In this document: positions 1 to 64,000 of the stretch, piece after piece
How positions within the stretch are numbered: position 1 is the stretch's first letter
Layout of the letters: the number at the start of each line of letters is the position of its first letter
From: Patescibacteria group bacterium
GTDB taxonomy: Bacteria > Patescibacteriota > Minisyncoccia > Phycocordibacterales > UBA918
Reading direction: 5' to 3'
Length of the DNA: 64,000 bases
NCBI GenBank assembly: GCA_040386275.1
Contig: JAZKFU010000002.1
Span: forward strand, 16,858-80,857
Position numbers and translations under genes: made by a program
Notes under the pieces: model-generated
What the model was told of the DNA's origin: nothing
Database searches by the model: none
Seen by the model: the letters and a program-made list of their open reading frames with translations, nothing else

Positions 1-621
1 GCCTAACGCGTACTCTCGTTCGTGTGTTACCATCACAATCGTTTGGCCAATGTCTCGATTTAGTCCGGCTATTAAATCAATGACTTGCTGACTCGAATAA
101 CTATCGAGGTTCGCAGTAGGTTCGTCAGCAAACAGAATTTTTGGTTTTCCGGCTACCGCTCGAGCGACCGCGACCCGCTGTTGCTCACCACCTGAAAGTT
201 CACTCGGTAAATTTTTGTATTTAGTGGCTAGTCCCACGGCATCAATGGCTTCGTGCGCAATGGTGCGCGCTTGATTCCAAGACATGCCACGCATCACGAG
301 GGGAATCATGACATTTTCTTCCGCATTTAAATCCGGTACTAAGGCATAGTCCTGGAACACATAGCCCAGCGTTTTTAACCGAAATTGAGTCCGTTCGTTT
401 TCAGTTTTGGTATCGATGAGTTCACCGGCGATGGTGAGGGTGCCACTGGTTGGTTCGTCGAGCATTGATAATTGATACATCAAGGTGGATTTACCGGCGC
501 CTGATTTACCCATAATGGCCACAAATTCTCCTTGGGCGATAGTGACGTCAATCCCTTTTAAAATAGTGGTAAATAAATCACCTGTACCAAATGATTTGGT
601 TATGCCGTGAGCAGTTATCAT
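1..621 (-). CDS. ABC transporter ATP-binding protein (MacB/LolD-like), C-terminal part lies beyond the window start
   Basis: Minus-strand translation gives Walker A 'IAQGEFVAIMGKSGAGKSTL' (approx 481-540). ATG at 621 (alternative 637) sits just downstream of the permease stop, suggesting translational coupling. Confidence 0.85.
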   Translation of the reverse strand, partial: MITAHGITKSFGTGDLFTTILKGIDVTIAQGEFVAIMGKSGAGKSTLMYQLSMLDEPTSGTLTIAGELIDTKTENERTQFRLKTLGYVFQDYALVPDLNAEENVMIPLVMRGMSWNQARTIAHEAIDAVGLATKYKNLPSELSGGEQQRVAVARAVAGKPKILFADEPTANLDSYSSQQVIDLIAGLNRDIGQTIVMVTHEREYALG

Positions 622-639
622 GGGGGGTGTATTCATACG

Positions 640-1890
640 TTATTTGTTGCGACCTAAAATAGCGTTAAGGGTATTCCCGCGCGCAATCATCCAGGCAGGG
701 ATGTAGCCAGCAAGAAGAGTAATCCCAAAGAGAACAATAAAACGCAATAACGTGCCGACAGGTTCCGCTACGAGAATGCCGTCACTAAACGGAAAATCAA
801 TGGGGTAGCGATCAAAGTAGGGAATTAGTACTAGGTATGTAATGAGTACGCCAATCATTGATCCCACAAAAGCGTAAATTCCGGCCTGAATGACGTAGGC
901 AATTTCGATGGCTTTACGGTCAATACCAATCCCTTTAAGGATGCCAATAAACCGGCGTCGAGCGAGTGCATTAATAAAGATAATAATAAAGATAGTGATT
1001 GAGGCGACGATAATGCCAATTGAACCAATAAAGGTACCAAGGACATTAAAGGTATTTTTGATATCTTTCAAAAACTTCGGCACGCCTTCTTCGTAGGTTT
1101 GGATTTTTGCTATCTCACCTAAGCCACTTTGTACCATGGCTTCTTTTACCGTCCCGTTGCTTTTAGGGTTATCTAACCGCATCACAATTTGGTCAGCGTT
1201 GCGGTCAACTCGATTAAAGAGTCGTCTAAATTCTCGTTCGGGTATGTACGTATTAAATGTCACTTCATCAACTTTAGTTTGCAAAATCCCTTTGATGATA
1301 AATTCTTTTGATATGGTTCCAACGGTCAGTCGCACCGTGTCCCCAGGCTTTACTCCTTCAACCGTATCAAATAATCCTTGTAGTTGTTCCGCGTATTCTT
1401 CGATGTAGTAGGCGCCGACCAATATGTAGCCCTCTTCGTCTGGGTTAAGATACTCACCGGATAATAAGGCTTCGGATAATCCCGTCATCGCTTCTTCTTG
1501 CAGGGGATCAATACCGGTTACTTTTACATCGGCTTTATCGCGCTCGCCGGTTAAATCACGTCGCAGTTTGTAATTAGCTTCCATTTCTCCGGCGCCAGTA
1601 TAGCGTACAGAGTAATCTTTAACTTCAGGGTAAGCAGCAATTTCACGAACGATACGTTCTGTTTCGGCGATATGATCATCCCCATCTTTGGCGGTAATAA
1701 TGATGTCTCCGAGCGAGTCTTCTCGCACCGCTCGTTCAGCTCCCACAATTAATCCAACTAAAATACCTGAAACGGCAATGAGGTTTAGAAACGTGAGTGC
1801 CATCACAAACACAATCAAAATATTGGTCCAAATACTAGCCCGCTGTATTTGGCGAATACCTAAGAGAAGTCCAATGCGTAAGATAGGCAT
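640..1890 (-). CDS. ABC transporter permease, FtsX/MacB-like, with periplasmic core domain
   Basis: 416 aa ORF with N-terminal TM helix, large extracytoplasmic domain and C-terminal FtsX-like 3-TM bundle. Lies in an operon with the adaptor and ATPase. Confidence 0.8.
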   Translation of the reverse strand: MPILRIGLLLGIRQIQRASIWTNILIVFVMALTFLNLIAVSGILVGLIVGAERAVREDSLGDIIITAKDGDDHIAETERIVREIAAYPEVKDYSVRYTGAGEMEANYKLRRDLTGERDKADVKVTGIDPLQEEAMTGLSEALLSGEYLNPDEEGYILVGAYYIEEYAEQLQGLFDTVEGVKPGDTVRLTVGTISKEFIIKGILQTKVDEVTFNTYIPEREFRRLFNRVDRNADQIVMRLDNPKSNGTVKEAMVQSGLGEIAKIQTYEEGVPKFLKDIKNTFNVLGTFIGSIGIIVASITIFIIIFINALARRRFIGILKGIGIDRKAIEIAYVIQAGIYAFVGSMIGVLITYLVLIPYFDRYPIDFPFSDGILVAEPVGTLLRFIVLFGITLLAGYIPAWMIARGNTLNAILGRNK

Positions 1891-1898
1891 AGCGAGGG

Positions 1899-3407
1899 TT
1901 ATGGCGAAACAACCAGGGTGCCGACTGCAATACCAGAAATCCCAACCCAGCCATCATTGCCATCAGCAATTTTTGTCACGCTAGTAGTGGCAATTTGATT
2001 ATTAACGAGCGTTCGTACAAACGCACTATTATTTTCTTCGGTAATATATCGTTTAGGAATCCGGTTAACATCAGGAGTTGATTTAATAATGATATCAACA
2101 TCAGCATTAAGGCCACCACGCAGCCATTGGGGGATGGTATTAAGCGTGATAGTAATTTCAAAATATCCTACGCCATCAATTTGAATAGGGAGGGGAGAAA
2201 TATACGACACAACTCCCGTAAGTGGAGTGGTAATGTCGGCATCAAATAGAACGCGGGTGTTTTGTCCAATAGCTATAGTCGTAATATCAATTTCAGGAAT
2301 CCGGGCTTTCAGTTCAATGTCATTTGTTGCGAGAACGGTAAATAAAGGGACTGTACCGGCGGTTTCTCCCGCAACAATATCAACCGTGGTGACGGTGCCG
2401 GTAAACGGAGCCACAATAGCGCGGTCTCCGATTTGAGCATCAATTTGTGCAATCGTCGCACTCGCCTTATTAATCCGTGCGTTGGCCCGGGCCACTGCTT
2501 CACTACGGGGTGCGGCGTTGGTTGATGTTTGTTCTTGTTGGGCTAAAGTAAGGGCTTGTTTGGCGGCCGCGATAGTGGTGCGCGCGGTGTTCTCAGCCAC
2601 TGCAAGGGCATTTTTATTTGCTGTATAACTTTCTCCTGCGGTATTAGGAATGGCAATTTCCCAGACTGAATCACTGTATGAGGCTCCAGGGGTAAAGAGG
2701 GCGAATAAACCACATGTACCAAATGCTGCTGGTTGGTCTATTGATACCGGACCGGTACTGGTTTCTAGTCCAGACACGCGCATCGAATAAACAGATTCAG
2801 CACTTGAGCGGTATACGCTCAATATGTACGTTCCTTCCTTGGCACAGCGATAGGTACCAGAAATGGTGGGAGCGGGTGCCGATTCGGTAGCGTCATTACT
2901 TCGAGCAATCAGGGTTCCGGAACGAAGGGCTCGTTTTGCATTTTCTACCAACACTGCCTGAGTGGCTTCGGTACGTTCAAACTCTGCTGTCGCTATCGCT
3001 ACTTTAGTATTTGTGATGTCACGTTTAGTCGTAGTGTCTCCAGCGAGTAATTCCGCTCTATCTGCTTCAGCGACGGCGAGATCAGCCAGCGCGCTTGCTC
3101 TGGTTGCAACTAATTCTTCGGCACCTAAGGTGGCGAGAATGGTGCCGGATTCAACCACATCTCCTTCTTTGACGTACACTTTCGAAACTACTCCGGGTGT
3201 TGGGAAGGCAAGTTCTGCCGTATTGCGAGCTTTAGTAACGCCGGAAACAGAAACCAGACTTTCAACCGTACCGCGCTCAACTTGCGTGGTCACGAGACCT
3301 TGAAGCGGGTCTCGATTAATTTTTTCGATAACTACATAAGTCCCTATAACAATAGATAGAGCAATGAAGCTCGTAATTAGTTTGTGTCGTCGAATAAGTG
3401 TGAACAT
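1899..3407 (-). CDS. Efflux periplasmic adaptor subunit (HlyD/MacA family)
   Basis: 502 aa with N-terminal TM anchor, biotin-lipoyl-like segments and long Ala/Glu-rich coiled coil. First gene of the adaptor-permease-ATPase operon. Confidence 0.8.
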   Translation of the reverse strand: MFTLIRRHKLITSFIALSIVIGTYVVIEKINRDPLQGLVTTQVERGTVESLVSVSGVTKARNTAELAFPTPGVVSKVYVKEGDVVESGTILATLGAEELVATRASALADLAVAEADRAELLAGDTTTKRDITNTKVAIATAEFERTEATQAVLVENAKRALRSGTLIARSNDATESAPAPTISGTYRCAKEGTYILSVYRSSAESVYSMRVSGLETSTGPVSIDQPAAFGTCGLFALFTPGASYSDSVWEIAIPNTAGESYTANKNALAVAENTARTTIAAAKQALTLAQQEQTSTNAAPRSEAVARANARINKASATIAQIDAQIGDRAIVAPFTGTVTTVDIVAGETAGTVPLFTVLATNDIELKARIPEIDITTIAIGQNTRVLFDADITTPLTGVVSYISPLPIQIDGVGYFEITITLNTIPQWLRGGLNADVDIIIKSTPDVNRIPKRYITEENNSAFVRTLVNNQIATTSVTKIADGNDGWVGISGIAVGTLVVSP

Positions 3408-3477
3408 TTAGCATTAGTATAGCAGTGTGACTGTATACATAATGGCTTTAGATGGGGGTAGAATGATATTAAAATTT

Positions 3478-3553
3478 GTCCGTGTGCCTGGACTCGAACC
3501 AGGGACCACAGAGGTATAAGCTCTGCGCTCTAACCAACTGAGCTACACACGGA
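3478..3553 (-). tRNA. tRNA-Ile, anticodon UAU (reads AUA)
   Basis: Reverse complement folds as a cloverleaf. Acceptor TCCGTGT/ACACGGA, anticodon stem CAGAG/CTCTG, loop CTTATAC (U33, A37), T-arm CCTGG-TTCGAGT-CCAGG, no encoded CCA. Confidence 0.7.
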
Positions 3554-3664
3554 ATGGTTGGTGGGGAAACTATACCGCATTTACGGGTGGGGTACAACGA
3601 GTGGTAAAAGTAAGTTTCTGTGACATACTAGAAAGGGAATGTAACGTAACAGCGGGATATTATC

Positions 3665-3955
3665 ATGAAAGACCATCTTCTTTCTACGACTTCTGTCACC
3701 GCTATGCTGGAATCTTGGACGCAAAACAATGTTGCTTTTCCAGCCTTAAATGAGACGCCAACTGTTGAAGTGCGACTGCTGACCGCACTGGAAAAAGAGA
3801 TGGTGAAAACGAAATATAATAGAGAAACTTCGGTGCCGTGGTTTGGATTTTTTCTCAACGATACGTTAGTGGCCGGTGAAGTTTCTCTGAAAAAGCTTCT
3901 TGGTAGAATGAGGGAAGCAGGCTACAAGGTTCGTAACCTTGATGAACTGGTATAA
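3665..3955 (+). CDS. Hypothetical protein, 96 aa
   Basis: ORF followed by a strong GC hairpin. Confidence 0.4.
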   Translation: MKDHLLSTTSVTAMLESWTQNNVAFPALNETPTVEVRLLTALEKEMVKTKYNRETSVPWFGFFLNDTLVAGEVSLKKLLGRMREAGYKVRNLDELV

Positions 3956-3960
3956 AAAAC

Positions 3961-3994
3961 GGGCGGGGCAAATTTTTGCCCCGCCCGCTTCTTT
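3961..3994. terminator. Bidirectional intrinsic terminator hairpin
   Basis: GGGCGGGGCAAATTTTTGCCCCGCCC perfect stem-loop between convergent genes. Confidence 0.6.
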
Positions 3995-4003
3995 ATATAT
4001 AGA

Positions 4004-4636
4004 TTAGATTCGTACGACGATATCATTTAGTGGCTTACGTACTTTAGCCCAGTGTTGCGTGTCGTCAGATCTAGATCTGTAGCCGAGAGCTAAAATCACC
4101 GTCGCAGTAAGGTTGTGTTTTTCTAAATCTAAAATTTGATTAAATTCAGTTGGGTTAAATCCTTCCAAAGCGTGGTTATCAATCCGTAGTTCACTTGCCG
4201 CTGCCATGAGAGTACCAAGTACAATGTAGGCTTGTTTTTGTGCCCATATTAATCGTGCCTCAGGGGTGCGATTGGTGAGGTCGTTTACCATCATGGTTTT
4301 GTATCCATCAGTTGTGCCCTCTGGTAATCTGCGAGTTGCTTCAATGCGGGCGGTGTATTCACTAATATACGCTTCATCAATATCGGTTCGTGCAGCGAGA
4401 ACGATAAGGGCGCTGTTGTCGCCAACGTGCGTTTGGTTGTAGGCGGCGGGGATGAGGGCTTGTTTTTTCTCAGGGTCAGTGACGACTACCATCTGGAGGG
4501 GTTGTAATCCATAGGCAGTTGCTGAAAGATTGCCGGCTTCAAGAATAGTTTCCAAATCTTCTGGCGCAATCGTTTTGCTCGTATCAAACTTTTGAGTAGC
4601 GTACCTCCATTTCAAATTTTCAATTATTGTAGTCAT
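4004..4636 (-). CDS. NAD(P)H nitroreductase family protein
   Basis: Nitroreductase fold signature 'ENLKWRYATQKFD...TILEAG'. Preferred start is the internal Met (MTTIIENL) at 4636, since the ORF track's 42-aa N-terminal extension looks spurious. Confidence 0.8.
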   Translation of the reverse strand: MTTIIENLKWRYATQKFDTSKTIAPEDLETILEAGNLSATAYGLQPLQMVVVTDPEKKQALIPAAYNQTHVGDNSALIVLAARTDIDEAYISEYTARIEATRRLPEGTTDGYKTMMVNDLTNRTPEARLIWAQKQAYIVLGTLMAAASELRIDNHALEGFNPTEFNQILDLEKHNLTATVILALGYRSRSDDTQHWAKVRKPLNDIVVRI

Positions 4637-4727
4637 AGGGCAGTAGTATAAGTGGGAAGATGGTTTCTGTCGAACCTGATCAAAAATAATACAAAAAACG
4701 GCGGACCAGAGAGGTCCGCCGCGTTCA

Positions 4728-5135
4728 TCAGTCCGGTCGAAATAAATAACCACGTAACTCACCTTCTTCAGTGGTGCAATTTTTTATGGAAAAAACTAAC
4801 CAAACACCACGCCGGTTGTCCATTTCAGCATGAGTTACCTCAATACTCGTTAATTGTTCGTTGCACTTGAGCATGAGTACAGGGCAGTTCGATACAAATT
4901 CCAAATCGCATCTATCAAATAACTGCGACACCAGCACGGTGAAATAGCTGGCTTTTGGATACCTCCTATTTGTTCCGTCACACATTACGGTGACCTCAAA
5001 ATAGTAATCAATAGCCAGGTCTTCATTGTGTGAGTCGGCTATCAATGAGGTGTTATGTCGTTTGAGTGAGACACTAAAACCGTCGATGTTACTTTTTGGT
5101 ACAACCGCAGTCAGCTGTCTGGTCTGTAGCATCAC
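4728..5135 (-). CDS. Hypothetical protein, 135 aa
   Basis: ORF only, with no recognisable motif. Confidence 0.35.
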   Translation of the reverse strand: MMLQTRQLTAVVPKSNIDGFSVSLKRHNTSLIADSHNEDLAIDYYFEVTVMCDGTNRRYPKASYFTVLVSQLFDRCDLEFVSNCPVLMLKCNEQLTSIEVTHAEMDNRRGVWLVFSIKNCTTEEGELRGYLFRPD

Positions 5136-5286
5136 CTGTCCCTTTCATCGTTTTTCTAGAATGAACCAATTTCCATAACGATATATAAAATAAGCCAGCG
5201 CGTCAATAACACACAACAAGACTTGCCAATAATTTAATTTGGGTGTTTACTAATTTAGATGTACCGTCGCATCGGTTCTTTTCAAA

Positions 5287-5500
5287 ACAGGAGATCACCT
5301 CATGTCCCAATCTGACCACCAGGCTTCCCGTAATTTCGCGGTGAAGCTAAACTGAAAGGAGGTGATCCTTATCTCGGTTGTGCCACCTGTCTTTCATTGC
5401 CCGCAGAGGTATTGCGACACTGGCCACATGGCGTCTGTTAACGCCCACCTTTAAAAGCGACTCTTCCTCACTATGAAGAGTCGTTTTCTATTCCCCGGTA
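5287..5500 (+). promoter_or_regulatory. Candidate pyrB leader/attenuator, comprising a 17-aa uORF (5302-5355), an anti-SD/extended-SD inverted repeat and an intrinsic terminator (5456-5492)
   Basis: AGGAG N8 ATG uORF encoding MSQSDHQASRNFAVKLN, followed by extended SD AAGGAGGTGATCC with no ORF. GAGATCACCTC / GAGGTGATCC can pair. Hairpin CGACTCTTC-N8-GAAGAGTCG plus TTTTCTATT lies about 40 bp upstream of pyrB. Confidence 0.4.
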
Positions 5501-5577
5501 ATCGCCCCGAAGGAAAAATTGCGTGTTAGGGGATGGCGTGGTACTGTTTTCCTAATTGTGTGATGCACATACTATAT

Positions 5578-6573
5578 ATGTCAGAAGTTATTGAAAAGAC
5601 ACTCATTGATACTAGAGCTGGTCGAGATGTAACTTTTTTTGATTTATACTCAATTGACCAACTGACGCTGCCGGATATAAAACTAATTTTTGAAATCGCT
5701 CGTAGTTTTAGAGAGAGTAAAACTGCTAAACTGACACTCTGCAAAGGTAATACTCAAATCAATTGTTTTTTTGAACCATCTACTCGCACTCAGGCGAGCT
5801 TTGATTTATCTGCCAAACATCTCGGAATGGATACGACTAATGTGGGTGGATCTACCAGTTCAGCCAAAAAAGGAGAAAGCTACATTGATACCGTCGAAAC
5901 CCTCGATGCCTACAACGTACGTTTGATGGTGATACGCTCATCCGAAGCCGGGGTAGCGCACATGGTAGCGAGTACCGTGCGAGCGAGTGTGCTTAATGCA
6001 GGTGATGGATATCATGAGCACCCGACCCAAGGGTTGCTTGATGCTCTTACCATTCTCGATGAACTTAAAACAGATTCTCTAGAAGGTAAGGTGGTGGTGA
6101 TTGTCGGTGATATTTTGCACTCACGGGTATTTGGTTCGTTAGTACGAATACTAAAAAAACTAGGCGCAACGATACGGGTAGCGGCTCCCCAAACTTTTTT
6201 ACCAGCCGAAGTAGAGAAATTTGGCCTTACTACCTACTACAATGTGGAAGAAGCACTTATTGGTGCAGACGTGGTGTATGCCTTGCGGGTACAAGAAGAG
6301 CGGGGAGCTACCGGATTTATTCCTACCTTGCGCGAGTACTCTAAAACATTTGGTATCTCGGAAAAACGTTTGAACCTTGCCAAGCCCGGCGCAATTTTAA
6401 TGCACCCAGGACCTGTGATTCGTGATATTGATATTCACTCAGCCTTGGTGTCGCGTCATCCCAAGTCGCGCATATTGAGACAAGTGGAAAATGGCATGGC
6501 CGTTCGAAAAGCATTAATTTGGCTGTTGGTAGAACGATATGATAAAAAAGTAAAACCGCACGCGTATCTATAA
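5578..6573 (+). CDS. pyrB: Aspartate carbamoyltransferase catalytic subunit
   Basis: STRTQ motif (EPSTRTQASF), HPTQ motif, carbamoyltransferase fold. Start chosen at MSEVIEKTL; the ORF is open from 5533. Confidence 0.85.
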   Translation: MSEVIEKTLIDTRAGRDVTFFDLYSIDQLTLPDIKLIFEIARSFRESKTAKLTLCKGNTQINCFFEPSTRTQASFDLSAKHLGMDTTNVGGSTSSAKKGESYIDTVETLDAYNVRLMVIRSSEAGVAHMVASTVRASVLNAGDGYHEHPTQGLLDALTILDELKTDSLEGKVVVIVGDILHSRVFGSLVRILKKLGATIRVAAPQTFLPAEVEKFGLTTYYNVEEALIGADVVYALRVQEERGATGFIPTLREYSKTFGISEKRLNLAKPGAILMHPGPVIRDIDIHSALVSRHPKSRILRQVENGMAVRKALIWLLVERYDKKVKPHAYL

Positions 6574-6574
6574 T

Positions 6575-7870
6575 ATGGGAACAATTTTAATCAAAAATGG
6601 TCGACTGGTTGATCCAAAGAATAATCGTGACGAAGTTACGAACCTACTGATTAGTGATGGTAAGGTAGCGGAAATTGGCTGCACTGACACAACTGAGGCC
6701 GATACAGTACTTGATGCAACAGGGCTTATTGTTGCTCCTGGATTGATTGATTTGCAAGTGCATTTTAGAGAGCCGGGGCGTGAGGATAAAGAAACTATCG
6801 AAACCGGTTCACGCGCCGCCGTAAAGGGAGGCGTAACTACAGCTGTGGCTATGCCTAATTCCAATCCCAAAGCTGATAATCAGTCGGTGATTGAGTTTGT
6901 AATTAAGCGTGCGCGTAAAGTAGGACTGATTAATATTTACCCAACGGGAGCTATCACTAAAGGACAGGCTGGTGATGTGTTAGCGGAAATGCGGGAACTT
7001 AAAAATTCAGGAGCGGTCGCTGTTACTGATGATGGCGTGGATGTGCAAGACGCGTTGTTACTTCGTCGCGCAATGGAGTATGCAAAAACGCATGACCTGT
7101 TACTGATGAGTCACTGCGAGACTGATAGTCTCACCGACGGGGGTGTGATGCATGAAGGGTGGGTCTCAACACAACTGGGACTGCCAGGAACTCCGGCCGT
7201 GAGTGAAGATTTAGCGGTTGAAAAAAATCTCATGCTCGCCAAACTCACCGGTGCACGACTACATATTTTACATAATTCAACCAAGGGAGCCGTAACGAGT
7301 ATTAAAGCGGCCAAAGCCCAAGGGTTCACAAATATTACCGCAGAAGTTTCGGTGCAGCATTTTGCGCTCACAGACGAGGCGTGTTTGGGGTACAACACCG
7401 ATGCCAAGATGTATCCACCACTTCGTTCTCGGGAACATGTTGACGCTATTATTGCTGCCATTAAAGACGGTACGATTGATGCCCTCACGACTGACCACGC
7501 TCCCCATATTGAACCAGAAAAGCTCCTGCCGTTTATTGATGCCGCGATGGGAAGTACTGGATTAGAAACGAGTTTTGCGGTGATGTATACCTACCTGGTA
7601 CAGCCGGGTCACATTTCGCTTGCTGACGGATTGGCATTAATGACTCATAAACCAGCGTCTATTATCCGTGTTAAAAAAGGTTCGCTCGAAGTGGGAGCTG
7701 ATGCAGATATTGCACTATTTGATTTAAAAGAAGAGTGGGTGGTAGATCCCAAGCGCATGGAATCAAAGGGGAAAAATTGTGTGTTCAAAAATCTTACGCT
7801 TACCGGTAAGGCCAAACACGTCATCGTTGGAGGGGAGTTAAAAATGCAAAACGGTGCAATATTGCAATAA
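6575..7870 (+). CDS. pyrC: Dihydroorotase
   Basis: 431 aa with 'DLQVHFREPG' and 'DHAPH' metal-binding motifs. Immediately follows pyrB. Confidence 0.85.
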   Translation: MGTILIKNGRLVDPKNNRDEVTNLLISDGKVAEIGCTDTTEADTVLDATGLIVAPGLIDLQVHFREPGREDKETIETGSRAAVKGGVTTAVAMPNSNPKADNQSVIEFVIKRARKVGLINIYPTGAITKGQAGDVLAEMRELKNSGAVAVTDDGVDVQDALLLRRAMEYAKTHDLLLMSHCETDSLTDGGVMHEGWVSTQLGLPGTPAVSEDLAVEKNLMLAKLTGARLHILHNSTKGAVTSIKAAKAQGFTNITAEVSVQHFALTDEACLGYNTDAKMYPPLRSREHVDAIIAAIKDGTIDALTTDHAPHIEPEKLLPFIDAAMGSTGLETSFAVMYTYLVQPGHISLADGLALMTHKPASIIRVKKGSLEVGADADIALFDLKEEWVVDPKRMESKGKNCVFKNLTLTGKAKHVIVGGELKMQNGAILQ

Positions 7871-7910
7871 ATACACATTAGTTCTATAGTGACCAAGAAT
7901 CGTTCCCCCA

Positions 7911-8273
7911 ATGTTCCTCGAAGGAGTGCTAGAAATGCCCAGTCCCCGATTGGTTACCCTTGTCATCACGACCTCGCACAAAGCGCGTGGTCCTGACGTG
8001 CAAGAACTGTGTGCCTTGCCCTTGCAACAACAGTTTGCCTTGGATGCCCCTCACCAGGTAGTGGTGCACCATGCTTTCTCGTTTGCTGATGTTCCTGAAT
8101 CGCCGACTGTGGCAACACTCGTGTTTCGGTACAGTACCGGCTTCGCGAACGTCACTGCGTACGAGACCTTGAGCGACACTGAGGGTAAGATTATTCAGTT
8201 GGTCAAAGTGGCTTTTGAAGTCGACGAGGTGTACTTCGCGACTGAAGTTGTAGATTTCAAGCGAGCAGGATAA
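7911..8273 (+). CDS. Hypothetical protein, 120 aa, in a GC-rich patch
   Basis: ORF with visibly higher G+C than flanking genes. No motif recognised. Confidence 0.4.
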   Translation: MFLEGVLEMPSPRLVTLVITTSHKARGPDVQELCALPLQQQFALDAPHQVVVHHAFSFADVPESPTVATLVFRYSTGFANVTAYETLSDTEGKIIQLVKVAFEVDEVYFATEVVDFKRAG

Positions 8274-8288
8274 TTCCCATACAAGAAA

Positions 8289-8321
8289 AGGGCGCCCCAC
8301 GAATGGGACGCCCTCTTTTTT
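8289..8321. terminator. Bidirectional intrinsic terminator
   Basis: AGGGCG-N14-CGCCCT hairpin followed by a T-run, between convergent genes. Confidence 0.5.
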
Positions 8322-9036
8322 AGACTATCTTCGCGACTGACACAATAAGCGCAATCAGGAACGCCAGACGTATGAGCCAGTTTTGTTTCTGTGGTGGCCA
8401 CCGTCCAGTATGTTTGATAATCAGCCCCCCAATTAGTCCTCCCACCATGCCCCCCGCAGCCCACGTGAGCGCAAGTGGCCAATCAATAAGATTGAAGTGC
8501 CAAAACGTAAGCACCGCTACGGTGCTTAATAGGAGTTCGAGCAGCAGTGCGTTTGCTCTCGCGTCGACTAGAGACGTGTCACGCAACTGCAGGAGTGACA
8601 GTATGAGTAGCATGATACCCGCTCCAAAGATGCCGCCGTAGAAACCAACTAAAAACGTCACTAGCCAAAACAGATACGGAGGCAGTTTGAGTCGGTGTCC
8701 ATACTCATGAATCGCTAGTCCAATGATGAGAACCAGAGGTACGATTTCATGAGAGACAGACACAACGAGCCAGGAGCCGACGATACTCCCAACACACAGA
8801 ACTGGTGCCAGCCAAAGTATTTGGCGGTCAATCTTACGATACAGCGGCAGAAGCGCAGTGGCGTTGCGAAAGATACTGCCGAACTTAATATTGCCAACGA
8901 TGGCTCCGAGCGACATCTCGGGAAACAGAATTTGAAAGAGCGGGAGAGAAAGAAATAACGTCCCACCCATCACGACAGCAAAAACGCCGATTAGAATGGC
9001 GCTTATGAAGATAATGCCGAACATGAGTATGTCCAT
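8320..9036 (-). CDS. TauE/SafE family sulfite exporter (DUF81) membrane protein
   Basis: 238 aa with 7-8 TM helices, internal duplication and Gly-rich 'GGIFGAGIM' / 'GGMVGGLIGG' motifs typical of TauE/SafE. Confidence 0.7.
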   Translation of the reverse strand: MDILMFGIIFISAILIGVFAVVMGGTLFLSLPLFQILFPEMSLGAIVGNIKFGSIFRNATALLPLYRKIDRQILWLAPVLCVGSIVGSWLVVSVSHEIVPLVLIIGLAIHEYGHRLKLPPYLFWLVTFLVGFYGGIFGAGIMLLILSLLQLRDTSLVDARANALLLELLLSTVAVLTFWHFNLIDWPLALTWAAGGMVGGLIGGLIIKHTGRWPPQKQNWLIRLAFLIALIVSVAKIV

Positions 9037-9081
9037 GGTTTCCTCCTCAAGACTGCGCCGAGTCTAGCACGTCTAAAACAA

Positions 9082-11280
9082 TTACTCCATATGCAAACTT
9101 TCTCCGAGTTTTGCTACACGAGCGGCAATCAACGGGTAGTCATCAGCAATGTTTGGGTGTTTAGCAACCAGTTGTTGCGCTTCAGTCCGGGCAGCTTCAA
9201 CTAACTTTAAATTTTTAATCGCTTCCATCCCGAGGTCAGACAAGCCTGATTGCTTTTGACCGTACAGTTCACCCGAGCCACGAAAATTTAAATCGTGTTC
9301 AGCTAACTCAAAACCATTTTTAGCAGTAACGAGCGCCTTGAGTCGTTCTTTAGTTTTATCACTTTTACTATCCGTCACTGCAAAGCAGTACGGCTGATGC
9401 GTACCACGCACTACGCGTCCGCGAAGCTGGTGTAATTGCGAAAGGCCAAATCGTTCGGCGCCTTCAATAATGATATTCGTGGCATTGGGCACGTTAACGC
9501 CTACTTCTACCACGGAGGTAGCCACGAGAATATCGAGCTTGTGTTCCGAAAATTCTTTCATGACTTTGTCTTTATCGGCCGGCGTCATTTTGCCGTGTAT
9601 TACGCCGATGGTGTAATCACGAAACTCAGTGGTGGAGAGTCGCTTGGCTTCGGCAACGACAGATTTTAATTGGAGCGCTGTTTGTTTGTCGGGATCCGGT
9701 TCTTCAATCCGCGGACAAATTACATACGCTTGGCGCCCAGATTGTAGTTCACTGCGTACATGTTCGTACATTTTGCCTGATTGTCCCGGTCCGATAATTT
9801 CCGTAATAATTGGTTTGCGTCCCGCTGGCATTTGGTCGAGTAACGTAATATCGAGGTCACCGTAAATGGTGAGGGCGAGAGTGCGGGGAATCGGCGTAGC
9901 GGTCATTGATAATAGATGAGGCATACGCGCATCTTTTTTGGCAAGCTGTTTTCGTTGGTTGGTACCAAAGCGGTGTTGTTCGTCAATAATAACGTAGGCG
10001 AGATGTTTAAACTCCACACTCTTGTAAATGAGTGCATGGGTTCCAATCAAAATCGGTACCTCACCGTTTTTCACCCACTTAAGTAACTGCGCACGTGAGA
10101 TAGGGGTCGGTTTATCCGCATTACTTTTACTCGGAAATTTTTGACACCCGGAACCTGTAATTAAACCGATATTAATTGGAAGGTGTTTAAAATATTCAAT
10201 AAATGATTCAAAGTGTTGTTTGGCTAAAATCTCAGTGGGGGCCATGTAGGCCACTTGTAAATTACCGAAGGCTAAGTCTGCAGTAGAGCCACTGTCTGAC
10301 TTGCGTCCTTCTGGCGGGCGACTGGTTGCTACCGCATAAGCGGTCGTTGCCGCTACTGCTGTTTTTCCACTTCCCACGTCACCCTCGAGTAATCGGGACA
10401 TAGCGTGGTTTTTGGTAAAGTTGTCGATGATAGATTGAATGGAAGTAGTTTGAGCCGGTGTCAGCGCAAAAGGGAAACGGTCGGTAAATTGTTTGAGGTG
10501 TTTCGGGTCGGTGTTTACTTGGTACGTTGACGCTGCTGACACCAACGCGCGATCAATCGCTTTTTGGGTTTGAATATAAAATACTTCCTCAAAGGCAAAC
10601 CGCTTCCGTGCACTGCCGGCATGTTCCGCTTTTTTAGGAGAGTGAATCCATACAAGTGCCGTTTTTAAAACCGGCAGTTTATATTTTTCCAATATCGAGG
10701 GAGGTATCGGGTCCGGCATGTGTTCAAGCACTCCCGCTTCAAAACATTTTAATGCTGTGTGATAAAACCATTTACTCGTGACACCCTTGGTCTCTCGATA
10801 GACAGGGTAAATGGTTTCATCCATGGTGGCGTCAGTGCCTTTAAAAATACTGTCATGTCGGTCAATGGGGAGACTATCGAGTTTTTCTACTTCGGGATTG
10901 GCGATATATAGTTTGCCATCAGTGCCGGTAACTTTTCCGACAAGCTTCACAAACATCCCGTCGCTATACATTTTGGCGAGGTAGGGTTGGTTAAACCACA
11001 TGATTTTAATTTTGGCTGAACCATCTTCAATGTAGCCTTCGGCAATCGGGCGTTTACTTTTCCAAGCTTTGCGTAACTTTAGCCCCGACAGTTGTCCGAA
11101 TACAATCGCTTCTTGGTCTTTCTGCAATCCGCCCACTGATTGTATGTCAGACACATCTTCGTAACGAGCGGGAACGTGCATTAGTAAATCATAGACGGTG
11201 GCGATACCGAGTTTCTTGAGTGCTTTTTGGTGCGGCACATCTATACGAAAGTGAGCAGACAAAAGGTCGGTTGGTTTCAT
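9082..11280 (-). CDS. recG: ATP-dependent DNA helicase RecG
   Basis: 732 aa with wedge domain, helicase motifs (GDVGSGKT, DEQHRFG) and C-terminal RecG motifs. Confidence 0.9.
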   Translation of the reverse strand: MKPTDLLSAHFRIDVPHQKALKKLGIATVYDLLMHVPARYEDVSDIQSVGGLQKDQEAIVFGQLSGLKLRKAWKSKRPIAEGYIEDGSAKIKIMWFNQPYLAKMYSDGMFVKLVGKVTGTDGKLYIANPEVEKLDSLPIDRHDSIFKGTDATMDETIYPVYRETKGVTSKWFYHTALKCFEAGVLEHMPDPIPPSILEKYKLPVLKTALVWIHSPKKAEHAGSARKRFAFEEVFYIQTQKAIDRALVSAASTYQVNTDPKHLKQFTDRFPFALTPAQTTSIQSIIDNFTKNHAMSRLLEGDVGSGKTAVAATTAYAVATSRPPEGRKSDSGSTADLAFGNLQVAYMAPTEILAKQHFESFIEYFKHLPINIGLITGSGCQKFPSKSNADKPTPISRAQLLKWVKNGEVPILIGTHALIYKSVEFKHLAYVIIDEQHRFGTNQRKQLAKKDARMPHLLSMTATPIPRTLALTIYGDLDITLLDQMPAGRKPIITEIIGPGQSGKMYEHVRSELQSGRQAYVICPRIEEPDPDKQTALQLKSVVAEAKRLSTTEFRDYTIGVIHGKMTPADKDKVMKEFSEHKLDILVATSVVEVGVNVPNATNIIIEGAERFGLSQLHQLRGRVVRGTHQPYCFAVTDSKSDKTKERLKALVTAKNGFELAEHDLNFRGSGELYGQKQSGLSDLGMEAIKNLKLVEAARTEAQQLVAKHPNIADDYPLIAARVAKLGESLHME

Positions 11281-11392
11281 ACGGGAATATACTTAGATTA
11301 TACAGTATACTGCTTCTATTGACTTTTGGTATTAAATATGCTACAATTATAATTAGTAAATTGAAACACGGGCAACCAATTGGGAGATTTGC

Positions 11393-11879
11393 CATGTTCA
11401 CCACAACCCAAGCCTTCATCAAACTCCCCTTCGTTTACGGACGCAAATTTGCGTTCGTTCGGGAGGGAGAAGCAGACATCTTCCTGCCGATTAACATCGT
11501 TCTCAAGAGCGGGTTTCAGGTCGACGAGCTGAAAATCGACGCAACGGTCGAGCTCGAGTACGAGACGGACAAGTTTGGCCGCTACCGCGCGACCATGATT
11601 CATGAAGTCGATGGGAAACTGTCGACCCAACTCTATCGGTGTAACGTCGTCGACCGTCACGGAGATCTCGCGATCATCAAGGTGGTCGATATCACGTCTT
11701 TCTATGCGATCGCCTATCGGGTCATCGACAAGGAGGGGTGCAAGAAATCTTCGCACCCCACGCTTGCGGCCGCCCGCGCTTCCATCGGACGCGTCATCGA
11801 AACACCGCAGGCTGTCGGTCATGGTCGCAAGACCAATGTCATCAAGGTGATGGAGGACAAGAAGAAAAAGGCCGCTTAG
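11393..11879 (+). CDS. Hypothetical protein with cold-shock-like OB-fold N-terminus and Lys-rich C-terminus, on a GC-rich islet
   Basis: SD GGGAG 8 nt upstream of ATG. 'VYGRKFAFVREGEADIFLPINIV..GFQV' resembles a CSD pattern. The antisense ORF 11316-11822 is judged spurious. Confidence 0.45.
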
Positions 11880-12034
11880 GCCAACAACAAGCTCATTCAG
11901 TCTATTCTGTACACATTGTGTACAAATATGACTGAGTGAGTTTTTTCGTTTCCATCACTTTACAAATAACGAGCTTCTCTATATATTAATCAAATTGGTT
12001 GCAATGACGCGCCATGTTCTTTACAGGAGGAATC

Positions 12035-12403
12035 ATGAAGCTTCTGTTTTTCCGTGCGCTTTCGGCTATTGCCGCGTTCGCACTCCTGATTGCGTTCTCG
12101 CCAGGGCCTGAGATTCAGCTCGCGCTTGCTGTGCTCGTGGCGACCGCAACCGTCGTGCTGGCGGTACCCTGGAAATCGAACATCTTCTTTACCGTCGTCG
12201 ACGACCTGACCGGACATGGACACATCACGCAGACCGCGGTGGATGGTCATGGCCCGCCTCGTTGGCTCTTCTTCATGTTGACCCTCTGGGCGCTTGTCCT
12301 GGCGACGTGGAGTCGTATCGAACGCACCGTTATGAAGCTTGCATCATCGGCCGGCCATCGCCTGGCGCAGACCAACACCTCGGCGCAACCCTTGCCGTCG
12401 TGA
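12035..12403 (+). CDS. Hypothetical secreted/membrane protein, 122 aa, on a GC-rich islet
   Basis: AGGAGG SD 5 nt upstream of ATG. Signal-peptide-like N-terminus MKLLFFRALSAIAAFALLIAFSPGP. Confidence 0.45.
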   Translation: MKLLFFRALSAIAAFALLIAFSPGPEIQLALAVLVATATVVLAVPWKSNIFFTVVDDLTGHGHITQTAVDGHGPPRWLFFMLTLWALVLATWSRIERTVMKLASSAGHRLAQTNTSAQPLPS

Positions 12404-12585
12404 CAATATTCCTAGGGGCGCATCATGCGCCCCTAGACCCACCGACTCGTATGTCATTTTCTAAATGAAAAGACACTCGAGTCTTTTCTTTTGTCTGATT
12501 TTTTAACTAATTACTAAACGTACTTGTGCACGTATTAAGCTTGTAATGTTTTGACAATTTAAAAAACGGGGCGTACTATAAATTT

Positions 12586-12878
12586 GGCACGTACACAAGG
12601 GGCGGCCAAGCAACTGGGTTCACACCCAAAGTAGTAACATTCTCAGAGATGAGGGATACCAATGAATGCACCTGTTGTTCTTTTGACCTTTGGTCAGCCT
12701 GGCGATCCGGAAGCGGTTCGCACGAAGCTTCGCTTTGGGCTGTTCCAAAGGCAGTGAGCACTGGCGCTTGCGTAAGGCCGTGACGTTGTCACACACATAC
12801 GGGACGGAGCGCAAGCTCCGTCCCTACTTTCCTCCATAGAGTAACGATACAATCCCCGCACTAGCGCGGGCTTTTTTG
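12586..12878 (+). ncRNA. Candidate structured small RNA or small-protein transcript (promoter 12551-12579, terminator 12853-12878)
   Basis: TTGACA-17-TACTAT promoter. Roughly 290-nt unit containing GGGACGGAGC-GCAA-GCTCCGTCCC (10-bp stem, GNRA loop) plus other hairpins and a possible 35-aa ORF (12662-12769, SD GAGGGA). Ends in hairpin CCCGCACTAGCGCGGG plus T6. Confidence 0.3.
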
Positions 12879-12906
12879 TTTCTGGTATACTAGGGTATTA
12901 ATTTTT

Positions 12907-14154
12907 ATGTCTATGCCAAATCAGAAAAAAGCTGGTGTTAAAAAAGCGGTAAAAAAAGAAACGGTAACCAACGTAGTATCTAAAAAGGTGGCCAATAAAT
13001 CTGCTCCCACTGCCAAGAAAAAAGACTACAATAAATTAGCCCTCGCACTCCATAAAAAACTAAAAGGTAAGTTGTCAGTAGTGAGTAAAGGCAAGCTCGA
13101 AACGCGCGATGAGTGGAGTACGATGTACAGTCCAGGGGTTGGTGCTGTTTCTTCATATCTCGCTAAGCATCCAAAAGAAGCGCGTGAGTATACGATTAAG
13201 AAAAATACGGTCGCTGTTATTTCTGATGGATCAGCGGTACTGGGCTTGGGTAACCTCGGTGCCCTCGCTGCGTTGCCGGTGATGGAGGGGAAGTGTGCCA
13301 TTTTTAAAGAAATGGCCGGTGTCGATGCATTTCCGATTGTGCTTGATACACAAGATCCCGAAGAGATTATTAAAATTGTAAAAGCAATTGCGCCGACTTT
13401 TGGGGGGATTAACCTCGAAGATATTTCAGCGCCGAATTGTTTTGTGATTGAAGAGCGTTTAAAGAAAGAACTTGATATTCCTGTCATGCATGATGACCAA
13501 CATGGAACGGCCATAGTGGTCTTGGCTGGTTTGATTAATGCGAGTAAGGTGGTGGGTAAAAAATTAGAGGCACTCAAGGTAGTGATTGTGGGCGCTGGGG
13601 CTGCCGGACGTGCTGTCACGCTCATGTTACAAAAAGCCGGTATTACGCACATAATTGTCACGGACAGTAAAGGAGCAATTTACACTGGCCGGCCTGACTT
13701 AACGGGATACAAAAAAGAATTAGCTAGTACCACCAATCCCGAAAAATTAATGGGCGATGTGATGAACGTTGTTGCGGGAGCTGATGTGATTGTAGGGGTG
13801 TCAGGACCAGGCACTATTGCGCCTGCGCATATTGAAAAGATGGCTCCTAACGCCATAGTGTTTGCGCTTGCTAACCCAATTCCGGAAATAATGCCTGAAG
13901 ACGCTAAGCGCGCCGGGGCGGCGGTGGTAGCAACCGGCCGAAGCGACTACGCTAATCAAGTAAACAACTCACTGGCATTCCCGGGAGTATTTCGAGGAGC
14001 GCTTGATCGAAATGTGCGCGCCATTACCGATGATATGAAATTAGCGGCTGCTAAAAAAATTGCGAGCTTGGTAAAAAACCCGACCGCTGAGATGGTGATT
14101 CCACCCGTGATGACGCCGGGGTTAGTGAAAGCGGTAGCGAGCGTGATTCGATAG
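12907..14154 (+). CDS. NAD(P)-dependent malic enzyme (short form) with Lys-rich N-terminal extension
   Basis: Malic enzyme motifs 'VISDGSAVLGLGNLGA', 'GGINLEDI', Rossmann 'VVIVGAGAAG'. The first ~45 aa are Lys/Ala-rich and low complexity. Confidence 0.85.
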   Translation: MSMPNQKKAGVKKAVKKETVTNVVSKKVANKSAPTAKKKDYNKLALALHKKLKGKLSVVSKGKLETRDEWSTMYSPGVGAVSSYLAKHPKEAREYTIKKNTVAVISDGSAVLGLGNLGALAALPVMEGKCAIFKEMAGVDAFPIVLDTQDPEEIIKIVKAIAPTFGGINLEDISAPNCFVIEERLKKELDIPVMHDDQHGTAIVVLAGLINASKVVGKKLEALKVVIVGAGAAGRAVTLMLQKAGITHIIVTDSKGAIYTGRPDLTGYKKELASTTNPEKLMGDVMNVVAGADVIVGVSGPGTIAPAHIEKMAPNAIVFALANPIPEIMPEDAKRAGAAVVATGRSDYANQVNNSLAFPGVFRGALDRNVRAITDDMKLAAAKKIASLVKNPTAEMVIPPVMTPGLVKAVASVIR

Positions 14155-14219
14155 TACTTCTGAAAACAAGTGTAAGAAAAATCCAGACCGCGAAAGTCTG
14201 GAAGTTGCAACGACGGCAT

Positions 14220-14408
14220 TTAATCGTAGTCGTGTTCGGTATCGTCATCGCCAGGAATACCTGAGCCAAATTGCGGTATCAGTACCACCGCCTCTTGTGC
14301 ATGGTGCGTGCAGGCACAACCTTTACCCAAAGGTATCTGTAGCGTGCAACCGCTCACCAAACATTTCATTGTTTCTGTGCCTTCGGCACTGGGGGTATCT
14401 GTCGTCAT
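14220..14408 (-). CDS. Small Cys/His-rich hypothetical protein, 62 aa
   Basis: SD AGGGAG upstream. Sequence 'CLVSGCTLQIPLGKGCACTHH' has 5 Cys and 2 His. Confidence 0.4.
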   Translation of the reverse strand: MTTDTPSAEGTETMKCLVSGCTLQIPLGKGCACTHHAQEAVVLIPQFGSGIPGDDDTEHDYD

Positions 14409-14458
14409 ATTTTTCTCCCTTTACTTCTACTGTCAATTATACAAAATATTCGTAGGGA

Positions 14459-15775
14459 TTACTTGGTGGTAGTTTTTTCTACCGAAGTGTAATGAGCACT
14501 TAATTTTTTATACGCCGGAGAATACAGCGCTATCAAACTTACCACCAATCCAATTGCACCCGCACACATAAATACCAAAGCAATACCTCGATCTGCTCCT
14601 ACCCCAAACCAGTCACCGATAAGCGCCACTCCCGCACCCGTTGTCATAAACGGAATAAACATAAACTGAGCAATGGGGCCAATCATAAAGGTGGTGATCG
14701 GTGAAGCAGCCGATTCAACACTCTGCGCAAACCCAAACACGCGACCCTGTCTTTCAAACGGGACAATTTTTTGAATCACCGTTTGTTCAGCTGCTTCAGC
14801 AATAGGCATCAACGTCAGCCAGACCAGCATCCCAAAGGCCAAGAGAATAATTGACGGTTGTAGCGGAAAAATTAAACAGCTGGTCCAGGAAATAATATTA
14901 ACGACCATAATGGTCCGGAGTGGTTTACTGCCAATACCACGCTTAGCGACGTAGGTGCTGCCGGCAATAATAGCAAAACTCATCACACCCCACATAAACC
15001 CCCAGGTTTGCACCGATACCAACGCTAATCCATAGGCGTCCATTAATGCCATAAACACCCCACCGAGAAAATTATTAATAGTGTTAAAAAAGATCAACGC
15101 CATGAGTCCCGGCACTGCGAGGATAATAGCAATCGTTCCTCGCACGTCCATCTTTTTTGGTTTTTCTTTTGTATGGATAATTTCAGGTTCCGGAATAGTA
15201 ATGGTGAACAAGTGGATGAGGGCAACTGCCGTCGCAATAACTGCTACCCATAGCGCCACTTCCATACCGTAAAAGCCAATTGTTAGTCCACTTAATACCG
15301 ACGTGATAGAAAATGATAATCCTTGTACGGCGCCAACCAGGCCGTTAGCCTTGTCTTTGTCGGTTGTGAACAGTAGGGTAACGATAGTGGAGAGGGCGAT
15401 GGTCCGCAAATTGCCCGCCACTGTACCCATCATCAAAATAATAACAAGTCCCCATAACCAAACTGAGCGAGCATCAGATAAACTTCCTTCTGGAGCAATA
15501 GAGTAGACTAAGAGTCCCAGGGTAAAAGCCAGTAACGTAGCAATACTCGAAATAGTCATAGCCCGTTTTTTGTAATTGTGATCAACAATACTGCCAAAGA
15601 ATATAGCTCCAAACATATTAGTAATGGCAAAAATCCCGGCAATAAAAGACGCCACTACTACCGAGCGAGTTTCAATAATCGCCCAAAAGGTGAGAGCAAA
15701 CCACACAAAGTTATTGGTCACCGTAGCAATCAGTGTGTTCCCAAGAATTTTATAAAATATCGGATAGTTGTTCAT
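14459..15775 (-). CDS. MFS transporter
   Basis: 438 aa with about 12 TM helices and typical MFS organisation. Confidence 0.8.
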   Translation of the reverse strand: MNNYPIFYKILGNTLIATVTNNFVWFALTFWAIIETRSVVVASFIAGIFAITNMFGAIFFGSIVDHNYKKRAMTISSIATLLAFTLGLLVYSIAPEGSLSDARSVWLWGLVIILMMGTVAGNLRTIALSTIVTLLFTTDKDKANGLVGAVQGLSFSITSVLSGLTIGFYGMEVALWVAVIATAVALIHLFTITIPEPEIIHTKEKPKKMDVRGTIAIILAVPGLMALIFFNTINNFLGGVFMALMDAYGLALVSVQTWGFMWGVMSFAIIAGSTYVAKRGIGSKPLRTIMVVNIISWTSCLIFPLQPSIILLAFGMLVWLTLMPIAEAAEQTVIQKIVPFERQGRVFGFAQSVESAASPITTFMIGPIAQFMFIPFMTTGAGVALIGDWFGVGADRGIALVFMCAGAIGLVVSLIALYSPAYKKLSAHYTSVEKTTTK

Positions 15776-15858
15776 ATAAGTAGTCCAAAGTATAACATTT
15801 TGTATATACCGTCAATTTCTGGTATTCTCTTGCTACAGAAAGTGAAGTGAAGAATGTT

Positions 15859-15945
15859 GGAGAAGTGTCAGAGTGGTCTATCGTGTTTCCTTGCTAAGGA
15901 AATAGGGGTTTGCGCCCCTCGGAGGTTCGAATCCTCTCTTCTCCG
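15859..15945 (+). tRNA. tRNA-Ser, anticodon GCU
   Basis: Acceptor GGAGAAG/CTTCTCC, anticodon loop TTGCTAA, long variable arm, T-arm GGAGG-TTCGAAT-CCTCT, discriminator G, no CCA. Confidence 0.8.
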
Positions 15946-16242
15946 CAAATACCAAAACCCAAACAAAGCCTAAGCTTTGTTTGGGTTTTGTTGTATTTGC
16001 GCGAGAAGAGAGGATTCGAAAAGGTTGCCAGCTATTTTGCAAAAATAGCGACTGTCAATTGAGCGAGCGTTATAAAAATTTATTTTTATAACCGAGTGAA
16101 AGCAGACAGAAAGCTCTGCTTACAACCTATACTGGTCTGTAAGCAGAGCTTTCTTTCACTGCATTCGCAACATAAATAAAAGTAAATTTTTTATTTAGTT
16201 ACTCATTTGTGAAAGTAACAACCGAATCCTCTCTTCTCCGCG
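15946..16242 (+). repeat. tRNA-3'-end composite repeat unit (subfamily 1) downstream of tRNA-Ser(GCU)
   Basis: T1 hairpin AAAACCCAAACAAAGC-CTAA-GCTTTGTTTGGGTTTT (15954-15989). Inverted tRNA 3' copy GCGCGAGAAGAGAGGATTCGAA (15999-16020). Core AAGGTTGCCAGCTATTTTGCAAAAATAGCGACTG plus long hairpin AGAAAGCTCTGCTTACA / TGTAAGCAGAGCTTTCT. Direct copy CCGAATCCTCTCTTCTCCGC (16222-16242). Confidence 0.6.
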
Positions 16243-16293
16243 TTTGAACCACCTCCTGGTGGTTATTTTCTTACGGGGGAATACGCAAGTAAA

Positions 16294-16503
16294 CTACTCG
16301 CTTTCATTTCGAGGTGTATTACTTCCCGGAGTTTTCTTGGGGTTAATTTTCTTAGTTTTCTCTAAAAGGTCTTCTTCAGTAAACAAAATATTTTCAATCG
16401 CAAACGACGAGCGCTGACTGGCGGTTGATCTTGATTTTGAGGATTTTTTATCAAGTGACGGGACGGAAAAGGTCCGCGTAGTTTTTTGGATAATTTTTTT
16501 CAT
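16294..16503 (-). CDS. Hypothetical small basic protein, 69 aa
   Basis: ORF starts 3 nt after the recQ stop codon. Lys/Ser-rich low-complexity sequence. Confidence 0.25.
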   Translation of the reverse strand: MKKIIQKTTRTFSVPSLDKKSSKSRSTASQRSSFAIENILFTEEDLLEKTKKINPKKTPGSNTPRNESE

Positions 16504-16505
16504 AC

Positions 16506-17987
16506 CTATTTAGTATACTCGGAAATTGCATTCATAAACACCTCGCCAAATTGAGTGAGCTTTTTCTCACCGACTCCGTTAATTGCTAAAAAATCAGCAG
16601 GGTTCGTGGGCTGATGATGAGCGAGTTCTCGTAGCGTCTTATCACCAAACACAATATACGCCGGGACACCTAAGCGAGTAGCTTCAAGCGTGCGTACCTG
16701 GCGTAACACTTCAAATAAATCTGTATCGTAGTTAATATCGGGGAGGGCAACCAATGATTTGGGCGCTTTAGCTTTTTTAAGTGTGGCGTGTACGAAGGGT
16801 GTGCCTGGGGTGCAAGTGTCGCAATTGCCACAATTACTCACTGAAAAGTCTTCATTAAAGTATTGAAGTAAAAACTTTCGCCGGCACGCTCTCATAGTGC
16901 CGTACTCAACAGATTGATTTAAGTTATTTTGGACGTGGATTTTTTCATCGGAATCCGCTAACTGTCGAATAAAGAAATCGTGTTTAAATTTATCAGCCGC
17001 CGAGTATAAAAGTACACAACGGGCAGGCAACCCATCACGACCGGCTCGTCCGGTTTCTTGGTAATAGCCTTCAATTGATTTAGGTAAGCTGTGGTGAATC
17101 ACTAATCGTACATCAGGTTTATCAATACCCATTCCAAAGGCAATGGTAGCCACCATAATCTGGATTTCATCACGAATAAATTTTTCCTGATTTTCTCGCC
17201 TTCTATCAGCTCCCAGTCCTGCATGATAGGTTCCGGCTTTATATCCATAGGCGGATAATTTTTCAGCAATTGATTCGGTGTCTTTGCGTGAAAAGCAGTA
17301 AATAATAATACTTTGTTCCGGATGACTGGCGACCAGGGTGGCTATGGTTTTAAAAGAGTCTTTTTTAGGTAATACTTCGTATCGTAGATTCGGACGATTA
17401 AAACTAGACGTGAATATTTTAGGGGTGGGCAAATCAAGTTGCTGCACAATATCAGCCTGCACTTTTTTGGTGGCGGTAGCGGTAAGGGCAATAATCGGAA
17501 TATTCGGAAATTTTGACCGTAAATATTTTAAGTTGCGGTATTCTGGCCTAAAATCATGGCCCCATTCGGAAATACAGTGCGCTTCATCAATCGCAAAGAG
17601 ACAGATAGGGAGCGTGTGTAGCAATGCTTCAAATGATGACATGGCTAACCGCTCCGGGGCAATGTACAGAATTTTAATAATTCCCTGTTTGGTTTTTTCT
17701 ATAACTATATCAATTTCGTCACGTCCCATACTACTGTTGATCATAGCGGCACTAATACCATTGCCCGCAAGCGCGTCCACTTGATCCTTCATGAGGGAAA
17801 TAAGGGGAGAGACAACGACGGTCAGTCCGTCTTGCAAAAGAGCAGGTAATTGAAAACAGAGTGATTTTCCACCTCCGGTTGGCATCAGTACGACACAATC
17901 TTTTTTATCAAGTACGGTTTGAATAATGTCTTGTTGCAAAGGCCTAAAGGTGTCATAACCAAAATATTGTTTAAGAGTAGCGTGCAT
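16506..17987 (-). CDS. recQ: ATP-dependent DNA helicase RecQ
   Basis: 493 aa with 'DEAHCISEWGHDFRPEY', zinc-binding 'CGNCDTC' and C-terminal HRDC-like segment. Confidence 0.85.
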   Translation of the reverse strand: MHATLKQYFGYDTFRPLQQDIIQTVLDKKDCVVLMPTGGGKSLCFQLPALLQDGLTVVVSPLISLMKDQVDALAGNGISAAMINSSMGRDEIDIVIEKTKQGIIKILYIAPERLAMSSFEALLHTLPICLFAIDEAHCISEWGHDFRPEYRNLKYLRSKFPNIPIIALTATATKKVQADIVQQLDLPTPKIFTSSFNRPNLRYEVLPKKDSFKTIATLVASHPEQSIIIYCFSRKDTESIAEKLSAYGYKAGTYHAGLGADRRRENQEKFIRDEIQIMVATIAFGMGIDKPDVRLVIHHSLPKSIEGYYQETGRAGRDGLPARCVLLYSAADKFKHDFFIRQLADSDEKIHVQNNLNQSVEYGTMRACRRKFLLQYFNEDFSVSNCGNCDTCTPGTPFVHATLKKAKAPKSLVALPDINYDTDLFEVLRQVRTLEATRLGVPAYIVFGDKTLRELAHHQPTNPADFLAINGVGEKKLTQFGEVFMNAISEYTK

Positions 17988-18074
17988 AACCAGGTACAGT
18001 ATATACTAAATAGGATATGACACTAGAAATGAAAAAAGCAGTATTTTTAGGGTTACAATGTAATTCAAATATCT

Positions 18075-18575
18075 ATGAATAAAAAAGCAACTCTAGCAGG
18101 GGGATGTTTCTGGGGCTTAGAAGACCTCCTTCGTGACCAAACCGGAGTAATTACCACTGAAGCTGGTTATACCGGAGGAACAAACGATAATCCCACCTAT
18201 CAACATCACCCCGGTCACGCAGAAGCCGTAGAAATTACCTATAACCCCGAGATTATTTCGTATAAGCAACTATTAGATTTCTTCTTCCAAATTCATAATC
18301 CCACCACGCTTAATCAGCAGGGTAATGACCGCGGCACAGCCTACCGCTCAGCTATTTTTTATGGCAATGAGGAAGAAAAAGCGATAGCGCACGAGATGAT
18401 TGGTATTGTAAACGACTCAAAACGCTGGGATGCACCGGTGGTTACCACGCTTGAACCGCTAACCACTTTTTGGCCAGCCGAAGACTATCACCAAGATTAC
18501 CTCATTAAAAATCCCGGAGGTTATACCTGCCACGCCATCTACTTTGATAGTTATTTGAAAACTAAGCCCCTATAG
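18075..18575 (+). CDS. msrA: Peptide-methionine (S)-S-oxide reductase
   Basis: 166 aa with 'GGCFWG' active-site motif. Confidence 0.9.
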   Translation: MNKKATLAGGCFWGLEDLLRDQTGVITTEAGYTGGTNDNPTYQHHPGHAEAVEITYNPEIISYKQLLDFFFQIHNPTTLNQQGNDRGTAYRSAIFYGNEEEKAIAHEMIGIVNDSKRWDAPVVTTLEPLTTFWPAEDYHQDYLIKNPGGYTCHAIYFDSYLKTKPL

Positions 18576-18709
18576 TCTATACTGACGAGCGTCCAGGGAG
18601 GACTTGCCCAGTGGGTAAAACATGAACTGCTTCATGTTTTACCGCGTAGCGAGGCAGACACGAGGCCAATCTCTCTGCAGGGCGACAATTTGAACGAAGT
18701 GAATATACT

Positions 18710-18796
18710 GGAGGATTGGCCGAGTGGCTGAAGGCAGCGGTTTACTAAACCGCCAGAGGGTAAAACTTCTCGTGAGTTCGAATCTCACATCCTCCG
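18710..18796 (+). tRNA. Type-II tRNA, Ser-like, with anticodon loop TTACTAA (apparent anticodon ACU)
   Basis: Acceptor GGAGGAT/ATCCTCC, Ser-like D-arm GCCGAGTGGCTGAAGGC, anticodon stem GCGGT/ACCGC, 18-nt variable arm, T-arm GTGAG-TTCGAAT-CTCAC, discriminator G. Confidence 0.65.
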
Positions 18797-18957
18797 CACA
18801 TACCAAAACCCAAACAAAGCTTAGGCTTTGTTTGGGTTTTGTTGTATGCGCGCGAAGATGTGAGATTCGAAGCCCGATTGAGATATTTTGGAGCGTAGCG
18901 AACATAAATATCCAATTGGGGTACTGATCATGTAAGGTTCGAATCTCACATCCTCCG
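18797..18957 (+). repeat. tRNA-3'-end composite repeat unit SerL-1 (subfamily 2)
   Basis: T1 hairpin 18805-18840, nearly identical to the unit at 15954. Inverted copy GCGCGCGAAGATGTGAGATTCGAA (18848-18871). Core contains GGAGCGTAGCGAA. Direct copy GGTTCGAATCTCACATCCTCCG (18936-18957). Confidence 0.6.
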
Positions 18958-19158
18958 CCCGTATAAAATACCGCCTGTAAGGGCGGTTATTTTATTGGGC
19001 GGAGGATGAGCGAGTGACTAATGTCACTCGCGGTGAGATTCGAAAGACGGAAGCATGTCGCTCTGCGACAGCTGAGTCGGGGTCGAGAGTACTTACTAGA
19101 ATCAGAGCGTAGCGAATGATTATAGTTAGTAACTCGTGACCGAATCTCACATCCTCCG
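18958..19158 (+). repeat. tRNA-3'-end composite repeat unit SerL-2 (subfamily 2), in tandem
   Basis: Hairpin AAAATACCGCC-TGTAA-GGGCGGTTATTTT. Inverted copy GGGCGGAGGATG-[AGCGAGTGACTAATGTCACTCGC]-GGTGAGATTCGAA (18997-19044). Core AGACGGAAGCATGTCGCTCTGCGACAG...GTCGGGGTCGAGA plus GAGCGTAGCGAA. Direct copy CCGAATCTCACATCCTCCG (19140-19158). Confidence 0.6.
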
Positions 19159-19196
19159 CCCGCATAATCATCAATAAATTTGATATAATTAAAAAC

Positions 19197-19523
19197 ATGT
19201 CAATAGAAAAATTAAACCATAGCAGTCAAAATGAAAGTGACTTTGAGCAAAGAATGCAGGTTGAATACATCTCTCATATAATCGATAGTTTGATTAAAAT
19301 TGAAGTTTCAGTAACTGACCTCGAAGACAGGGATCATTTAAAAGATGTTCTGTCACAATCTCGATACGATTATGAGGAGATGCCTGAATCTCATATGGAT
19401 GAAAGTGAATTAGCGAAAGAAAAAGAGGCCTTACATGCGCTTGCTGAATTGGTGGGTAACCCTGAATTATCAAATGACCAAAGGGAAGAACTAATTAAGC
19501 AGAGACTTTCAAGCTGGTTCTAA
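19197..19523 (+). CDS. Hypothetical acidic protein, 108 aa, carried inside the tandem repeat array
   Basis: ORF flanked by direct copies of the tRNA 3' end. Acidic and helical, with no known motif. Confidence 0.45.
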   Translation: MSIEKLNHSSQNESDFEQRMQVEYISHIIDSLIKIEVSVTDLEDRDHLKDVLSQSRYDYEEMPESHMDESELAKEKEALHALAELVGNPELSNDQREELIKQRLSSWF

Positions 19524-19544
19524 CATCGTCCCATAACGCCCGCA

Positions 19545-19770
19545 AATACCAAAACCCAAACAAAGCCTAAGCTTTGTTTGGGTTTTGTTGTATGTGCGCG
19601 AGGATGTGAGATTCGAAAGGCACAGGCATGTTTTTACTCTTCCTAAAGTAAAAACAGCGGGAGAAACAGTGTCTAAACACTGTTTCTCGGGTAGCGAACA
19701 CTTAGTAGAATCTGCACGCAGTGCAAGATTATACTTAGTGATTCGTGAACGAATCTCACATCCGTGTACC
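19545..19770 (+). repeat. tRNA-3'-end composite repeat unit SerL-3 (subfamily 2)
   Basis: Remnant CGCCCGCAAATACC, then T1 hairpin 19551-19586 identical to 15954-15989. Inverted copy GTGCGCGAGGATGTGAGATTCGAA (19594-19617). Core has GGGTAGCGAACACTTAGTAGA...TTAGTGATTCGTGA. Degenerate direct copy ACGAATCTCACATCC (19749-19763). Confidence 0.55.
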
Positions 19771-19830
19771 TCTATGATGCTTATGTTTTATTGACTACAA
19801 TTTTACCAATTAAATACATATATTAAGGTA

Positions 19831-20457
19831 TTAATGCGCCCAGGCCAGTAAACTAACCTCGGTTGTGCTGGGTAGGTGTGGCAACAGTACCTCACGAGCA
19901 GCCATGAGTGTACTGCCCGTTGTGCAGACGTCATCACAGAGAATAATGCGCTCATATTGAGAGAGCAGATGTATATATTTTGGAGTACAGCTAAAAGCCT
20001 GTTCAACATTTTTTTCACGCATGATCCGATTCAAAGATGTCTGGGGTTTTGTGTGTCTACTTCTGGTGAGGATGTGTGCATGAATGGTTGCATTGTAGTT
20101 GGAGGTTTTGATATAGGTAAGTACTCGCGCCACCTGATTAAAACCCCACTCTCGTTCTCGCTTCAGACTGAGTGGAATCGGAATAATAAGAGTTTTTTTC
20201 GTGGGTAAAGTTTTAAGATGGGTCGCAACAAGCACGCCTAATAATTTTGCTGCATAAAAATTATGTTCAAACTTGCACGCGGCTATTGCGGCCTGAATGG
20301 TGGGTATGTGGTAGGAAGATAAACAAGTAATTGAGTGGTGAGTGTGTGGCTGATAAAAATTTTCAAATCGTAATGGAGTAACCTGTCGTAATACACGTTC
20401 ATGAATCGTGGGTGGAAAAATAAAATCAAGAATTATTCGTAACGGGTATAGCATCTC
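19831..20457 (-). CDS. comFC: ComF family protein (phosphoribosyltransferase-like competence protein)
   Basis: PRTase motif 'IILCDDVCTTGSTL'. Start moved to the internal Met (MLYPLRI) at 20457 to avoid a 50-bp overlap with pilM; the ORF is open to 20547. Confidence 0.7.
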   Translation of the reverse strand, partial: EMLYPLRIILDFIFPPTIHERVLRQVTPLRFENFYQPHTHHSITCLSSYHIPTIQAAIAACKFEHNFYAAKLLGVLVATHLKTLPTKKTLIIPIPLSLKREREWGFNQVARVLTYIKTSNYNATIHAHILTRSRHTKPQTSLNRIMREKNVEQAFSCTPKYIHLLSQYERIILCDDVCTTGSTLMAAREVLLPHLPSTTEVSLLAWAH

Positions 20458-20496
20458 TATAAGTATACGATAGGCATATGGTACAATTTTATTATT

Positions 20497-21588
20497 ATGG
20501 GTCTTTCCAATATTTTTTCGTCTATTAAAAAAACTGCTCAGGATCAATCAACTACCAAAGATAAAGTAATTGGTATCGACATTGGTTCCTCTTCAATAAA
20601 AATCGTTGAGTTGCAAAACCGTGATAACGTATTAACACTCACGACCTATGGAGAACTAGAACTCGGTCCTTATGCTGATGAAAATCCGGTTGGACAAGCA
20701 GTCGTGTTGCCACCAAATATTGAGCGACAAGCGCTTGTCGATATTCTTCGTGAGTCTGCCTCTAAAGCGCGGCAAGCCGTATTTGCTATGCCACTGGCAT
20801 CTAGTTTTGTAACAGTGATGTCGATGCAGGCGACCGCCGAAGAAGATATTTCTCCTCGAGTGCGGGTAGAGGCGCGAAAATACATTCCAATTCCTATTGG
20901 AGAAGTAACGTTAGATTGGGCAGAAGTAGATATAAGTACCAATGAAGGCGCGACAACGCGGGACGTATTATTGGCTGCGATTCAAAATGATGCCCTGGCG
21001 CGATTTAAGGGGTTAATGGATACGGTGGAATTTCGGAATACTCCCATTGAAATCGAATGTTTTAGTGTGATTCGCAGTGTCTGCTCAACGGATGAGGCTA
21101 ATTGCGCCATTATAGATGTTGGAGCAACGACCACCAAACTCTACATTGTGCGCGATGGGTTACTGCAACGAATGTATCGGGTACGAGCCGGAGGCTCATT
21201 ATTTACCGAAAAAATTTCCAAAGAAATGTCAATTTCTTTTACAGAGGCTGAAGTTAAAAAACGAACCGTACAGCAAAGTGATGAAGAGTTTCCTTCACTC
21301 TTGAAATTACACCAGCTTACCTACGAGCGAGTGTTCCGAGAATTTAAACAAGTAATTTCTGAGTACGAGAAAAAATTAAATGTACAAGTAGAAACAATCT
21401 ATGTCGTAGGGGGAGGGGCTCAGTTCGAAGGGTTTAACGGTTTTGCTTCTGCGTTGCTTGAAAAAAATATTCAAACACCGTTACCATTTAACAAAGTTGC
21501 CTATCCGGCCTTTATGGAAGACACCATGAATACTATTGGCTCGACCTTTGCAGTTGCCTTGGGGGCAGCTATCCGTTCGTTTGAATAA
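20497..21588 (+). CDS. pilM: Type IV pilus assembly protein PilM
   Basis: Actin-like ATPase fold, 'VIGIDIGSSSIKIVEL' N-terminus, 363 aa. Confidence 0.85.
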   Translation: MGLSNIFSSIKKTAQDQSTTKDKVIGIDIGSSSIKIVELQNRDNVLTLTTYGELELGPYADENPVGQAVVLPPNIERQALVDILRESASKARQAVFAMPLASSFVTVMSMQATAEEDISPRVRVEARKYIPIPIGEVTLDWAEVDISTNEGATTRDVLLAAIQNDALARFKGLMDTVEFRNTPIEIECFSVIRSVCSTDEANCAIIDVGATTTKLYIVRDGLLQRMYRVRAGGSLFTEKISKEMSISFTEAEVKKRTVQQSDEEFPSLLKLHQLTYERVFREFKQVISEYEKKLNVQVETIYVVGGGAQFEGFNGFASALLEKNIQTPLPFNKVAYPAFMEDTMNTIGSTFAVALGAAIRSFE

Positions 21589-21642
21589 TTCTGTCCACAG
21601 TAACGCATCACATTTAATTCGTGAATACCATATAATACGAGC

Positions 21643-22353
21643 ATGCCCGAGTCACCATCTAGTTCTTTTATTCCTAAGCGCGGTCCTGGCAAAAAGCCAT
21701 CATCAGCCCGCCCTGGTAATTTTGTATTATTCTCTGTTTTAAGTTACGCCTTGTTTGTCTCTGCACCACTAGCTTCAGCTGCAGTTTTTATTTACGAGCG
21801 ACACACCGAAAATCAATTTAATAAAGCAGTAGTCGCGCTTGATCAAGCTATCATTAGTTTTAACGAAGAAGACCTAAGACGAGTCACTGAATTTAACGAA
21901 CGCCTTGCTACTAGTAAATTACTGCTGGAGTCACACGCTTCAATAGTGTCGTTACTACAAACGATTGAAAATTCAACAGCCCAAACTGTAAAATTCAAGA
22001 GTATTGATATTACTCGAGCCAGCAAATCAACACTTACGGTAAATGGCTTTCTGACAACACCTAGCTTTGATGGTGCTCTTTTCCAACGATCAAGTTATGG
22101 TGCGACAGATATCATTAATAATCCATTGTTTACTGACGTAAAATTAATGAAAGTAACTGCCGAAGACCCAGCAGCAACAGTATCGGAAGAAAAAAATGTT
22201 GAATTAAAAGTGTCCTTCGACTTTGCGGTAAGTGATGTGTTGTATAAACCATTTGTAGGGGAGACTACATTTGATCAATCAATTAATGCAAGCGATGAAA
22301 CAGCATTCCCGACTGAAGATATTAGTACTTCTGCTAACGAAACTACACTATGA
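21643..22353 (+). CDS. pilN: PilN-like pilus assembly protein
   Basis: Short cytoplasmic N-terminus, single TM, periplasmic domain. Sits between pilM and pilO. Confidence 0.6.
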   Translation: MPESPSSSFIPKRGPGKKPSSARPGNFVLFSVLSYALFVSAPLASAAVFIYERHTENQFNKAVVALDQAIISFNEEDLRRVTEFNERLATSKLLLESHASIVSLLQTIENSTAQTVKFKSIDITRASKSTLTVNGFLTTPSFDGALFQRSSYGATDIINNPLFTDVKLMKVTAEDPAATVSEEKNVELKVSFDFAVSDVLYKPFVGETTFDQSINASDETAFPTEDISTSANETTL

Positions 22354-22925
22354 ACAAATTTTCTTTCCTAACTCAAATAGGGATGGTGGCAATCGCAGTC
22401 ACGATTGTCTTGATGTATATTCAACCAAAAATTACTTCAATCCGGGAAATTCAAGATTTAACGGCTAACTACGAAGTAGAAACACAAAATGTTTCGCAAG
22501 TTAATGAAAATCTAAAAAGTAAAATTGCTGCTATCGAGTCAATCAGCCCTCAAGATGCTCAAGCGCTAGCACGTTTTATGCCTGATCAGGTAGATGACAT
22601 TGCGGTGCTTAAAGACCTATCACTTATTTTAGAGTCACAATCAGTACAAGGATATGACATTGCCTACAAAGGCAATACAGCCAATCTCCAAGCAACAGAA
22701 GAAACGCCTAACGAATATAACTCAGCGGTAGAATACTTTTTTGAAGCTACATTTGAATCTACGTACGAACAATTAAAAAACATCCTCACACTGATTGAAA
22801 CTAATGATTATATGCTTCAGGTTTCTAATCTTAAAGTTTCAGAAGGGACTGAAGATAACCTCGCTGTTGAATTGAGCCTTACTTCTTATGCCCGTGCCTC
22901 AACCACTGTAGCGGTAGCCCCATAA
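22350..22925 (+). CDS. pilO: PilO-like pilus assembly protein
   Basis: N-terminal TM plus coiled-coil periplasmic domain. Overlaps the pilN stop by 4 nt. Confidence 0.6.
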   Translation: MNKFSFLTQIGMVAIAVTIVLMYIQPKITSIREIQDLTANYEVETQNVSQVNENLKSKIAAIESISPQDAQALARFMPDQVDDIAVLKDLSLILESQSVQGYDIAYKGNTANLQATEETPNEYNSAVEYFFEATFESTYEQLKNILTLIETNDYMLQVSNLKVSEGTEDNLAVELSLTSYARASTTVAVAP

Positions 22926-22936
22926 TATCGAAATAT

Positions 22937-23278
22937 ATGTCTGAATCATTAAAAAATATTTTAGTTGGAATCATTTGTGTTGTTCTATTTGGGTTTGCAT
23001 ATTTCTTTTTTACGGGAAGTGATCCTGAGGATGGTTTTAGTACCCAAAGTGCTGATGAGCAAGCTGCCTTGGTAGCAAAAACGCAAAGTTTTATTGAACG
23101 CAGTCGTGTATTAGAAGCTATCAGTATCGATGCCGGTTTTTTCACCAATAGTGTCTTTACCAGTTTGCGTAGTTTCTCAACGGAAGTACCTAATCAACCG
23201 CTCGGAAAAAATAATATTTTTGATACGGCTCAAAATGTAACAGCTGTAGCAACAGAAGCCGAAGAAGACGCAGAATAA
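22937..23278 (+). CDS. Hypothetical membrane-anchored protein in the pilus operon (PilP-like position)
   Basis: 113 aa, single N-terminal TM, position between pilO and pilB. Confidence 0.4.
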   Translation: MSESLKNILVGIICVVLFGFAYFFFTGSDPEDGFSTQSADEQAALVAKTQSFIERSRVLEAISIDAGFFTNSVFTSLRSFSTEVPNQPLGKNNIFDTAQNVTAVATEAEEDAE

Positions 23279-23286
23279 TTTTTTGT

Positions 23287-25122
23287 ATGAGTATTATACT
23301 CTTATTACAAGAACGAGGTTTAATCTCGGAAGAAATTTTAGCCCAAGTTAATCAAAAAATTTCTGAAGAAGGGCAAACCATTGAAGACGCAATCCTGAAA
23401 TCTGGCATCGAACCAGCGCTGTTAAAAACTATTTCGGCTGAATACTATCAAGTGCCAGCCTTTGATTTAATTGAAGGGTTTGAAATAAAATCTGAAGTTT
23501 TGTCGTATATTCCTGAAGATTCTGCTTTTCACTACCATATAGTCCCTCTGCAGGTACTTGATGATGTATTGGTGGTGGGTGTAAATGACCCTGATAACTT
23601 GCAGGTGCGAGAAGCTCTAAACTTCATTAGTGCAAAACACAATATCCCCTACAAGATGGTATTTTTGTTGATGGCAGAAATTGAGAAAGCCCAAGAGTTT
23701 TACTCTAACCTAAAAGGTGAAGTAACTGACGCGTTGGTAACGCTTGAAACAGAGCTCGATACAGAAATTGCTAAAAATAGTGCAGAAGGTGAAGACGGCC
23801 AAGAGGCAAACTTTGAACATATTAAAGAGGATGCGCCAGTTACTAAAATCGTTGCTACAATCTTGCGGTACGCCGTTGATGGGAAAGCGTCTGATATTCA
23901 CATAGAGCCAAATGAAAAAAAGGTAATTGTACGGTTTCGAGTAGACGGTGTTTTGGCTACGAGTTTAGAGTTGCCCAAAGGAGTGCAGATGGCAGTAGCT
24001 GCTCGTATCAAAATCCTCACGTCCATGCGACTTGATGAACGACGCAAACCTCAAGATGGACGTTTCTCGGCTACCTTTGATGGTCGTAAAATCGATTTTC
24101 GTGTGTCTATTTTACCAACCAGTCATGGTGAAAAGGTGGTAATGCGTATTTTGGATAATGAAAAAGGCGTCCGTACCCTAGAAGATGTGGGAGTAACCGG
24201 ACATTTGCTTGAATCTATTAAACGTATGTTAACCGAGCCCTACGGAATTATCCTTATTTCAGGGCCTACTGGTTCTGGAAAGTCCACCACTTTGTACGCT
24301 ATGTTGTCGGCGCTTGATAAAACTTCCAAAAATGTTCTCTCGCTTGAAGATCCTGTTGAGTACGATATTGCCGGGGTGAGTCAGTCCCAAATGCGTCCAG
24401 AAATTGGGTACACCTTTGCTGCCGGACTACGCGCCGCTTTGCGTCAGGACCCTGACATCATTATGGTGGGGGAAATCCGAGATAAGGAAACAGCGCAATT
24501 AGCTATCCAAGCAGCGCTTACCGGGCACTTAGTGTTATCTACTATTCACACCAACAATGCGATTGGCGTAATTCCTCGCTTGATTGATATGGGTGTAGAC
24601 CCGTATTTGATTGCTCCGACGTTAAAATTGGCTATTGCGCAACGGTTGGCGCGTAAAGTGAAAGAGGGCACTGGGTTAGAAGAACCGGTTGGCATTAGTA
24701 TGAAGTACATGATGGATGATACCTTTAAGTCACTGCCTGAAAAATTCAGTGCTCGTATTCCTACAGGCAAGAGTATTGTGCACCCACAACCAAGCCCAGG
24801 TTGCGCTACAGGTATGCGCGGACGGATGGCGATTATGGAAGTGCTTGAAGTTAATGAGGCAATTCAAGAAATGATTCTAAAAAGTTCTTCGGAAGAGGAA
24901 ATTTACAATGAAGCCCGAAAACATGGATTTATGACCATGAAGGAGGATGCTATTATAAAAGCCCTTGAACACAAAATTCCCTACGAGGAAATGAATATTT
25001 TTGGTACTAAAATCGGGATTGATGAAGAATTAATAGAAGGGGCAAGCGAAGCTGTCGATAAACCCACCGTTCCTTCTAATACTAGCGCTATAATAAGTAG
25101 TAATGAAAATACTTCTAGTTGA
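23287..25122 (+). CDS. pilB: Type IV pilus assembly ATPase PilB (GspE family)
   Basis: 611 aa with N-terminal GSPII_E_N-like domain and Walker A 'GPTGSGKSTT' plus Asp/His boxes. Confidence 0.9.
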   Translation: MSIILLLQERGLISEEILAQVNQKISEEGQTIEDAILKSGIEPALLKTISAEYYQVPAFDLIEGFEIKSEVLSYIPEDSAFHYHIVPLQVLDDVLVVGVNDPDNLQVREALNFISAKHNIPYKMVFLLMAEIEKAQEFYSNLKGEVTDALVTLETELDTEIAKNSAEGEDGQEANFEHIKEDAPVTKIVATILRYAVDGKASDIHIEPNEKKVIVRFRVDGVLATSLELPKGVQMAVAARIKILTSMRLDERRKPQDGRFSATFDGRKIDFRVSILPTSHGEKVVMRILDNEKGVRTLEDVGVTGHLLESIKRMLTEPYGIILISGPTGSGKSTTLYAMLSALDKTSKNVLSLEDPVEYDIAGVSQSQMRPEIGYTFAAGLRAALRQDPDIIMVGEIRDKETAQLAIQAALTGHLVLSTIHTNNAIGVIPRLIDMGVDPYLIAPTLKLAIAQRLARKVKEGTGLEEPVGISMKYMMDDTFKSLPEKFSARIPTGKSIVHPQPSPGCATGMRGRMAIMEVLEVNEAIQEMILKSSSEEEIYNEARKHGFMTMKEDAIIKALEHKIPYEEMNIFGTKIGIDEELIEGASEAVDKPTVPSNTSAIISSNENTSS

Positions 25123-25471
25123 TGACGACACTTTTTTACGAGATATGTATGCCACTAAATTTATTGAATGTGGTCATGATGTCACGCCGGCTATTCATGC
25201 GAGCGATGCATTGCGAATTCTCGAGTCAGTGCAAGATTTTGATTTGATGTTGGTAGATATGATTATGCCTGGGATGACGGGTGTAGAGTTGCTCACTGAA
25301 TTAAAAGCTACCATGCCTGATTTAAAAATGAAAAAAATTGTTCTTTCTAATCAAGGACAAGACCAAGATATAGAAGAGGCAAATGATGCCGGAGCAATTG
25401 GATATATTATTAAAGCCCAGTCAGTCCCGAGTGAGGTGGTAAAAAAGGTAGAAGAAATAATGAAAAAATAA
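25103..25471 (+). CDS. Response regulator receiver domain protein (CheY/PilH-like)
   Basis: 122 aa with 'LLVDDD' and phospho-acceptor context 'LVDMIMPGMTG'. Confidence 0.8.
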   Translation: MKILLVDDDTFLRDMYATKFIECGHDVTPAIHASDALRILESVQDFDLMLVDMIMPGMTGVELLTELKATMPDLKMKKIVLSNQGQDQDIEEANDAGAIGYIIKAQSVPSEVVKKVEEIMKK

Positions 25472-25472
25472 T

Positions 25473-26540
25473 ATGGCCGTAGATTACAAAAAAGAATTAC
25501 AACTGCTTATCCAAACCGTTATTACTGAACGGGCGTCGGATCTTCATATTGCGGTAGATAATCATCCTACGTTACGGGTTAACTCTTCACTCATTCCGTT
25601 GGTTCGAAAACCCATACTGACTGATACTGATGTTTCAAGTTTTGCGCAAGCCATGATGCGTCCTGAGTTTTTTGATCGACTTAAAAAACGAGACGAGGTA
25701 GACTTTTCGTATGAAAACGAAGACGGTGTGCGTTTTCGAGGCAATGCATTCTTCCAAAAAGGACGTCTCGCCATTGCACTTCGTCTCATTCCGAATGTTA
25801 TTTTAACGCTCGAAGAACTTAACCTTCCACCAATTCTTGAAAGCTTCACCGAAAAACCCCAAGGTTTCTTTTTGTGTGTAGGTCCAGTAGGGCAAGGTAA
25901 GTCAACTACGTTGGCAGCGATGGTTAATCGTATCAATCAAAAACGAGCAGATCATATTGTAACCATCGAGGATCCAATTGAATATATCTACACACCCCAA
26001 AAAGCCATGATTGATCAACGTGAAGTGGGTATTGATACTGCCAGTTACGAAACAGCTCTTAACGCGGTGTTTCGACAGGATGTGGACGTTATTTTGGTTG
26101 GAGAAATGCGTAATCCTGAAACAATTGCGATGGCGGTAACCGCCGCGGAAACAGGGCACGTCGTGTATTCAACGCTACACACAAACGACGCTACTCAAAC
26201 TATTAACCGTATTATTGACTCGTTTCCGGGAAGTCAACAAGATCAGATTCGAGTACAACTTTCTGCGTCCTTAATGGGAGTATTCTCACAGCGATTGATT
26301 CCCCGGATTTCTGGAGGATTGGTACCTGCCTATGAGTTGCTCGTAAATAACGCGGCGGTTTCTAACTTGATTCGCGAAAAACGAACTCATGAAATTTATT
26401 CAGTGATTGAAACTGGTCTTGAGCAGGGAATGATTGATATGAATCGTTCTTTAGCCCAACTAGTTCAGCAGGGAGATATTACGGTTGAAAACGCTTTTCG
26501 CTACGCCATTAATCCTAAAGGTCTGGAACGGCTTATTTAA
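25473..26540 (+). CDS. pilT: Twitching motility ATPase PilT
   Basis: 355 aa with Walker A 'GPVGQGKSTT' and PilT/PilU family motifs. Confidence 0.9.
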   Translation: MAVDYKKELQLLIQTVITERASDLHIAVDNHPTLRVNSSLIPLVRKPILTDTDVSSFAQAMMRPEFFDRLKKRDEVDFSYENEDGVRFRGNAFFQKGRLAIALRLIPNVILTLEELNLPPILESFTEKPQGFFLCVGPVGQGKSTTLAAMVNRINQKRADHIVTIEDPIEYIYTPQKAMIDQREVGIDTASYETALNAVFRQDVDVILVGEMRNPETIAMAVTAAETGHVVYSTLHTNDATQTINRIIDSFPGSQQDQIRVQLSASLMGVFSQRLIPRISGGLVPAYELLVNNAAVSNLIREKRTHEIYSVIETGLEQGMIDMNRSLAQLVQQGDITVENAFRYAINPKGLERLI

Positions 26541-26545
26541 GTATC

Positions 26546-27754
26546 ATGTTATATAACTACGTCGCTATTGATAATGTTAATGCTCAACGAGAAGGTACCG
26601 TTGATGCCGGTACTATTGACGCCGCTATTGCGGCGGTGCAAAAACGTGGCTACACCGTTATCTCTATTGATCCGGTAGTTGAAAAAAAGAGTCTCTTTAA
26701 TATTGAATTTAACCTTTTTCAAGGAGTATCAAACAAAGAGATTGTAATTTTATCCCGCCAGATTGCTACGTTGTTTCAAGCCCACGTGTCACCGCTTCGT
26801 ATTTTTCGATTACTTTCAGCTGAAATTGAAAATGCGTATCTGCAAAATATCTTAAACAAGGTAGTGGAGGAGCTTCAGGGAGGAAGTTCAATTGCGCGTG
26901 CGCTCTCTTCACACCCACAGGTGTTCTCATCATTTTACGTTAACCTGGTACGTGCGGGTGAAGAATCAGGGTCGCTTGAAAAATCATTTACCTACCTAGC
27001 TGATTATCTTGATCGTTCATACGAAGTAACGTCAAAAGCAAAAAATGCTCTTGTGTACCCAGCATTTGTTATTACCATCTTCTTTTTAGTGATGGCTTTA
27101 ATGCTTACGATGGTAATTCCAAACGTAGCTAAGATTTTGATTGAATCAGGTGGTGAGTTGCCGATTTACACCAAGATTGTAATTGGCCTGTCTGGCTTTA
27201 TGGTGAACTACATCGGCTTTATCCTGGTGCTATTGTCAGCAGCAATTATTGGTATATGGAAATTTATAAAAACCCCCGTTGGAAAGCGTGCGTATGATGA
27301 ATTGATGATAGCGATTCCATACATGGGTAACTTACAACGCAAACTGATATTGATGCGTTTTTGTGACAACCTCTCAACTATGCTCACGAGTGGTATCTCC
27401 ATTGTGCAGGCGCTTGAAGTGACTGCCGATGTAGTGGGCAACACCGTGTATAAAGAAATTATTTTGTCTGCCGTGTCTGATGTAAAAGCGGGACGTTCGT
27501 TTGCCGACGCCATCTCAGAGTATCCAGAAATTCCCGGTGTATTGTCACAGATGATTAAAGTGGGTGAAGAAACGGGAAGTCTTGGAGATATTGTCGGTAC
27601 GCTCGCTGTATTTTATCGTCGTGAAGTAAATGATGCGGTAGATACACTGATTGGATTAATTGAACCAGCGATGATTGTATTGCTTGGACTTGGGGTGGGG
27701 ACTTTGTTGGCTTCGGTGCTTATGCCGATCTACAACATAACTAGCAATTTTTAG
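26546..27754 (+). CDS. pilC: Type IV pilus platform protein PilC (GspF family)
   Basis: 402 aa with duplicated GspF domains and 3 TM segments. Confidence 0.85.
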   Translation: MLYNYVAIDNVNAQREGTVDAGTIDAAIAAVQKRGYTVISIDPVVEKKSLFNIEFNLFQGVSNKEIVILSRQIATLFQAHVSPLRIFRLLSAEIENAYLQNILNKVVEELQGGSSIARALSSHPQVFSSFYVNLVRAGEESGSLEKSFTYLADYLDRSYEVTSKAKNALVYPAFVITIFFLVMALMLTMVIPNVAKILIESGGELPIYTKIVIGLSGFMVNYIGFILVLLSAAIIGIWKFIKTPVGKRAYDELMIAIPYMGNLQRKLILMRFCDNLSTMLTSGISIVQALEVTADVVGNTVYKEIILSAVSDVKAGRSFADAISEYPEIPGVLSQMIKVGEETGSLGDIVGTLAVFYRREVNDAVDTLIGLIEPAMIVLLGLGVGTLLASVLMPIYNITSNF

Positions 27755-28217
27755 CCGAACCGCAAAAATAGTCATTAGCTTTGTTGTTTTCGATAAATTA
27801 AATTTCACCGTACAAGAAGTACGGCTCAAATTAATTTACCCCAACGCCTCGCTACTGCTCTATTTTAGCGATTCTCTGGAGTTAAGCCTTAGCACTGCTC
27901 ACGCTTCGACGCCTTGTACCTGGGAGCTTTTAACAACAAAATTACCCTCACCGTGCTACTTCACTATTAGATAGTTTAATAGTAAGCATTTTTTACTTCT
28001 CTTAAGTTGAGAACTTACAGCAAAAAAAATTTAAAGTATTAAGTTGACTCATTTTTAAGTGATAACGTAGCGAGTTGTCCACACTAGGGGGAATTCCTTA
28101 GCAAATACCTCGTATAATAAAGTGAGTCTCGTACAACGTAGACTGTTGATGGTTTGATTGAGACAGAAAGCTTATGTCTGAATCTAATCATTACTTATTA
28201 AAATATAAACTAAACTC

Positions 28218-28688
28218 ATGTTTAAACGAACTCTAGAACGAGGTTTTACCCTCATCGAACTCCTCGTCGTAATCGCCATTATCGGTATCTTGGCAGCCAC
28301 TGTGCTTGCTAGTCTCGGTAGTGCCCGTAGTGGTGGTGCTGACGCTTCTATCAAAGGAAGTATCAACAGTGCTAAAGCGCAAGCAGAAATCTTTTACACT
28401 GGTGGTAACACCTACGATGGAGTATGTGCTGCAGCTGCTTCAGCTAACGGCTTGACTGGTCTTCGAACTGCAGTTGACAACAACATCAACACTGCAGCAC
28501 TTGTAGCACCAGATGGAGCTCTCCAAACTGCCGCTTCAATTAACTGTAACGATACAGCAGCTGGTTGGGCACTCTCTTCACCAATGAACATTACAACTGG
28601 TGGAGCCTACTTCTGTGCTGATAGTACAGGGTACAGTGGACAACAAGCTACACCACTAGGAGCAAGTCCTGACATTACTTGTAGTTAA
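28218..28688 (+). CDS. Type IV major pilin (PilA-like)
   Basis: Class III signal '[21 protein letters not shown]' followed by a Cys pair near the C-terminus. TATAAT box about 90 bp upstream. Confidence 0.8.
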
Positions 28689-28711
28689 TCTATAGGTAGG
28701 ATTAAAAAAAC

Positions 28712-28743
28712 GCCCTTCGGGGCGTTTTTTTATGGGTTACCGG
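28712..28743 (+). terminator. Intrinsic terminator after the pilin gene
   Basis: AAAAAAACGCCCTTCGGGGCGTTTTTTT hairpin plus U-tract. Confidence 0.6.
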
Positions 28744-28796
28744 TGTAATGATAAATACCACAGTGCTTTGAAAGTAGGTGTTATACTAAATCAATT

Positions 28797-29633
28797 ATGT
28801 TGGAAACGATTGCGCTGATGCCACCTTATTTTATTACCATAGTAGCGTTTATGTTTGGGGTAATTATTGGGAGTTTTCTCAATGTGTATATTTATCGCTT
28901 TCATACGGGCAAATCTTTAGCTGGTTCTTCGCACTGTTTATCGTGCCGGACCCCGTTGAAATTTTTTGAGCTGTTTCCTCTGGTTTCATATTTAGGATTA
29001 CGAGGCCGATGTCGAAATTGTCAGGCAGGTATTCCGAGTCGGTACTTTTGGGTGGAGCTTATTACGGGGTTGCTTTTTGTGGCGGTGGTCAAGTGGGTGA
29101 TGCCAATTGAATTGTGGCCGATTGCATTGTTGCTGATGGCTTCGCTTGTGGTAGTGTCGGTGTATGACCTGGCTCATTTTATTATCCCGGATGCGTTTGT
29201 GGTGTTTTTATCGGGAATTGCCTTGGTGTACACCGGACTGTGGGTATTCCTTACCGGCGAGTACATGATTTTTGTGTGGAATGTTGTGGCCTCCGCAATT
29301 GCCTTTTCATTTTTTGCCGGGCTGTGGTGGTACTCAGGTGGACGATGGATTGGGTTTGGAGATGCAAAGCTTGCTCTTCCGCTGGCCTACATGGTGGGGA
29401 TAGCGGGGGTGTTTTCGATGCTGACGTTAGCGTTTTGGTTAGGTACCATTATTAGTGTGACGATTCTTCTATGGCAACGGTATGGTAAACGGGGACAACT
29501 TGGCTATCGATTTAGAGGACCGCACCTTACAATTAAAAGCGAAGTACCGTTTGCTCCCTTTCTGATACTAGGCTTTCTGATGGTGTTTCTGTTTCGAGTA
29601 GATGTATTGATGTGGTTTAGTTATGCGTTATAA
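28797..29633 (+). CDS. pilD: Prepilin peptidase PilD (A24 family)
   Basis: 278 aa with N-terminal CxxC..CxxC zinc motif and polytopic membrane domain with conserved Asp. Confidence 0.85.
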   Translation: MLETIALMPPYFITIVAFMFGVIIGSFLNVYIYRFHTGKSLAGSSHCLSCRTPLKFFELFPLVSYLGLRGRCRNCQAGIPSRYFWVELITGLLFVAVVKWVMPIELWPIALLLMASLVVVSVYDLAHFIIPDAFVVFLSGIALVYTGLWVFLTGEYMIFVWNVVASAIAFSFFAGLWWYSGGRWIGFGDAKLALPLAYMVGIAGVFSMLTLAFWLGTIISVTILLWQRYGKRGQLGYRFRGPHLTIKSEVPFAPFLILGFLMVFLFRVDVLMWFSYAL

Positions 29634-30240
29634 AAATCTTTTTTCATCATCACAACCAGGCGCCACTCAGTCGCGAGGATTTGGGTTAGTGGAGTTGATG
29701 GTGAGTATCAGTATCATGACTTTGGTTTCCACCGTTATTCTAGTAAAGAATCGCTCATTTAATAATGCCTTGTTGCTCCGCAACCAAGCGTATGAAATTG
29801 CGTTTTCCCTGCGACAAGCACAGTTAATGGCGGTATCAGGGAATAGGCCAACTGCAACGAGTAGAAATACGTACGGCATTCACTTGGATGTGTCTGGAAC
29901 AGTAGGAGATACGCATAGACAGTATCGAATGTTTCGAGATGATGTGAGTAACCTTAATTGGTATGATGCAGGTGACGCCACTATCGGCTCAGTGGGAACA
30001 ATTGATAGTAAATATATTATTGATATCGCCGATAGTAGTGGCAACGCAATAGCCGCGAATACCTTGTCTATTACATTTGTACGACCCAATTTTGATGCAC
30101 TCTTTAAAACTAGTTCCGGCGGAGCCATTAGTAGTGCCCCGGTATATCTTAAAATAATGCCGAGAGACAGCACTGGCTACGCCAACGTTCCTTATCGGCT
30201 GATTGAGATTACGAGTACCGGGCAAATATCGGTTATCTAA
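29623..30240 (+). CDS. Minor (pseudo)pilin, GspH/FimT-like
   Basis: Prepilin-type N-terminus 'RGFGLVELMVSISIMTL'. Confidence 0.6.
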   Translation: MRYKNLFSSSQPGATQSRGFGLVELMVSISIMTLVSTVILVKNRSFNNALLLRNQAYEIAFSLRQAQLMAVSGNRPTATSRNTYGIHLDVSGTVGDTHRQYRMFRDDVSNLNWYDAGDATIGSVGTIDSKYIIDIADSSGNAIAANTLSITFVRPNFDALFKTSSGGAISSAPVYLKIMPRDSTGYANVPYRLIEITSTGQISVI

Positions 30241-30242
30241 CT

Positions 30243-30851
30243 ATGTTCACCTCACGTTTACAAAAACTTCAGACTGGATTTACTCTCATTGAAATGATGG
30301 TGGCTCTTTCGTTATTTACTATTGTGGTCACCATTGCGGTAGGGGCTTTTTTATCGATGATTGGCGCCAGTAAAGGTGTGCAGGGAGAGCAGTCTGTTAT
30401 GACGACGCTTACGTTTGTACTTGATAGTATGACGCGCGAAATAAGAACAGGAACAAACTATTACTGTGGTACACGAAGTTATATATCGAGCAACTCAATT
30501 TCTACCTCTACTGTAAATGATTGCGCTACCGGTAATGAAGGAGTTTCGTTTGTGGAATCTGGTAGTAGTGTGACGGTAAGTGCCAGTAGTAGACGAATTG
30601 CGTATTATTATGATACTTCTTCTACTCCCGACACTATTATGCGTCGTGTCGGAAACGGGACACCACAATCAGTGGTATCAGAAGGAATCACTATTACCAA
30701 GGCTGAGTTTTTTGTGACGGGTACCCAACGGCTTAATGCTGGTACCGACATTAACCAGCCTACCGTCACGATTGTACTTGAAGCAACCGATGAAACTGGT
30801 GCGACTACGACATTGCAAACAACCGTGACGCAACGCGAATTAGATATATGA
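30243..30851 (+). CDS. Minor pilin, PilW/PulJ-like
   Basis: Prepilin N-terminus 'GFTLIEMMVALSLF'. Confidence 0.6.
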   Translation: MFTSRLQKLQTGFTLIEMMVALSLFTIVVTIAVGAFLSMIGASKGVQGEQSVMTTLTFVLDSMTREIRTGTNYYCGTRSYISSNSISTSTVNDCATGNEGVSFVESGSSVTVSASSRRIAYYYDTSSTPDTIMRRVGNGTPQSVVSEGITITKAEFFVTGTQRLNAGTDINQPTVTIVLEATDETGATTTLQTTVTQRELDI

Positions 30852-31439
30852 CCTTACATAAAATTTCACAATCAGGTTTTAGTTTAGTAGAAGTTTTAGT
30901 AGCAATTACTATTTTGCTCTTAGTTATTGTCGGTCCAATGCAAATCATTTCTCGGTCAATTAACTCAACCAATTTTGCTACCGAGCAGGTGAATGCATGG
31001 TTTTTGGCTCAAGAAGGGTTGGAGTTGGCGCAAAAAGGACGTGACGATTTGGTGCTGGGAGATTTTAAAGACATTCTTAGTGGCGGAACTGCTGAACCAG
31101 CACCATTTACTACTTTTGAAAGTCGGTATGCTTTTTGTTTTTCGAGTAATGGTTGTGGGTTAAGTGTCGGTAATGGAGTTTCGACACCGATTTCAGTAGT
31201 GAGCTGTGGGGTGTTATCAAATTGCAGACTGTATACCACCACAAGCAGTAACACTGACAGGTCAACCTATCAGCATAGTGTCTCAGGTAATACGATAAGT
31301 CCCTTCACTCGGGTTATTAAGATGGAGCGAACACCAGCTAGTGGAAATATTCGAGAAGTGAAAGTCACTTCCACGATAACGTGGCGAACGGGTTCGCTGA
31401 TTGATAGTCAAAGTGTTGAGGCAGTAACCTATTTATTTA

Positions 31440-31459
<20 letters not shown>
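30848..31459 (+). CDS. Minor pilin, PilV/GspI-like
   Basis: Prepilin N-terminus 'GFSLVEVLVAITILL'. Confidence 0.6.
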
Positions 31460-34074
<2,615 letters not shown>

Positions 34075-34102
34075 TTTAAATTTTGTGATATGATGCCTAG
34101 AT

Positions 34103-34396
34103 ATGACTATTGATGAAATCCGAAATCTCGGTACCCTTGCTCGAATTGCCCTCTCTGATGAAGAAGCTGCCACCCTTAATCAAGAAATTGATTCAATTTT
34201 AGCGTACGTGAGTGCGGTAACTACTATGGCCGGTGAACCGGCTACGACCCATCAGGTGGGAGCTCGTATTAATGTATTGCGTAGCGATGTAATCACGAAC
34301 ACTCCCGGAGAATACCGAAAGCGCATGTTGGCGGCTATGCCAAAAACAGACGGGGACTATTTAGTAGTAAAAAAGATTCTTAACGTGACTCAATAA
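34103..34396 (+). CDS. gatC: Asp-tRNA(Asn)/Glu-tRNA(Gln) amidotransferase subunit C
   Basis: 97 aa GatC family protein directly upstream of gatA. Confidence 0.85.
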   Translation: MTIDEIRNLGTLARIALSDEEAATLNQEIDSILAYVSAVTTMAGEPATTHQVGARINVLRSDVITNTPGEYRKRMLAAMPKTDGDYLVVKKILNVTQ

Positions 34397-34401
34397 TAGG
34401 T

Positions 34402-35817
34402 ATGGATATTAAAACCCTTCGAACCAAATTTATTGATGGTTCACTTACCCCGACGGCTTATCTGGAAGAGATGCTAACCGTTATCGAAAATACGGACAAA
34501 GACATTAACGCTTTTTTAGAAGTGTATGCCGATGATGCCCGTAAAGAAGCAAAACACGCTACCGAGGAATACGCACGACTGGGTGATTCTGCGCCAGCCT
34601 TGCTCGGTATTCCCGTGGCACTTAAAAACAATATTTTAGTGCAAGACAAAAAAGCGACCGCGGGTTCAAAAATTCTTGAACACTACACCGCATCATACGA
34701 TGCAACTATCGTCACGCGGTTAAAGGAATCGGGAGCAATAATTATCGGTGCTACCAATATGGATGAATTTGCGATGGGTGGCTCTACTGAAAATTCTGCG
34801 TTTGGCCCAACTAAAAACCCCGTAGACCCAACACGCGTACCTGGGGGATCTTCTGGTGGTTCAGCAGCAGCGGTAGCGATGGGGGCTGTGCCGATAGCAA
34901 TTGGGACAGACACTGGCGGGTCAGTGCGACAACCAGCGAGTTACTGTGGCGTGATTGGATTTAAACCAACTTATGGAGCAGTATCGCGTTATGGACTGGT
35001 GGCGATGGGGTCGTCGCTCGATCAAGCTGGCCCCCTTACTAATACCGTGACTGATGCTGAAACTGTACACACTATTATGTCAGGCTTGGATGCCAAGGAC
35101 GCCACTACCATTGCACCCGATACCTATCCTGAGGTGTTAGTAAAAGACCAATACACGTTTGGAGTACCACGTGGCTTTTTGGCTTCGGGTGTTGATCCTG
35201 ATGTACTTGCACTGTTTGAAGCGCAGCTTGCATCATTGGTTGTCGCGGGACATGCCGTAGTTGATATTGAACTACCAATGTTTGAAGCGGGATTGGCTGC
35301 ATATTACATTGTAATGCCAGCTGAAGTATCTTCGAACCTGGCTCGATTTGATGGGGTTCGTTACGGGTTATCACTTGATGGACCCGATTTGCTGTCGGTA
35401 TATGAAAACAGTCGTGCGGCTGGTTTTGGGGCTGAAGTAAAACGGCGGATTTTGCTTGGTACCTACGTGCTTTCCTCAGGGTATTACGATGCCTACTATG
35501 GCAAAGCTGAATTGGTGCGTACCAAAATGCGCGAGGAGCTTAATGCAGTTTTTTCAAAAATTGATTGTATTATCACCCCAACCGCTCCTACCCCTGCGTT
35601 TACTCTGGGTTCACAATCTGACCCACTCTCAATGTATTCCCAAGATATTTTTACGGTTCCGGTAAATCTAACGGGCGTGCCAGCTCTCTCGGTCCCTATG
35701 GGAACTGTGGAGCGTGACGGGAAGGCGCTTCCAGTTGGGGTACAATATATAGGTCCGCATGCAGGGGACGCTCGTCTATTTGATATTGGCAAGCGTACGT
35801 TTGATGCGAAACTCTAA
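34402..35817 (+). CDS. gatA: Glutamyl-tRNA(Gln) amidotransferase subunit A
   Basis: 471 aa with amidase signature 'GGSSGGSAAAVA' and Ser-cisSer-Lys triad context. Confidence 0.9.
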   Translation: MDIKTLRTKFIDGSLTPTAYLEEMLTVIENTDKDINAFLEVYADDARKEAKHATEEYARLGDSAPALLGIPVALKNNILVQDKKATAGSKILEHYTASYDATIVTRLKESGAIIIGATNMDEFAMGGSTENSAFGPTKNPVDPTRVPGGSSGGSAAAVAMGAVPIAIGTDTGGSVRQPASYCGVIGFKPTYGAVSRYGLVAMGSSLDQAGPLTNTVTDAETVHTIMSGLDAKDATTIAPDTYPEVLVKDQYTFGVPRGFLASGVDPDVLALFEAQLASLVVAGHAVVDIELPMFEAGLAAYYIVMPAEVSSNLARFDGVRYGLSLDGPDLLSVYENSRAAGFGAEVKRRILLGTYVLSSGYYDAYYGKAELVRTKMREELNAVFSKIDCIITPTAPTPAFTLGSQSDPLSMYSQDIFTVPVNLTGVPALSVPMGTVERDGKALPVGVQYIGPHAGDARLFDIGKRTFDAKL

Positions 35818-35826
35818 TTACACATT

Positions 35827-36462
35827 ATGGAAGACACAGTTACTGCTACCACGGCCGCCCTTGAAGTTGTAGGGTTTGATATTTTAACGCCGATTTTGCG
35901 GTTTATTTTTGGCGGAGATGGAGTTGTTGGGTCATTGAGTCAGGATGGAATTCTCGGTTTTCTCAGTGGTGCCTGGACGGTATTTGTGATTATTTCATAT
36001 ATCTGTTCTTTTATATTTTTAGTGTTATATATTTACGCTTCGATACAAGCCGAAAAATTAGGTGATATCGAACATGACATGATGGCTGCTGGAGAAGAAG
36101 CTTACGCTATGAAAATGTCCGGCGGCATTAAATCTGATAAATTTGCCGAACTCAAAGAACATGTAAATTCAGATAACCCAAATGATTGGAAGCTTGCTAT
36201 TATTGAAGCCGATATTATTTTAGATGATACATTAAAACGACAAGGGTACGCTGGCCCAACTTTAGGAGACCGACTCAAAAGTATTTCCCCCAGTGCGTTA
36301 TCTTCACTTGATGACGCGTGGCAAGCCCATAAGGTTCGTAACCAAATTGCCCACGGCGGAGCAGATTTTGTGCTCACCCAAAAAATCGCCCGCGAAACAA
36401 TCGTGCAGTATGAGCGAGTGTTTAAGGAGTTGGGGGTTGGGGAAGGTGGCGGACATCATTAA
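35827..36462 (+). CDS. Hypothetical membrane protein with C-terminal HEPN-like R-x4-H motif, occupying the gatB position
   Basis: Two predicted TM helices, then a helical domain containing 'KVRNQIAHGG' (R-x4-H-G). Starts 10 nt after the gatA stop. Confidence 0.4.
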   Translation: MEDTVTATTAALEVVGFDILTPILRFIFGGDGVVGSLSQDGILGFLSGAWTVFVIISYICSFIFLVLYIYASIQAEKLGDIEHDMMAAGEEAYAMKMSGGIKSDKFAELKEHVNSDNPNDWKLAIIEADIILDDTLKRQGYAGPTLGDRLKSISPSALSSLDDAWQAHKVRNQIAHGGADFVLTQKIARETIVQYERVFKELGVGEGGGHH

Positions 36463-36473
36463 GAATTAAAACT

Positions 36474-36690
36474 GGGTTCCGGAATCGAGTCACGAATCAC
36501 TAAGTATATTATTTCGCTACGCTCATAATCTACTAAGTGTTCTTGACCACACCTCGCGGTTTTCTTTTCTGGTAAAAAGAAAACATCGCTGCGGTCGTTC
36601 GATTCCGCCGAAAGCAAAGCAGTTTGCTTTCTGAACTCCGCAACAAAAACGTAAAACCTCTGTCAATAAAGACAGAGGTTTTACGTAATG
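36474..36690 (-). repeat. tRNA-3'-end composite repeat unit (subfamily 2) downstream of initiator-like tRNA-Met, minus orientation
   Basis: In tRNA orientation: hairpin AAAACCTCTGTC-TTTATT-GACAGAGGTTTT; inverted copy TTGCGG-[AGTTCAGAAAGCAAACTGCTTTGCTTTC]-GGCGGAATCGAA; core with GAGCGTAGCGAA...TTAGTGATTCGTGA; direct copy CTCGATTCCGGAACCC (plus 36474-36489). Confidence 0.55.
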
Positions 36691-36761
36691 TTGCGGGTTC
36701 CGGAATCGAACCGGAGTCTGGAGGTTATGAGCCTCCCGAGGTACCTCTCCTCTAACCCGCT
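36691..36761 (-). tRNA. tRNA-Met (CAU), initiator-like
   Basis: Anticodon loop CTCATAA, A1:A72 mismatch, A11:U24 in the D-stem, T-arm TCCGG-TTCGATT-CCGGA, no CCA. Confidence 0.7.
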
Positions 36762-36858
36762 ATAATTTCAATTTGAAAAGTATACACCGATTTTTGATTT
36801 TGTCCATTTAAAGAGATAAAAATATGCTTTTATGTTTGAGCTGGTATAATAAATCCAT

Positions 36859-37542
36859 ATGCAATGTGTAATTTTAGCGGCAGGAAAGGGGACGCGGTTA
36901 CGACCGCTAACGGAAGATACTCCAAAACCACTCGTTTTAGTGGCAGGGAAACCGTTACTTGATCATATCGTTAAAGCGCTACCGAGCGCGGTTGATGAGT
37001 TGATTATTGTGCACGGCTATTTAGGTGAACAAATTATGGCTCATTGTGGCTCTAAATATATGGGACGTAAAGTGACCTATGTTTTGCAAGAAGAGCAAAA
37101 GGGAACAGCTCCAGCTTTGTGGTTGTGTAAAGATTTACTTAAAGGCAGGTTCTTATTTATGTTTGCGGACGACATTCATGGGGAAAATGATATTGCTCGG
37201 GTGACGTCATATAGTCGCGCTATCCTGACTATGCCTACCAAAACTCCTGAACGTTTTGGTATTGTAGTGCGTCACCCTGATGGGACATTAGCAGAGTTTG
37301 TAGAAAAGCCCGCTCATCCACCATCCAACCTCGCTTCAACCGGAGTGATGGTGCTAGACACTCATATTTTTGAATTTGAACCAACCGTTGAAACAAACGG
37401 CGAGTATTTCCTTACTGATGTAATCGCCGAATATTCTCAAAAGTATCCCGTGGCAGTGGTTGAAGAAAATCTTTGGATTCCCATCGGTTACCCCGAAGAT
37501 ATCGAAAAAGCAGAAGCTATTTTAGCTACCCAAAAAGTGTAG
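36859..37542 (+). CDS. Sugar nucleotidyltransferase (NTP_transferase family)
   Basis: N-terminal 'ILAAGKGTRLRPLT' signature typical of glucose-1-P/mannose-1-P nucleotidyltransferases. Confidence 0.75.
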   Translation: MQCVILAAGKGTRLRPLTEDTPKPLVLVAGKPLLDHIVKALPSAVDELIIVHGYLGEQIMAHCGSKYMGRKVTYVLQEEQKGTAPALWLCKDLLKGRFLFMFADDIHGENDIARVTSYSRAILTMPTKTPERFGIVVRHPDGTLAEFVEKPAHPPSNLASTGVMVLDTHIFEFEPTVETNGEYFLTDVIAEYSQKYPVAVVEENLWIPIGYPEDIEKAEAILATQKV

Positions 37543-37694
37543 TTGATAGAGTGCTATATTAGTGGTATTCTGTTGCCACTTTTCTCTAGGTTAATGCTAG
37601 AGAAAATTGTATCCAGGGCGTATCGGTGTAAGCAAAGCTTTCACCGACTGCGTTCGAAGAAAATGTAAGCGAGCTTCCATTTTGCTTCTCACTT

Positions 37695-37768
37695 GTCGGT
37701 GTAGCTCAGCTGGTTAGAGCGTAGCACTCATAACGCTAAGGTCGGAGGTTCGAGCCCCCCCATCGACA
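37695..37768 (+). tRNA. tRNA-Met (CAU), elongator-like
   Basis: Acceptor GTCGGTG/CATCGAC (one GU), anticodon loop CTCATAA, T-loop TTCGAGC. Carries an A31-C39 mismatch and a T-stem mismatch, so it is somewhat degenerate. Confidence 0.6.
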
Positions 37769-37845
37769 CAACGCAGGATATTGCCCTTTTAATTAAAAGT
37801 GTATATACTCTTGCCACTAATACCCTCGGTATTTAGTAAGGAATT

Positions 37846-37919
37846 GCGGGCGTAGCTCAGCTGGTTAGAGCGCTTCCCTGTCACGGAAGAGGCCGTGGGT
37901 TCGAATCCCATCGCTCGCG
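37846..37919 (+). tRNA. tRNA-Asp, anticodon GUC
   Basis: Acceptor GCGGGCG/CGCTCGC, anticodon stem CTTCC/GGAAG, loop CTGTCAC, T-arm GTGGG-TTCGAAT-CCCAT, discriminator G. Confidence 0.8.
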
Positions 37920-38084
37920 CAAATGAAAGAGCCCTTCGGGGCTTTTTCGTTTACGCGAGCGAAAGAAAGCGCCTGCGCGCTTTCTGGTGGGATTCGAAAG
38001 CCGGAGTCATGTCGCCCTGCGACAGACGAGACGGGGTCGCGAAAATTTCTGAAAGAAATTATTTGTGACCGAATCCCATCGCTC
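37920..38084 (+). repeat. tRNA-3'-end composite repeat unit (subfamily 2) downstream of tRNA-Asp
   Basis: Hairpin AAAGAGCCC-TTCG-GGGCTTTTT. Inverted copy CGCGAGCG-[AAAGAAAGCGCCTGCGCGCTTTCTGGT]-GGGATTCGAA (37954-37998). Core AGCCGGAGTCATGTCGCCCTGCGACAGACGAGACGGGGTCGCGA. Direct copy CCGAATCCCATCGCTC (38069-38084). Confidence 0.6.
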
Positions 38085-38126
38085 CCACTCCTTCAAACAT
38101 CATCCCCCATCTGCTACACTACCCCC

Positions 38127-39647
38127 ATGCCCCCACTCACTATATACTGGTCACGTCGAGACTTCCGTCTGGCTGATAACCCGGCTCTGCTTGCTGCTTC
38201 CAGCTACGCAATTGCAAACAACACTTCTTTTCTCCCGCTCTTTATTGTTGAAGACTATATGACGGCAGGGAATCCGACATTTCAATTTGGCTACCCATCC
38301 CGTTGGTTTTTATCCCAGGCTCTGCCATCATTTGCGTCACACTTTGAAGAGTTTGCTATTGTGACAGGGAAAGGGGCACAGTATCTCATTGAACTTAGTA
38401 AAAAATTTAAGCTTACTGTTTTTGTAAATGATGATGTGTATGTAGATTTTTATAAACAAATTGCAAAACTAGAAAAAGCTGGAGTAGCAGTCACTGTCTG
38501 TGAGGACGCACTGTCTGTACCCAAAGAAACCAGATCAGGTGAGGGAAATTTATATAGTGTATTTACACCTTTTAAAAAAAATGTCTGGGCACGATTTATT
38601 GCTCATGCTCCGCACGCAACCTTTACCCAACCAAAAGCGCTTCAGTATCTCCCGACTAAAAACATTGAGGCACTCCCAAACTTGCTTACAAACACAACCG
38701 AAGCTATTTTTGCAGTCTTCAGTAAAAAACGTCTCCTTACCGTTGGAGGAATGACGCTTGATATAGGGGAACTAATTCCCGAGCAAAAAATTGAGGGTTG
38801 GTATACGACTGAAGACGAAGCCTTGCAACGTTTTTCGGATTACCTCACTTCTGGTGACTTAGATGCGTACAAGAAAAACCGAGACTCACTGGAACTTGAT
38901 GCTGCTAGCTTTGATGAGACCCGTACCGCCTATACGGGGAAGACTTCCAAAATGAGTCTCGCCCTGGCGTGGGGATTGGTATCGGCCCGAACGTTGATGC
39001 AGATGATGCAAAAGCACTTTGATGAAACCTTTGATAACCCCTTTTCTGCGCGGGTAAGTGAGGGAGCCTTAACGTATATTTCTGAACTAATCTGGCGGGA
39101 ATTCTACCGATACCAACTATTTCACCGTCCTGATTTAATGAACACAGAATTTCAAAAAAAATTCCAAGGCACCATTGCCTGGGTTGATACAAAAACAGCG
39201 CACGAACGATTTCTTGCCTGGATTAAAGGAGAGACGGGGTATCCGGTAGTTGATGCGGCGATGAGACAAGTAGCCGCAACTGGATGGATGCATAATCGTT
39301 CCCGCATGATTGTGGCGAGTATCTTAACCAAGAACTTTGGCGTTGATTGGCGGTGGGGTATGGAATATTTTCGAGCGGTGCTAATTGATTTAGACGAAGC
39401 GTCTAACTCAGGCGGGTGGCAGTGGGGAGCGTCAGTCGGGGCTGATCCTAAGCCGATACGAATTTTTAACGCTGAATTGCAAGCTAAAAATTATGATTCG
39501 TCCGGTGCCTATCAAAATCGTTGGCTTAACGATAATACAGTCTTTTCTCTAAAGGCCACGCGAGAGCCTATCATTGAACATAAGCAGGCGCGCGCCGAAG
39601 CCCTCACGCGCTATGGGTTAGGAGGGGAAGGAGCGCGGGATTATTAA
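38127..39647 (+). CDS. phr: Deoxyribodipyrimidine photolyase / cryptochrome family protein
   Basis: FAD-binding motifs 'WREFY', 'GWMHNRSRMIVASIL', 'DLDEASNSGGWQWGAS'. Start set at MPPLTIYWS; the 5' part of the long ORF overlaps tRNA-Asp and the repeat and is not coding. Confidence 0.85.
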   Translation: MPPLTIYWSRRDFRLADNPALLAASSYAIANNTSFLPLFIVEDYMTAGNPTFQFGYPSRWFLSQALPSFASHFEEFAIVTGKGAQYLIELSKKFKLTVFVNDDVYVDFYKQIAKLEKAGVAVTVCEDALSVPKETRSGEGNLYSVFTPFKKNVWARFIAHAPHATFTQPKALQYLPTKNIEALPNLLTNTTEAIFAVFSKKRLLTVGGMTLDIGELIPEQKIEGWYTTEDEALQRFSDYLTSGDLDAYKKNRDSLELDAASFDETRTAYTGKTSKMSLALAWGLVSARTLMQMMQKHFDETFDNPFSARVSEGALTYISELIWREFYRYQLFHRPDLMNTEFQKKFQGTIAWVDTKTAHERFLAWIKGETGYPVVDAAMRQVAATGWMHNRSRMIVASILTKNFGVDWRWGMEYFRAVLIDLDEASNSGGWQWGASVGADPKPIRIFNAELQAKNYDSSGAYQNRWLNDNTVFSLKATREPIIEHKQARAEALTRYGLGGEGARDY

Positions 39648-39676
39648 GGCTGGGTATTAAATGGTAAAATAGAAAC

Positions 39677-40510
39677 ATGGCTCGTATCAACTCACAAGAA
39701 GTGTACAAAAATTTGCAAGTAGGCGGTATTTTTTTGGTGTTTGGATTGATGGTAAGTGGTCTTTTGTACGCAACGTATTCGTCACCTCAAAGTGAAGAAC
39801 TTGTGTCTAATGGCGCCTGTGTACCGATTGAAAGTAACATAAGTGAAAAGACAGTAGTACTTCGCGTGGATGATATTCAAGCGTATACCTGGGGTGAGAC
39901 CAGTATGAAAATGATACGTGATGCGGCGACTCGTAATATTCCCCTAACGGTTGGCGTAATCCCTACAGGAATAATAGAAGATGTTGCATTAATTAATTTT
40001 CTAAAAAGTAACGACTGCTCTTTAGAATTCGCGTTGCACGGGCTAACTCATAATTCACCAGCAGGTGACAATGTGCCAGAATTTGGTTCCTCTACTAAAG
40101 AGGAAGCGCTCACAAAAATATCTGAAGGACAAAATATTGTTGCGTCTTTTTCCTCCCATCCCATCTCAACCTGGATACCACCATTGAATATCCATTCGAC
40201 CGGAACTATCGCTGCGTTAGCTGAGTTGGGCTTTACTCATATCTCAGCCGAGGGACAAGGCCAATTTGATTATGATGCCACTACCTTTATCTACGGCGTA
40301 AATACGTTGGTGTCGCCAGAATCAGTGGTACAGACCTGCCGGAAGACATTTGAAACGAGTAATCACTGCATTGTCATGTTGCACCCACAAGAATTTGCTA
40401 ACGGGCTTAATCATGACGAAGCAAAATACAATCAGTATTACCTAGGGTTACTTGATGCGTTTGCTAAAGAAGGGGTGACATTCTCACGTCTCAAAGACCT
40501 TCCGTTGTAA
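39677..40510 (+). CDS. Polysaccharide deacetylase-like (NodB/DUF2334-like) protein
   Basis: N-terminal TM, 'VVLRVDDI' and 'ALHGLTHN' motifs reminiscent of NodB-homology deacetylases. Confidence 0.5.
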   Translation: MARINSQEVYKNLQVGGIFLVFGLMVSGLLYATYSSPQSEELVSNGACVPIESNISEKTVVLRVDDIQAYTWGETSMKMIRDAATRNIPLTVGVIPTGIIEDVALINFLKSNDCSLEFALHGLTHNSPAGDNVPEFGSSTKEEALTKISEGQNIVASFSSHPISTWIPPLNIHSTGTIAALAELGFTHISAEGQGQFDYDATTFIYGVNTLVSPESVVQTCRKTFETSNHCIVMLHPQEFANGLNHDEAKYNQYYLGLLDAFAKEGVTFSRLKDLPL

Positions 40511-40565
40511 AAAACAGTGTGAGGGGTGTGCTACCATTTAGGTATTACTTATTTACCACACTCTC

Positions 40566-41168
40566 ATGCTCACAAAACATCATTGGTTGATTATAGCGTT
40601 TTCTACCTCGTACCTACTAGCGGGCGGAATCTATTTTCTCAAAGATTTTAATAATGAATTTGTTATTTACGTAGCGGTCATCGTCGCTATCTTTATTGGT
40701 GTATTTTCCACGTTACGTAAAACGTTATTTCCTGTCTGGATGTTGTGTTTATTATCTATCTGGGGACTTATGCATGTTGCAGGCGGTGCTGTGCAAATAG
40801 GAGATCACGTATTATTTGCCCATCGCATCTATCCGTTTCTAGATTATGGTGGTGATTTTTACATATTAAAATATGATCAGGTGGTACATGCATATTTGTA
40901 TGGATTGGTGGCATTAATGGCGCACCATACGCTGCGCGTTCCGCTTAAGGTAACAGGGCACGTATTTTTAGTCGGTTTAGCAGCAGCCATGATTTCACTT
41001 GGCATCAGTGGCTTAAATGAAATCATGGAATTTTTGATTGCGGTAACGCTTGAAGAGAACGGTGTGGGTGGCTATGAAAACGCGATGTTAGATTTAATAT
41101 TTAACTTCAGTGGAGCGGTCCTGGCGTTATTGCTTTTGTGTATAGTAAGGAGAGCAGGGCGGAATTAA
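40566..41168 (+). CDS. Hypothetical integral membrane protein, 200 aa
   Basis: 5-6 TM helices with no catalytic motif recognised. Confidence 0.5.
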   Translation: MLTKHHWLIIAFSTSYLLAGGIYFLKDFNNEFVIYVAVIVAIFIGVFSTLRKTLFPVWMLCLLSIWGLMHVAGGAVQIGDHVLFAHRIYPFLDYGGDFYILKYDQVVHAYLYGLVALMAHHTLRVPLKVTGHVFLVGLAAAMISLGISGLNEIMEFLIAVTLEENGVGGYENAMLDLIFNFSGAVLALLLLCIVRRAGRN

Positions 41169-41234
41169 CCTTATAATTTTGCGTTACCGGTATATTTTGG
41201 TAGGATACTAGCACTCATGAAAATTGGGTAGTCA

Positions 41235-41307
41235 GCCATCATAGCTCAGTTGGTAGAGCATCGCCATGGTAAGGCGAAGGTCAACAGTTCGATTCTGTTT
41301 GATGGCT
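41235..41307 (+). tRNA. tRNA-Thr, anticodon GGU
   Basis: Acceptor GCCATCA/TGATGGC, anticodon stem TCGCC/GGCGA, loop ATGGTAA, T-arm AACAG-TTCGATT-CTGTT. Followed by terminator hairpin AAACCCCCGC-TTGG-CGGGGGTTT. Confidence 0.8.
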
Positions 41308-41342
41308 CAAAATGGAAACCCCCGCTTGGCGGGGGTTTGTGC

Positions 41343-41591
41343 TTACTTACTGCAAAACTTGCAGAGGACTTTCTTTTTGGGTTTGCGGCTCACAATGTTT
41401 TCACGCTCACATTTCTGGCACACAAACGAGTAGTTTCCCGATTCAGTGGCCCGAACGACAATCTTTTTTCTCTGACTGTTTTTGGATATGCCAACGATGC
41501 TACTGAATTGGTCTCGGTATCCAATGGCGACCGACGCAATAATGGTAGCTACTGCAAGTGCGGTAAAGTCGATTGACGGCTTTTTATTCAT
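41343..41591 (-). CDS. Small membrane-anchored protein with C-terminal CxxC-x17-CxxC zinc ribbon
   Basis: Start at internal Met (MNKKPSIDF). Hydrophobic N-terminus and 'CQKCERE...CKFCSK'. Confidence 0.4.
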
Positions 41592-41645
41592 AACCAAAAC
41601 CTCGTAAGTGGTGACTTTTTCTGTGCCTGTTATACTACACCCATT

Positions 41646-42518
41646 ATGGTAAATCCAGCACAACGTATTGCCGAAATCGAAAGCGCTATGCTCGCGAATG
41701 ATTTTTGGCAGAACCCCGCCAAAGCTCAGGCGATGATTAAAGAACTGCAGGAACTAAAAGATACAGCTGATGGTAAAGGAAAATTTGATCGTAATAACGC
41801 GATTATGACTATTGTTGCCGGAGCCGGTGGGGACGATGCTGAAGATTTTGCGCGGATGCTCCGGGACATGTATCAAAAATATGCCGTTAGTCGCGGGTGG
41901 GGAGTGCTCGAAGTTGATAGTAACCAAAATGATAACGGTGGCTACCGTAACCTAACGCTCGAGATTCAAGGAAAAAATGCGTATGGAACGTTGCGTGTTG
42001 AATCAGGAGTTCATCGACTGGTGCGCATCTCGCCTTTTAATAGTAACGGTAAACGGCAAACCTCATTTGTCCTGATTGAAGTATCGCCACAAATTGAAGA
42101 TGTCTCTGCAGTAGCCATTCCCGATGAGGACATCGAAGTGACCTTTGCTCGTTCCGGTGGGGCTGGTGGGCAAAATGTTAATAAGCGAGAGACTGCAGTG
42201 CGGATGACACATATTCCCACAAATATTTCTGTTCACGTATCAACGGAACGTTCTCAGCAACAAAATCGAGAGTTAGCCTTGAAATTATTGGCAGGAAAAC
42301 TTTTTTCTTTTGAAGAAGCCCAACGTGCCCGTGAGCTTGCAGGGCTCTCAATAGAGAAGTCAGTTAAAATTGAATGGGGGAGTCAGATTCGTTCGTATGT
42401 TCTGCATCCGTATCAATTGGTCAAAGATCACCGTACCAATGTGGAAATACGTAACATATCTCCCATTTTAGAAGGTGATATACAGGTCTTCCTAGACGCG
42501 CACCCTCAGGTAGCGTAA
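41646..42518 (+). CDS. prfB: Peptide chain release factor 2 (short form, no frameshift site seen)
   Basis: 'SPF' tripeptide anticodon motif, GGQ motif ([10 protein letters not shown]), 290 aa. No CUU-UGA frameshift context upstream. Confidence 0.85.
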
Positions 42519-42521
42519 AAT

Positions 42522-43214
42522 GTGGTATCTATGATTTACTTTGATAATGTTTCCAAGCTCTACAACGGCGGACGCTCGGCTGCAATCGAAGAAGTTACCT
42601 TTCAAATTGATCCCAAAGAGTTTGTGTCAATTGTAGGACATTCGGGAGCGGGTAAGTCTACGTTGCTTAAAATGATTATTGCCGAAGATAGACCTACCTC
42701 AGGTCAGGTATTTTTTGAATCCCTTGATATTCATAAGATTCCACGCACCCGATTGCCACACTACCGACGTAAAATTGGTACGGTGTTTCAAGACTTCAAA
42801 TTACTCCCTCACAAGACCGCCTACGAAAACATTGCCTTTGCGATGGAAGCTAACGGGCGGACCGATGAAGAAATTGCCGAAAACGTACCCCAAGCTCTTG
42901 CCTTGGTTGATCTTAGTGATAAAGCCTGGAATTTCCCTGGTGAACTATCAGGCGGTGAAAAACAAAGAGTGGCGATTGCCCGAGCGATTGTGAATCAGCC
43001 AGATATTATTATTGCGGATGAACCCACCGGAAATCTTGACCCCATTGCTACCTACGAAGTGGTGCAGATTCTACGCAAAATTAATGATCTCGGAACAACC
43101 GTTGTGATGACAACGCACAATAAAGGAGTGATTGATGAGTTAGGGAGACGCGTGATTACTATGGATGGTGGTCGGATTATGCGTGACGATCAAAATGGTA
43201 AATACGTCCTATAA
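42522..43214 (+). CDS. ftsE: Cell division ATP-binding protein FtsE
   Basis: ABC ATPase with Walker A 'GHSGAGKST', signature 'LSGGEKQRVAIARA', Walker B 'IIIADEPTGNLD'. Confidence 0.85.
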   Translation: MVSMIYFDNVSKLYNGGRSAAIEEVTFQIDPKEFVSIVGHSGAGKSTLLKMIIAEDRPTSGQVFFESLDIHKIPRTRLPHYRRKIGTVFQDFKLLPHKTAYENIAFAMEANGRTDEEIAENVPQALALVDLSDKAWNFPGELSGGEKQRVAIARAIVNQPDIIIADEPTGNLDPIATYEVVQILRKINDLGTTVVMTTHNKGVIDELGRRVITMDGGRIMRDDQNGKYVL

Positions 43215-43223
43215 TATATTGAT

Positions 43224-44126
43224 ATGGTAACAAGCTTGAGAAGAATATTTAAAGCGGGGTTTGTAGGGTTTTGGCGCAATGCCTACGTTTCTCTGGCATC
43301 TATTTTTGTGATCACCGTCGCGTTATTTGTGATTGGTTCAACCATGCTGATTGACCAACTCCTCGGGGCTTCACTCGCCCAGCTCCAAGCTAAAGTTGAT
43401 ATTAACGTCTATTTCGTTCCATCAGCTCCGCAGGAAGAAATTGATACCTTAATAAATTCCGTTAAAGCCTTACCTGACGTAGAGCGCGTAACCTACACCT
43501 CACGTGATGATGCCTTGGCTGAGTACCGAGCTAAAAATCAAAATGACAGCGTCGCTATGCAGGCGCTTGATGAACTGCGTGAGAATCCATTAGGAGCGAC
43601 TATTGCGGTACAAGCTAAAGAGACCTCACAGTACGAAAATATCAACCGCTATCTTGAAGAGCAAAAGAATCCGATTATTGATGAAATCAACTACACGAAA
43701 AACAAAGAATCAATTGGAAAATTAAGTTCTATTATTGGAGCAGTTGAACAAGCCAGTTTTGTAGCCTTGATGGTCTTGATTATGGCCTCAGTGTTGATTA
43801 CGTTTAACACCATTCGGTTGGCTATCTTTACCGCCAAAGAAGAAATTTCCGTCATGCGATTGGTAGGGGCAAGTAATATGTATATTCGTGGTCCGTTTAT
43901 GTTGCAAGGAGTAATGTACGGTGTCGTATCAGGAGTAATAGCGCTCGCTATCTTGTACCCGATTGTATTGTGGCTTGGTCCTAAAACAGCAGAATTCTTT
44001 GAGATAAATATCTTTGATTACTTTGTTAACAATTTTGCCTATATCTTCTTAGTGCTCGTAGGAATTGGTGTTACCTTGGGATTGGTCTCAAGTGTACTCG
44101 CCATTACCCGTTATCTTCGCGTTTAA
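43224..44126 (+). CDS. ftsX: Cell division permease FtsX
   Basis: 300 aa with 4 TM helices and periplasmic loop. Immediately downstream of ftsE. Confidence 0.8.
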   Translation: MVTSLRRIFKAGFVGFWRNAYVSLASIFVITVALFVIGSTMLIDQLLGASLAQLQAKVDINVYFVPSAPQEEIDTLINSVKALPDVERVTYTSRDDALAEYRAKNQNDSVAMQALDELRENPLGATIAVQAKETSQYENINRYLEEQKNPIIDEINYTKNKESIGKLSSIIGAVEQASFVALMVLIMASVLITFNTIRLAIFTAKEEISVMRLVGASNMYIRGPFMLQGVMYGVVSGVIALAILYPIVLWLGPKTAEFFEINIFDYFVNNFAYIFLVLVGIGVTLGLVSSVLAITRYLRV

Positions 44127-44128
44127 GT

Positions 44129-45820
44129 ATGTCCAAAAAAACCTCACTACCTGTCAAGAAAAAATCTCTCACTGACACGGTAGCTTCCACCCCCAAATAT
44201 ATATTTGTGGTCGGTGGTGTAATGAGTGGAGTGGGCAAAGGGATTACCTCTTCGTCTATTGCACTCATTTTACAATCACGTGGCCTTACTGTCACCGCCC
44301 TTAAAGTTGATCCGTACATCAATGTGGATGCTGGTACCATGAACCCCACCGAACACGGTGAGTGTTTTGTACTTAATGATGGTTTAGAAACTGATCAAGA
44401 CATGGGTAACTACGAACGTTTTTTAAATGTAGATTTACCGAGTATTAACTACATGACGACCGGTAGTGTCTACCAGTCGGTAATTCAAAAAGAACGTAAC
44501 CTCGAGTACAAAGGTAAGACAGTGGAAGTAGTGCCGGATATCCCCCTAGAAGTAATTTCTCGCATCAAAAAAGCCTCCGCCCAAGCCCAGGCTGACGTCA
44601 CGTTAATTGAAGTGGGAGGAACGGTGGGTGAATACCAAAACGTATTGTTTTTGGAAGCGATTCGAATGATGAAAGGAGAGACGCCTGACGATATAGCGGT
44701 CGTGATGGTGAGCTACTTACCGGTGCCGGGTAGTATTGGAGAAATGAAAACCAAGCCTACCCAAACAGCGGTGCGGACTTTAAATAACGCGGGAGTATTT
44801 GCAGATGTCATTATCGCCCGTTCGCCAGTAGGGGTTGATGTAAAACGGAAAGAAAAAATCTCTCGGTTCTGTAACGTAAAGATGGAGAATGTTATTTCTG
44901 CGCCTGACGTGCCGAGTATTTACGATATCCCGCTTAACTTTGAAAAGGACAATCTTTCTACTCGCTTGTGTGATTTATTGAAAATTGGGAAATGTAAACC
45001 AACTGATCTTAAGGCCTGGAAACAATTTGTCGCGCATAGTAAAAATGGTAAAGACACAGTTAAAATTGCTGTGGTTGGTAAATATCTCACGTCAGGGGAC
45101 TTTGTGTTATCAGACGTCTATATTTCAGTAATTGAAGCCATAAAATATTCCACCTATAAACTCGGTCTAAAACCAATTATCGAATACCGGTCATCACTTG
45201 AGTTTGAAGATGGTAAAAAATTAGCTGATCTTAAAAAGTATGATGGAGTGCTGGTACCGGGAGGATTTGGTAAAACAGGCGTAGAAGGCAAGTTGCGGGT
45301 GATTGAGTATGTACGAAAAAACAACATACCGTATTTCGGAATTTGTTACGGTATGCAGTTGGCTGTCCTAGAATACGCCCGTAATATACTAAAGTTAAAA
45401 GACGCCAGTACCGAAGAAATTAATCCTAAAGCCACGGACTTAGTGGTCGGTATTATGCCCGAACAACGTGAAAATATTGCCCGGTCAGATATGGGTGGAA
45501 CGATGCGGCTCGGTGCCTACACCGCGCGACTAACGCCAAAATCCCAAGCCGCGCTCGCCTATAAAACTTCCGAAATCACCGAACGCCACCGCCATCGGTA
45601 CGAAATTAATCCGGACTACGTAGAGCGATTAGAAACGGCCGGTATGGTGTTTTCGGGAAAGTCTTCAGACAAACGATTGATGGAAATTGTCGAACTTCCA
45701 AAAACAGTCCACCCATTTTTCGTAGCTACTCAGTTTCATCCGGAATTAATCGCCCGTCCTCTCAGGCCGCACCCCCTCTTCACGGCGTTTGTTAAGAGTT
45801 CATATGAATCAAAGAAGTAA
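44129..45820 (+). CDS. pyrG: CTP synthase
   Basis: 563 aa with synthetase domain plus class-I glutamine amidotransferase domain (GICYGMQ, catalytic Cys). Confidence 0.9.
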   Translation: MSKKTSLPVKKKSLTDTVASTPKYIFVVGGVMSGVGKGITSSSIALILQSRGLTVTALKVDPYINVDAGTMNPTEHGECFVLNDGLETDQDMGNYERFLNVDLPSINYMTTGSVYQSVIQKERNLEYKGKTVEVVPDIPLEVISRIKKASAQAQADVTLIEVGGTVGEYQNVLFLEAIRMMKGETPDDIAVVMVSYLPVPGSIGEMKTKPTQTAVRTLNNAGVFADVIIARSPVGVDVKRKEKISRFCNVKMENVISAPDVPSIYDIPLNFEKDNLSTRLCDLLKIGKCKPTDLKAWKQFVAHSKNGKDTVKIAVVGKYLTSGDFVLSDVYISVIEAIKYSTYKLGLKPIIEYRSSLEFEDGKKLADLKKYDGVLVPGGFGKTGVEGKLRVIEYVRKNNIPYFGICYGMQLAVLEYARNILKLKDASTEEINPKATDLVVGIMPEQRENIARSDMGGTMRLGAYTARLTPKSQAALAYKTSEITERHRHRYEINPDYVERLETAGMVFSGKSSDKRLMEIVELPKTVHPFFVATQFHPELIARPLRPHPLFTAFVKSSYESKK

Positions 45821-45859
45821 ATCAAGTATACTTAATTAATTACCTTTAAATTTTAAAAT

Positions 45860-46150
45860 ATGCATCAAGGAAATTGGACCTGTAGTACCTGCGGGGGAGC
45901 GATTACGCAACTACCGTTTGAACCCCGAAGCAACAGTGGCTTAACCTGTAGTGCTTGTTTTGCTAAAAGCCGGAATACCTCTGCTCCTACTGAAGGAGAA
46001 TCCTCAGACACTCCCGCTGGAGAAAAACCAAAAGTAGCCGGCAGTTGGACGTGCAGTGGTTGCGGCGCTCCCATCACGAGCCTCCCCTTCACCCCAAGAG
46101 ACACCTCAAACCTAAAGTGCCTAGACTGTTTCAAAAAAAGCAAAGCCTAG
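45860..46150 (+). CDS. Tandem double zinc-ribbon small protein, 96 aa
   Basis: Two repeats of 'W(T)CSxCGxxITxLPFxPR-x6-LxCxxCFxKS', giving 4 CxxC pairs. Confidence 0.5.
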   Translation: MHQGNWTCSTCGGAITQLPFEPRSNSGLTCSACFAKSRNTSAPTEGESSDTPAGEKPKVAGSWTCSGCGAPITSLPFTPRDTSNLKCLDCFKKSKA

Positions 46151-46287
46151 CCCGTTTACAGAACCGGTTGAACAAATCCCCAAAATAAGCTACTATTGCC
46201 CAGCAACAACGAGCCGTTAGCGGCTAGGCTTTGATGTCCAATCGTTGGGTGGAGGGGCGGGCGCTCTTGCCCCTTCACTGCAAATTT

Positions 46288-46443
46288 TGCCTGATCGTCT
46301 AATGGTAAGCAAAGCTTTCTTGAACGGCACTCAGACAATACATACAAGCAAGCTTTAATGTAAGTCTTCGTTTGTTCAAGTAGGACTCTGGTTTTTGGTA
46401 CCAGCTATTGAGGAAAGAATTCTAAGAATTCGAGTCTCATAGG
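46288..46443 (+). pseudogene. Degraded duplicate of tRNA-Gln interrupted in the D-loop by a 74-nt insertion
   Basis: TGCCTGATCGTCTAATGGTA matches the tRNA-Gln 5' part. After the 46308-46381 insertion, AGGACTCTGGTTTTTGGTACCAGCTATTG continues (anticodon arm intact), but the T-arm and acceptor 3' strand are divergent (GAATTCTAAGAATTCGAGTCTCATAGG). Confidence 0.45.
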
Positions 46444-46456
46444 AAACTAAATTAAT

Positions 46457-46527
46457 TGCCTGATCGTCTAATGGTAGGACTCTGGTTTTTGGTACCAGCT
46501 ATTGGGGTTCGAGTCCCTGTCAGGCAG
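46457..46527 (+). tRNA. tRNA-Gln, anticodon UUG
   Basis: Acceptor TGCCTGA/TCAGGCA, anticodon stem CTGGT/ACCAG, loop TTTTGGT, T-loop TTCGAGT, discriminator G, no CCA. Confidence 0.8.
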
Positions 46528-46763
46528 CGAGTAGAAAAGACATCCCTCGGGATGTTTTTTCGTATCGCTGCCTGACAGGCGCAGCTTTCTGAAAGAAAGC
46601 GTCTGCGCGGACTCGAAAAGGTTGCCAGCTATTTTGAAAAAATAGCGACTGATAATTGAATGAGTGAAATGAAAATTTATTTTCATTTCCGAGTGAATGC
46701 AATCAGGAAGCTTTGCTTACAACCTGTACTGAAGCTGTAAGCTTCGAGTCCCTGTCAGGCAGC
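46528..46763 (+). repeat. tRNA-3'-end composite repeat unit (subfamily 1) downstream of tRNA-Gln
   Basis: Hairpin AAAAGACATCCC-TCGG-GATGTTTTTT. Inverted copy CGCTGCCTGACAGG-[CGCAGCTTTCTGAAAGAAAGCGTCTGCGC]-GGACTCGAA (46566-46617). Core AAGGTTGCCAGCTATTTTGAAAAAATAGCGACTG...GAGTGAA...GCTTACAACCTGTACTGAAGCTGTAAGC shares about 85% with the unit at 16021-16160. Direct copy TTCGAGTCCCTGTCAGGCAGC (46743-46763). Confidence 0.6.
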
Positions 46764-46836
46764 AAAATATTGACAATAAAATTTATTATTGTATTATCAA
46801 ATTTAAATAGCTCATTAAATCTTAGAGGAGGTGCTA

Positions 46837-47448
46837 ATGACACGTTCAACTATTGCCCGGATCAATGCGATCTGGGGTCTGCTGGGTGGAGATGAGGTTG
46901 TTGACCAAATTCTTTCTGGGAAGAAGGTGGTGCGGGTTGAAAATTCATACATCAGCTCTGATTCTCAACAGGCACAGCTTCCCAAGCACCAAATCAACAC
47001 CCAGGAGTTCTATGCTCAGCAGGGATGGTTGAATGTAAGGTCAGATTTGAAAGAGTTGCTAAATACTGGGTTGCTCGGTTCCAATGTAATGGTTGAAAGT
47101 ACAGCATTCCATTATCTTGACCTTAATGAGCCAAAAACAGGTCATCAGATTTTAGAACATATTTCTCCGAAGGGTGTGTTTAGAAATCCAGTGAACTTCT
47201 TTGCGTACTTATCAATACTGATCAGTGCGCAGCGCATGTTTCCTCTCCAGGAAGTTTTGGCAGATGAAGGTTTAGCAAGTATCTTTTTTGTTCATCATAA
47301 TGGTGTCGAGTACGCAGTCGTTGCTTATGTTGGAGACTCCAATCATGTGGATGAATTGACAGAATGCAACCTCGAGTGGAATTGTACCCTCTACGATCTT
47401 GGGGAAGAGTTTGGTGTCGGAGACAGAGTTTTTTATCAGACTCACTGA
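46837..47448 (+). CDS. Hypothetical protein, 203 aa
   Basis: GAGGAGG SD 6 nt upstream of ATG. No recognised domain. Lies immediately distal to the tRNA-Gln repeat unit. Confidence 0.5.
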   Translation: MTRSTIARINAIWGLLGGDEVVDQILSGKKVVRVENSYISSDSQQAQLPKHQINTQEFYAQQGWLNVRSDLKELLNTGLLGSNVMVESTAFHYLDLNEPKTGHQILEHISPKGVFRNPVNFFAYLSILISAQRMFPLQEVLADEGLASIFFVHHNGVEYAVVAYVGDSNHVDELTECNLEWNCTLYDLGEEFGVGDRVFYQTH

Positions 47449-47606
47449 GCGGCATTTAAGCTCACAGGAACAGGCCACGGCCAGATTTCTGTGGGCTGTT
47501 TTTGTGTATAAGTTCTAACATTGTCCCATACAGCCAGCACAATAAGTAATTTGTCCAATATTACGCCTTAGTGTAGGGGAAAATAAGACCGGGTCACGAT
47601 TGCGTC

Positions 47607-48407
47607 ATGGTACCATCAGTTCACATGAATTCCTCAAGTATAACCTTACCTACTACCATTGATGAAGTGATTGCGCATTTAGATGCTATCGTATTAACGT
47701 GTGAAGCTACGGGTTGTCGGATGGGTTATTTCCCCGCAATGTACAATCGGGTCACGAGACAAGTTAAGCAGCGCATCCTCGAAGGGTCTTTTGAAGATAA
47801 CGAACGCATGGAGCGGTTTGATGTTATTTTTGCTAACCGGTACTTAGTCGCGTACTATGCGTACGCCCAAAATAAGCCGTGTTCTGAATCGTGGAAAATA
47901 ACGTTTGAGGCGTCTAAAAAATGGAGCCCAATGGTGATTCAGCATTTGATTGCCAGTATGAATGCACACATTTGTTTAGATCTGGGTATATCAGCGGCAG
48001 AAACCGAAACACACAATTTACTGTCACTAAAAAATGACTTTGATCAGGTTAATGACATATTAGATTCACTGATTGAAGAAGTTGAAGCAGAACTTCGAGA
48101 AATATTTCATCCACTGACAACCTTTGATAAAATAACGGGAAACTCATATTGGCCCATTGCTCATCTGGGCATTATCAAATCTCGTACTGATGCTTGGCAT
48201 GTAGCTGAAGCATACGCCCAACTACAAACAGATAAAGAACGACAAATATTCATTCAGTTGCGTGATCATCACGTGGCGGTGATTGGAAAGAGGATTCTGC
48301 AACCGCCTAAACTGGTACGACTGCTGGTCGGAAAGGTGCGTGATTTTGAGAAAGGTACGGTTGCGGATAAAGTACACATTATGAATCGGAAAATTGTTCG
48401 CAACTAA
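47607..48407 (+). CDS. Hypothetical protein, 266 aa
   Basis: ORF only. Predicted helical with no recognised motif. Confidence 0.5.
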   Translation: MVPSVHMNSSSITLPTTIDEVIAHLDAIVLTCEATGCRMGYFPAMYNRVTRQVKQRILEGSFEDNERMERFDVIFANRYLVAYYAYAQNKPCSESWKITFEASKKWSPMVIQHLIASMNAHICLDLGISAAETETHNLLSLKNDFDQVNDILDSLIEEVEAELREIFHPLTTFDKITGNSYWPIAHLGIIKSRTDAWHVAEAYAQLQTDKERQIFIQLRDHHVAVIGKRILQPPKLVRLLVGKVRDFEKGTVADKVHIMNRKIVRN

Positions 48408-48517
48408 CGTGCGTTCTTAAAGGGGAGAGAGGGTTGGTGGGAAATGACAAGAGTATATCCTAATACCATACAGAGTTGTTTTCGTTATAGTAGCCATACT
48501 GTGCTACTATAAAAAAT

Positions 48518-48949
48518 ATGAAAAAGATTATTGTAATTATTATCGGAATCCTAGTTTTGCTCGGTGGTTACTATGCCTATATATACTGGGCTTTAGGAAA
48601 TGATAGTGTCTCTCATACCAATCAAGACACGAGTGTGAAGTTTGATTATTTAGAAGGACTTGAACCGGAAGTGTATAAAACAGTTGATGCTCAAACTGGT
48701 GGCGTGTGGGATAAAAAACTCACTCTTACTGCCATTGAAGTGTCACAAAATGCGGCGTACGGCACTTGGATAGCCAATGACGCGTGGACTTGGATTGCCT
48801 GGAAGGGGACTGGTCAGCAATGGAAGACCCTTGTAAGTTTAGACGGGTTTGATTGCGAAGCATTACAAACAGTCCCGACAGAATACTCAGACTTTTTTTA
48901 CGACAGTACTCATGTAAATGGAGAGCAGTATTGTTATACTCATGAATAG
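48518..48949 (+). CDS. Hypothetical membrane-anchored/secreted protein, 143 aa
   Basis: N-terminal TM/signal 'MKKIIVIIIGILVLLGG', Trp-rich extracytoplasmic domain. Followed by terminator AAAAACAACCGCC-TGCTA-GGCGGTTGTTTTTTT (approx 48990-49025). Confidence 0.5.
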   Translation: MKKIIVIIIGILVLLGGYYAYIYWALGNDSVSHTNQDTSVKFDYLEGLEPEVYKTVDAQTGGVWDKKLTLTAIEVSQNAAYGTWIANDAWTWIAWKGTGQQWKTLVSLDGFDCEALQTVPTEYSDFFYDSTHVNGEQYCYTHE

Positions 48950-49048
48950 AAACTGTTTCTACTAAAGAAAGGGAAGAGATACCACATCAAAATCTATACA
49001 AAAACAACCGCCTGCTAGGCGGTTGTTTTTTTAATGCTTAAAGGAAAA

Positions 49049-49597
49049 CTATTTCACACTTTTCCAGTACATCTGTTCTTTGAGGAGTATCATCACTTCT
49101 TTGAGTATATCCATGATGGTGGTAGAGATTTGGTTGATGCGATCTGTTTTATTGAACGGAATAACCTCGCCGACAATTTCTTTGTCTTTCAGTTGTTTTT
49201 TAATCTCGGGCATTAGGTTGCTATCAAGATCAAGACGTTGGGTGACTTGGTACTTACCGTTATGGTCGCGGGTGGCAATATAGACACTCTCGGTGTTATT
49301 ACCTTTGGGCCCACTGTTACACAGGTACCCCCAGTTTTCGTGTTTTGGGTGATAGACCATAACCTTGCCTTCAACGTAGCCTTGATAGGCAGTATTCACC
49401 GTTAATGCTTCGGCAGTGTATTCTGGGGTTTCAATCGTACTGTCAGTTTTGGCAACAAAAATGACAGTCTCTTCATTACCGATGACGCTATTAATGTACA
49501 TGTCAGTTGGGAGGCAACTCAGGGCGTGGGCTGGGCCTGAAGAAACACTAAAGACCATTAGCACAAATAAAGGAATTATAAATAAGGCTTTTTTCAT
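49049..49597 (-). CDS. Hypothetical secreted protein, 182 aa
   Basis: Start at internal Met giving signal peptide MKKALFIIPLFVLMVFSVSSGPAHA. The upstream extension in the ORF track is likely non-coding. Confidence 0.5.
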   Translation of the reverse strand: MKKALFIIPLFVLMVFSVSSGPAHALSCLPTDMYINSVIGNEETVIFVAKTDSTIETPEYTAEALTVNTAYQGYVEGKVMVYHPKHENWGYLCNSGPKGNNTESVYIATRDHNGKYQVTQRLDLDSNLMPEIKKQLKDKEIVGEVIPFNKTDRINQISTTIMDILKEVMILLKEQMYWKSVK

Positions 49598-49752
49598 ATT
49601 AAAATCTAAACTTGATAAATTTGGATACAATATAGACGACCGAAATCTAGAGGTCTTACGCTTTATATTCAAATAAAGATAAGTATGCAACAGGACTGCA
49701 ACTTCAGAGGCTAGCGATTGGTTCTATAAGGATAATAAGGTAAACATATTCT

Positions 49753-49932
49753 ATGAAAATTATAAAAATACTCACGGCGATTGTATTGATGGCGTTGGGG
49801 GTCAAGATGGTGATGTTTGGAGAAATGGATGATAGTCCGGGTGCTCAAATGATCGGTTTGTTAATGGTCGTAGCGGGGATATACGTGATTATAAAAACCG
49901 TGCGAAAAAAATTACCGGCACCTCAAAAATAA
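49753..49932 (+). CDS. Possible small membrane protein, 59 aa (below the ORF-track cutoff)
   Basis: ATG at 49753 encodes MKIIKILTAIVLMALGVKMVMFGEMDDSPGAQMIGLLMVVAGIYVIIKTVRKKLPAPQK, with two predicted TM helices. Confidence 0.3.
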   Translation: MKIIKILTAIVLMALGVKMVMFGEMDDSPGAQMIGLLMVVAGIYVIIKTVRKKLPAPQK

Positions 49933-49972
49933 TACAATATCCTAGACTGGTAAAATTATATATAATGAAAGA

Positions 49973-51082
49973 ATGGATGGATCAAAAATTTTACGCATCG
50001 GTGTTTTAGGTGTGCTCATGGTGGTGGGTGTGTACGTGCTGTACATTACTCAGACCACTGGTCAGTCAAATTCTTTTAGCGTGAGTGGTGAGGCTGGCTT
50101 TGAGTCAGAGCCGACCACTCAGGATATAACCGCACTACGTATTGGCAAAGGGCAAAATTACACACTTGATGAGTTGCACACGTATACACGCGAGCCTGGA
50201 CCATGGCGGGTTGGGTTACAAACCGGTCATTTAGATAATGCGGTGATGCCTGAGGAGCTACAAAATCTCGAAGGGAATACAGGAGCTTCATATAGAGATT
50301 TGGAGGAACAAGAAGTGATGGTAGAAATTGTGAACCGCACGGCTCAGAAATTAGAAGCTAGAGGTGTAATTGTTGATCTGTTGCCGGCCACGGTTCCGAA
50401 AGGTTATAAGGCGGATGCCTTTGTTTCCGTGCATGCTGATGGTAATAAAAACACAAATATCAATGGTTTTAAAATCGCTGGTCCACGAATTGATTTTTCG
50501 GGTCGAGCACACGTGCTTAGCAATGCTCTGTACGCTTCATACGAACAAGCTACGGGGTTATCCAAAGATACTTCTATCACCGGTGGTATGACGGCGTACT
50601 ATGCGTTTAACTGGCCTCGGTATGAACATACCGTACATCCACATACTCCGTCGGTAATTGTCGAGACCGGTTTCTTAACGAGTCCTATTGACCGAGCGGT
50701 GATTGTAGATAATCCAGAACAAGCAGCGATTGGTATTAGTGATGGCATTTGGGCTTTTTTACAAGATACAAATTCATACCCTATACCGCAGATTGTAGTA
50801 CCAACCCTTCCGGTAACGGGAGAAGTAGTGTGTGCGCCCTTACGGGCCGAACGACGTGCCAGTTCTCGTATCTACGATTGTCTCCCCAGTATCGCGAGTA
50901 AGGAGGGATTGTATGTGGCCTTATATGGAGTGGGCAGTACTTCACCCCTAGTAGGGCAAACGATAACGGCTCAGGGCAACTATATGCCGGCGCAAATGTT
51001 AGAGAGCTATCTTTGGTTCCCGTACGAGGTGGTAGGGACAGTAATGGATCCTGCATACATTGAATCGGTACCAATTCAGTAA
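49973..51082 (+). CDS. N-acetylmuramoyl-L-alanine amidase (Amidase_3-like), membrane-anchored
   Basis: N-terminal TM, then 'AFVSVHADGN' zinc-binding motif context typical of MurNAc-LAA. Confidence 0.6.
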   Translation: MDGSKILRIGVLGVLMVVGVYVLYITQTTGQSNSFSVSGEAGFESEPTTQDITALRIGKGQNYTLDELHTYTREPGPWRVGLQTGHLDNAVMPEELQNLEGNTGASYRDLEEQEVMVEIVNRTAQKLEARGVIVDLLPATVPKGYKADAFVSVHADGNKNTNINGFKIAGPRIDFSGRAHVLSNALYASYEQATGLSKDTSITGGMTAYYAFNWPRYEHTVHPHTPSVIVETGFLTSPIDRAVIVDNPEQAAIGISDGIWAFLQDTNSYPIPQIVVPTLPVTGEVVCAPLRAERRASSRIYDCLPSIASKEGLYVALYGVGSTSPLVGQTITAQGNYMPAQMLESYLWFPYEVVGTVMDPAYIESVPIQ

Positions 51083-51125
51083 TTTAATAATAGGTACTTG
51101 CTTCGTTCCGTATTAAAATAGAAGT

Positions 51126-51740
51126 ATGAAAACATTTTTTATTAAGTTCGTCGTACTGCTCGTGGTAGTTGGAGGGATTGCCTGGTTTGGGTGGTACACA
51201 TTTATGTCGAAGCCCTCATTACGGTTTGGTACCGACCGGGCAGCAGTGATTACACAAATGCAATCATTGTCACGACTAGAGACTGCCTCGTTTACTATTG
51301 ATAAAATTATCGAAGCGGGTACTGACTATAATTCTCTTAATCAAATTTTATTTGGCGATAAGTTACTACTGATTGCCCACGGAGAAGTAATTGCGGGGTA
51401 TGATTTATCAAAACTCACTCCCGAAGATTTTAGTGGTGCAGGAAAGTCTATTGCAGTAACGTTGCCACCACCAGAAATATTTACCGTCCGATTAGATAAT
51501 GAAAAAACTCGAGTCTTTGATCGCGATCAAGGATTTCTCACTAAAGGTAATCTCAACCTTGAAGCGGAAGCTCGGCAACAGGCAGAACAGAGTATCAGGC
51601 AAGCGGCGTGTGAGGGTGATATTTTAGGAACTGCGGAGAAAAATGTAAAGAGTCAACTGGAGATTATTTTTAAAGCTGCAGGATTTACCGAGGTTACCAT
51701 CATGCCGGCCAATGATGATGTTACACTGGCATGTTCATAA
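51126..51740 (+). CDS. DUF4230 family protein
   Basis: N-terminal TM, 'SFTIDKIIEAG...LLLIAHGEVIAGYDL' pattern typical of DUF4230. Confidence 0.55.
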   Translation: MKTFFIKFVVLLVVVGGIAWFGWYTFMSKPSLRFGTDRAAVITQMQSLSRLETASFTIDKIIEAGTDYNSLNQILFGDKLLLIAHGEVIAGYDLSKLTPEDFSGAGKSIAVTLPPPEIFTVRLDNEKTRVFDRDQGFLTKGNLNLEAEARQQAEQSIRQAACEGDILGTAEKNVKSQLEIIFKAAGFTEVTIMPANDDVTLACS

Positions 51741-51900
51741 AGATAGTTTAGAAATTTAGTTATTATTTAGTACAACTGTGAATAAAAAATATATAATTGT
51801 TTTAGTTTTGTTTTCGCTACTAACTTCACGATTCATTTTCTCGTTGATTGATGATCCAGAAGGACCCAACCTACTTATAGTGGTGGTGCTTGCAACGATA

Positions 51901-52398
51901 CTATTTTTCTTCTTTGTGATGGTGTACAGAGGTATTGGGTGGCTGAGAAAGAAACAAAAATAACCAACCCCAAAAAGCCCCCACTCCGTATCCGGCCAGT
52001 ACTTGGGTCGCCGTATGAACTCCATACATAATACGACTATAGCCAATGATGATAATGAATGAAACTATGCAAATAATGATGCTCGTTCTCATTAAGGGTG
52101 GAAGGGTTCGAGATAGTGCATAGAGCGCTAGTCCCAGATATATGACCCCCGAGGCGTGGCCACTAGGGAAGGCATACCCTGTAACGTCAATTAGTCCATA
52201 AAGTGGTCGCGGAGTTTGAAAAAGTTCCTTTAACAATGTGGTTGAAACAATTACACCAATGGTGGTAGCAAAAAATAGAAAGGCAGTCCTCATTGTATTG
52301 TTTGTAACCAGTCCCATAAAAACTAGTGCGCAGGCCAGCACAAAACCCTTTGTACTGGCTACTTTTGTGAGGAGGAATATAAGAAAAGGGGACATCAT
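51901..52398 (-). CDS. PAP2 family phosphatase (undecaprenyl-diphosphatase-like)
   Basis: PAP2 motifs 'KELFQTPRP', 'PSGHAS', 'SRIMYGVH', with multi-TM topology. Confidence 0.75.
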   Translation of the reverse strand: MMSPFLIFLLTKVASTKGFVLACALVFMGLVTNNTMRTAFLFFATTIGVIVSTTLLKELFQTPRPLYGLIDVTGYAFPSGHASGVIYLGLALYALSRTLPPLMRTSIIICIVSFIIIIGYSRIMYGVHTATQVLAGYGVGAFWGWLFLFLSQPPNTSVHHHKEEK

Positions 52399-52429
52399 GT
52401 AGTAATGGTAGCATTTTCCGTTTCATTGT

Positions 52430-53659
52430 ATGTGCCCGGGCATTGGTTGTGATATCGGTCGGTATGGTATTATCAAACTAATGATTGAAGGGGTTAAAAA
52501 AAGTAAAATAATGTTTGCGGTTGGTATCCCGCTTCTCTTTATGGGTGCGTTTGGTGTGCACTCTATGAATGTAAGTAAAGTAACGTACGATAAAAATGCA
52601 GTGACTAGTGGTACAACTACTCAGGCACAAGCAAACGGAGGATTAGCACCTACGGAAACAGTTGCTCCCACGTGGCCTCTGGCACTTGATACTGCCGAGT
52701 ACGACAAACGACTTTTAGCATTGGTGCACTACACGCCGCCAAAACCGGTGACGGTAGGTACAACGAGTACATCAACACTGGCCGTAAAGCCGATTCTGCC
52801 CACCTACAGCAGTACCAGTAATGTCACTATTGAAGGAAAGCGCTGGCCTGCGGAAGCAGTCTACCCCAACGGTGGAGCAATTTTACCATTCAAACGAATT
52901 CTGTCGTACTACGGAAACTTTTATTCTCGTCACATGGGAATTTTAGGCGAGTTTGAGCCCGATGAAGTGTTACGTCGTCTTAACGCCACAAAAGCTTTAT
53001 GGGAAGCGGCTGATCCCGATACTCCAATTCAGTTAGCTATAGAGTACATTGCGATGGTAGCGCAAGCTGACGCCGGTAGGGATGGTATGTATCGAGCAAT
53101 GATGCCAGCAACCGAAATTGAAAAAGCCTATGCGCTGGCTAAAAAAGCGGAAGCTATTTTAATTCTTGATATGCAGATTGGACTCAGTCCGATTGAGACT
53201 GAGTTGCCAAAATTTAAAATGTATTTAGAACGTCCTGAAGTTCATTTGGCACTTGACCCTGAATTTTCTATGAAAACAGGGGATCGTCCTGGAACGGTGA
53301 TTGGAACCCATAGTGCGGCTGATATAAATTATGTCATTAATTACATGTCGACGATAGTACGAGAAAATAAATTACCACCCAAAGTATTGTTAGTGCATCG
53401 CTTTACCCAAAACATGGTCACGGGTAGTGCTATGATTACGCCCACCCCTGAAGTGCAAGTGATTATGGTGATGGACGGCTGGGGGCCTAAAGATTTAAAG
53501 CGGGGAACGTATGGTCAGGTGATTGTTCCTGAACCTGTTCAATTCACCGGCCTCAAAATATTTTATAAAAATGACCTCAAGGCTCCAAGTACCGGCATTT
53601 TTACTCCACAAGAAGTACTACAACTCAATCCCAAACCGATTTTTATTCAGTATCAGTAA
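52430..53659 (+). CDS. Hypothetical secreted protein, possibly glycoside-hydrolase-like; true start probably near 52511 (MFAVGIPLLF)
   Basis: Signal/TM segment after an internal Met, Thr/Ser-rich linker, then a roughly 280-aa globular domain ('ILILDMQ', 'LALDPEF'). Confidence 0.45.
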   Translation: MCPGIGCDIGRYGIIKLMIEGVKKSKIMFAVGIPLLFMGAFGVHSMNVSKVTYDKNAVTSGTTTQAQANGGLAPTETVAPTWPLALDTAEYDKRLLALVHYTPPKPVTVGTTSTSTLAVKPILPTYSSTSNVTIEGKRWPAEAVYPNGGAILPFKRILSYYGNFYSRHMGILGEFEPDEVLRRLNATKALWEAADPDTPIQLAIEYIAMVAQADAGRDGMYRAMMPATEIEKAYALAKKAEAILILDMQIGLSPIETELPKFKMYLERPEVHLALDPEFSMKTGDRPGTVIGTHSAADINYVINYMSTIVRENKLPPKVLLVHRFTQNMVTGSAMITPTPEVQVIMVMDGWGPKDLKRGTYGQVIVPEPVQFTGLKIFYKNDLKAPSTGIFTPQEVLQLNPKPIFIQYQ

Positions 53660-53693
53660 CTAATCAGATGTAAGTGTTGTTGTATTCCATACT

Positions 53694-53978
53694 ATGGAAA
53701 CAAAAGAGTATAGGCGGATTTTTCTAGTGGTGTGCGTTATGTTACTAGTGCCGTTACTCGGTAGTATATTTTCTGACTCATTTAATTGGGGAGTGGGTGA
53801 TTATCTTGTTATGGGGGCTCTTTTATTTGCAGTTGGAGTACTGATAATGTTTGCGCGTAAAAAAATATCGTCACCTAGTAAGCGTCTGGTGGTTATCGGT
53901 GGTGTAATCCTGTTGGCGCTACTCATTTGGGTAGAACTAGCCGTTGATGCCGTGTCAAAAGCAATAGGCTTTAATTAA
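53694..53978 (+). CDS. Small membrane protein, 94 aa
   Basis: Three predicted TM helices. Confidence 0.4.
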   Translation: METKEYRRIFLVVCVMLLVPLLGSIFSDSFNWGVGDYLVMGALLFAVGVLIMFARKKISSPSKRLVVIGGVILLALLIWVELAVDAVSKAIGFN

Positions 53979-54045
53979 TACTGTTCCATTAGGTAGAAAA
54001 GCAGCTTGCTCTAGCCACCTTAAGTATTAGGAGTAAAATAGAGAT

Positions 54046-55203
54046 ATGGAACCACTCGCTTCACAAATTCGTCCTACAACTCTCTCTGAATTTATTGGTC
54101 AGTCACACTTGGTGGGGCCGGATAAGCCACTTAAAATTGCCATCGAAAAGAAACATTTGTTTTCGTTTATTTTGTGGGGTCCGCCGGGAGTGGGTAAAAC
54201 TACTTTAGCGCGTATGTACGCCGAATCACTTGATGCCGAATTTTATGAGTTATCCGCAGTGTCTTCGGGTAAAGAGGATATTCGGGCGATCTTGGGTAAA
54301 GACCACGAAGTCACCTTAGGAATGCGACCGAAGATTTTATTTTTAGATGAGATCCATCGTTTTAATAAAAGCCAACAAGATTTTTTATTACCGTACGTCG
54401 AGTCTGGTGCCCTGACCTTAATTGGTGCCACAACTGAAAATCCAAGTTTTGAAGTTATCGCTGCGTTGTTGTCGCGGTGTCGGGTGTTTGTGCTTAATGA
54501 ACTTACGGTAACAGAGATGGGCGAAATAATTAAACGGGTCGAGAAAAAGCTCCGGATAAAAATTTCCAAAGCAGCCAAAGATTGGATAGTAGAAATAGGC
54601 AATGGTGACGCCAGGCAAGTTATTACCATGCTCGAGGCGACAGTAACATTGTACGGCGAAATTACTATTGATACGATGAAGGAAACGCTCCAATCAAAGT
54701 TTTTACGGTACGATAAAAAAGGCGAGGAACACTACAATACAATTAGTGCTTTTATAAAAAGTATGCGCGCCAGTCAGCCCGATGCCGCTTTATACTATAT
54801 GGCGCGGATGCTTGATGCGGGTGAAGATCCAAAATTTATCGCTCGGCGTATGGTAATTTTTGCGAGTGAAGATGTTGGTATTGCGCAACCTACGGCGCTT
54901 GTGGTTGCTAACGCCGTGTTTGAGGCGGTGACTATAATCGGTATGCCAGAATGCGGGATTAACCTGGCACATGGGGCAGTGTATTTGGCGCAAGCAAAGA
55001 AAAACCGTACTGCGTACGAAGCGTACAAAGAAGCCTTGCATGATGCGAGTGCTTTGGGGAATCTGCCAATTCCACTGATGTTACGAAATGCACCCACGGC
55101 GTTAATGAAAGATATAGGGTACGGAGAGGGGTATCAAAAGTATTCAACTAAAGATTTTATGCCCGAAAAACTTAAGGATAAAAAATATTTATCAGAGGAG
55201 TAA
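54046..55203 (+). CDS. rarA: Replication-associated recombination protein A (AAA+ ATPase RarA/MgsA)
   Basis: 'LWGPPGVGKTTLA' Walker A, 'LFLDEIHRFNKSQQD' Walker B/sensor, MgsA C-terminal domain. Confidence 0.9.
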   Translation: MEPLASQIRPTTLSEFIGQSHLVGPDKPLKIAIEKKHLFSFILWGPPGVGKTTLARMYAESLDAEFYELSAVSSGKEDIRAILGKDHEVTLGMRPKILFLDEIHRFNKSQQDFLLPYVESGALTLIGATTENPSFEVIAALLSRCRVFVLNELTVTEMGEIIKRVEKKLRIKISKAAKDWIVEIGNGDARQVITMLEATVTLYGEITIDTMKETLQSKFLRYDKKGEEHYNTISAFIKSMRASQPDAALYYMARMLDAGEDPKFIARRMVIFASEDVGIAQPTALVVANAVFEAVTIIGMPECGINLAHGAVYLAQAKKNRTAYEAYKEALHDASALGNLPIPLMLRNAPTALMKDIGYGEGYQKYSTKDFMPEKLKDKKYLSEE

Positions 55204-55205
55204 TT

Positions 55206-55727
55206 ATGAAAAAAGTACTACCGGTAGATTTTTTTGCTCGTCCAGCCCCGGTAGTGGCAGAAGAGTTATTGGGAAAATATATAGTTACACATATTGATAC
55301 AAAACCGACGGGATTTATGATTGTAGAGACTGAAGCCTATGAAGGGGTAGATGACCTCGCTTCACATGCTTCGCGGGGACTTACTCCCCGCACGACTGTG
55401 ATGTTTGGCCCACCTGGCCACTTCTATGTCTATCTGATATATGGAATTCACCAGATGGTTAATGTGGTAACTCATAAAAAAGGAATACCCTCAGCCGTGT
55501 TGATTCGTGGAGTAGAAGGCGCGAGCGGTCCTGGCCGAGTAACTAAATTTCTCAATATTACAAAAGCCCACAACACGCTCAAGGCTGCAAAGAAAACGGG
55601 AGTATGGTTTGAAGATCGAGGGGTGGGGGCGAATGCTAGCGAGATTAAGCGTACTCCACGCATTGGGGTTGAGTATGCCGGTCCGCACTGGTCACAAAAG
55701 CCTTGGCGTTTTGTCCTTACGCCATAA
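55206..55727 (+). CDS. mpg: DNA-3-methyladenine glycosylase (Mpg/AAG family)
   Basis: 173 aa with AAG-fold hallmarks ('FFARPAPVVAEELLGK', 'ETEAYEG', 'GPPGHFYVYLIYG'). Confidence 0.8.
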   Translation: MKKVLPVDFFARPAPVVAEELLGKYIVTHIDTKPTGFMIVETEAYEGVDDLASHASRGLTPRTTVMFGPPGHFYVYLIYGIHQMVNVVTHKKGIPSAVLIRGVEGASGPGRVTKFLNITKAHNTLKAAKKTGVWFEDRGVGANASEIKRTPRIGVEYAGPHWSQKPWRFVLTP

Positions 55728-55833
55728 TTTTATTGACGGTCCCAAAAATGGTATACTGAAAAGTAACATATCCTGTTGAAATTAAAGCTTTTTGTTACGG
55801 TTGATTATTCCGCTGCTACTATCTAAAAAATAT

Positions 55834-56064
55834 ATGCCACAAGGAGATAAGTCAAAATATACCGCGAAGCAAAAAAGACAAGCCGAACATATAGAAGAGG
55901 GGTATAAAGAAAAAGGTGTCCCTGAAGATGAAGCAGAAGCGCGAGCATGGGCCACGGTTAATAAAATTACCGGCGGTGGTAAAAATCCAGGCGGTTCTGG
56001 TCGAAAACCAAATGCTCCTAAAAAAGCTGTAACTAAAAAATCCGCTAAAAAAAGTGGTGTATAG
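55834..56064 (+). CDS. ChaB-like small protein
   Basis: 'KYTAKQKRQAEHIEEGY...EAEARAWATVNK' matches the ChaB family pattern (RE..AHKVAWAAVK), with a Lys-rich tail. Start at MPQGDK. Confidence 0.4.
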   Translation: MPQGDKSKYTAKQKRQAEHIEEGYKEKGVPEDEAEARAWATVNKITGGGKNPGGSGRKPNAPKKAVTKKSAKKSGV

Positions 56065-56071
56065 TTATGTA

Positions 56072-56638
56072 ATGAAACACGTCAAAAAAATACTTTCTAA
56101 AAAACAATCAGATACTATTCTGGCTGTGTTACAAAAACGCTTTGAAGCAAACATGAATCGACACCCTAAACTTTCGTGGGCGACGGTGGTTAAAAAACTC
56201 TCTACAAATACAGAAGGGTTATGGTCTGTCTATCAGATGGAAGAAACTGGGGGAGAACCCGATGTAGTTGAACTGTCTGCGCAAAAAAACACCGTTACGT
56301 ATTGTGACTGTTCAAAAGAGAGTCCTTTGGGTCGTCGGAGTCTTTGTTACGATGCAGCAGCGCTTATCAAGCGAAAGGAAAATAAACCACAAGGCAGTGC
56401 TGTTGGTATGGCAGAAATGATGGGAATTCAATTGCTGACTGAAGAATCGTACCGAGCCTTACAAACATTGGGTACCTTTGATAGTAAAACCTCGAGCTGG
56501 CTTGATACACCCGCTGATATTCGCGAGAAGGGCGGAGCCATTTTTGCTGATTTTCGTTTTGGAAGGGTATTTATCTACCACAATGGCGTCGAATCCTATT
56601 ATAGTGGGCGCGGATTTAGAGGAATTATTACAATGTAA
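56072..56638 (+). CDS. DUF4256 family protein
   Basis: C-terminal 'GGAIFADFRFGRVFIYHNGVESYYSGRGFRG' typical of DUF4256. ATG 8 nt after the upstream stop. Confidence 0.55.
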   Translation: MKHVKKILSKKQSDTILAVLQKRFEANMNRHPKLSWATVVKKLSTNTEGLWSVYQMEETGGEPDVVELSAQKNTVTYCDCSKESPLGRRSLCYDAAALIKRKENKPQGSAVGMAEMMGIQLLTEESYRALQTLGTFDSKTSSWLDTPADIREKGGAIFADFRFGRVFIYHNGVESYYSGRGFRGIITM

Positions 56639-56718
56639 ATATTTTTATAATATTCATTATAAAAAAAATAGTAATCCACATTACCCATCGGGTGTGGAGT
56701 GCGGTATACTGTAGGTAT

Positions 56719-57981
56719 ATGAACAGGTATACACAAAGTAATAGTGGCTTTACAGCCAAAGCGGCATTATTAACAGCAGTAATTGCAGGATCTTTATTTT
56801 TTATTAGTACTAGCGCCAGTGCGGCAACGGTTTGTACGTTTGAACGTGATTTGCAAATGGGTGTTGTGGGCGAAGATGTGCGATGTTTGCAACAATATCT
56901 TAATGCCAATGGGTTTGTTATTACTATCACGGGCGGAGGATCACCCGGAAAGGAAACGACTGAGTTTAAAACCTTAACTGAAGCAGCGTTAATTAAATGG
57001 CAACAAGCCAATAAATTGTCTCCGGCAAGTGGATATTTTGGACCTCGATCACAGGCTGTATACGCTACACTGGTAAACGATACTACGGTAACTACGCCAG
57101 TAGCGACTACTACCACTCCTACGACTGGCGGCATTCTTTCACCAGCTGATCTTTTGAAAAAAGTGGAAGAATTAAAAACACAGTTGTCGGGCAGTATTGT
57201 CAGTACTCCAGCTCCAACCACTCCTACCACACCAGCATCTACGGTGAGTTCTGGTGGTGCCAAGCTTCTTAAAGAAATTACAAAGTCACTTCGTGAAGCC
57301 GAAGAAGAAGTGAGTGATAATGATGATGCGGAAGATTACGAAGATGCAATTGATAGTCTCACCGACGCACGTGATAATTTCTACACAGCGGTTCTCGCGT
57401 TTCTTTCTGGTGATGAGGACGAAGCTGAGGATGCTTTAAACGAAGTGGAAGATAGTGTTGAAGACGCTCTTGATGCAGTTGGTGCTTCAAGTGAAGCTAA
57501 TGAAGCCGAAGATTTAATTGATGAAGTTGATGATGCTATTGATGAAGCGGAAGATGAAATAGAAGAAGCAGACGCTGATGGTAAAGCCACCAGTGAAGCC
57601 GAAGACATATTAGATGAAGCGAGTGACGTATTAGATGAAGCTAAAACTGCGTTGGAGGATGAAGACTATGACGATGCGCTTGATCTAGCAGAAGAAGCCG
57701 AAGATTTAGTGAATGATGCCATTGACGCTATTGGATCAAATGGTGGTGATGTTGAAGATGAATTAGATGACGCTCGAAATGAATTAGACGATGTACGAGA
57801 AGACGTGGATGCGGCCGAAGATGATGGCGAAGATATGGAAGATGCACAAGAGTATTTAGATGAGGCGGAAGATTTATTGGATGATGCGGAAGAGGCTCTC
57901 GATAATGATGATGAGGATGAAGCGGAAGAGTTGATTGAGGAGGCTTTGGACCTAATCGCCGACGCTTCAGACGAACTTTAG
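56719..57981 (+). CDS. Secreted peptidoglycan-binding-domain protein with Thr/Pro linker and about 250-aa acidic (D/E/A) repeat tail
   Basis: Signal peptide ...STSASA-ATV. PG_binding_1-like 'LQMGVVGEDVRCLQQYLNANGF'. Long run of '(D/E)-A-E-D' helical repeats. Confidence 0.6.
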   Translation: MNRYTQSNSGFTAKAALLTAVIAGSLFFISTSASAATVCTFERDLQMGVVGEDVRCLQQYLNANGFVITITGGGSPGKETTEFKTLTEAALIKWQQANKLSPASGYFGPRSQAVYATLVNDTTVTTPVATTTTPTTGGILSPADLLKKVEELKTQLSGSIVSTPAPTTPTTPASTVSSGGAKLLKEITKSLREAEEEVSDNDDAEDYEDAIDSLTDARDNFYTAVLAFLSGDEDEAEDALNEVEDSVEDALDAVGASSEANEAEDLIDEVDDAIDEAEDEIEEADADGKATSEAEDILDEASDVLDEAKTALEDEDYDDALDLAEEAEDLVNDAIDAIGSNGGDVEDELDDARNELDDVREDVDAAEDDGEDMEDAQEYLDEAEDLLDDAEEALDNDDEDEAEELIEEALDLIADASDEL

Positions 57982-58099
57982 GACTTCCATAAACGGCACG
58001 CTACTGCGTTGCACAGCGGCAAAATTTTCTTCACCGTACCAATGTACGGCTCAGAAAATTTTCCTTGCGCGCCTTGTATCGCACTCGTTTCTGAAACCC

Positions 58100-58140
58100 C
58101 CAAACAAAAACCCCTGGTGGGGTTTTTGTTTTTGTTTATG
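58100..58140. terminator. Bidirectional intrinsic terminator
   Basis: CAAAAACCCCTGGTGGGGTTTTTGTTTTTG hairpin between convergent genes. Confidence 0.55.
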
Positions 58141-58177
58141 TAGAGCTAAATGATGACTTTAAATTGAGGGTAGAAAT

Positions 58178-59254
58178 TTACTTGATGCCGAAGACTTTTC
58201 TTAGGCCGGCTACGTGTTCTTCGTAGGTTTTGCTGCAGTAGAAGGTGCCGTCGGTGTCGTGGAAGTAAAAGAGACAGTCAGTTTGTCGGGGGTTGAGGGC
58301 GGCAATGACGGCATCAATTGAAGGGTTAGAGATTGGTTCTGGAGGCAAGCCCTCGTTTTGGTATGTGTTAAAGGGAGACTTGATGTATTTGTCAGCCGGG
58401 ACCGGGACTGGCCACCAGCGTTCATTGTTTTTGCCACCACGAGCATACTGTAAGGTGGCATCTATTTGTAACCGCATATCAATAAATAAACGATTCCAAA
58501 TCACTCCCGAGATGTACCGCATGTCTTCAAAATCATAGGCTTCTCGTTCAAGTAGGGAAGCGATAATCAAGGCGTCTTTCAAGGGTACTACTTCTTCGAT
58601 GTCACCTGTGTAGCGAGTTCTGATTTCGGCGTTAAACCGATCCGCCACCAATCGCGCCACATCCTCGGGGGTAGCTTCTTTGGTGATGGTGTATTTGCCC
58701 GGGTACATGGTTCCATTTTCAACCAAAGGATCCTCTTCGCGCATTCGGGTTATAAAATCCGCTTGTTTTTTTGCATCCCAGCGTAGAATTCGAGCAATGT
58801 TTTGTGTGACCTCCTCATTACGTTCACCTGAGTTAATAACGAGTGTTCGGCTAATTGGGGTAGCCAGATTTTGATACCAGTCCATGCGCGCTAATTTTGA
58901 TTGGAGCATCGCTAAAAAACCAGAGGGGGTTTTTATATTGGTATGATTGCTGGCAATTGAAGTATTAAGATATGATTCGATTAACGTATTTTCGGTAATG
59001 ATTTTTGTTTGTGGGTTAACGCTAACTGGAAAAGGAGTAACTACCGTGGCGTCCATTGGATTAATAGGGCTACTTTCAACTTCTGCATAAGAAATTACTT
59101 TTACTTGCAATAAAAAAATTAATATTGAAAATATAATTATCGCTAAAACAGTCAAAGGCCACACAACGTGTCTTCGAGCGATTGGTTTAGGATTTGCTAA
59201 TTGAAGTTTGGTTACTCGAACCATAATACGGGTTAGTATGACATAAAAAACCAC
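58178..59254 (-). CDS. mltG: Endolytic murein transglycosylase MltG (YceG-like)
   Basis: N-terminal TM plus YceG-like domain with C-terminal 'LFYFHDTDGTFYCSKTYEEH'. Confidence 0.8.
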   Translation of the reverse strand: MVFYVILTRIMVRVTKLQLANPKPIARRHVVWPLTVLAIIIFSILIFLLQVKVISYAEVESSPINPMDATVVTPFPVSVNPQTKIITENTLIESYLNTSIASNHTNIKTPSGFLAMLQSKLARMDWYQNLATPISRTLVINSGERNEEVTQNIARILRWDAKKQADFITRMREEDPLVENGTMYPGKYTITKEATPEDVARLVADRFNAEIRTRYTGDIEEVVPLKDALIIASLLEREAYDFEDMRYISGVIWNRLFIDMRLQIDATLQYARGGKNNERWWPVPVPADKYIKSPFNTYQNEGLPPEPISNPSIDAVIAALNPRQTDCLFYFHDTDGTFYCSKTYEEHVAGLRKVFGIK

Positions 59255-59286
59255 GAGTTGTAATCTTTTTTTTCGACAGGCGCTCA

Positions 59287-59724
59287 GTGTATAGGATGGT
59301 ATACTACATCTATATGAAATGGATTTTTAGATTTTTTGTTGTGCTGGGAGTGATATTTTTTGTACTAATTCTAGGGGTAGTCTATTTTGTGGTAGCCGAC
59401 CCTTATAATCTACGTCCCTTGGTCACTAGTTTGTACAATGCAACCACGGGTGAAGTGTCAGATGACATGGCTTCATCATCAATTACACATATGGAAACGC
59501 AAACTGCTAATGATAACTCCAGTGAAGATGTCGGAAGTTTAAGTGAAAATCAGGTCCAGGCCCTAGAGGCGGTTGGAATCGACAGGGATAGTGTCCCCTC
59601 ACAATTTTCGCCTGAGCAAACTGCTTGTTTTGTGGAAATATTAGGTCAAGCGCGCGTCGACGCAATTGTAGCGGGTGATACACCAACCCCTGCAGAATTT
59701 TTTCAAGCAAAAGGGTGTCTTTAG
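59287..59724 (+). CDS. Hypothetical membrane-anchored protein, 145 aa
   Basis: N-terminal TM helix followed by an acidic Ser-rich region. Confidence 0.45.
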   Translation: MYRMVYYIYMKWIFRFFVVLGVIFFVLILGVVYFVVADPYNLRPLVTSLYNATTGEVSDDMASSSITHMETQTANDNSSEDVGSLSENQVQALEAVGIDRDSVPSQFSPEQTACFVEILGQARVDAIVAGDTPTPAEFFQAKGCL

Positions 59725-59727
59725 TAT

Positions 59728-60486
59728 ATGAAAACGCTTCTCGTCTGTGTAGGAATATTTTCTGTTCTTGTAAGTATTATAGTTTATTTACTTATAGCGC
59801 AACGGGGGGATGACTCCATATCTGATACCACGCAACCCAGTGTTTCTTCAGGTGAAATAATTACGTTTGATCAAGCAACTGTGTACACGTGCACCCAAGG
59901 AGCGGTGATTGCTATTGCCTACAAAACAAACAATCGTACGGTAATGGAATTATCTTTGCCGAACGTTGGTCCACTCATTTTGACTAACAAAGAAAATCAG
60001 TATCAAAACGAGCAAGGGTACATTGTGTCTGAAAATTCCAGCGTGATTGAGGTAAAAAAAGATGGTGAAAATATATACACTACGTGCACGATTGGTACGC
60101 CGGCCGTAGCTCCTTCTTCAACTGAGATAGTGAGTGGTATCGGAGCCAATACTTCATACCGTTGGATAGAGACAACGTTTGCAACCGGAACTTCAGTTGT
60201 GCCAAACGCACCAGAAGATTTTATCCTTACCTTTGCTGCTGATAATCGTTTTAGTGCAAATACTGATTGTAATAATATCGGCGGCGGGTACGCCAGCGTG
60301 TCCTCTAATGAGCTACGTTTTACCGACATAATTTCAACCCGGATGGCCTGTATCGGAGATACCAAAGAAGGGGAATTCATTCTTCAGCTTGAACAAGTTT
60401 CATCGTATGAGATGAAAAATGGTGAACTGCTCTTGAATATTGCAGGCGCAGAAACGAGTGGTCAAATGAAATTTGTGGCACTGTAA
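59728..60486 (+). CDS. Membrane-anchored protein with MliC-like and META/HslJ-like (DUF306) domains
   Basis: 'ATVYTCTQGAVIAIAYK...TTCTIG' (MliC-like Cys pair) then 'DCNNIGGGY...MACIGD' (META domain). Confidence 0.5.
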   Translation: MKTLLVCVGIFSVLVSIIVYLLIAQRGDDSISDTTQPSVSSGEIITFDQATVYTCTQGAVIAIAYKTNNRTVMELSLPNVGPLILTNKENQYQNEQGYIVSENSSVIEVKKDGENIYTTCTIGTPAVAPSSTEIVSGIGANTSYRWIETTFATGTSVVPNAPEDFILTFAADNRFSANTDCNNIGGGYASVSSNELRFTDIISTRMACIGDTKEGEFILQLEQVSSYEMKNGELLLNIAGAETSGQMKFVAL

Positions 60487-60552
60487 CATAATGCAATAGC
60501 TCCTCGGTTACCCTCGCGTCTTTTGCTATCTGTGATAGAGTAGCACCTACAT

Positions 60553-61323
60553 ATGTCGAACACAGAATTAGTCTATATTTTTGGTAAGCATGCGGTCTTG
60601 GAGGCCTTGATTCATCGTCCAGAAATTATTAAAGAGCTCTATATAGAGCATGGTTTTACTGACGAAAAAATATTTAACCGTCTGACCAAAACAAAGATTG
60701 TTCCTAAGCCCCTTAACCCAAAACGTCTCCCGGGAGGGTTGCGTGGAGAAGCTGTACACCAGGGTATTATTGCGGGTATTGCGGTGCAACAACTGATGCG
60801 AGAATACAAGGAGTTTATGAGTACCGTCACGCCCGACCCTAGTACGTGTTTTTTAATCTTAGGAGAAGTACAAGATCCACATAATGTGGGAGCAGTCATC
60901 CGTAGCGCTGCCGCTTTTGGGTTAGCAGGAGTAATGATTCCGCCTCACAATCAAGCGCCGGTCACGGGGACGGTGGTTAAAGTTTCAGCGGGGATGGCGT
61001 TTCGAATTCCGCTTATTGAAATTCGCAATGTAAACGCTACCGTTCGTGATTTGAAAGATCGTGGGTTTTGGATTTATGGACTAGCCGGAGAAGGTGCGGT
61101 GGCAGTAACCACAGAAGTCTTTACGAAGCCCACGGCCTTTATTCTTGGTAATGAAGGAGCTGGTTTGCGAGAAAAGACGCGCGAAGTGTGTGATACGCTC
61201 GTCTCGATTCCCATGCATCCACGGTGCGAATCGCTTAACGCCGCCGCCTCTGCCGCTGTTGTAATGTATGCCTGGAGTGCTCAACATAATGCTGCTTTGT
61301 CCACGCCCGCTACGCTAAAGTAA
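60553..61323 (+). CDS. rlmB: TrmH/SpoU family 23S rRNA 2'-O-methyltransferase (RlmB-like)
   Basis: SPOUT signature 'LGNEGAGL' and 'VSIPMHPRCESLNAA'. Confidence 0.8.
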   Translation: MSNTELVYIFGKHAVLEALIHRPEIIKELYIEHGFTDEKIFNRLTKTKIVPKPLNPKRLPGGLRGEAVHQGIIAGIAVQQLMREYKEFMSTVTPDPSTCFLILGEVQDPHNVGAVIRSAAAFGLAGVMIPPHNQAPVTGTVVKVSAGMAFRIPLIEIRNVNATVRDLKDRGFWIYGLAGEGAVAVTTEVFTKPTAFILGNEGAGLREKTREVCDTLVSIPMHPRCESLNAAASAAVVMYAWSAQHNAALSTPATLK

Positions 61324-61398
61324 TACCCAAAAAAACTGAATTATGGTAAATTAAAGGTATCTCATTTTTTTGGAGAATTTACTGTAACTAATTTTTGT

Positions 61399-62313
61399 AT
61401 GCAAGATAATAATCAGACACCAGACACCCACGGAGGAGTGCCGGATCCGGAAACCAACGCTGTTTCTCCGACTACTCCAATGAACGAAGAAGCTATGCCA
61501 AGCACTCTACCTACTGAGTCGCCTGTTGAAGTAGCTCACCCGGAAGTACCTACGCCCGCAGCAGTTTCAGAAACACCCACAGCGGGAGAGTCATCAAAGA
61601 AACAATTTTTGATGCAGTATGGAATTGCTGCGTTAGTGGTATTAGTGATGGGTACCGGTTTAGCGTACGCTCTTGAACAACAAGGTCGCATCAATACCGG
61701 AGTATTTGATGCAATTGGTAGTGTTATTAAGCCTGAACCACTCGCCGCTAAAGTAAATGGTACTGGTATTACCTTGGCTGATTATGAAAAAAATCTCACT
61801 CAACTAAATACCGCTGCTACGCAACAAGGGGCAGATATTACGAATGAAAGTATTGCCCAAGAAATCAAAACCCAAGCGATTGATGTGTTAGTAAACACTG
61901 AACTCTTGCGACAAGAAGCGCGTAAAAATGGAGCTAATGTTACTGCCGAAGATATTGACGCTCGTTATGAAGAAATTCTTACCAGTATCGGTGGCGAAGA
62001 AAAATTGGCAGCTAAAATGACAGAACTTGGTATTACGCAAGAAAGTTTACGAAAAGATATTGAAGGTGAAATTTTAATCCAAGGACATTTAGCAGAAGCA
62101 GTTGATACTTCAAGTATCACGGTAACGGAAGATGACCTTAAAGCTGCGTACGCTCAAATTAGTGGAACGGCTGCAACGGGAGTTACTGTGCCACCACTAG
62201 AAGAAATTAAAACGCAACTGGAAGCTCAGTTAAAGACAAACAAAGAGCAAGAATTAGTGAATGCCTACATCACCAAATTACGAGAAGGGGCAGACATTGA
62301 AGTCTTGATTTAA
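61399..62313 (+). CDS. SurA N-terminal domain-containing chaperone-like protein
   Basis: Pro/Glu-rich N-terminus, TM, then SurA_N-like helical domain. Confidence 0.5.
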   Translation: MQDNNQTPDTHGGVPDPETNAVSPTTPMNEEAMPSTLPTESPVEVAHPEVPTPAAVSETPTAGESSKKQFLMQYGIAALVVLVMGTGLAYALEQQGRINTGVFDAIGSVIKPEPLAAKVNGTGITLADYEKNLTQLNTAATQQGADITNESIAQEIKTQAIDVLVNTELLRQEARKNGANVTAEDIDARYEEILTSIGGEEKLAAKMTELGITQESLRKDIEGEILIQGHLAEAVDTSSITVTEDDLKAAYAQISGTAATGVTVPPLEEIKTQLEAQLKTNKEQELVNAYITKLREGADIEVLI

Positions 62314-62361
62314 GATCGATACAACTGACCGTTTCACCGGTCGGTTGTATTATTTTTACAT

Positions 62362-63615
62362 ATGAGACACCAGAAATCTCCCCTCGCGCAGACTATTACT
62401 TATTATCCCAAAGATAGGTTGGCTACCTTCAGAAGTCTCTCGTTAGGAGAGCGTAGCGCTGTGTTTGCTGAACTTTCTAACCATTTACAGCAGCAAATAT
62501 TAGTTGATCTTACTATGACCGAAGCGGTCGATTTGGTAGATCATTTAGATTTACGCATGGCTGAAAAAGTCATTATGCGGATGCAAGACGCCCGCAGGCG
62601 GAGTAAAATTATCAAACGACTTAAAACAGAAGTTAGTGATAAGATAGAATATTTTTTACGCTTTCATCCTAAAGCTACAGCGACGCTGATTCATTTTAAT
62701 TATGTCTTGGTACCTGACACCGCTACGCTGGGTGAAGTCGGGGAGATTATAGACGCACACTATCAAGAACTCGGTAAATTTCCAGAAATTTTAGTGCAAG
62801 AAAACGGTGCACTCGTTGGGGAGATTTTGTTGACCACTCTCGTTAAAGAGCGTACTAATGCTCAGCTTGAAAAATTCATCAAACCTATTAAAACCATCTC
62901 ATACCAAGCGGAAGTGTCAGACATTGTAAATACCTTTACTGATTCAGAGCATAAAAAAATTGTCGTGCTTGATAATGATAATAGCGTACTCGGGATTATT
63001 TACGCAGATGATGCATTGACGTTATTTGGAAAATTGCCGGCTGAATCTTTGTATAATATTGCGGGCGTGGACGAAAGCGAACGACCTTTTGATAGTGTGG
63101 GTAAAAAATTTAGTCAACGCTATCGCTGGCTGATTCTCAACCTGGTTACCGCCTTTATTGCGGGCTCGGTTGTACTGATATTTACAGACACGGTAGAACA
63201 ACTCGCTATCTTGGCCGTTTATATTCCAATTGTGGCGGGGATGGGAGGAAATGCCGCGAGTCAGGCGTTTGCCGTTATGGTGCGAGGAATTACCATGGGT
63301 AGCGTGTCACTCGAAAGTGGGTTACCGGTTATTTGGAAGGAGGTGCAAGCAGGAGCCTTAAATGGTTTGGTTATTGGCGGAATCGTAGCGCTTATTTCAG
63401 TCGTTATTAATGGTAGCTGGTTACTGGGTGTAGTGGTTAGTTTGGCGATGATTACCGTACACATTGTGGCCGGTTTGTTTGGTGCATTTGTTCCACTAAT
63501 TTTAAAGCGAATGGGGAAAGATCCTGCATCTACGTCAATGATTTTTATTTCCACTGCAACTGACGTATTTGGTATCTTGGCCTTGCTTGGTTTTGGCTCA
63601 CTGATTTTACTCTAA
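62362..63615 (+). CDS. mgtE: Magnesium transporter MgtE
   Basis: N domain, tandem CBS pair and 5-TM C-terminal domain with 'GMGGNAASQ'. Confidence 0.85.
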   Translation: MRHQKSPLAQTITYYPKDRLATFRSLSLGERSAVFAELSNHLQQQILVDLTMTEAVDLVDHLDLRMAEKVIMRMQDARRRSKIIKRLKTEVSDKIEYFLRFHPKATATLIHFNYVLVPDTATLGEVGEIIDAHYQELGKFPEILVQENGALVGEILLTTLVKERTNAQLEKFIKPIKTISYQAEVSDIVNTFTDSEHKKIVVLDNDNSVLGIIYADDALTLFGKLPAESLYNIAGVDESERPFDSVGKKFSQRYRWLILNLVTAFIAGSVVLIFTDTVEQLAILAVYIPIVAGMGGNAASQAFAVMVRGITMGSVSLESGLPVIWKEVQAGALNGLVIGGIVALISVVINGSWLLGVVVSLAMITVHIVAGLFGAFVPLILKRMGKDPASTSMIFISTATDVFGILALLGFGSLILL

Positions 63616-63647
63616 CGAAGGTATTTTTTTCTGAGAATTTTTAGAAA

Positions 63648-63999
63648 CTACCGCGCCTCGTGATGACAACGACCACGAACTACTAAATCAATAGTGGTGA
63701 TATCAAAATCAGGTACGTTCAGTACTTCACGCAGTTGAGCTTCAGAAGCATTAAAGTGAATCACGCGATCACAACTGTTACAAATCGCATGGTGGTGGGG
63801 ATGGGCTTGGTATTCGTATTTGGCCTCGTTACCTTCGAGATGTAATTTTTTAATAATGCCTTCAGCCACAAATAAATCGAGGTTACGGTAAATGGTGACG
63901 ATATCGATAGTGGGGATGAGTTTATGAATATCCTGCGCTGAAAGCGTACCATGACTCTTTTTAAGCGTAGCGATAATTTCTTGTCGATGTTTGGTGAGG
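63648..63999 (-). CDS. Fur family transcriptional regulator (partial, N-terminus beyond the window end)
   Basis: Minus-strand translation '...YQAHPHHHAICNSCDRVIHF...VVRGRCHHEAR' carries Fur-family metal-binding His/Cys clusters. The ORF is open to the window edge. Confidence 0.8.
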   Translation of the reverse strand, partial: LTKHRQEIIATLKKSHGTLSAQDIHKLIPTIDIVTIYRNLDLFVAEGIIKKLHLEGNEAKYEYQAHPHHHAICNSCDRVIHFNASEAQLREVLNVPDFDITTIDLVVRGRCHHEAR

Positions 64000-64000
64000 C

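Follow-up and report, generated by a model that had tools for sequence, protein, structure and literature searches.

Small Non-Coding Units behind tRNA Genes in Patescibacteria: A tRNA-Met Copy That May Be a Decaying Member of a Cassette-Like Module Family

Introduction

Insertion by an integrase classically leaves direct repeats of a tRNA 3′-end that begin in the T-loop, and the integrative elements that target tRNA genes (temperate phages, ICEs, and islands, with tyrosine-integrase att sites located in the T-loop or the 3′-end) rebuild the tRNA with the element's own copy of the 3′-end, accrete in tandem at a single tRNA, and are polymorphic in occupancy between relatives; to our knowledge, the classical tRNA integrases do not require an inverted copy. 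Integron attC sites and the attP site of CTX phage are imperfect palindromes with a feature protruding from one strand and a variable terminal structure, and attC sites also belong to cassette-like tandem arrays that undergo excision, permutation, and exchange, with structure conserved above sequence. The IS200/IS605-derived elements and the REP/REPIN-RAYT system are non-autonomous, rich in hairpins, strictly oriented, and positioned 3′ of a defined target, and they contain an internal, guide-like segment complementary to the flank. The mosaic repeats (BIME, BOX, Correia, RUP, and ERIC) consist of small palindromic modules that are variously ordered, nested, and associated with terminators. 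Tandem inversion duplications that arise via snap-back at quasi-palindromes have been described in Salmonella, and these are direct-inverted-direct triplications with junctions at two short palindromes.

All of these traits recur in a set of units found behind tRNA genes in a 64-kb stretch of Patescibacteria DNA (the whole stretch analyzed, hereafter the window), the likeness to attC and attP being one of analogy, not homology. The units nevertheless appear to lack one or more of the defining traits of each system. Unlike the integrative elements, they are 90–400 nt long, carry no integrase or open reading frame (ORF), possess a regular inverted att copy fused to a palindromic terminator, and have one core family that serves many tRNA species, with arms matching each. 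The extrahelical feature that recalls attC is a "split" hairpin present on one strand of the palindrome only, and the cores are variable; unlike in attC and attP, it is a tRNA 3′-end that makes up the arms of the palindrome, and most of the cassettes are non-coding. In contrast to IS200/IS605 and REPIN, which transpose as hairpin-guided single strands by means of HUH enzymes and in which complementarity extends over 4 nt, that of the units extends over approximately 20 nt, the target is repeated at the far end, and no TnpA or RAYT was found. Whereas mosaic repeats have fixed ends unrelated to the neighboring gene, the outer arms of the units copy the adjacent tRNA, and the units in this lineage lie essentially always behind a tRNA. 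The Salmonella duplications are large, unstable, and selected, whereas the units have 20-nt arms, persist, and contain conserved modules.

Architecture of the Unit behind tRNA-Met

The gene content of the window, as revealed by a Pfam scan, comprises bacterial housekeeping and type IV pilus genes. The unit at 36474–36690 directly follows a tRNA-Met gene on the minus strand, and is described here in the orientation of that gene. The final ~20 nt of the tRNA, from C56 of the T-loop to the 3′-end, are designated T, the sequence that is copied downstream, and the inverted copy is designated T′. The features are as follows:

36691–36761, minus strand: tRNA-Met (CAT), initiator-like (ARAGORN; Rfam tRNA model, 55.5 bits)
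36649–36686, minus strand: palindromic trailer and terminator-like hairpin, with a 16-pair stem and the loop TTTATT, followed by a T-run
36598–36643, minus strand: T′, the inverted copy of the tRNA 3′-end, TTGCGG-A-GTTC ... CGGAATCGAA, located past the terminator T-run (11-nt exact inverted match)
36610–36631, minus strand: split hairpin GAAAGCAAA-CTGC-TTTGCTTTC inside T′, near the complement of the acceptor/T-stem junction
36549–36597, minus strand: 5′ part of the core (P1/P2), CGACCGCAGCGATG, the hairpin TTTTCTTTTT-ACCA-GAAAAGAAAA, and CCGCGAGGTGTG (RNA and DNA folds)
36490–36548, minus strand: 3′ part of the core (P3, "subfamily 2"), the long hairpin GGTCAAGAACACTTAGTAGATTAT-GAGCGTAGCGAA-ATAATATACTTAGTGATTCGTGAC (nhmmer, covariation)
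36474–36488, minus strand: distal direct copy of the tRNA 3′-end, TCGATTCCGGAACCC, identical to 36695–36709 within tRNA-Met

The tRNA-Met gene is preceded by a promoter-like site found by consensus scan, TGGACA-16-TATACT, at 36806–36779, approximately 17 nt 5′ of the gene. The label "initiator-like" is fair, because the gene shows the A1×A72 mismatch and the A11:U24 pair, but of the three G:C pairs that characterize initiators it has just two.

An initial annotation of this region had described a perfect hairpin, an inverted tRNA 3′-end split by a second hairpin, a core shared with positions 19700–19750, and a direct copy of the tRNA 3′-end, and all four elements were recovered. The first hairpin, with the arms AAAACCTCTGTC (36682–36671) and GACAGAGGTTTT (36664–36653) on the minus strand, is even longer than had been described: a consensus scan lengthens it to a 16-pair stem spanning 36686–36649, directly after which comes TTTTGTTGCG. 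The stem together with this T-run makes the hairpin terminator-like, and it matches the consensus of an intrinsic terminator in its G+C-containing stem, its T-run, and its position right after the gene. The inverted copy consists of the pieces TTGCGG(A)GTTC (36643–36633) and CGGAATCGAA (36607–36598), which are separated by the split hairpin; when this hairpin is removed, T′ is the reverse complement of TTCGATTCCGGAACCCGCAA except for one extra A. The T segment, the trailer hairpin, and T′ form a single long palindrome.

The core occupies 36597–36490. Its 3′ hairpin is matched by an nhmmer profile of P3 at 36548–36489 (E = 8.5e-17), and it resembles two segments on the opposite strand, 19696–19748 (83% over 53 nt), which confirms the proposed subfamily-2 relationship, and 19074–19140 (76% over 67 nt). 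The sequence GAGCGTAGCGAA occurs three times in the window, compared with 0.17 expected, and segments homologous to P1/P2 were found in relatives. The direct copy is exact over 15 nt, the first base of the 16-mer CTCGATTCCGGAACCC given in the initial annotation being C where the tRNA has T. It begins in the T-loop and lacks the final 5 nt (GCAAC) of the tRNA; its 15-nt sequence TCGATTCCGGAACCC has two matches in the window against 0.06 expected, a number reached in 0 of 100 shuffles.

Sister Units in the Window

The same plan, in which T is followed by a palindromic trailer/terminator hairpin, T′, a core, and T again, is found behind five of the eight real tRNAs of the window, namely those for Met, Ser(GCT), Ser(ACT), Asp, and Gln; tRNA-Ile, the second tRNA-Met, and tRNA-Thr have no unit. 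A call of "tRNA-His" in the window was rejected as a false positive that lies inside a coding region. The sister units are as follows:

15947–16241, plus strand: unit behind tRNA-Ser(GCT) (15859–15946), with a hairpin, T′ at 15997–16020, a subfamily-1 core, and a distal T at 16223–16241
18798–19756, plus strand: array of three tandem units behind tRNA-Ser(ACT) (18710–18797)
37921–38084, plus strand: unit behind tRNA-Asp (37846–37920), with a hairpin, a split T′ at 37954–37998, a short subfamily-2 core, and a distal T at 38070–38084
46529–46763, plus strand: unit behind tRNA-Gln (46457–46528), with a hairpin, a split T′ at 46565–46608, a subfamily-1 core, and a distal T at 46742–46763

In the Ser(ACT) array, T copies are located at 18937, 19138, and 19742 and T′ copies at 18848, 18997, and 19593, and the third unit is set apart by a 375-nt insert with orf108 (19162–19536) at the T/trailer junction. 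The occurrence of one plan on the minus strand behind tRNA-Met and on the plus strand in the sister units bears out the earlier proposal that the family is strand-independent.

The arms T and T′ of the window units always correspond to the local tRNA, with the trailer included. Cores of subfamily 1 are present behind Ser(GCT) and Gln and those of subfamily 2 behind Met, Asp, and Ser(ACT), and the two Ser units have a trailer hairpin in common despite their differing cores. T, the trailer, the hairpin, the complement of the trailer, and T′ make up one long palindrome, indicating that T′ is an inverted duplication of the gene end together with its trailer. No larger islands bounded by the same repeat were found in the window or the fetched loci.

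Sampling, Polarity, and Boundaries

An identical NTP-transferase and an identical 211-aa protein were found in two NCBI metagenome-assembled genomes (MAGs) and in Logan contigs; the Logan contig L100 terminates within the shared hairpins. A metagenome scan with the NTP-transferase of the window yielded 80 orthologous loci with 74–91% amino-acid identity. Among relatives, Rfam matched group I introns to three tRNA-Met genes (L030, L035, and L043) and found a further one in L033; by eye, the tRNA-Thr genes of L039 and L033 also appear to contain an intron.

The window and the fetched loci (of which 80 are the orthologous loci) supplied 170 non-redundant tRNAs for the assessment of polarity, each with at least 300 nt on either side, and a copy was counted when it comprised at least 11 nt of the tRNA 3′-end and lay no more than 500 nt from the gene. 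A direct copy was present downstream of 51 of the 170 tRNAs and upstream of none, and an inverted copy downstream of 33 and upstream of none. These counts strongly support the polarity relative to the tRNA that the initial annotation had asserted. The direct copies are 15–23 nt long, with that of the Met unit, at 15 nt, at the lower end.

The left edge of the distal copy is sharp and falls into two classes. In the first (21 cases), it is C56 of the T-loop and the core ends in ...TCGTGAC; in the second, it is G53/T54 (14 + 5 cases), and the core ends in GTACTG and a small hairpin, the 3′ arm of which is the GTTC of the T-loop. The right edge mostly lies 0 to +3 nt beyond the gene end. Behind the tRNA-Asp genes of L068 and L080, it runs through the trailer, hairpin, and T′ and produces perfect duplicates of 75–80 nt. 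A second register exists behind many tRNA-Asp genes, where the start of the trailer (AGTTAGG...) is repeated and not the tRNA body.

The earlier proposal had been staked on the occurrence of the core motif elsewhere, and the nhmmer search with the P3 (subfamily-2) profile produced 37 matches, 31 of them distinct. All of the P3 copies inspected follow a tRNA 3′-end and share the orientation of that tRNA, although just 14 of the 31 passed a strict flank-copy test. Six P3 matches have no neighboring tRNA called by ARAGORN; five of these lie behind tRNA ends that ARAGORN had missed, some of them containing introns, and an orphan copy with no intact tRNA is present in L077. Outside L007, 53 distinct copies of the split hairpin (AGCAAACTGCTTTGCT and variants) were counted, and 51 of them are located behind a tRNA, within T′ or the trailer-type counterpart of T′. 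For copies with two mappable flanks, these flanks adjoin each other in T, and the hairpin interrupts the sequence at approximately positions 64–66, the acceptor/T-stem junction, alike in Met, Thr, and Asp genes. The exact 22-mer of the split hairpin was found in 10 fetched loci, one of which belongs to a Kaiserbacteria MAG.

The subfamily-1 module, GCCAGCTATTTT-N4-AAAATAGCGAC, was found at eight loci in other Patescibacteria MAGs (Parcubacteria, Saccharibacteria, Kaiserbacteria, and an unclassified Patescibacteria MAG). Seven of the eight are intergenic, non-tRNA sites, several with inverted arms of non-tRNA sequence, and L004 is the sole tRNA-linked locus among them, with a perfect 20-nt distal T. 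Identical modules of 22–27 nt are shared by distantly related Patescibacteria classes. The link of the modules to tRNAs is strong in the present lineage, and for the modules generally it is not universal. In L037 and L042, the distal copy derives from another tRNA, indicating that the matching of the arms can be broken by exchange between units.

Gain, Loss, and Exchange between Relatives

An empty and a filled version of the same site were identified at the orthologous tRNA-Met. In L068, CCCCGCAAC is followed directly by AACATCGGACTCACC, so that the flank starts right after the tRNA, whereas L083 and L084 contain approximately 200 nt more (a new hairpin, a split T′, a core, and a degenerate T) before the same AACATCGGACTCACC flank. 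The flank resumes exactly past the distal repeat, and the comparison of L068 with L083/L084 shows a real insertion. About two-thirds of the orthologous tRNA-Met genes have no complete unit, and T-hairpin-T′ arrangements without a core or distal T are present at many sites. The distal T has a terminator of its own behind it in L067, L085, and L088.

Other loci differ in the number and order of their modules. Arrays contain up to three units in tandem. The layout behind tRNA-Asp in L068 and L080 is [T-hairpin-T′]-core-[T-hairpin-T′], and such duplicated palindromes are as predicted for Campbell integration into a homologous site. The minimal unit of L014, which is 92 nt long, has no core and consists of T, a hairpin, a split T′, and T, with the second junction inside the T-loop. 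L027 and L028 have identical tRNAs and T′ copies, whereas the intervening terminator hairpin and everything downstream differ. Behind tRNA-Thr, L017 and L019/L020 possess the same two terminator modules in swapped order within the same outer flank; two different hairpins flank identical T′ copies in L017, and L019 and L020, which are near-identical strains, differ in their core alleles. The trailer hairpin of the Met unit is also present in L019/L020, with compensatory changes. In the loci compared, the tRNA flanks are synteny breakpoints.

In the Met unit of L096 and L097, the neighboring 211-aa protein of which is identical, an extra composite module of 83–87 nt is located at the base of P3; the Met unit of the window has the canonical, uninterrupted P3 form, as in L030. 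The distal T of L096 carries two substitutions and has lost 7 nt, changes for which T′ does not compensate. This drift suggests that the Met copy is probably dead, and the copy in the window is most likely a decaying relic.

Folding and Covariation

Both strands of the units fold far better than shuffled sequences, as expected of any palindrome. The tRNA-sense strand is lower in absolute energy in both of the units folded (sense z = −4.75 for the Met unit and −6.2 for the other), while in the Met unit the z-score of the antisense strand (−5.8) is stronger than that of the sense strand. In the folds, T′ and T form a closing helix with branched hairpins within.

Covariation in P3 was examined on an alignment of 18 distinct hairpins with 23 pairs, using 500 shuffles and slid controls. 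Paired cells amounted to 97.6%, compared with 84% in shuffles, and 11 of the 23 pairs showed changes on both sides. The covariation score was 0.425, compared with 0.161 for shuffled alignments, none of which reached 0.425 (0/500), and at most 0.07 for the slid controls. Columns 7:59 contain a G·U beside an A·G that is conserved on the tRNA-sense strand only, and there are almost no G·U pairs elsewhere in the stems. The loop, GA-RC-NNN-GY-GAA, is conserved, and the R and Y of its small inner stem covary. These observations indicate that a single-stranded form of the tRNA-sense strand is under constraint. Judged from the sequences, this form would more readily be DNA than RNA: a strong terminator precedes T′, a consensus scan found no promoter-like site inside the Met unit, G·U pairs are scarce, and the distal T drifts without compensation.

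Searches for Enzymes and Known Families

A Pfam scan of the approximately 56 ORFs of the window identified no integrase, transposase, HUH, or reverse-transcriptase domain, and no unit contains an ORF or a recombinase domain. The TnpA protein is likewise absent from the ORFs of the window; the location 3′ of T and the strict orientation fit IS200/IS605, but the repeated T does not, as those elements insert behind a short target that is not duplicated. No IntI, attI, Pc, or Xer/dif context was detected in the 64 kb. The ORFs near units in relatives encode HTH or LAGLIDADG proteins and not integrases. Among these, an HTH ORF of approximately 225 aa recurs next to tRNA-Met and could be classified no further than HTH; this ORF and a LAGLIDADG ORF beside the tRNA-Met of relatives were considered as a recombinase and rejected, as they are absent from the window and have no unit sequences on their flanks.

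At the gathering threshold, Rfam 15 detected tRNAs, and group I introns in relatives, but no match to the units in the window and loci, and the additional matches at E ≤ 10 were chance microRNA-like hairpins. Two motif scans of IMG/VR returned nothing or chance matches in coding regions, a blastn search with the unit against phage and plasmid collections gave no match, and a full-text search of the literature found no description of such elements.

Several known categories were also rejected on structural grounds. T′ is not a degenerate tRNA 5′ half or pseudogene, as it is the exact complement of the 3′ strand (GCGAGCG in Asp, not GCGGGCG) and the complementarity goes on through the trailer and hairpin. 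It is not a retroviral-type primer-binding site, because it lacks the complement of CCA; its complementarity follows the gene trailer and not the end of the mature tRNA. The units are not short tandem repeat-spacer arrays of the CRISPR type or TIGR-like guide arrays. They are also distinct from classical MITEs, since the inverted arms are locus-specific (those of the local tRNA) and not fixed terminal inverted repeats, and there is no short target-site duplication. The core sites of an integron attC, RYYYAAC...GTTRRRY, are not generally present: the arms start with GTTCGAAT.., end with ..ATTCGAAC, and differ for each tRNA, so that the agreement is limited to the GTT/AAC triplets.

Possible Origin of the Units

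The region 36474–36690 is tentatively interpreted, at somewhat less than an even chance, as an inactive, decaying copy of a family of small, non-coding, non-autonomous modules of the tRNA 3′-end that move as cassette packages. The members of the family, approximately 90–400 nt long and found in Patescibacteria, are apparently undescribed. A unit consists of its own T (from the T-loop to 0–3 nt past the gene), the trailer/terminator hairpin, T′, and an optional core; T′ usually bears the small split hairpin, which is conserved and located opposite the acceptor/T-stem junction, and the core is made up of interchangeable hairpin modules. According to this cassette model, the T-hairpin-T′-core segment would close into a small circle, whose T:T′ stem would reproduce the tRNA 3′-end in self-complementary form, much like an integron attC site or the CTX-phage attP, both of which recombine as folded single strands, and the package would be inserted by recombination with the chromosomal tRNA, in or just past the T-loop. 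Insertion would leave the tRNA 3′-end intact, supply a new terminator, and place a second T distal to the core. Repeated insertion events would generate the tandem arrays, and recombination between repeated T or T′ segments would excise, permute, or swap cassettes. A trans-acting tyrosine or HUH-type enzyme, or the homologous recombination of the host, are candidates for the activity involved.

This mechanism is plausible but unproven. The architecture, the polarity, and the conserved single-strand structure are observed, as are the filled/empty pair, the sharp T-loop boundary, the arrays, and the exchange of modules; the model explains the filled and empty sites together with the new terminator, the duplicates of L068 and L080, the swap between L017 and L019, the arrays, and the boundary in the T-loop. 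We infer an intermediate, either circular or single-stranded, as well as the site of crossover and a recombinase, and a role of T′ in recombination is suggested by analogy. The strong terminator before T′ and the lack of a promoter-like site in the unit favor a role at the level of DNA. Several points count against the cassette model. The classical tRNA integrases are not known to need an inverted copy, and the distal T of the Met copy drifts while T′ does not compensate. A single core occurs behind at least seven tRNA species with matching T and T′, which is beyond simple Campbell integration; quasi-palindrome correction of T′ against T, or exchange between units, would be possible ways of matching the arms to new tRNAs. 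Secondary deletions or another origin are required for the T-hairpin-T′ sites without a core or distal T, and no recombinase domain is present in the window ORFs or inside the units.

The claim of the initial annotation that the family reflects a tRNA-directed mechanism and not a generic intergenic repeat therefore stands in part. It is supported by the local-tRNA arms and the filled/empty pair, but no enzyme was found in the window ORFs, and modules occur at non-tRNA sites (seven of eight); the foreign distal T of L037 and L042, the trailer register, and the decaying Met copy also weigh against it as a rule.

A bolder form of the cassette model, which is considered unlikely, would make the units a new class of mobile elements addressed by complementarity. 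A small single-stranded, dumbbell-like circle would direct insertion to the T-loop/3′-end by means of T′, which would pair with or mimic the 3′ strand of the tRNA gene, while a putative recombinase would exchange cassettes, with the split and core hairpins serving as the parts recognized by protein.

The main rival, to which a minor but appreciable chance is given, is that snap-back template switching during replication or repair, at the terminator hairpin and the T-arm palindromes, triplicated the intervening segment and inverted its middle copy to give the T-T′-T arrangement, that modules of the REP/BIME type accumulated in the hairpin loops, and that homologous recombination shuffled them, with no tRNA-specific machinery. 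Exactly T-hairpin-T′-T is what the minimal unit of L014 contains, with its second junction in the T-loop, and the arms are always copied from the local sequence, trailer included. Polarity would follow automatically from the order of the two palindromes, the near-purely Watson-Crick stems with few G·U pairs are those of copied DNA palindromes, and both the absence of a recombinase from the window ORFs and the core modules at non-tRNA sites in other Patescibacteria, some with other local inverted arms, fit the same account. Template switching at an existing hairpin is, however, hard to reconcile with the filled site of L083, whose terminator hairpin is missing from the empty site of L068, with the common T′ but unlike hairpins of L027 and L028, or with the differing hairpins around identical T′ copies in L017 and the order swapped in L019/L020. 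Nor does random accumulation explain why the split hairpin keeps to roughly one position of T′ in the units of at least four tRNA species.

Two further explanations are less likely than these. The units could encode a functional tRNA-like non-coding RNA, in which T′ and T rebuild the "top half" of the acceptor and T-arm (a 7-bp acceptor stem, a hairpin at the exit to the D/anticodon side, and the T stem, with the core replacing the T-loop), and which, transcribed by read-through and matured by the enzymes of tRNA processing, would serve as a mimic, a decoy, or a regulator. The closing helix of T′ and T with its branched hairpins (z = −4.75 and −6.2, beside −5.8 for the Met antisense strand), the split hairpin at the acceptor/T-stem junction, the conserved loop motifs with the covarying small stem of P3, and the G·U + A·G pair conserved on the sense strand only are consistent with such an RNA. 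It is nevertheless improbable: the 16-pair terminator and T-run separate the tRNA from T′ with no promoter-like site in the unit, the distal T is missing or foreign in many units and drifts in the near-identical strain L096 (two substitutions and the 7-nt deletion) while T′ stays uncompensated, the stems have nearly no G·U pairs, and Rfam contains no match. That the units are attL/attR scars of mostly deleted prophages or genomic islands in tRNA genes, the rest being decayed filler, is very improbable, for although direct tRNA 3′-end repeats beginning in the T-loop and synteny breakpoints at tRNA flanks would be expected of such scars, the units are small and consistent in size, share a conserved, covarying core among different tRNAs and genomes, regularly contain the inverted copy, were acquired as packages of approximately 200 nt and not as leftovers of a large element, and match no phage or plasmid record.

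Significance

Patescibacteria have tiny, streamlined genomes, yet inserts are present at five of eight tRNA genes within 64 kb and vary among close strains. On even the most conservative interpretation, the units contribute hairpin motifs that are new, conserved, and covarying and that have no counterpart in the databases searched (Rfam 15, the phage and plasmid collections, and IMG/VR). They provide a marker for strain typing and are a likely cause of breaks in MAG assemblies. If the units are mobile, tRNA loci would be rearranged by a source that has escaped notice until now; the breaks in synteny coincide with the units. If targeting makes use of the built-in inverted copy, the family would exemplify the natural choice of a target by complementarity in a very small element, which would be relevant to the biology of mobile elements and may offer a principle for programmable insertion.

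Introns and ORFs at tRNA-Met genes of relatives

Four loci fetched from relatives carry a group I intron (RF00028 in Rfam, with scores of 52-67 bits), and the intron-split tRNA-Met genes of L030, L035 and L043 escape detection by ARAGORN.

L030 3685-3912, group I intron in the anticodon loop of an initiator-like tRNA-Met
L035 813-1025, group I intron in the anticodon loop of an initiator-like tRNA-Met
L043 3667-3881, group I intron in the anticodon loop of an initiator-like tRNA-Met
L033 2985-3197, group I intron matching RF00028

The tRNA-Met genes of relatives are also repeatedly adjoined by a family of ~225-aa ORFs with an N-terminal HTH, in which no other recognisable domain and no PDB relative was found, and by a LAGLIDADG endonuclease ORF; the window contains neither.

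L030 4732-5416 and >20 other loci, and L061 1358-2042, ORFs beside tRNA-Met (~225-aa HTH family; LAGLIDADG)

Related modules and assembly breaks

The hairpin modules of the tRNA-linked units also make up composite elements in intergenic regions that contain no tRNA; the inverted arms bounding these elements are of non-tRNA sequence (CAAATGGTCTAGG/CCTAGACCATTTG; GGAACTGCCTGAAATG/CATTTCTGGCAGTTCC).

L005 2204-2830 and L011 2318-2944 (one Saccharibacteria MAG), composite elements
L007 4167-4793, composite element

Short-read contigs of the same organism (L098, L099 and both ends of L100, a Logan contig) end exactly within P3, the 3′ hairpin of the unit core, or within the palindromic hairpins that units have in common; the assemblies are fragmented by the unit repeats.

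tRNA remnants and other genes in the window

The real tRNA-Gln is preceded, at a distance of 14 nt, by a truncated tRNA copy whose T-loop is broken by a small hairpin (GAATTC-TAA-GAATTC), which is followed by TTCGAGTC.

46380-46443, 5′-truncated pseudo-tRNA-Gln (34 nt 97% identical to 46474-46507)

A “tRNA-His(atg)” predicted by ARAGORN at 47823-47903 was rejected as a false positive, being located within a DUF5995 coding region and having no Rfam match. A further ORF (56692-57981) encodes PG_binding_1 and DUF4398 domains and a lengthy acidic segment (57288-57958) of imperfect, GAAG/GATG-rich repeats.

The tRNA-Ser(ACT) locus

The tRNA-Ser at 18710-18797, 3 kb from tRNA-Ser(GCT), carries the unusual anticodon ACT. 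Immediately 5′ of it (18690-18709) is a fragment similar to the loop and stem of P3 (TTTGAACGAAGTGAATATACT), as though the gene adjoined an element remnant. In unit 3 of the downstream array, a 375-nt insert (19162-19536) is placed exactly at the junction between the copied tRNA 3′ end and the trailer.

19197-19523, orf108, encoding an acidic product with no convincing Pfam family, inside the insert

Because a 7-nt direct repeat, CGCCCGC, flanks the insert on both sides, it is possibly an ORF-bearing cassette.

Follow-up and report, generated by a model that had tools for sequence, protein, structure and literature searches.

The 165 bp that follow the tRNA-Asp gene of this Patescibacteria group bacterium (37920-38084) are a hairpin-rich, modular element with copies of the tRNA 3' end, one inverted and one direct, at its borders. 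Positions are those of the window, by which we mean the entire 64,000-nucleotide stretch analysed. This tRNA-Asp unit is a structured, tRNA-linked element of a diverged RtT-like type; the family to which it belongs is very widespread. We consider it probable, albeit not strongly so, that the unit is an RNA module that is processed like a tRNA, and that recombination at the repeated tRNA ends drives the turnover of its DNA.

Structure of the unit behind tRNA-Asp

The tRNA-Asp (GTC) gene lies on the plus strand at 37846-37920, with its end at 37919/37920 (ARAGORN; Rfam tRNA, 71.1 bits), and the unit starts 1 nt past it on the same strand. CCA is absent at this point; the tRNA genes of the window do not encode it. 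The 3' half of the tRNA (X_up, TTCGAATCCCATCGCTCGCG, 37900-37919, plus strand) is the template of both copies in the unit. Directly behind it the plus strand reads as a hairpin of the intrinsic-terminator type (37920-37953, GAGCCC-TTCG-GGGCTT and then a T-run), which a terminator scan called on the minus strand and whose stem runs on into the palindrome of X_up and the inverted copy, X'. On the plus strand, X' (37954-37998, from the sequence) is split, a design shared by sister units: the acceptor part CGCGAGCG (37954-37961) is separated by an inserted 9-bp hairpin (37962-37985) from the T-stem/T-loop part GGTGGGATTCGAA (37986-37998). When joined, these two parts are the reverse complement of TTCGAATCCCATCGCTCGCG with one G.T.

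A two-hairpin core follows at 37999-38069, also on the plus strand. Its left hairpin (37999-38034) is built of P1 CCG/CGG, P2 GTC/GAC and P3 TGTCGC/GCGACA, and its right hairpin (38035-38070) of GGTCGCGA...TTGTGACC with a conserved G.U pair. The unit closes with X_down (38070-38084, plus strand), a 15-nt direct copy CGAATCCCATCGCTC that equals tRNA positions 37902-37916; including the flanking base, the copy is CCGAATCCCATCGCTC at 38069-38084. There are 149 bp between the two direct copies of the tRNA-Asp 3' end, with no ORF inside. Thus, the hairpin, split inverted copy, core and direct copy that an earlier note on this DNA had described at 37920-38084 are all present.

That note had also linked the core to a second place in the window, at 19045-19110. 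We found 38 of 46 positions to match at 19043-19088, where the left hairpin is 83% identical and the differences are compensatory (GTC/GAC vs AGC/GCT). Two core motifs are confined to these two places in the window, against chance expectations of 0.01 and 0.15. The tRNA-Asp unit folds at -64 kcal/mol (z = -6.6 vs shuffles) into a three-way junction closed by X' and X_down. In an alternative fold, X' pairs with the tRNA 3' half across the terminator (37895-37998; -67.9 kcal/mol, z -8.6).

Units at other tRNAs of the window

A search for copies of each tRNA's 3' end revealed units at five of the eight Rfam-confirmed tRNAs in the window, which bears out the earlier proposal of a repeat unit tied to tRNAs. 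On the plus strand, the tRNA-Ser(GCT) unit (15947-16241) comprises a terminator, X' (16000-16021), a type-B core and X_down (16222-16241). The tRNA-Ser(ACT) gene is followed on the same strand by two tandem units, S1 and S2 (18798-19160), and then by a third, S3 (19540-19763), in which X' is perfect and X_down is shortened. Within S1, X' lies at 18850-18872 and X at 18936-18958; within S2, X' (19000-19045) is followed by the core that matches the tRNA-Asp unit and by X (19140-19160). Between S2 and S3 there is a 108-aa ORF (19197-19523), for which a Pfam search returned no domain above the cut-off. The tRNA-Met unit (36473-36689, minus strand) stands behind tRNA-Met (36690-36761, minus strand), and the tRNA-Gln unit (46529-46763, plus strand) has an X' split by a hairpin, a type-B core and a full X_down.

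In all units of the window, X' and X_down match the adjoining tRNA and not the copies in other units. In the tRNA-Gln unit, X' is complementary to the 3' strand by Watson-Crick pairs and is not copied from the 5' strand, which contains wobbles. The cores are made of a small set of hairpin modules, with core A in the tRNA-Asp unit and S2, and core B in the tRNA-Ser(GCT) and tRNA-Gln units. A 3' module with the loop GAGCGTAGCGAA, ending in GTGAC directly before X_down, occurs in S1, S2 and the tRNA-Met unit; the right hairpin of the tRNA-Asp unit is a short form of this module without the loop. Three of the five arrays in the window end in a shortened X_down.

Short dispersed repeats of the REP/BIME, ERIC and Correia-type MITE kinds are likewise hairpin-rich and modular, often near terminators, with shuffled motifs. 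In contrast to them, the units lie, across the 64 kb, in tRNA 3' flanks only, and their terminal inverted parts are not constant, being copied from the adjacent tRNA. We rejected a MITE on this point: it needs terminal inverted repeats that are constant within the family, together with a target-site duplication, whereas the inverted parts here differ and equal the adjacent tRNA.

Relation of the unit to the photolyase gene

The earlier note had held that a 574-aa ORF call (37923-39647) wrongly spans both tRNA-Asp and the unit, and that the photolyase most likely starts at 38127. The ORF does read through the unit but starts after the tRNA (37846-37920), and the start at 38127 is correct. The deoxyribodipyrimidine photolyase has 506 aa (38127-39647, plus strand; homologues and Pfam). 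An exact look-up of the protein gave no record. Nearly all of its 120 best homologues (56-99% identity) have lengths of 492-510 aa, and they cover the 506-aa form fully from residue 1, with no extension matching the translation of 37923-38126. The Pfam domain DNA_photolyase has its start at position 73 of the long ORF, equal to position 5 of the 506-aa form. The distance between unit and ATG is 42 nt, rather than the 43 previously given.

These 42 bp (38085-38126, plus strand) are conserved in an alignment with three relatives, L005, L129 and L003, the last of which carries a different element that lacks this direct copy. They contain TTCAAA (38092-38097), 17 nt and TACACT (38115-38120), a pattern ending 6 nt before the ATG that we read from the sequence and for which a promoter scan made no call; its position suggests that the photolyase start may be leaderless or near-leaderless. 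Based on the length and alignment of the homologues and on the conserved 42 bp, the unit is thus neither coding sequence nor proximal promoter, and the photolyase is its neighbour.

The earlier note had raised the possibility that the unit supplies the promoter or 5' UTR of the photolyase, acting as a regulatory leader, and indeed unit and gene share their orientation, with 42 nt between the unit and the ATG. However, the proximal segment is conserved even where the unit has been replaced (L003) and holds its own -35/-10-like boxes by the ATG. Sister units precede unrelated genes or face convergent ones. Moreover, the family follows tRNAs, not photolyases, and the L004 photolyase has neither a tRNA nor a unit upstream. 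We therefore regard a leader function as extremely improbable. The same note had left open whether the photolyase is cargo or neighbour of an insertion; the order tRNA-Asp, unit, photolyase recurs in relatives with 82-99% identity, not in L004, supporting a conserved neighbour and not cargo.

Covariation and strand bias of the core

A strict regular expression for the core proved too narrow (3 matches), and a covariance model was used instead. The model, R1, was built from a structural alignment of 10 units from Patescibacteria loci, with the tRNA-Asp unit included in the training. The consensus has a stem that closes the junction and two hairpins, the right-hand one being GGTCG...YGTGACC. In this alignment 89.5% of the cells are paired, compared to 74% after shuffling, and both partners have changed in 18 of the 26 pairs; slid controls yield 29-44%. 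One G.U pair is retained in 8 of the 10 sequences.

R1 matched the tRNA-Asp unit, a training sequence, at 37983-38083 with 98.7 bits, the tRNA-Met unit with 79.7 bits, and the S1/S2 array with 99.8 and 14.6 bits, S1 being the weak match. In the window it recovered its three training units together with S3, which was not trained on (34.6 bits, E = 5.5e-8), and, weakly, S1. Other weak matches in the window (E >= 0.24) are not behind tRNAs and were treated as noise; beyond these, R1 had no match in the 64 kb elsewhere than in tRNA 3' flanks. Over 127 further loci, R1 matched Patescibacteria alone (including Saccharibacteria), always directly behind a tRNA, and its detections include units outside the training set, in L010, L082, L130 and others.

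We also compared the two strands. Of 93 distinct units drawn from many taxa, 80 have a core that folds better as the tRNA-sense strand than as the antisense (mean 5.6 kcal/mol, p = 1e-14). The sense strands are purine-rich and have 176 G.U pairs vs 90 for the antisense. The motif GAGCGNAGCGA is carried by the sense strand of 20 of the 93 cores and by no antisense strand (0.16 expected), and GCGNAGC is found 102 times on the sense strand vs 3 on the antisense. The bias in folding, G.U pairs and motifs therefore indicates that a single-stranded form of the sense strand is under selection. The simplest reading is that this form is RNA; single-stranded DNA, if functional, would also be expected to show strand bias and covariation.

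These properties bear on the view that the units are by-products of replication errors at terminator palindromes and have no function of their own. Fold-back priming would have produced the inverted copy of the tRNA 3' end, and template switching at TTCGAA, a palindrome, would have restarted the direct copy. Consistent with such an origin, the palindrome of X_up, terminator and X' is continuous and near-perfect, X' always ends at TTCGAA, X_down begins within the T-loop, and the duplicated piece in Faecalibacterium includes the terminator. Nevertheless, a core of roughly 70-200 nt, its covariation, the strand-specific motif shared across phyla and the reuse of modules at different tRNAs would all be left unexplained, and units without a terminator palindrome exist in L082 (tRNA-Cys) and in E. 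coli. We consider this origin improbable.

Turnover at tRNA 3' flanks

Comparison with relatives revealed turnover at the tRNA-Asp locus. Whereas L128 (photolyase 99% identical) has an identical unit, L003 (95%) has a different element of other modules without T-arm copies. L005 (83%) carries two units and an old remnant, the second unit matching that of the window save for the left hairpin. L129 (82%) retains a decayed direct copy alone, in sequence that reaches 121 nt upstream of the ATG, where the contig ends, and in L004 (85%) the photolyase has no adjoining tRNA. Likewise, tRNA-Thr is without a unit in the window and in L003 and is followed by one to two units in L004 and L005.

At tRNA-Ser(ACT), L130 has the S2 type alone and L131 the S1 type alone, while the window has S1, S2, the ORF and S3. 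The flank after the direct copy of S1 in the window (GCCCGTATAAAATACCGCC) equals the tRNA flank in L130, so the tRNA 3' part, terminator, X' and core entered inside the 3' region of tRNA-Ser(ACT) and displaced the old end. X' and X_down track the tRNA of their own genome (ATCCTCC in the window vs ATCTTCC in L130 and L131). At positions that distinguish the two direct copies, X' mostly agrees with the one in the tRNA. This count, which would speak against an RNA module, is dominated by the T-loop boundary and weakly informative. In L082, the unit lies directly after tRNA-Cys with no terminator, inside a Cys-Leu-Lys tRNA cluster, and its direct copy includes an encoded CCA. A domain search of the neighbouring genes in the window and its relatives identified no recombinase or integrase gene beside the units. 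Homologous recombination can produce these patterns, with the tRNA gene, the X repeats and the T-loop common to tRNAs as its substrates.

The main rival to an RNA module is a mobile hairpin cassette of single-stranded DNA, comparable to integron attC sites and CTX-phage, in which the X/X' duplex of a folded circle would mimic the tRNA 3' end. A recombinase would exchange one strand in or near the T-loop, and replication would leave, in order, the tRNA, cargo (the terminator or an ORF), X', the core and the displaced 3' end. Such a cassette predicts the order X_up, terminator, X', core, X_down, as well as tandem arrays. It would account for the entry of S1 inside the tRNA 3' region, with the old end and terminator pushed downstream, for the older, decayed remnants furthest from the tRNA, and for the ORF of S3, which is in the cargo position. 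The extra hairpin or bulged C, present on the X' side alone, recalls the extrahelical bases of attC, and the strand bias suits a recombinogenic strand.

Likeness to attC and CTX extends to an imperfect hairpin with side-specific extra-helical parts, strand-specific folding, arrays that grow at one fixed site, and an inverted copy that precedes the junction copy by about 100 nt. Those systems attach at attI or dif, whereas the site here is the 3' half of a tRNA; R/L boxes are missing, neither IntI nor a dedicated Xer is encoded close by, the terminator is mostly the sole cargo, and the core is conserved. The units failed a test for integron attC: the junction is TTCGAA/CGAAT, RYYYAAC/GTTRRRY sites are absent, and the neighbours have no integrase domains. 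More generally, no unit has a recombinase gene beside it, the neighbours being housekeeping genes, and neither an integron R-box (GTTRRRY) nor a dif-like site is present. Homologous recombination with donor DNA or between X repeats explains insertion and deletion equally well, RtT is known as an RNA product, and a cassette does not require a three-way core with purine-rich loop motifs conserved across phyla. S3 is the sole case of coding cargo among units in about 190 loci. Taken together, these findings make the single-strand cassette unlikely.

Direct repeats of tRNA 3' ends are a hallmark of integrase insertion at T-loop or 3'-end sublocations. We considered whether the units are scars of tRNA-targeting integrative elements (attL/attR of phages or islands), the direct copies being leftover att identity segments. 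As with such elements, the tRNA 3' part is duplicated directly, and incoming DNA brings a new 3' end that restores the tRNA and displaces the old one; in addition, units occur on the host flanks of prophage contigs. Unlike them, the units span only 100-300 bp and have a conserved, covarying, strand-biased fold of an RNA-like kind, which random remnants would not show. The arms of attP do not feature an inverted copy of the target, core types are shared between different tRNAs, each time with X' and X that match the tRNA, and integrase remnants are lacking, including between the direct repeats. Scars of this kind are, in our judgment, very improbable.

The core-A motif had two matches in viral contigs, both chance matches inside phage genes, and in a plasmid collection the tRNA part alone matched. 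The pattern of a tRNA and an inverted T-loop identified three tRNA-Tyr units in viral contigs (L140, L143 and L183), which we take to be host flanks of prophage contigs; most other matches to this pattern there had inverted matches of 9-10 nt only, and no phage-borne autonomous version was found among them. Larger cargo elements were rejected, the distant direct copies in L069 and L183 being chance matches inside genes.

Distribution of the family and comparison with RtT

A pattern scan for GGTTCGAATCC-N55-85-GGATTCGAA, using one genome per species, identified at least 120 loci. Among the matches listed, together with the window and three relatives, 136 inverted T-loop copies lie downstream of tRNAs and 2 more overlap a convergent tRNA; among the matches listed, 106 of the 136 have a direct copy of the tRNA 3' end within 260 nt. 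The hosts of the matches listed include Collinsella and other Coriobacteriia, several Firmicutes families, Holophagaceae, Verrucomicrobiota, many classes of Patescibacteria, and haloarchaea. The same building plan is thus present in phyla that include Actinomycetota, Firmicutes, Acidobacteriota and Verrucomicrobiota. It also occurs at one Leptospira locus that, judged by eye alone, may be a tmRNA gene.

Rfam searches returned no family other than tRNA in the window (gathering threshold), in two unit regions (permissive settings) and in 18 loci of other phyla. A hammerhead or HDV-like ribozyme was rejected, with no ribozyme core seen by eye and no Rfam match. A T-box, a retron, an IS200/IS605 or TnpB guide RNA, an IS110 bridge RNA, a CRISPR-transposon homing spacer and a degenerate tRNA pseudogene were dropped on an absent Rfam match, an absent associated protein, or copy length and orientation.

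The closest known counterpart is RtT, which was described decades ago. The 178-bp repeats of E. coli tyrT/tyrV (rttR/tpr; Rfam RtT, RF00391) have their parts in the same order: tRNA-Tyr, a spacer, GGGGAAGGAT..TTCGA, a core with GAGCGCCAGCGAGA and GGCGAAGCGCGCAGCG, and then AATCCTTCCCCCACCACCA. The Rfam RtT consensus has an X'/X closing stem and a near-identical motif of the GAGCGNAGCGA type. Further likenesses are the position directly behind tRNA genes in tRNA operons, the sense orientation, the inverted T-stem/T-loop copy, the GC-rich structured core with a GAGCGNAGCGA-like motif, the direct copy of the tRNA 3' end, tandem arrays, and a copy number that differs between strains (0 to 14 RtT places per E. 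coli genome, median 3). As in RtT, a closing helix of the inverted T-stem copy and the direct 3'-end copy is present in the MFE and consensus structures of the tRNA-Asp unit.

There are also differences. X' in the window spans the whole 3' half of the tRNA (about 20 nt vs 10 nt in RtT), and an additional hairpin interrupts it. Here, tRNA and unit usually have a terminator between them, whereas E. coli has no hairpin there, and CCA is encoded neither in the tRNA genes of the window nor in the direct copies. Neighbouring units of the window differ in type, while those of E. coli are almost the same as one another. The GAGCGNAGCGA loop is missing from the tRNA-Asp unit; so is the RtT core motif gAGCGaAGcgAGA, which appears as GAGCGTAGCGAA in S1, S2 and the tRNA-Met unit and in 20 of 93 units across phyla. 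The Rfam RtT model scored the E. coli repeats at 133-138 bits and made detections in E. coli alone; it had no match in the window at the gathering threshold (45 bits) and none at E<=10 in 37600-38300 or 18700-19800. R1, conversely, gave no score on the E. coli repeats. Since neither model detects the other's sequences, common descent with RtT is not established, and we describe the unit as an RtT-like variant rather than a member of RF00391.

In the literature we found, RtT is reported from a few other Gammaproteobacteria besides E. coli, and RtT RNA has been detected in E. coli and Actinobacillus (PMC4986893). The RNA is reportedly released from transcripts of tyrT and other tRNA operons and has no assigned function (PMC4986893, PMC7542023). 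A study of the E. coli mobilome observed raised coverage at tyrT/rttR and ascribed the coverage of RNA genes to RNA/DNA heteroduplexes, not to circular DNA. Our literature searches for a general account of such tRNA-linked elements returned nothing beyond RtT.

Discussion

We favor an RNA module with recombinational turnover as the explanation for these units. The unit RNA would be made by read-through or by co-transcription with the tRNA, and X' would pair with X_down to close the three-way junction. Because this closing helix copies the acceptor/T-arm stack of the tRNA and ends like a tRNA, the enzymes of tRNA maturation could plausibly excise the unit, as reported for E. coli RtT RNA. In the cell, the product might act as a decoy or a processing signal, or the unit might be a selfish passenger. 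At the level of DNA, the repeated X and the near-universal T-loop TTCGAA would provide short homologies, through which units may be added beside a tRNA or deleted, and hairpin modules may be swapped between tRNA loci.

Several observations argue against an RNA module. There is a good terminator between tRNA-Asp and X', and the promoter scan called no promoter for the unit; RNA of the tRNA-Asp unit may therefore be scarce, and its expression would need read-through. X' is predicted to pair equally well with the tRNA 3' half (-67.9 vs -64 kcal/mol). In addition, three arrays end in a shortened X_down, which would be unexpected for an essential X'/X_down helix. The sRNAs rrA/rrB/rrF of E. coli rRNA operons lie between dual terminators and are reportedly likewise structured RNAs past the first terminator of a stable-RNA operon that are made by read-through; in contrast to the units, they are not known to carry copies of the 3' end of the upstream RNA (PMC8144298).

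It is conceivable, albeit doubtful, that the units form a pan-prokaryotic superfamily of tRNA-attached elements, of which RtT would be one narrow branch and the strand-specific GAGCGNAGCGA minihairpin the hallmark. They would then be cassette-like mobile modules to which the tRNA offers its T-loop and 3' half as a programmable site of attachment, and which would themselves rewrite their guide copies, inverted and direct, to suit each tRNA. If true, this would represent a kind of mobile or RNA system for which no enzyme has been described.

The building plan is seen from the tiny genomes of Patescibacteria to haloarchaea with a shared strand-specific motif. RtT is thereby no longer a peculiarity of E. 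coli but a question for comparative work in general, and many independent sequences can now be used to predict its structure and partners. The units are also a recurrent cause of over-called ORFs and of mis-annotated intergenic regions beside tRNAs. Finally, they identify tRNA 3' flanks as fast-evolving sites of recombination, even without integrases.

tRNA-Ser(ACT) and its unit array

Throughout this Patescibacteria clade, a normal tRNA-Ser(GCT) is accompanied by a conserved tRNA-Ser whose anticodon, ACT, is unusual. The gene lies at 18710-18797 in the window, and among the Patescibacteria loci compared with it, at 3848-3938 in L130 and 4087-4174 in L131; of the two tRNA-Ser genes in L025, one also has this anticodon. 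Upstream of the window gene, at 18600-18700, we observed a further hairpin (GTAAAACATGAACTGCTTCATGTTTTAC) followed by CGCGTAGCGAGG, which is similar to the loop motif GCGNAGCG of the units, yet lies outside any unit.

In the tRNA-Ser(ACT) array, an acidic ORF of 108 aa (19197-19523) lies between unit two and unit three and is the sole protein-coding 'cargo' observed within such a unit array; a Pfam search with this ORF returned nothing above cut-off. X', the inverted copy of the 3' half of the adjacent tRNA, has GCG-C-GAG in place of GCGGAG in its acceptor part within the tRNA-Ser units, so that one conserved C bulges out of the helix. This form occurs at 16000-16006, 18851-18857 and 19598-19604 of the window, as well as in L025; the X' of S2, the second unit of the array, is without the bulged C.

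Interrupted, overlapping and doubtful tRNA genes

The anticodon loop of tRNA-Met (2298-2517, minus strand) in the relative L005 is split by a group I intron, which scores 67.8 bits against Rfam RF00028. Unlike this gene, the tRNA-Met genes of the window (36690-36761) and of L003 are without an intron. The anticodon loop of tRNA-Thr carries an insertion of ~205 nt in the relatives L005 (6588-6795) and L003 (7147-7352), both below the Rfam group I threshold, whereas tRNA-Thr of the window (41235-41308) is uninterrupted. In a further relative, L004, the end of an ORF (195-803) that gives a faint match to LAGLIDADG falls inside the start of tRNA-Asp (794-869). Finally, ARAGORN called a tRNA-His(ATG) at 47823-47903 of the window, within a DUF5995 ORF (47607-48407). 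Rfam did not confirm a tRNA-His(ATG) at this position, and the call is probably false.

Variation in unit architecture

In Coriobacteriia, a conserved TGGGCCCA palindrome precedes the inverted T-arm copy, which itself constitutes a complete T-arm-like hairpin (GGGATTCGAACCC), as seen in Collinsella (e.g., L006 6440-6475, L053 and L084). Terminator-like hairpins with a CCNGTGG loop, bordered by A- and T-runs, are present in many Firmicutes cores.

A second core type, type B (AAGGTTGCCAGCTATTTTG...AAAATAGCGACTG...CCGAGTGAA), is common to the tRNA-Ser(GCT) and tRNA-Gln units of the window (15947-16241 and 46529-46763), and the tRNA-Met unit of L003 (2199-2418, minus strand) seems to have one type-B core module inserted in it. 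Because R1, the covariance model built from ten Patescibacteria units, failed to detect the two type-B units of the window, the unit family is broader than one model.

Follow-up and report, generated by a model that had tools for sequence, protein, structure and literature searches.

Two families of small folded elements at a disrupted tRNA-Gln locus and at other tRNA gene ends of a Patescibacteria chromosome

Introduction

Elements of the IS200/IS605 group reportedly transpose as single strands through the Y1 HUH transposase TnpA, and their derivatives without an ORF are palindrome-associated transposable elements. In IS608 the guide is 4 nt long and lies 5′ of the hairpin. Folded single strands also serve as recombination sites in the integron attC and the CTX phage attP, systems in which IntI or XerCD acts and attI or dif is the target. 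Integrative elements that target tRNA genes are said to fall into classes by their sublocation within the gene. Mobile tRNA introns and split tRNAs are found in archaea (Fujishima et al. 2010; as related in PMC10714607, a paper on archaeal tRNA introns and CPR rRNA introns).

Here we describe a tRNA-Gln locus in what we call the window, the whole 64-kb stretch of DNA analysed, which is a piece of a Patescibacteria (CPR) chromosome. Scans of the window ORFs with Pfam and PHROGs place the locus among ordinary bacterial genes, including prfB, ftsEX, pyrG and ligA. A phage origin of the window was considered and rejected: the PHROGs matches are housekeeping genes, and when 44000-50000 was compared with phage records for distant DNA similarity, pyrG alone was matched. 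On balance we favour the view that the locus consists of two tandem tRNA-Gln genes colonised by two kinds of small, folded, non-coding mobile elements. Both families are apparently undescribed and tied to tRNA gene ends; no Rfam family, phage contig or description in full-text searches of the literature was found to match either. At gathering score Rfam reported tRNAs only in the window, with no other known RNA family, and at E<=1 it added, in or near the units, two sub-threshold miRNA-model matches on palindromic hairpins.

Results

An intact tRNA-Gln is called at 46457..46528 (plus strand) by ARAGORN and at 46457-46527 by the Rfam tRNA model (52.9 bits), bearing out the normal tRNA-Gln(UUG) that a first-pass annotation had placed at 46457. 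Three exact repeats involve this gene, each with just two occurrences across the window: TTCGAGTCCCTGTCAGGCAGC at 46508 and 46743 (21/21 identical), TGCCTGATCGTCTAATGGTA at 46288 and 46457 (20/20) and GTAGGACTCTGGTTTTTGGTACCAGCTATTG at 46380 and 46474 (31/31). By our own arithmetic, chance would give about 5e-4 exact 21-mer repeats per window of such size. The 20- and 31-nt repeats confirm that a second copy of the tRNA 5′ half and anticodon arm lies upstream, as had been annotated.

Directly after the intact gene stands a unit of 235 nt without an ORF (46529-46763), hereafter a 3′ unit, which opens with a terminator hairpin, continues with an antisense to the tRNA 3′ end and a three-helix module, and closes with a sense copy. 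The left end (46529..46566, plus strand) is a terminator-type hairpin with its core at 46539-46560, detected as inverted repeat I7 (31-nt arms, 87% complementary), and its stem reaches into the tRNA 3′ end and its antisense. A terminator scan of this end returned a terminator-like site on the minus strand only (46555-46540); on the plus strand a terminator can be read from the sequence as a GACATCCC/GGGATGT stem followed by TTTTT. The antisense of the tRNA 3′ end (46567..46617, plus strand, located by sequence match) comes in two pieces, GCTGCCTGACAGG (46567-46579) and CGGACTCGAA (46608-46617), between which stands a UGAAA-loop hairpin (46580-46607). Its predicted duplex is best with the cognate tRNA-Gln end, at -26.0 kcal/mol versus -13.7 kcal/mol for the best other end, and the Gln unit is thus one of the 8/20 units in which the cognate end ranks first. 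In about half of the units the acceptor side of the antisense is degenerate, so that this part may be non-essential. We also considered whether the antisense is no more than what is left of a tandem tRNA after decay, namely the 5′ strands of its acceptor and T stem. This was rejected, because the antisense complements the 3′ strand exactly (CAGG, not TGGGG) and spans the T-loop, discriminator and trailer too.

The structured module that follows (46618..46745, plus strand) is matched by model R1 at 46608-46771 (56 bits, E 6e-14). It comprises helix P1 (AGGTTG/CAACCT), a P2 hairpin and P3 (GAAGC-TGTAA-GCTTC), the last overlapping the T-loop TTC of the sense copy, whose inner edge always falls within the T-loop, at T54-C56. 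The sense copy itself (46743..46763, plus strand) is the right end of the unit and matches 46508-46528 at 21/21 positions, so the first-pass annotation was right that a perfect copy of the tRNA 3′ end closes the unit. The idea that the unit is truncated at this right end was rejected: compared with canonical copies, it is the canonical end of the family.

Upstream of the intact gene lies a disrupted tRNA-Gln. Its orphan 5′ fragment, positions 1-20 (46288..46307, plus strand, 20/20 identical to 46457-46476), holds the ancestral 5′ position of the gene, because the flank upstream of 46288 is homologous to the flank directly before tRNA-Gln in locus L032 and because the region is syntenic with L030. 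A second fragment (46380..46413, plus strand, 33/34 identical to 46474-46507) contains the D-stem 3′ strand, the anticodon arm (UUG), the variable loop and the T-stem 5′ strand, and its portion 46380-46410 is an exact copy of tRNA-Gln positions 18-48. In the D-loop is an element of a second family, named GTAAG (46305..46382, plus strand, model R2, 93.7 bits, E 8.5e-19), with GTAAGCAAAGCTTTC as its 5′ motif and a rod whose closing arms are CTTGAAC (46319) and GTTCAAG (46374), the inverted ends that had been annotated. The insert had been annotated with a size of 74 nt; we find that its unique sequence measures 72 nt (46308-46379) and is bordered left and right by GTA, so that 75 nt separate tRNA positions 20 and 21. 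Homologues occupy the same tRNA-Gln position in L030 and L022 (both CPR), and a metagenome scan for the Gln-type insert returned one locus, L030. Between genomes, identity is 72-82% for the GTAAG element at tRNA-Gln, 87-93% for the tRNA and 52-60% for the upstream flank.

The disrupted gene ends in the remnant of a T-arm-linked module (46414..46448, plus strand), with a matching hairpin in L022. The remnant, as read from the sequence, starts with AAA, continues with GAATTC-TAA-GAATTC (46417-46431), a hairpin of P3 type, and finishes with GAGTCTCATAGGAAACT, a tRNA 3′-end copy that has decayed. The outer tRNA-Gln of L022 carries an internal module that closes with an identical GAATTC/GAATTC hairpin followed by GAGTC, arms that are absent from every other module copy listed. 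The aberrant 3′ end given in the first-pass annotation, GAATTCTAAGAATTC (46417-46431) and then GAGTCTCATAGG, is present as described and, by its likeness to L022, is the last hairpin left from a module; the upstream copy (46288-46448) is thus a dead tRNA-Gln and no intron-bearing gene.

ARAGORN in default and intron modes left the upstream copy uncalled and found no tRNA in five in-silico splice variants with the insert removed, and the Rfam tRNA model had no match there even at E<=1. The relaxed calling that had been proposed as a check gave only a weak 87-nt tRNA-like fold, at 80% stringency (46363-46449, 3/5 T stem). We rejected this fold as support for a tRNA or an intron, since L022 has no counterpart and its 6/7 acceptor pairs are prone to arise by chance (about 1 in 10 with offsets allowed, by our own estimate). 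A bacterial group I intron was rejected on size and place, the insert being 72-75 nt in the D-loop as against at least 200 nt in the anticodon loop, and no Rfam intron family matched the D-loop insert at E<=1. An archaeal-type bulge-helix-bulge intron was likewise rejected, the spliced variants giving no tRNA and the predicted fold being a rod. The functional intron-containing tRNA that the first-pass annotation offered as its alternative thus finds no support in the default, intron, splice or relaxed runs of ARAGORN.

GTAAG elements are rods of about 75 nt beginning GTAAGCARAGCTTYC. The suggestion that the insert be sought elsewhere proved fruitful: family alignment and model R2 identified five copies in the window, and further ones in L030, L022 and L002. 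The second at this locus lies on the minus strand within the module of the Gln 3′ unit (46645..46720, R2 65.7 bits, E 2.5e-12), between its GCGAC and AACCT, and is missing from those modules of other genomes that were listed and aligned. Two are found in the unit after tRNA-Ser(GCU), at 16048-16123 (minus strand) and, within the P3 loop, at 16139-16217 (plus strand), both from model R2. The fifth is at the 5′ end of tRNA-Met (37628..37703, plus strand, R2 88.4 bits), where the closing stem CACCGAC/GTCGGTG joins positions 1-7 of tRNA-Met to the complement of these and TCGGTGTA is repeated in the left flank. The same arrangement, a closing stem equal to tRNA positions 1-7 and a left flank repeating positions 1-9, is seen at tRNA-Asp in L002; ectopic copies keep their own stem and have only GT(A) in common with their flank. 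In 8/8 elements GT or GTA stands at the left flank and at the right end, which fits a conserved cleavage site or a duplication of 2-3 nt. A search for carriers of the GTAAG motif in IMG/VR gave 67 matches to a 15-mer, none with the element architecture and therefore taken as chance matches.

The window holds several other 3′ units. A sister unit with the same module (model R1) follows tRNA-Ser(GCU) at 15947..16243 (plus strand) and contains the two GTAAG elements given above. An array of three, defined by repeats and model R1, follows tRNA-Ser(ACU) at 18798..19763 (plus strand); its third unit has no tRNA-end copy at the left, and an ORF of 108 codons lies between the second and the third. Units with a second module type follow tRNA-Met (36480..36689, minus strand) and tRNA-Asp (37921..38085, plus strand).

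In the module, 31 copies from model R1 have compensatory changes in 21/21 pairs, and 97% of alignment cells are paired, compared with 39-47% for slid controls; of 500 shuffles, none attained these values. In the GTAAG rod 16/22 pairs covary, the alignments behind both results having been fitted to the models. The commonest pair at the base of P3 is U.G, which makes the tRNA-sense strand the folding strand. On the sequence alone, such covarying folds would fit RNA or single-stranded DNA alike.

An exact 19-mer of the module is present in 29 genome stretches. About 20 of these have the full architecture and are listed as CPR, most under titles of Paceibacteria/Paceibacterota, Kaiserbacteria, Saccharibacteria, Parcubacteria or Patescibacteria, with a few unclassified or given a genus name only. 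Module copies adjoin tRNAs for Gln, Ser, Leu, Arg, Met, Asp, Thr and His. Among the 42 CPR tRNAs examined, 24 are followed by a sense copy of their own 3′ end (about 145-440 nt start to start), most of them with no 5′ fragment upstream, and five have a copy of their 5′ end upstream. Insertion of a 3′ unit duplicates positions 54-73 only. At tRNA-Gln itself L030 has no 3′ unit, L031 and L032 have units of another module type, and the window has the first type. Identical tandem copies of units exist, and the contigs of L031 and L021 end inside a unit.

Two loci of the same genome, L025 and L027, share a block of 136 nt with one mismatch. It consists of hairpin, antisense, module and sense copy, has a tRNA at its left in only one of the two loci and is followed by unrelated right flanks; the distal repeat is kept, and the T-loop and T-stem of the proximal one are not part of the block. 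Since the block lies after an intact tRNA, the tRNA 3′ end was not replaced. The pair argues, moderately because it is a single pair, against the fusion of an element-borne repeat to the tRNA body by a crossover inside the tRNA, and it could also reflect a segmental duplication followed by deletion rather than transposition.

We also searched for an enzyme or a carrier. Neither Pfam nor PHROGs revealed a transposase, integrase or reverse transcriptase among the roughly 50 window ORFs. A tblastn search of low sensitivity, for which TnpA and XerD served as queries, had no match in the window or in the 8-kb flanks of about 20 loci. Neither an excised circle nor an empty site of the same population was seen. 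Two exact 19-mers of the module had no match in IMG/VR, and no phage or plasmid carrier was thus found there. With no recombinase found, the transposition mechanism set out below is one that we infer.

Discussion

The anatomy of the locus, the family memberships, the folding constraint, the presence or absence of units between genomes and the boundaries of the recently copied block are demonstrated. Both families would follow a shared plan, in which a small hairpin, an antisense to a tRNA end and a structured core are succeeded by a sense copy that closes the structure, each element being seated directly 3′ of a matching target sequence. On this model the 3′ unit at 46529-46763 would supply the terminator to the intact tRNA-Gln, and the GTAAG element would usually insert after tRNA position 9, carrying a substitute for positions 1-9. 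The GTAAG copy at 46305-46382 would then be an off-target insertion after GTA in the D-loop that killed the upstream tRNA-Gln, most of whose own 3′ module would have been deleted and whose 3′ end would have decayed. We suggest that the elements move as single strands, that the internal antisense picks the target by base pairing, like the internal guide of IS200/IS605 elements, and that an enzyme encoded elsewhere may cut and join. Off-target D-loop insertion while a tandem copy keeps function would be a route by which a tRNA-Gln gene is lost.

The first-pass annotation had likewise seen mobile elements tied to tRNA ends and a unit ending in a perfect tRNA 3′ copy, and that part of its reading stands. 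Its further proposal, that the upstream copy is the footprint left when the 3′ unit inserted and supplied a new 3′ end, is not supported. It is contradicted by 3′ units that duplicate only positions 54-73 and by the L025/L027 block lying after an intact tRNA; moreover, the upstream copy was struck by a separate family of about 75 nt and also holds a module remnant of its own, and its 5′ fragment sits at the ancestral position of the gene, as indicated by the L032 flank and L030 synteny.

Several features recall IS200/IS605 elements. There are no terminal inverted repeats; the ends are asymmetric, unrelated in sequence and furnished with hairpins; insertion would take place directly 3′ of a specific sequence, which would stay behind on the left, and the element closes at the right with a related sequence. 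The forms are small, multi-copy and non-autonomous, the single strand is strongly structured in both families, as seen from folds and covariation, and the architecture would fit an internal stretch that pairs with both target and element end. Unlike in IS200/IS605, the complementary stretch here is 7-20 nt rather than 4 and lies 3′ of the left hairpin, one such stretch corresponds to flank and right end alike, the elements are directed at the ends of tRNA genes, and tblastn with a TnpA query found none in the window and 8-kb flanks. As in attC and the CTX attP, the folded strand rebuilds a duplex from sense and antisense, with a side hairpin or bulges breaking its symmetry; here, however, the duplex would rebuild the T-arm and acceptor end of a tRNA, and no recombinase was found among the window ORFs or in the 8-kb flanks.

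Could one integrative element instead have recombined at the T-loop of tRNA-Gln, in the manner of tyrosine integrases and the Campbell model, and brought a replacement 3′ end? The upstream fragment would then belong to the footprint, and the units would be either remnants without an integrase or mini-islands mobilisable in cis. Like tRNA-targeting integrative elements and CIMEs, the units have direct repeats that span the tRNA from the T-loop to its 3′ end, the classic signature of a tRNA island, accrete in tandem arrays at single tRNAs and occur as small forms without a recombinase, and a T-loop crossover would account for the inner edge of the sense copy at T54-C56. We nevertheless consider this unlikely. 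The L025/L027 block bears the right-hand repeat without the left T-loop and T-stem, the opposite of what a T-loop crossover predicts; the units are 140-300 nt rather than kilobases; the antisense to the target and the covarying three-helix module which they carry, unlike such islands, would be left unexplained; integration at a 3′ end would not duplicate positions 1-48, and a second family here acts on tRNA 5′ ends. The search around about 20 loci turned up no integrase, and the two module 19-mers had no IMG/VR counterpart. That the units are immobile and serve CPR tRNA operons as conserved riboregulatory structures, in which the antisense would pair with the real end or a decoy and so switch termination or maturation, seems to us quite improbable, even if the order sense-antisense-sense permits pairing in two mutually exclusive ways at either end of a tRNA, the tRNA-sense strand shows strong structural covariation and the tRNA takes its terminator hairpin from the unit. 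Such a regulator is hard to square with units that are present, absent or of differing type at orthologous tRNAs of related genomes, with copies in both orientations away from tRNAs and within other units, or with identical tandem copies; the antisense, moreover, follows the terminator U-run and would therefore be transcribed on read-through only.

Two further explanations concern the upstream copy above all. Were it functional, its D-loop and T-arm inserts would have to be removed from the RNA as non-canonical introns or in a split tRNA, and indeed both are closed stem-loop domains within loops, the 5′ fragment and anticodon arm are still identical to the working gene, and the outer 5′ fragment and outer 3′ end of L022 retain a compensatory U4:A69 pair. 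Small D-loop and T-loop inserts that seem to move between tRNAs are also reported for archaea (PMC10714607). Here, in a bacterial host, removal of the insert leaves no ARAGORN tRNA, the Rfam tRNA model has no match in the upstream copy even at E<=1, the predicted fold has no bulge-helix-bulge at the junctions, the 3′ end GAGTCTCATAGG is unable to pair with the 5′ strand TGCCTGA, the L022 counterpart has the anticodon AUG on a Gln body, and the insert family occurs, unlike archaeal tRNA introns, at non-tRNA sites too and in either orientation. We know of no splicing of such introns in bacteria, and give this reading hardly any credence. Plain tandem duplication of tRNA-Gln with random decay, the repeats and hairpins arising by slippage and palindrome extension at terminators, is very improbable. 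Two tandem tRNA-Gln copies are plausible in themselves, and template switching at hairpins can lengthen palindromes; the decay, however, is uneven, with exact runs of 20 and 31 nt beside sharply bounded foreign blocks, and the explanation is largely refuted by the finding that these blocks belong to multi-copy, cross-genome, covarying families.

Colonisation of the locus by small mobile elements, the reading we prefer, may extend to a speculative proposal. The two families would form a new class of programmable miniature elements in Patescibacteria, in which a guide of 7-20 nt, antisense to one end (5′ or 3′) of a given tRNA gene, is combined with a matching sense copy. Insertion beside the guide-paired sequence might proceed as single-stranded DNA or via RNA, retargeting might be achieved by changing guide and stem, and the three-helix module might be a handle for an enzyme or itself catalytic. 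We advance this as one possibility, and a doubtful one.

About half of the tRNA genes in the examined set carry units, which affects the annotation of CPR tRNAs, pseudogene calls and contig breaks. The elements are adapted to at least eight tRNA identities and couple a target antisense to a highly conserved folded module. If the antisense truly selects the target, they would be a natural, compact system of nucleic-acid-guided insertion with a long guide, and a lead to its enzyme.

The tRNA-Gln locus and its dead upstream copy

ARAGORN and Rfam agree on a single tRNA-Gln(UUG) at 46457–46528, whose last 21 nt recur exactly at 46743–46763. Upstream, tRNA-Gln positions 1–20 are copied exactly at 46288–46307 and positions 18–48 at 46380–46410, the two pieces being separated by a foreign stretch of 72 nt that is flanked left and right by GTA. 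Where the T-arm and acceptor strand are expected, this copy reads AGG-AAA-GAATTCTAAGAATTC-GAGTCTCATAGG. The first-pass annotation had described an intact tRNA-Gln, a disrupted upstream copy and a perfect 3′-end repeat. With small corrections this is borne out, since the repeats are exact and no tRNA is detected in the upstream copy beyond a weak 87-nt fold (46363–46449), returned by ARAGORN at 80% stringency only and taking its 5′ strand from the insert. The possibility that the upstream copy is a functional, intron-bearing tRNA gene was rejected: ARAGORN called no tRNA in default or intron modes, nor with the insert removed in silico, and Rfam gave no tRNA match at E≤1.

We compared this copy with loci from other genome sequences (L-numbers). 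The flank 5′ of the upstream fragment is also the flank directly before tRNA-Gln in L032, and the fragment therefore marks where a tRNA-Gln gene ancestrally began. Both L030 and L022 have a tRNA-Gln 5′ fragment followed, at the same position as in the window, by an element of the same family as the insert (the GTAAG element). The outer tRNA-Gln of L022 is more complete, and consists of positions 1–20, a GTAAG element that contains a whole tRNA-Gln(CUG), positions 21–53, a hairpin and module inside the T-arm, and positions 54–73. Its module ends GGAATTC-GTA-GAATTC-GAGTCCC, the equivalent place in the window reads GAATTC-TAA-GAATTC-GAGTCTC, and such GAATTC-type hairpin arms occur in no other listed module copy. 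The matching arms explain the window's odd 3′ terminus as the final hairpin of a module that has otherwise been deleted, with a decayed tRNA 3′ end after it. The L022 outer copy also has the marks of a pseudogene, its Gln body bearing anticodon AUG. In the same locus (295–590), the nested tRNA-Gln(CUG) (377–448), lying within the D-loop insert of the other tRNA-Gln, is flanked by a leader/trailer inverted repeat of ~50 nt and a 29-nt direct repeat of the element 5′ hairpin.

The upstream copy is a dead tRNA-Gln struck by a small mobile element. The earlier reading, in which it and the downstream unit were together the footprint of an insertion supplying a replacement 3′ end, is partly supported: mobile elements linked to tRNA ends are involved, but the downstream unit did not leave this copy as its footprint.

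GTAAG elements at tRNA 5′ ends and elsewhere

The D-loop insert starts GTAAGCAAAGCTTTC and is closed by the stem CTTGAAC/GTTCAAG. Four further window copies have the same architecture: one precedes tRNA-Met (37628–37703), one occupies the P3 loop within the Ser(GCU) unit (16139–16217), and two, in reverse orientation, lie inside the two first-type modules, those of the Ser(GCU) unit (16048–16123) and the Gln unit (46645–46720). Beyond the window this architecture is present in L030, L022 and L002. Across seven copies the rod has compensatory changes at 16 of its 22 pairs. Identity between genomes is 72–82% for the element, 87–93% for the tRNA and 52–60% for the neighbouring flank, so either the element is under constraint or it has spread recently.

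In two copies, those at the window tRNA-Met and the L002 tRNA-Asp, the closing stem corresponds exactly to tRNA positions 1–7 and their complement. The left flank of these copies repeats positions 1–9 (8/9 for tRNA-Met), and the functional tRNA takes its 5′ end from the copy within the element. The remaining copies keep a stem of their own and have just GT or GTA in common with the flank. The stem in the tRNA-Gln D-loop has no match to tRNA-Gln, and we read this copy as a probable off-target insertion after GGTA. As in the 3′ units, a small hairpin comes first, then antisense, a folded core and a sense copy, and the whole lies immediately 3′ of the target sequence that it matches.

Other 5′-side inserts were also seen. 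Upstream of tRNA-Gln in L005 (860–1185), a tRNA-Gln fragment has a module variant within its 5′ acceptor strand, and the D-loop breakpoint is followed by a different, ~200-nt insert of two tandem ~100-nt repeats, a third kind of 5′-side insert. The tRNA-Ser(GCU) of L010 (3269–3386) and tRNA-Lys(CUU) of L018 (2285–2375) are each preceded by a copy of their own first 17–19 nt (in L018 with a few leader bases besides) and then an unrelated insert of 75–105 nt, the D-loop break falling just before or at G18-G19.

Plan, fold and spread of the 3′ units

Similar repeat units, among them the Gln unit (46529–46763), follow five of the eight window tRNAs backed by both ARAGORN and Rfam. A 19-mer from the unit core is present in 29 genome stretches, ~20 of which have the full module architecture and are listed as CPR (mostly titled Paceibacteria, Kaiserbacteria, Saccharibacteria, Parcubacteria or Patescibacteria, with a few unclassified or with a genus name only); the others look like chance matches within unrelated genes. 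The CPR loci keep a constant plan, 5′ to 3′: tRNA, terminator-type hairpin, a stretch complementary to the acceptor 3′ strand (in many cases with a small UGRRA-loop hairpin after it), a second stretch complementary to the T-stem 3′ strand and T-loop, a module of three helices (P1, AGGTTG/CAACCT; P2; P3), and a sense copy of the tRNA 3′ end beginning in the T-loop. Such a sense copy lies downstream of 24 of 42 tRNAs (loci and window), ~145–440 nt start to start. The acceptor-side antisense best matches its own tRNA in 8 of 20 units, the window Gln unit included, and is degenerate in the others.

A covariance model found 31 sense copies; in the module alignment, which was fitted to that model and so leans the counts towards structure, compensatory changes occur at 21 of 21 pairs, 97% of module cells are paired compared to 39–47% with partners slid by 1–3 columns, and none of 500 shuffles reached the observed values. 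At the base of P3, U·G pairs are the most frequent, indicating that it is the tRNA-sense strand that folds. The window Gln unit has a canonical right end (GAAGC-TGTAA-GCTTC|GAGTCC) and ~75 nt extra inside its module.

Several further features of the units and of window tRNAs were noted. One terminator hairpin (47 nt, 94% complementary between copies) recurs in three window units (15946–16000, 18797–18854, 19537–19594) having two different Ser tRNA targets and different modules; parts are evidently shuffled. The tRNA-Ser(ACU) array contains, between its second and third units, a 108-codon acidic ORF (19197–19523) with no Pfam family above the curated cutoff, which could be cargo or a chance ORF. 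Contigs of other assemblies end within 3′ units (L031 1–35, L021 1–43), and the repeats appear to break CPR assemblies. The tRNA-Ser(ACU) itself (18710–18797; 54 bits in Rfam), with a tRNA-Ser(GCU) 3 kb away, has A34, which is uncommon among bacterial tRNAs other than tRNA-Arg(ACG). A tRNA-Ile(UAU) (3478–3552, minus strand; 70.7 bits in Rfam) represents a rare bacterial way of reading AUA. An 81-nt ARAGORN 'tRNA-His(AUG)' (47823–47903) inside a DUF5995 ORF (47607–48407) is without Rfam support and probably a false positive.

Boundaries, mobility and proposed mechanism

L025 and L027, two unit copies from the same Paceibacterota contig, differ at a single position in 136 nt. Their common block comprises the last five bases of tRNA-Arg, hairpin, antisense, module and the sense copy TTCGAGTCCCTCC; to its left is tRNA-Arg in L025 and unrelated flank in L027, and the right flanks differ. 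The copied block is therefore hairpin, antisense, module and sense copy, placed after the tRNA. An integrase crossover in the tRNA T-loop is a possible alternative because the inner edge of the sense copy always lies there; it predicts, however, an element carrying the repeat fused to a tRNA body, and not a block after the tRNA.

The tRNA-Gln of L030 has an upstream zinc-finger gene in common with the window and no 3′ unit, and L031 and L032, orthologous via the downstream ORF, have units of the other module type. Such differences at orthologous loci favour mobile units over a fixed regulatory structure. A riboregulatory switch is conceivable, but fits poorly with such polymorphism and with the non-tRNA copies. 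Two 'orphan' units of different genomes, with no tRNA on the left (window 19515–19540; L027 ~640–672), have a common left flank of ~23 nt, GTTCYAACRTCGTCCCATAAC, after which come the last 3–5 nt of the cognate tRNA; in L027 it has GTCCC...TGCAC at the same spacing as a real tRNA-Arg end. This flank may be a pseudo-target.

We suggest that the mobile elements would move as single strands, their internal antisense picking the target by base pairing and the element joining 3′ of it, through an enzyme acting in trans. The 'peel and paste' transposition of IS200/IS605, in which target choice is reported to depend on a short guide inside the element (Barabas 2008; Guynet 2009), has this same geometry. 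No such enzyme was found among ~50 window ORFs with Pfam or PHROGs, and tblastn with TnpA and XerD sequences, a weak search, gave nothing in the window or 8-kb flanks. The window is otherwise ordinary bacterial chromosome (RF2, FtsEX, CTP synthase, NAD-ligase, RecQ, MsrA, photolyase, type IV pilus genes), and an ORF just downstream of the tRNA-Gln locus encodes a protein identical to one listed by its source under 'Patescibacteria group bacterium'. In the window's release-factor ORF (41646–42518), which has PCRF and RF-1 domains, the match to the PCRF profile starts only at position 94 of 194; an N-terminal part seems missing, which would fit the usual +1 frameshift of prfB. An ORF at 56692–57981 (repeat family D1) has many degenerate GAAG/GATG-rich repeats, as an acidic repeat protein.

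In their direct repeats the units are like integrase-less mini-islands at tRNAs; in geometry, and in relying on internal complementarity, they are like ORF-less IS200/IS605 derivatives. Size, the long antisense stretch, the conserved three-helix module and the sister family for tRNA 5′ ends set them apart from both. Rfam 15 holds no match to the element families, IMG/VR no exact match to two module 19-mers, and the full-text literature searched no description of such elements. We file the units as tRNA-targeting, non-autonomous mobile DNA; that they are a truly guide-directed system of a new kind is a tentative idea, and rather unlikely.

The comparisons establish two element families, small and folded, that are linked to tRNA ends, with their boundaries and between-genome polymorphism, and the death of one tRNA-Gln copy. 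The two families thereby exposed are of more interest than the tRNA-Gln locus itself.
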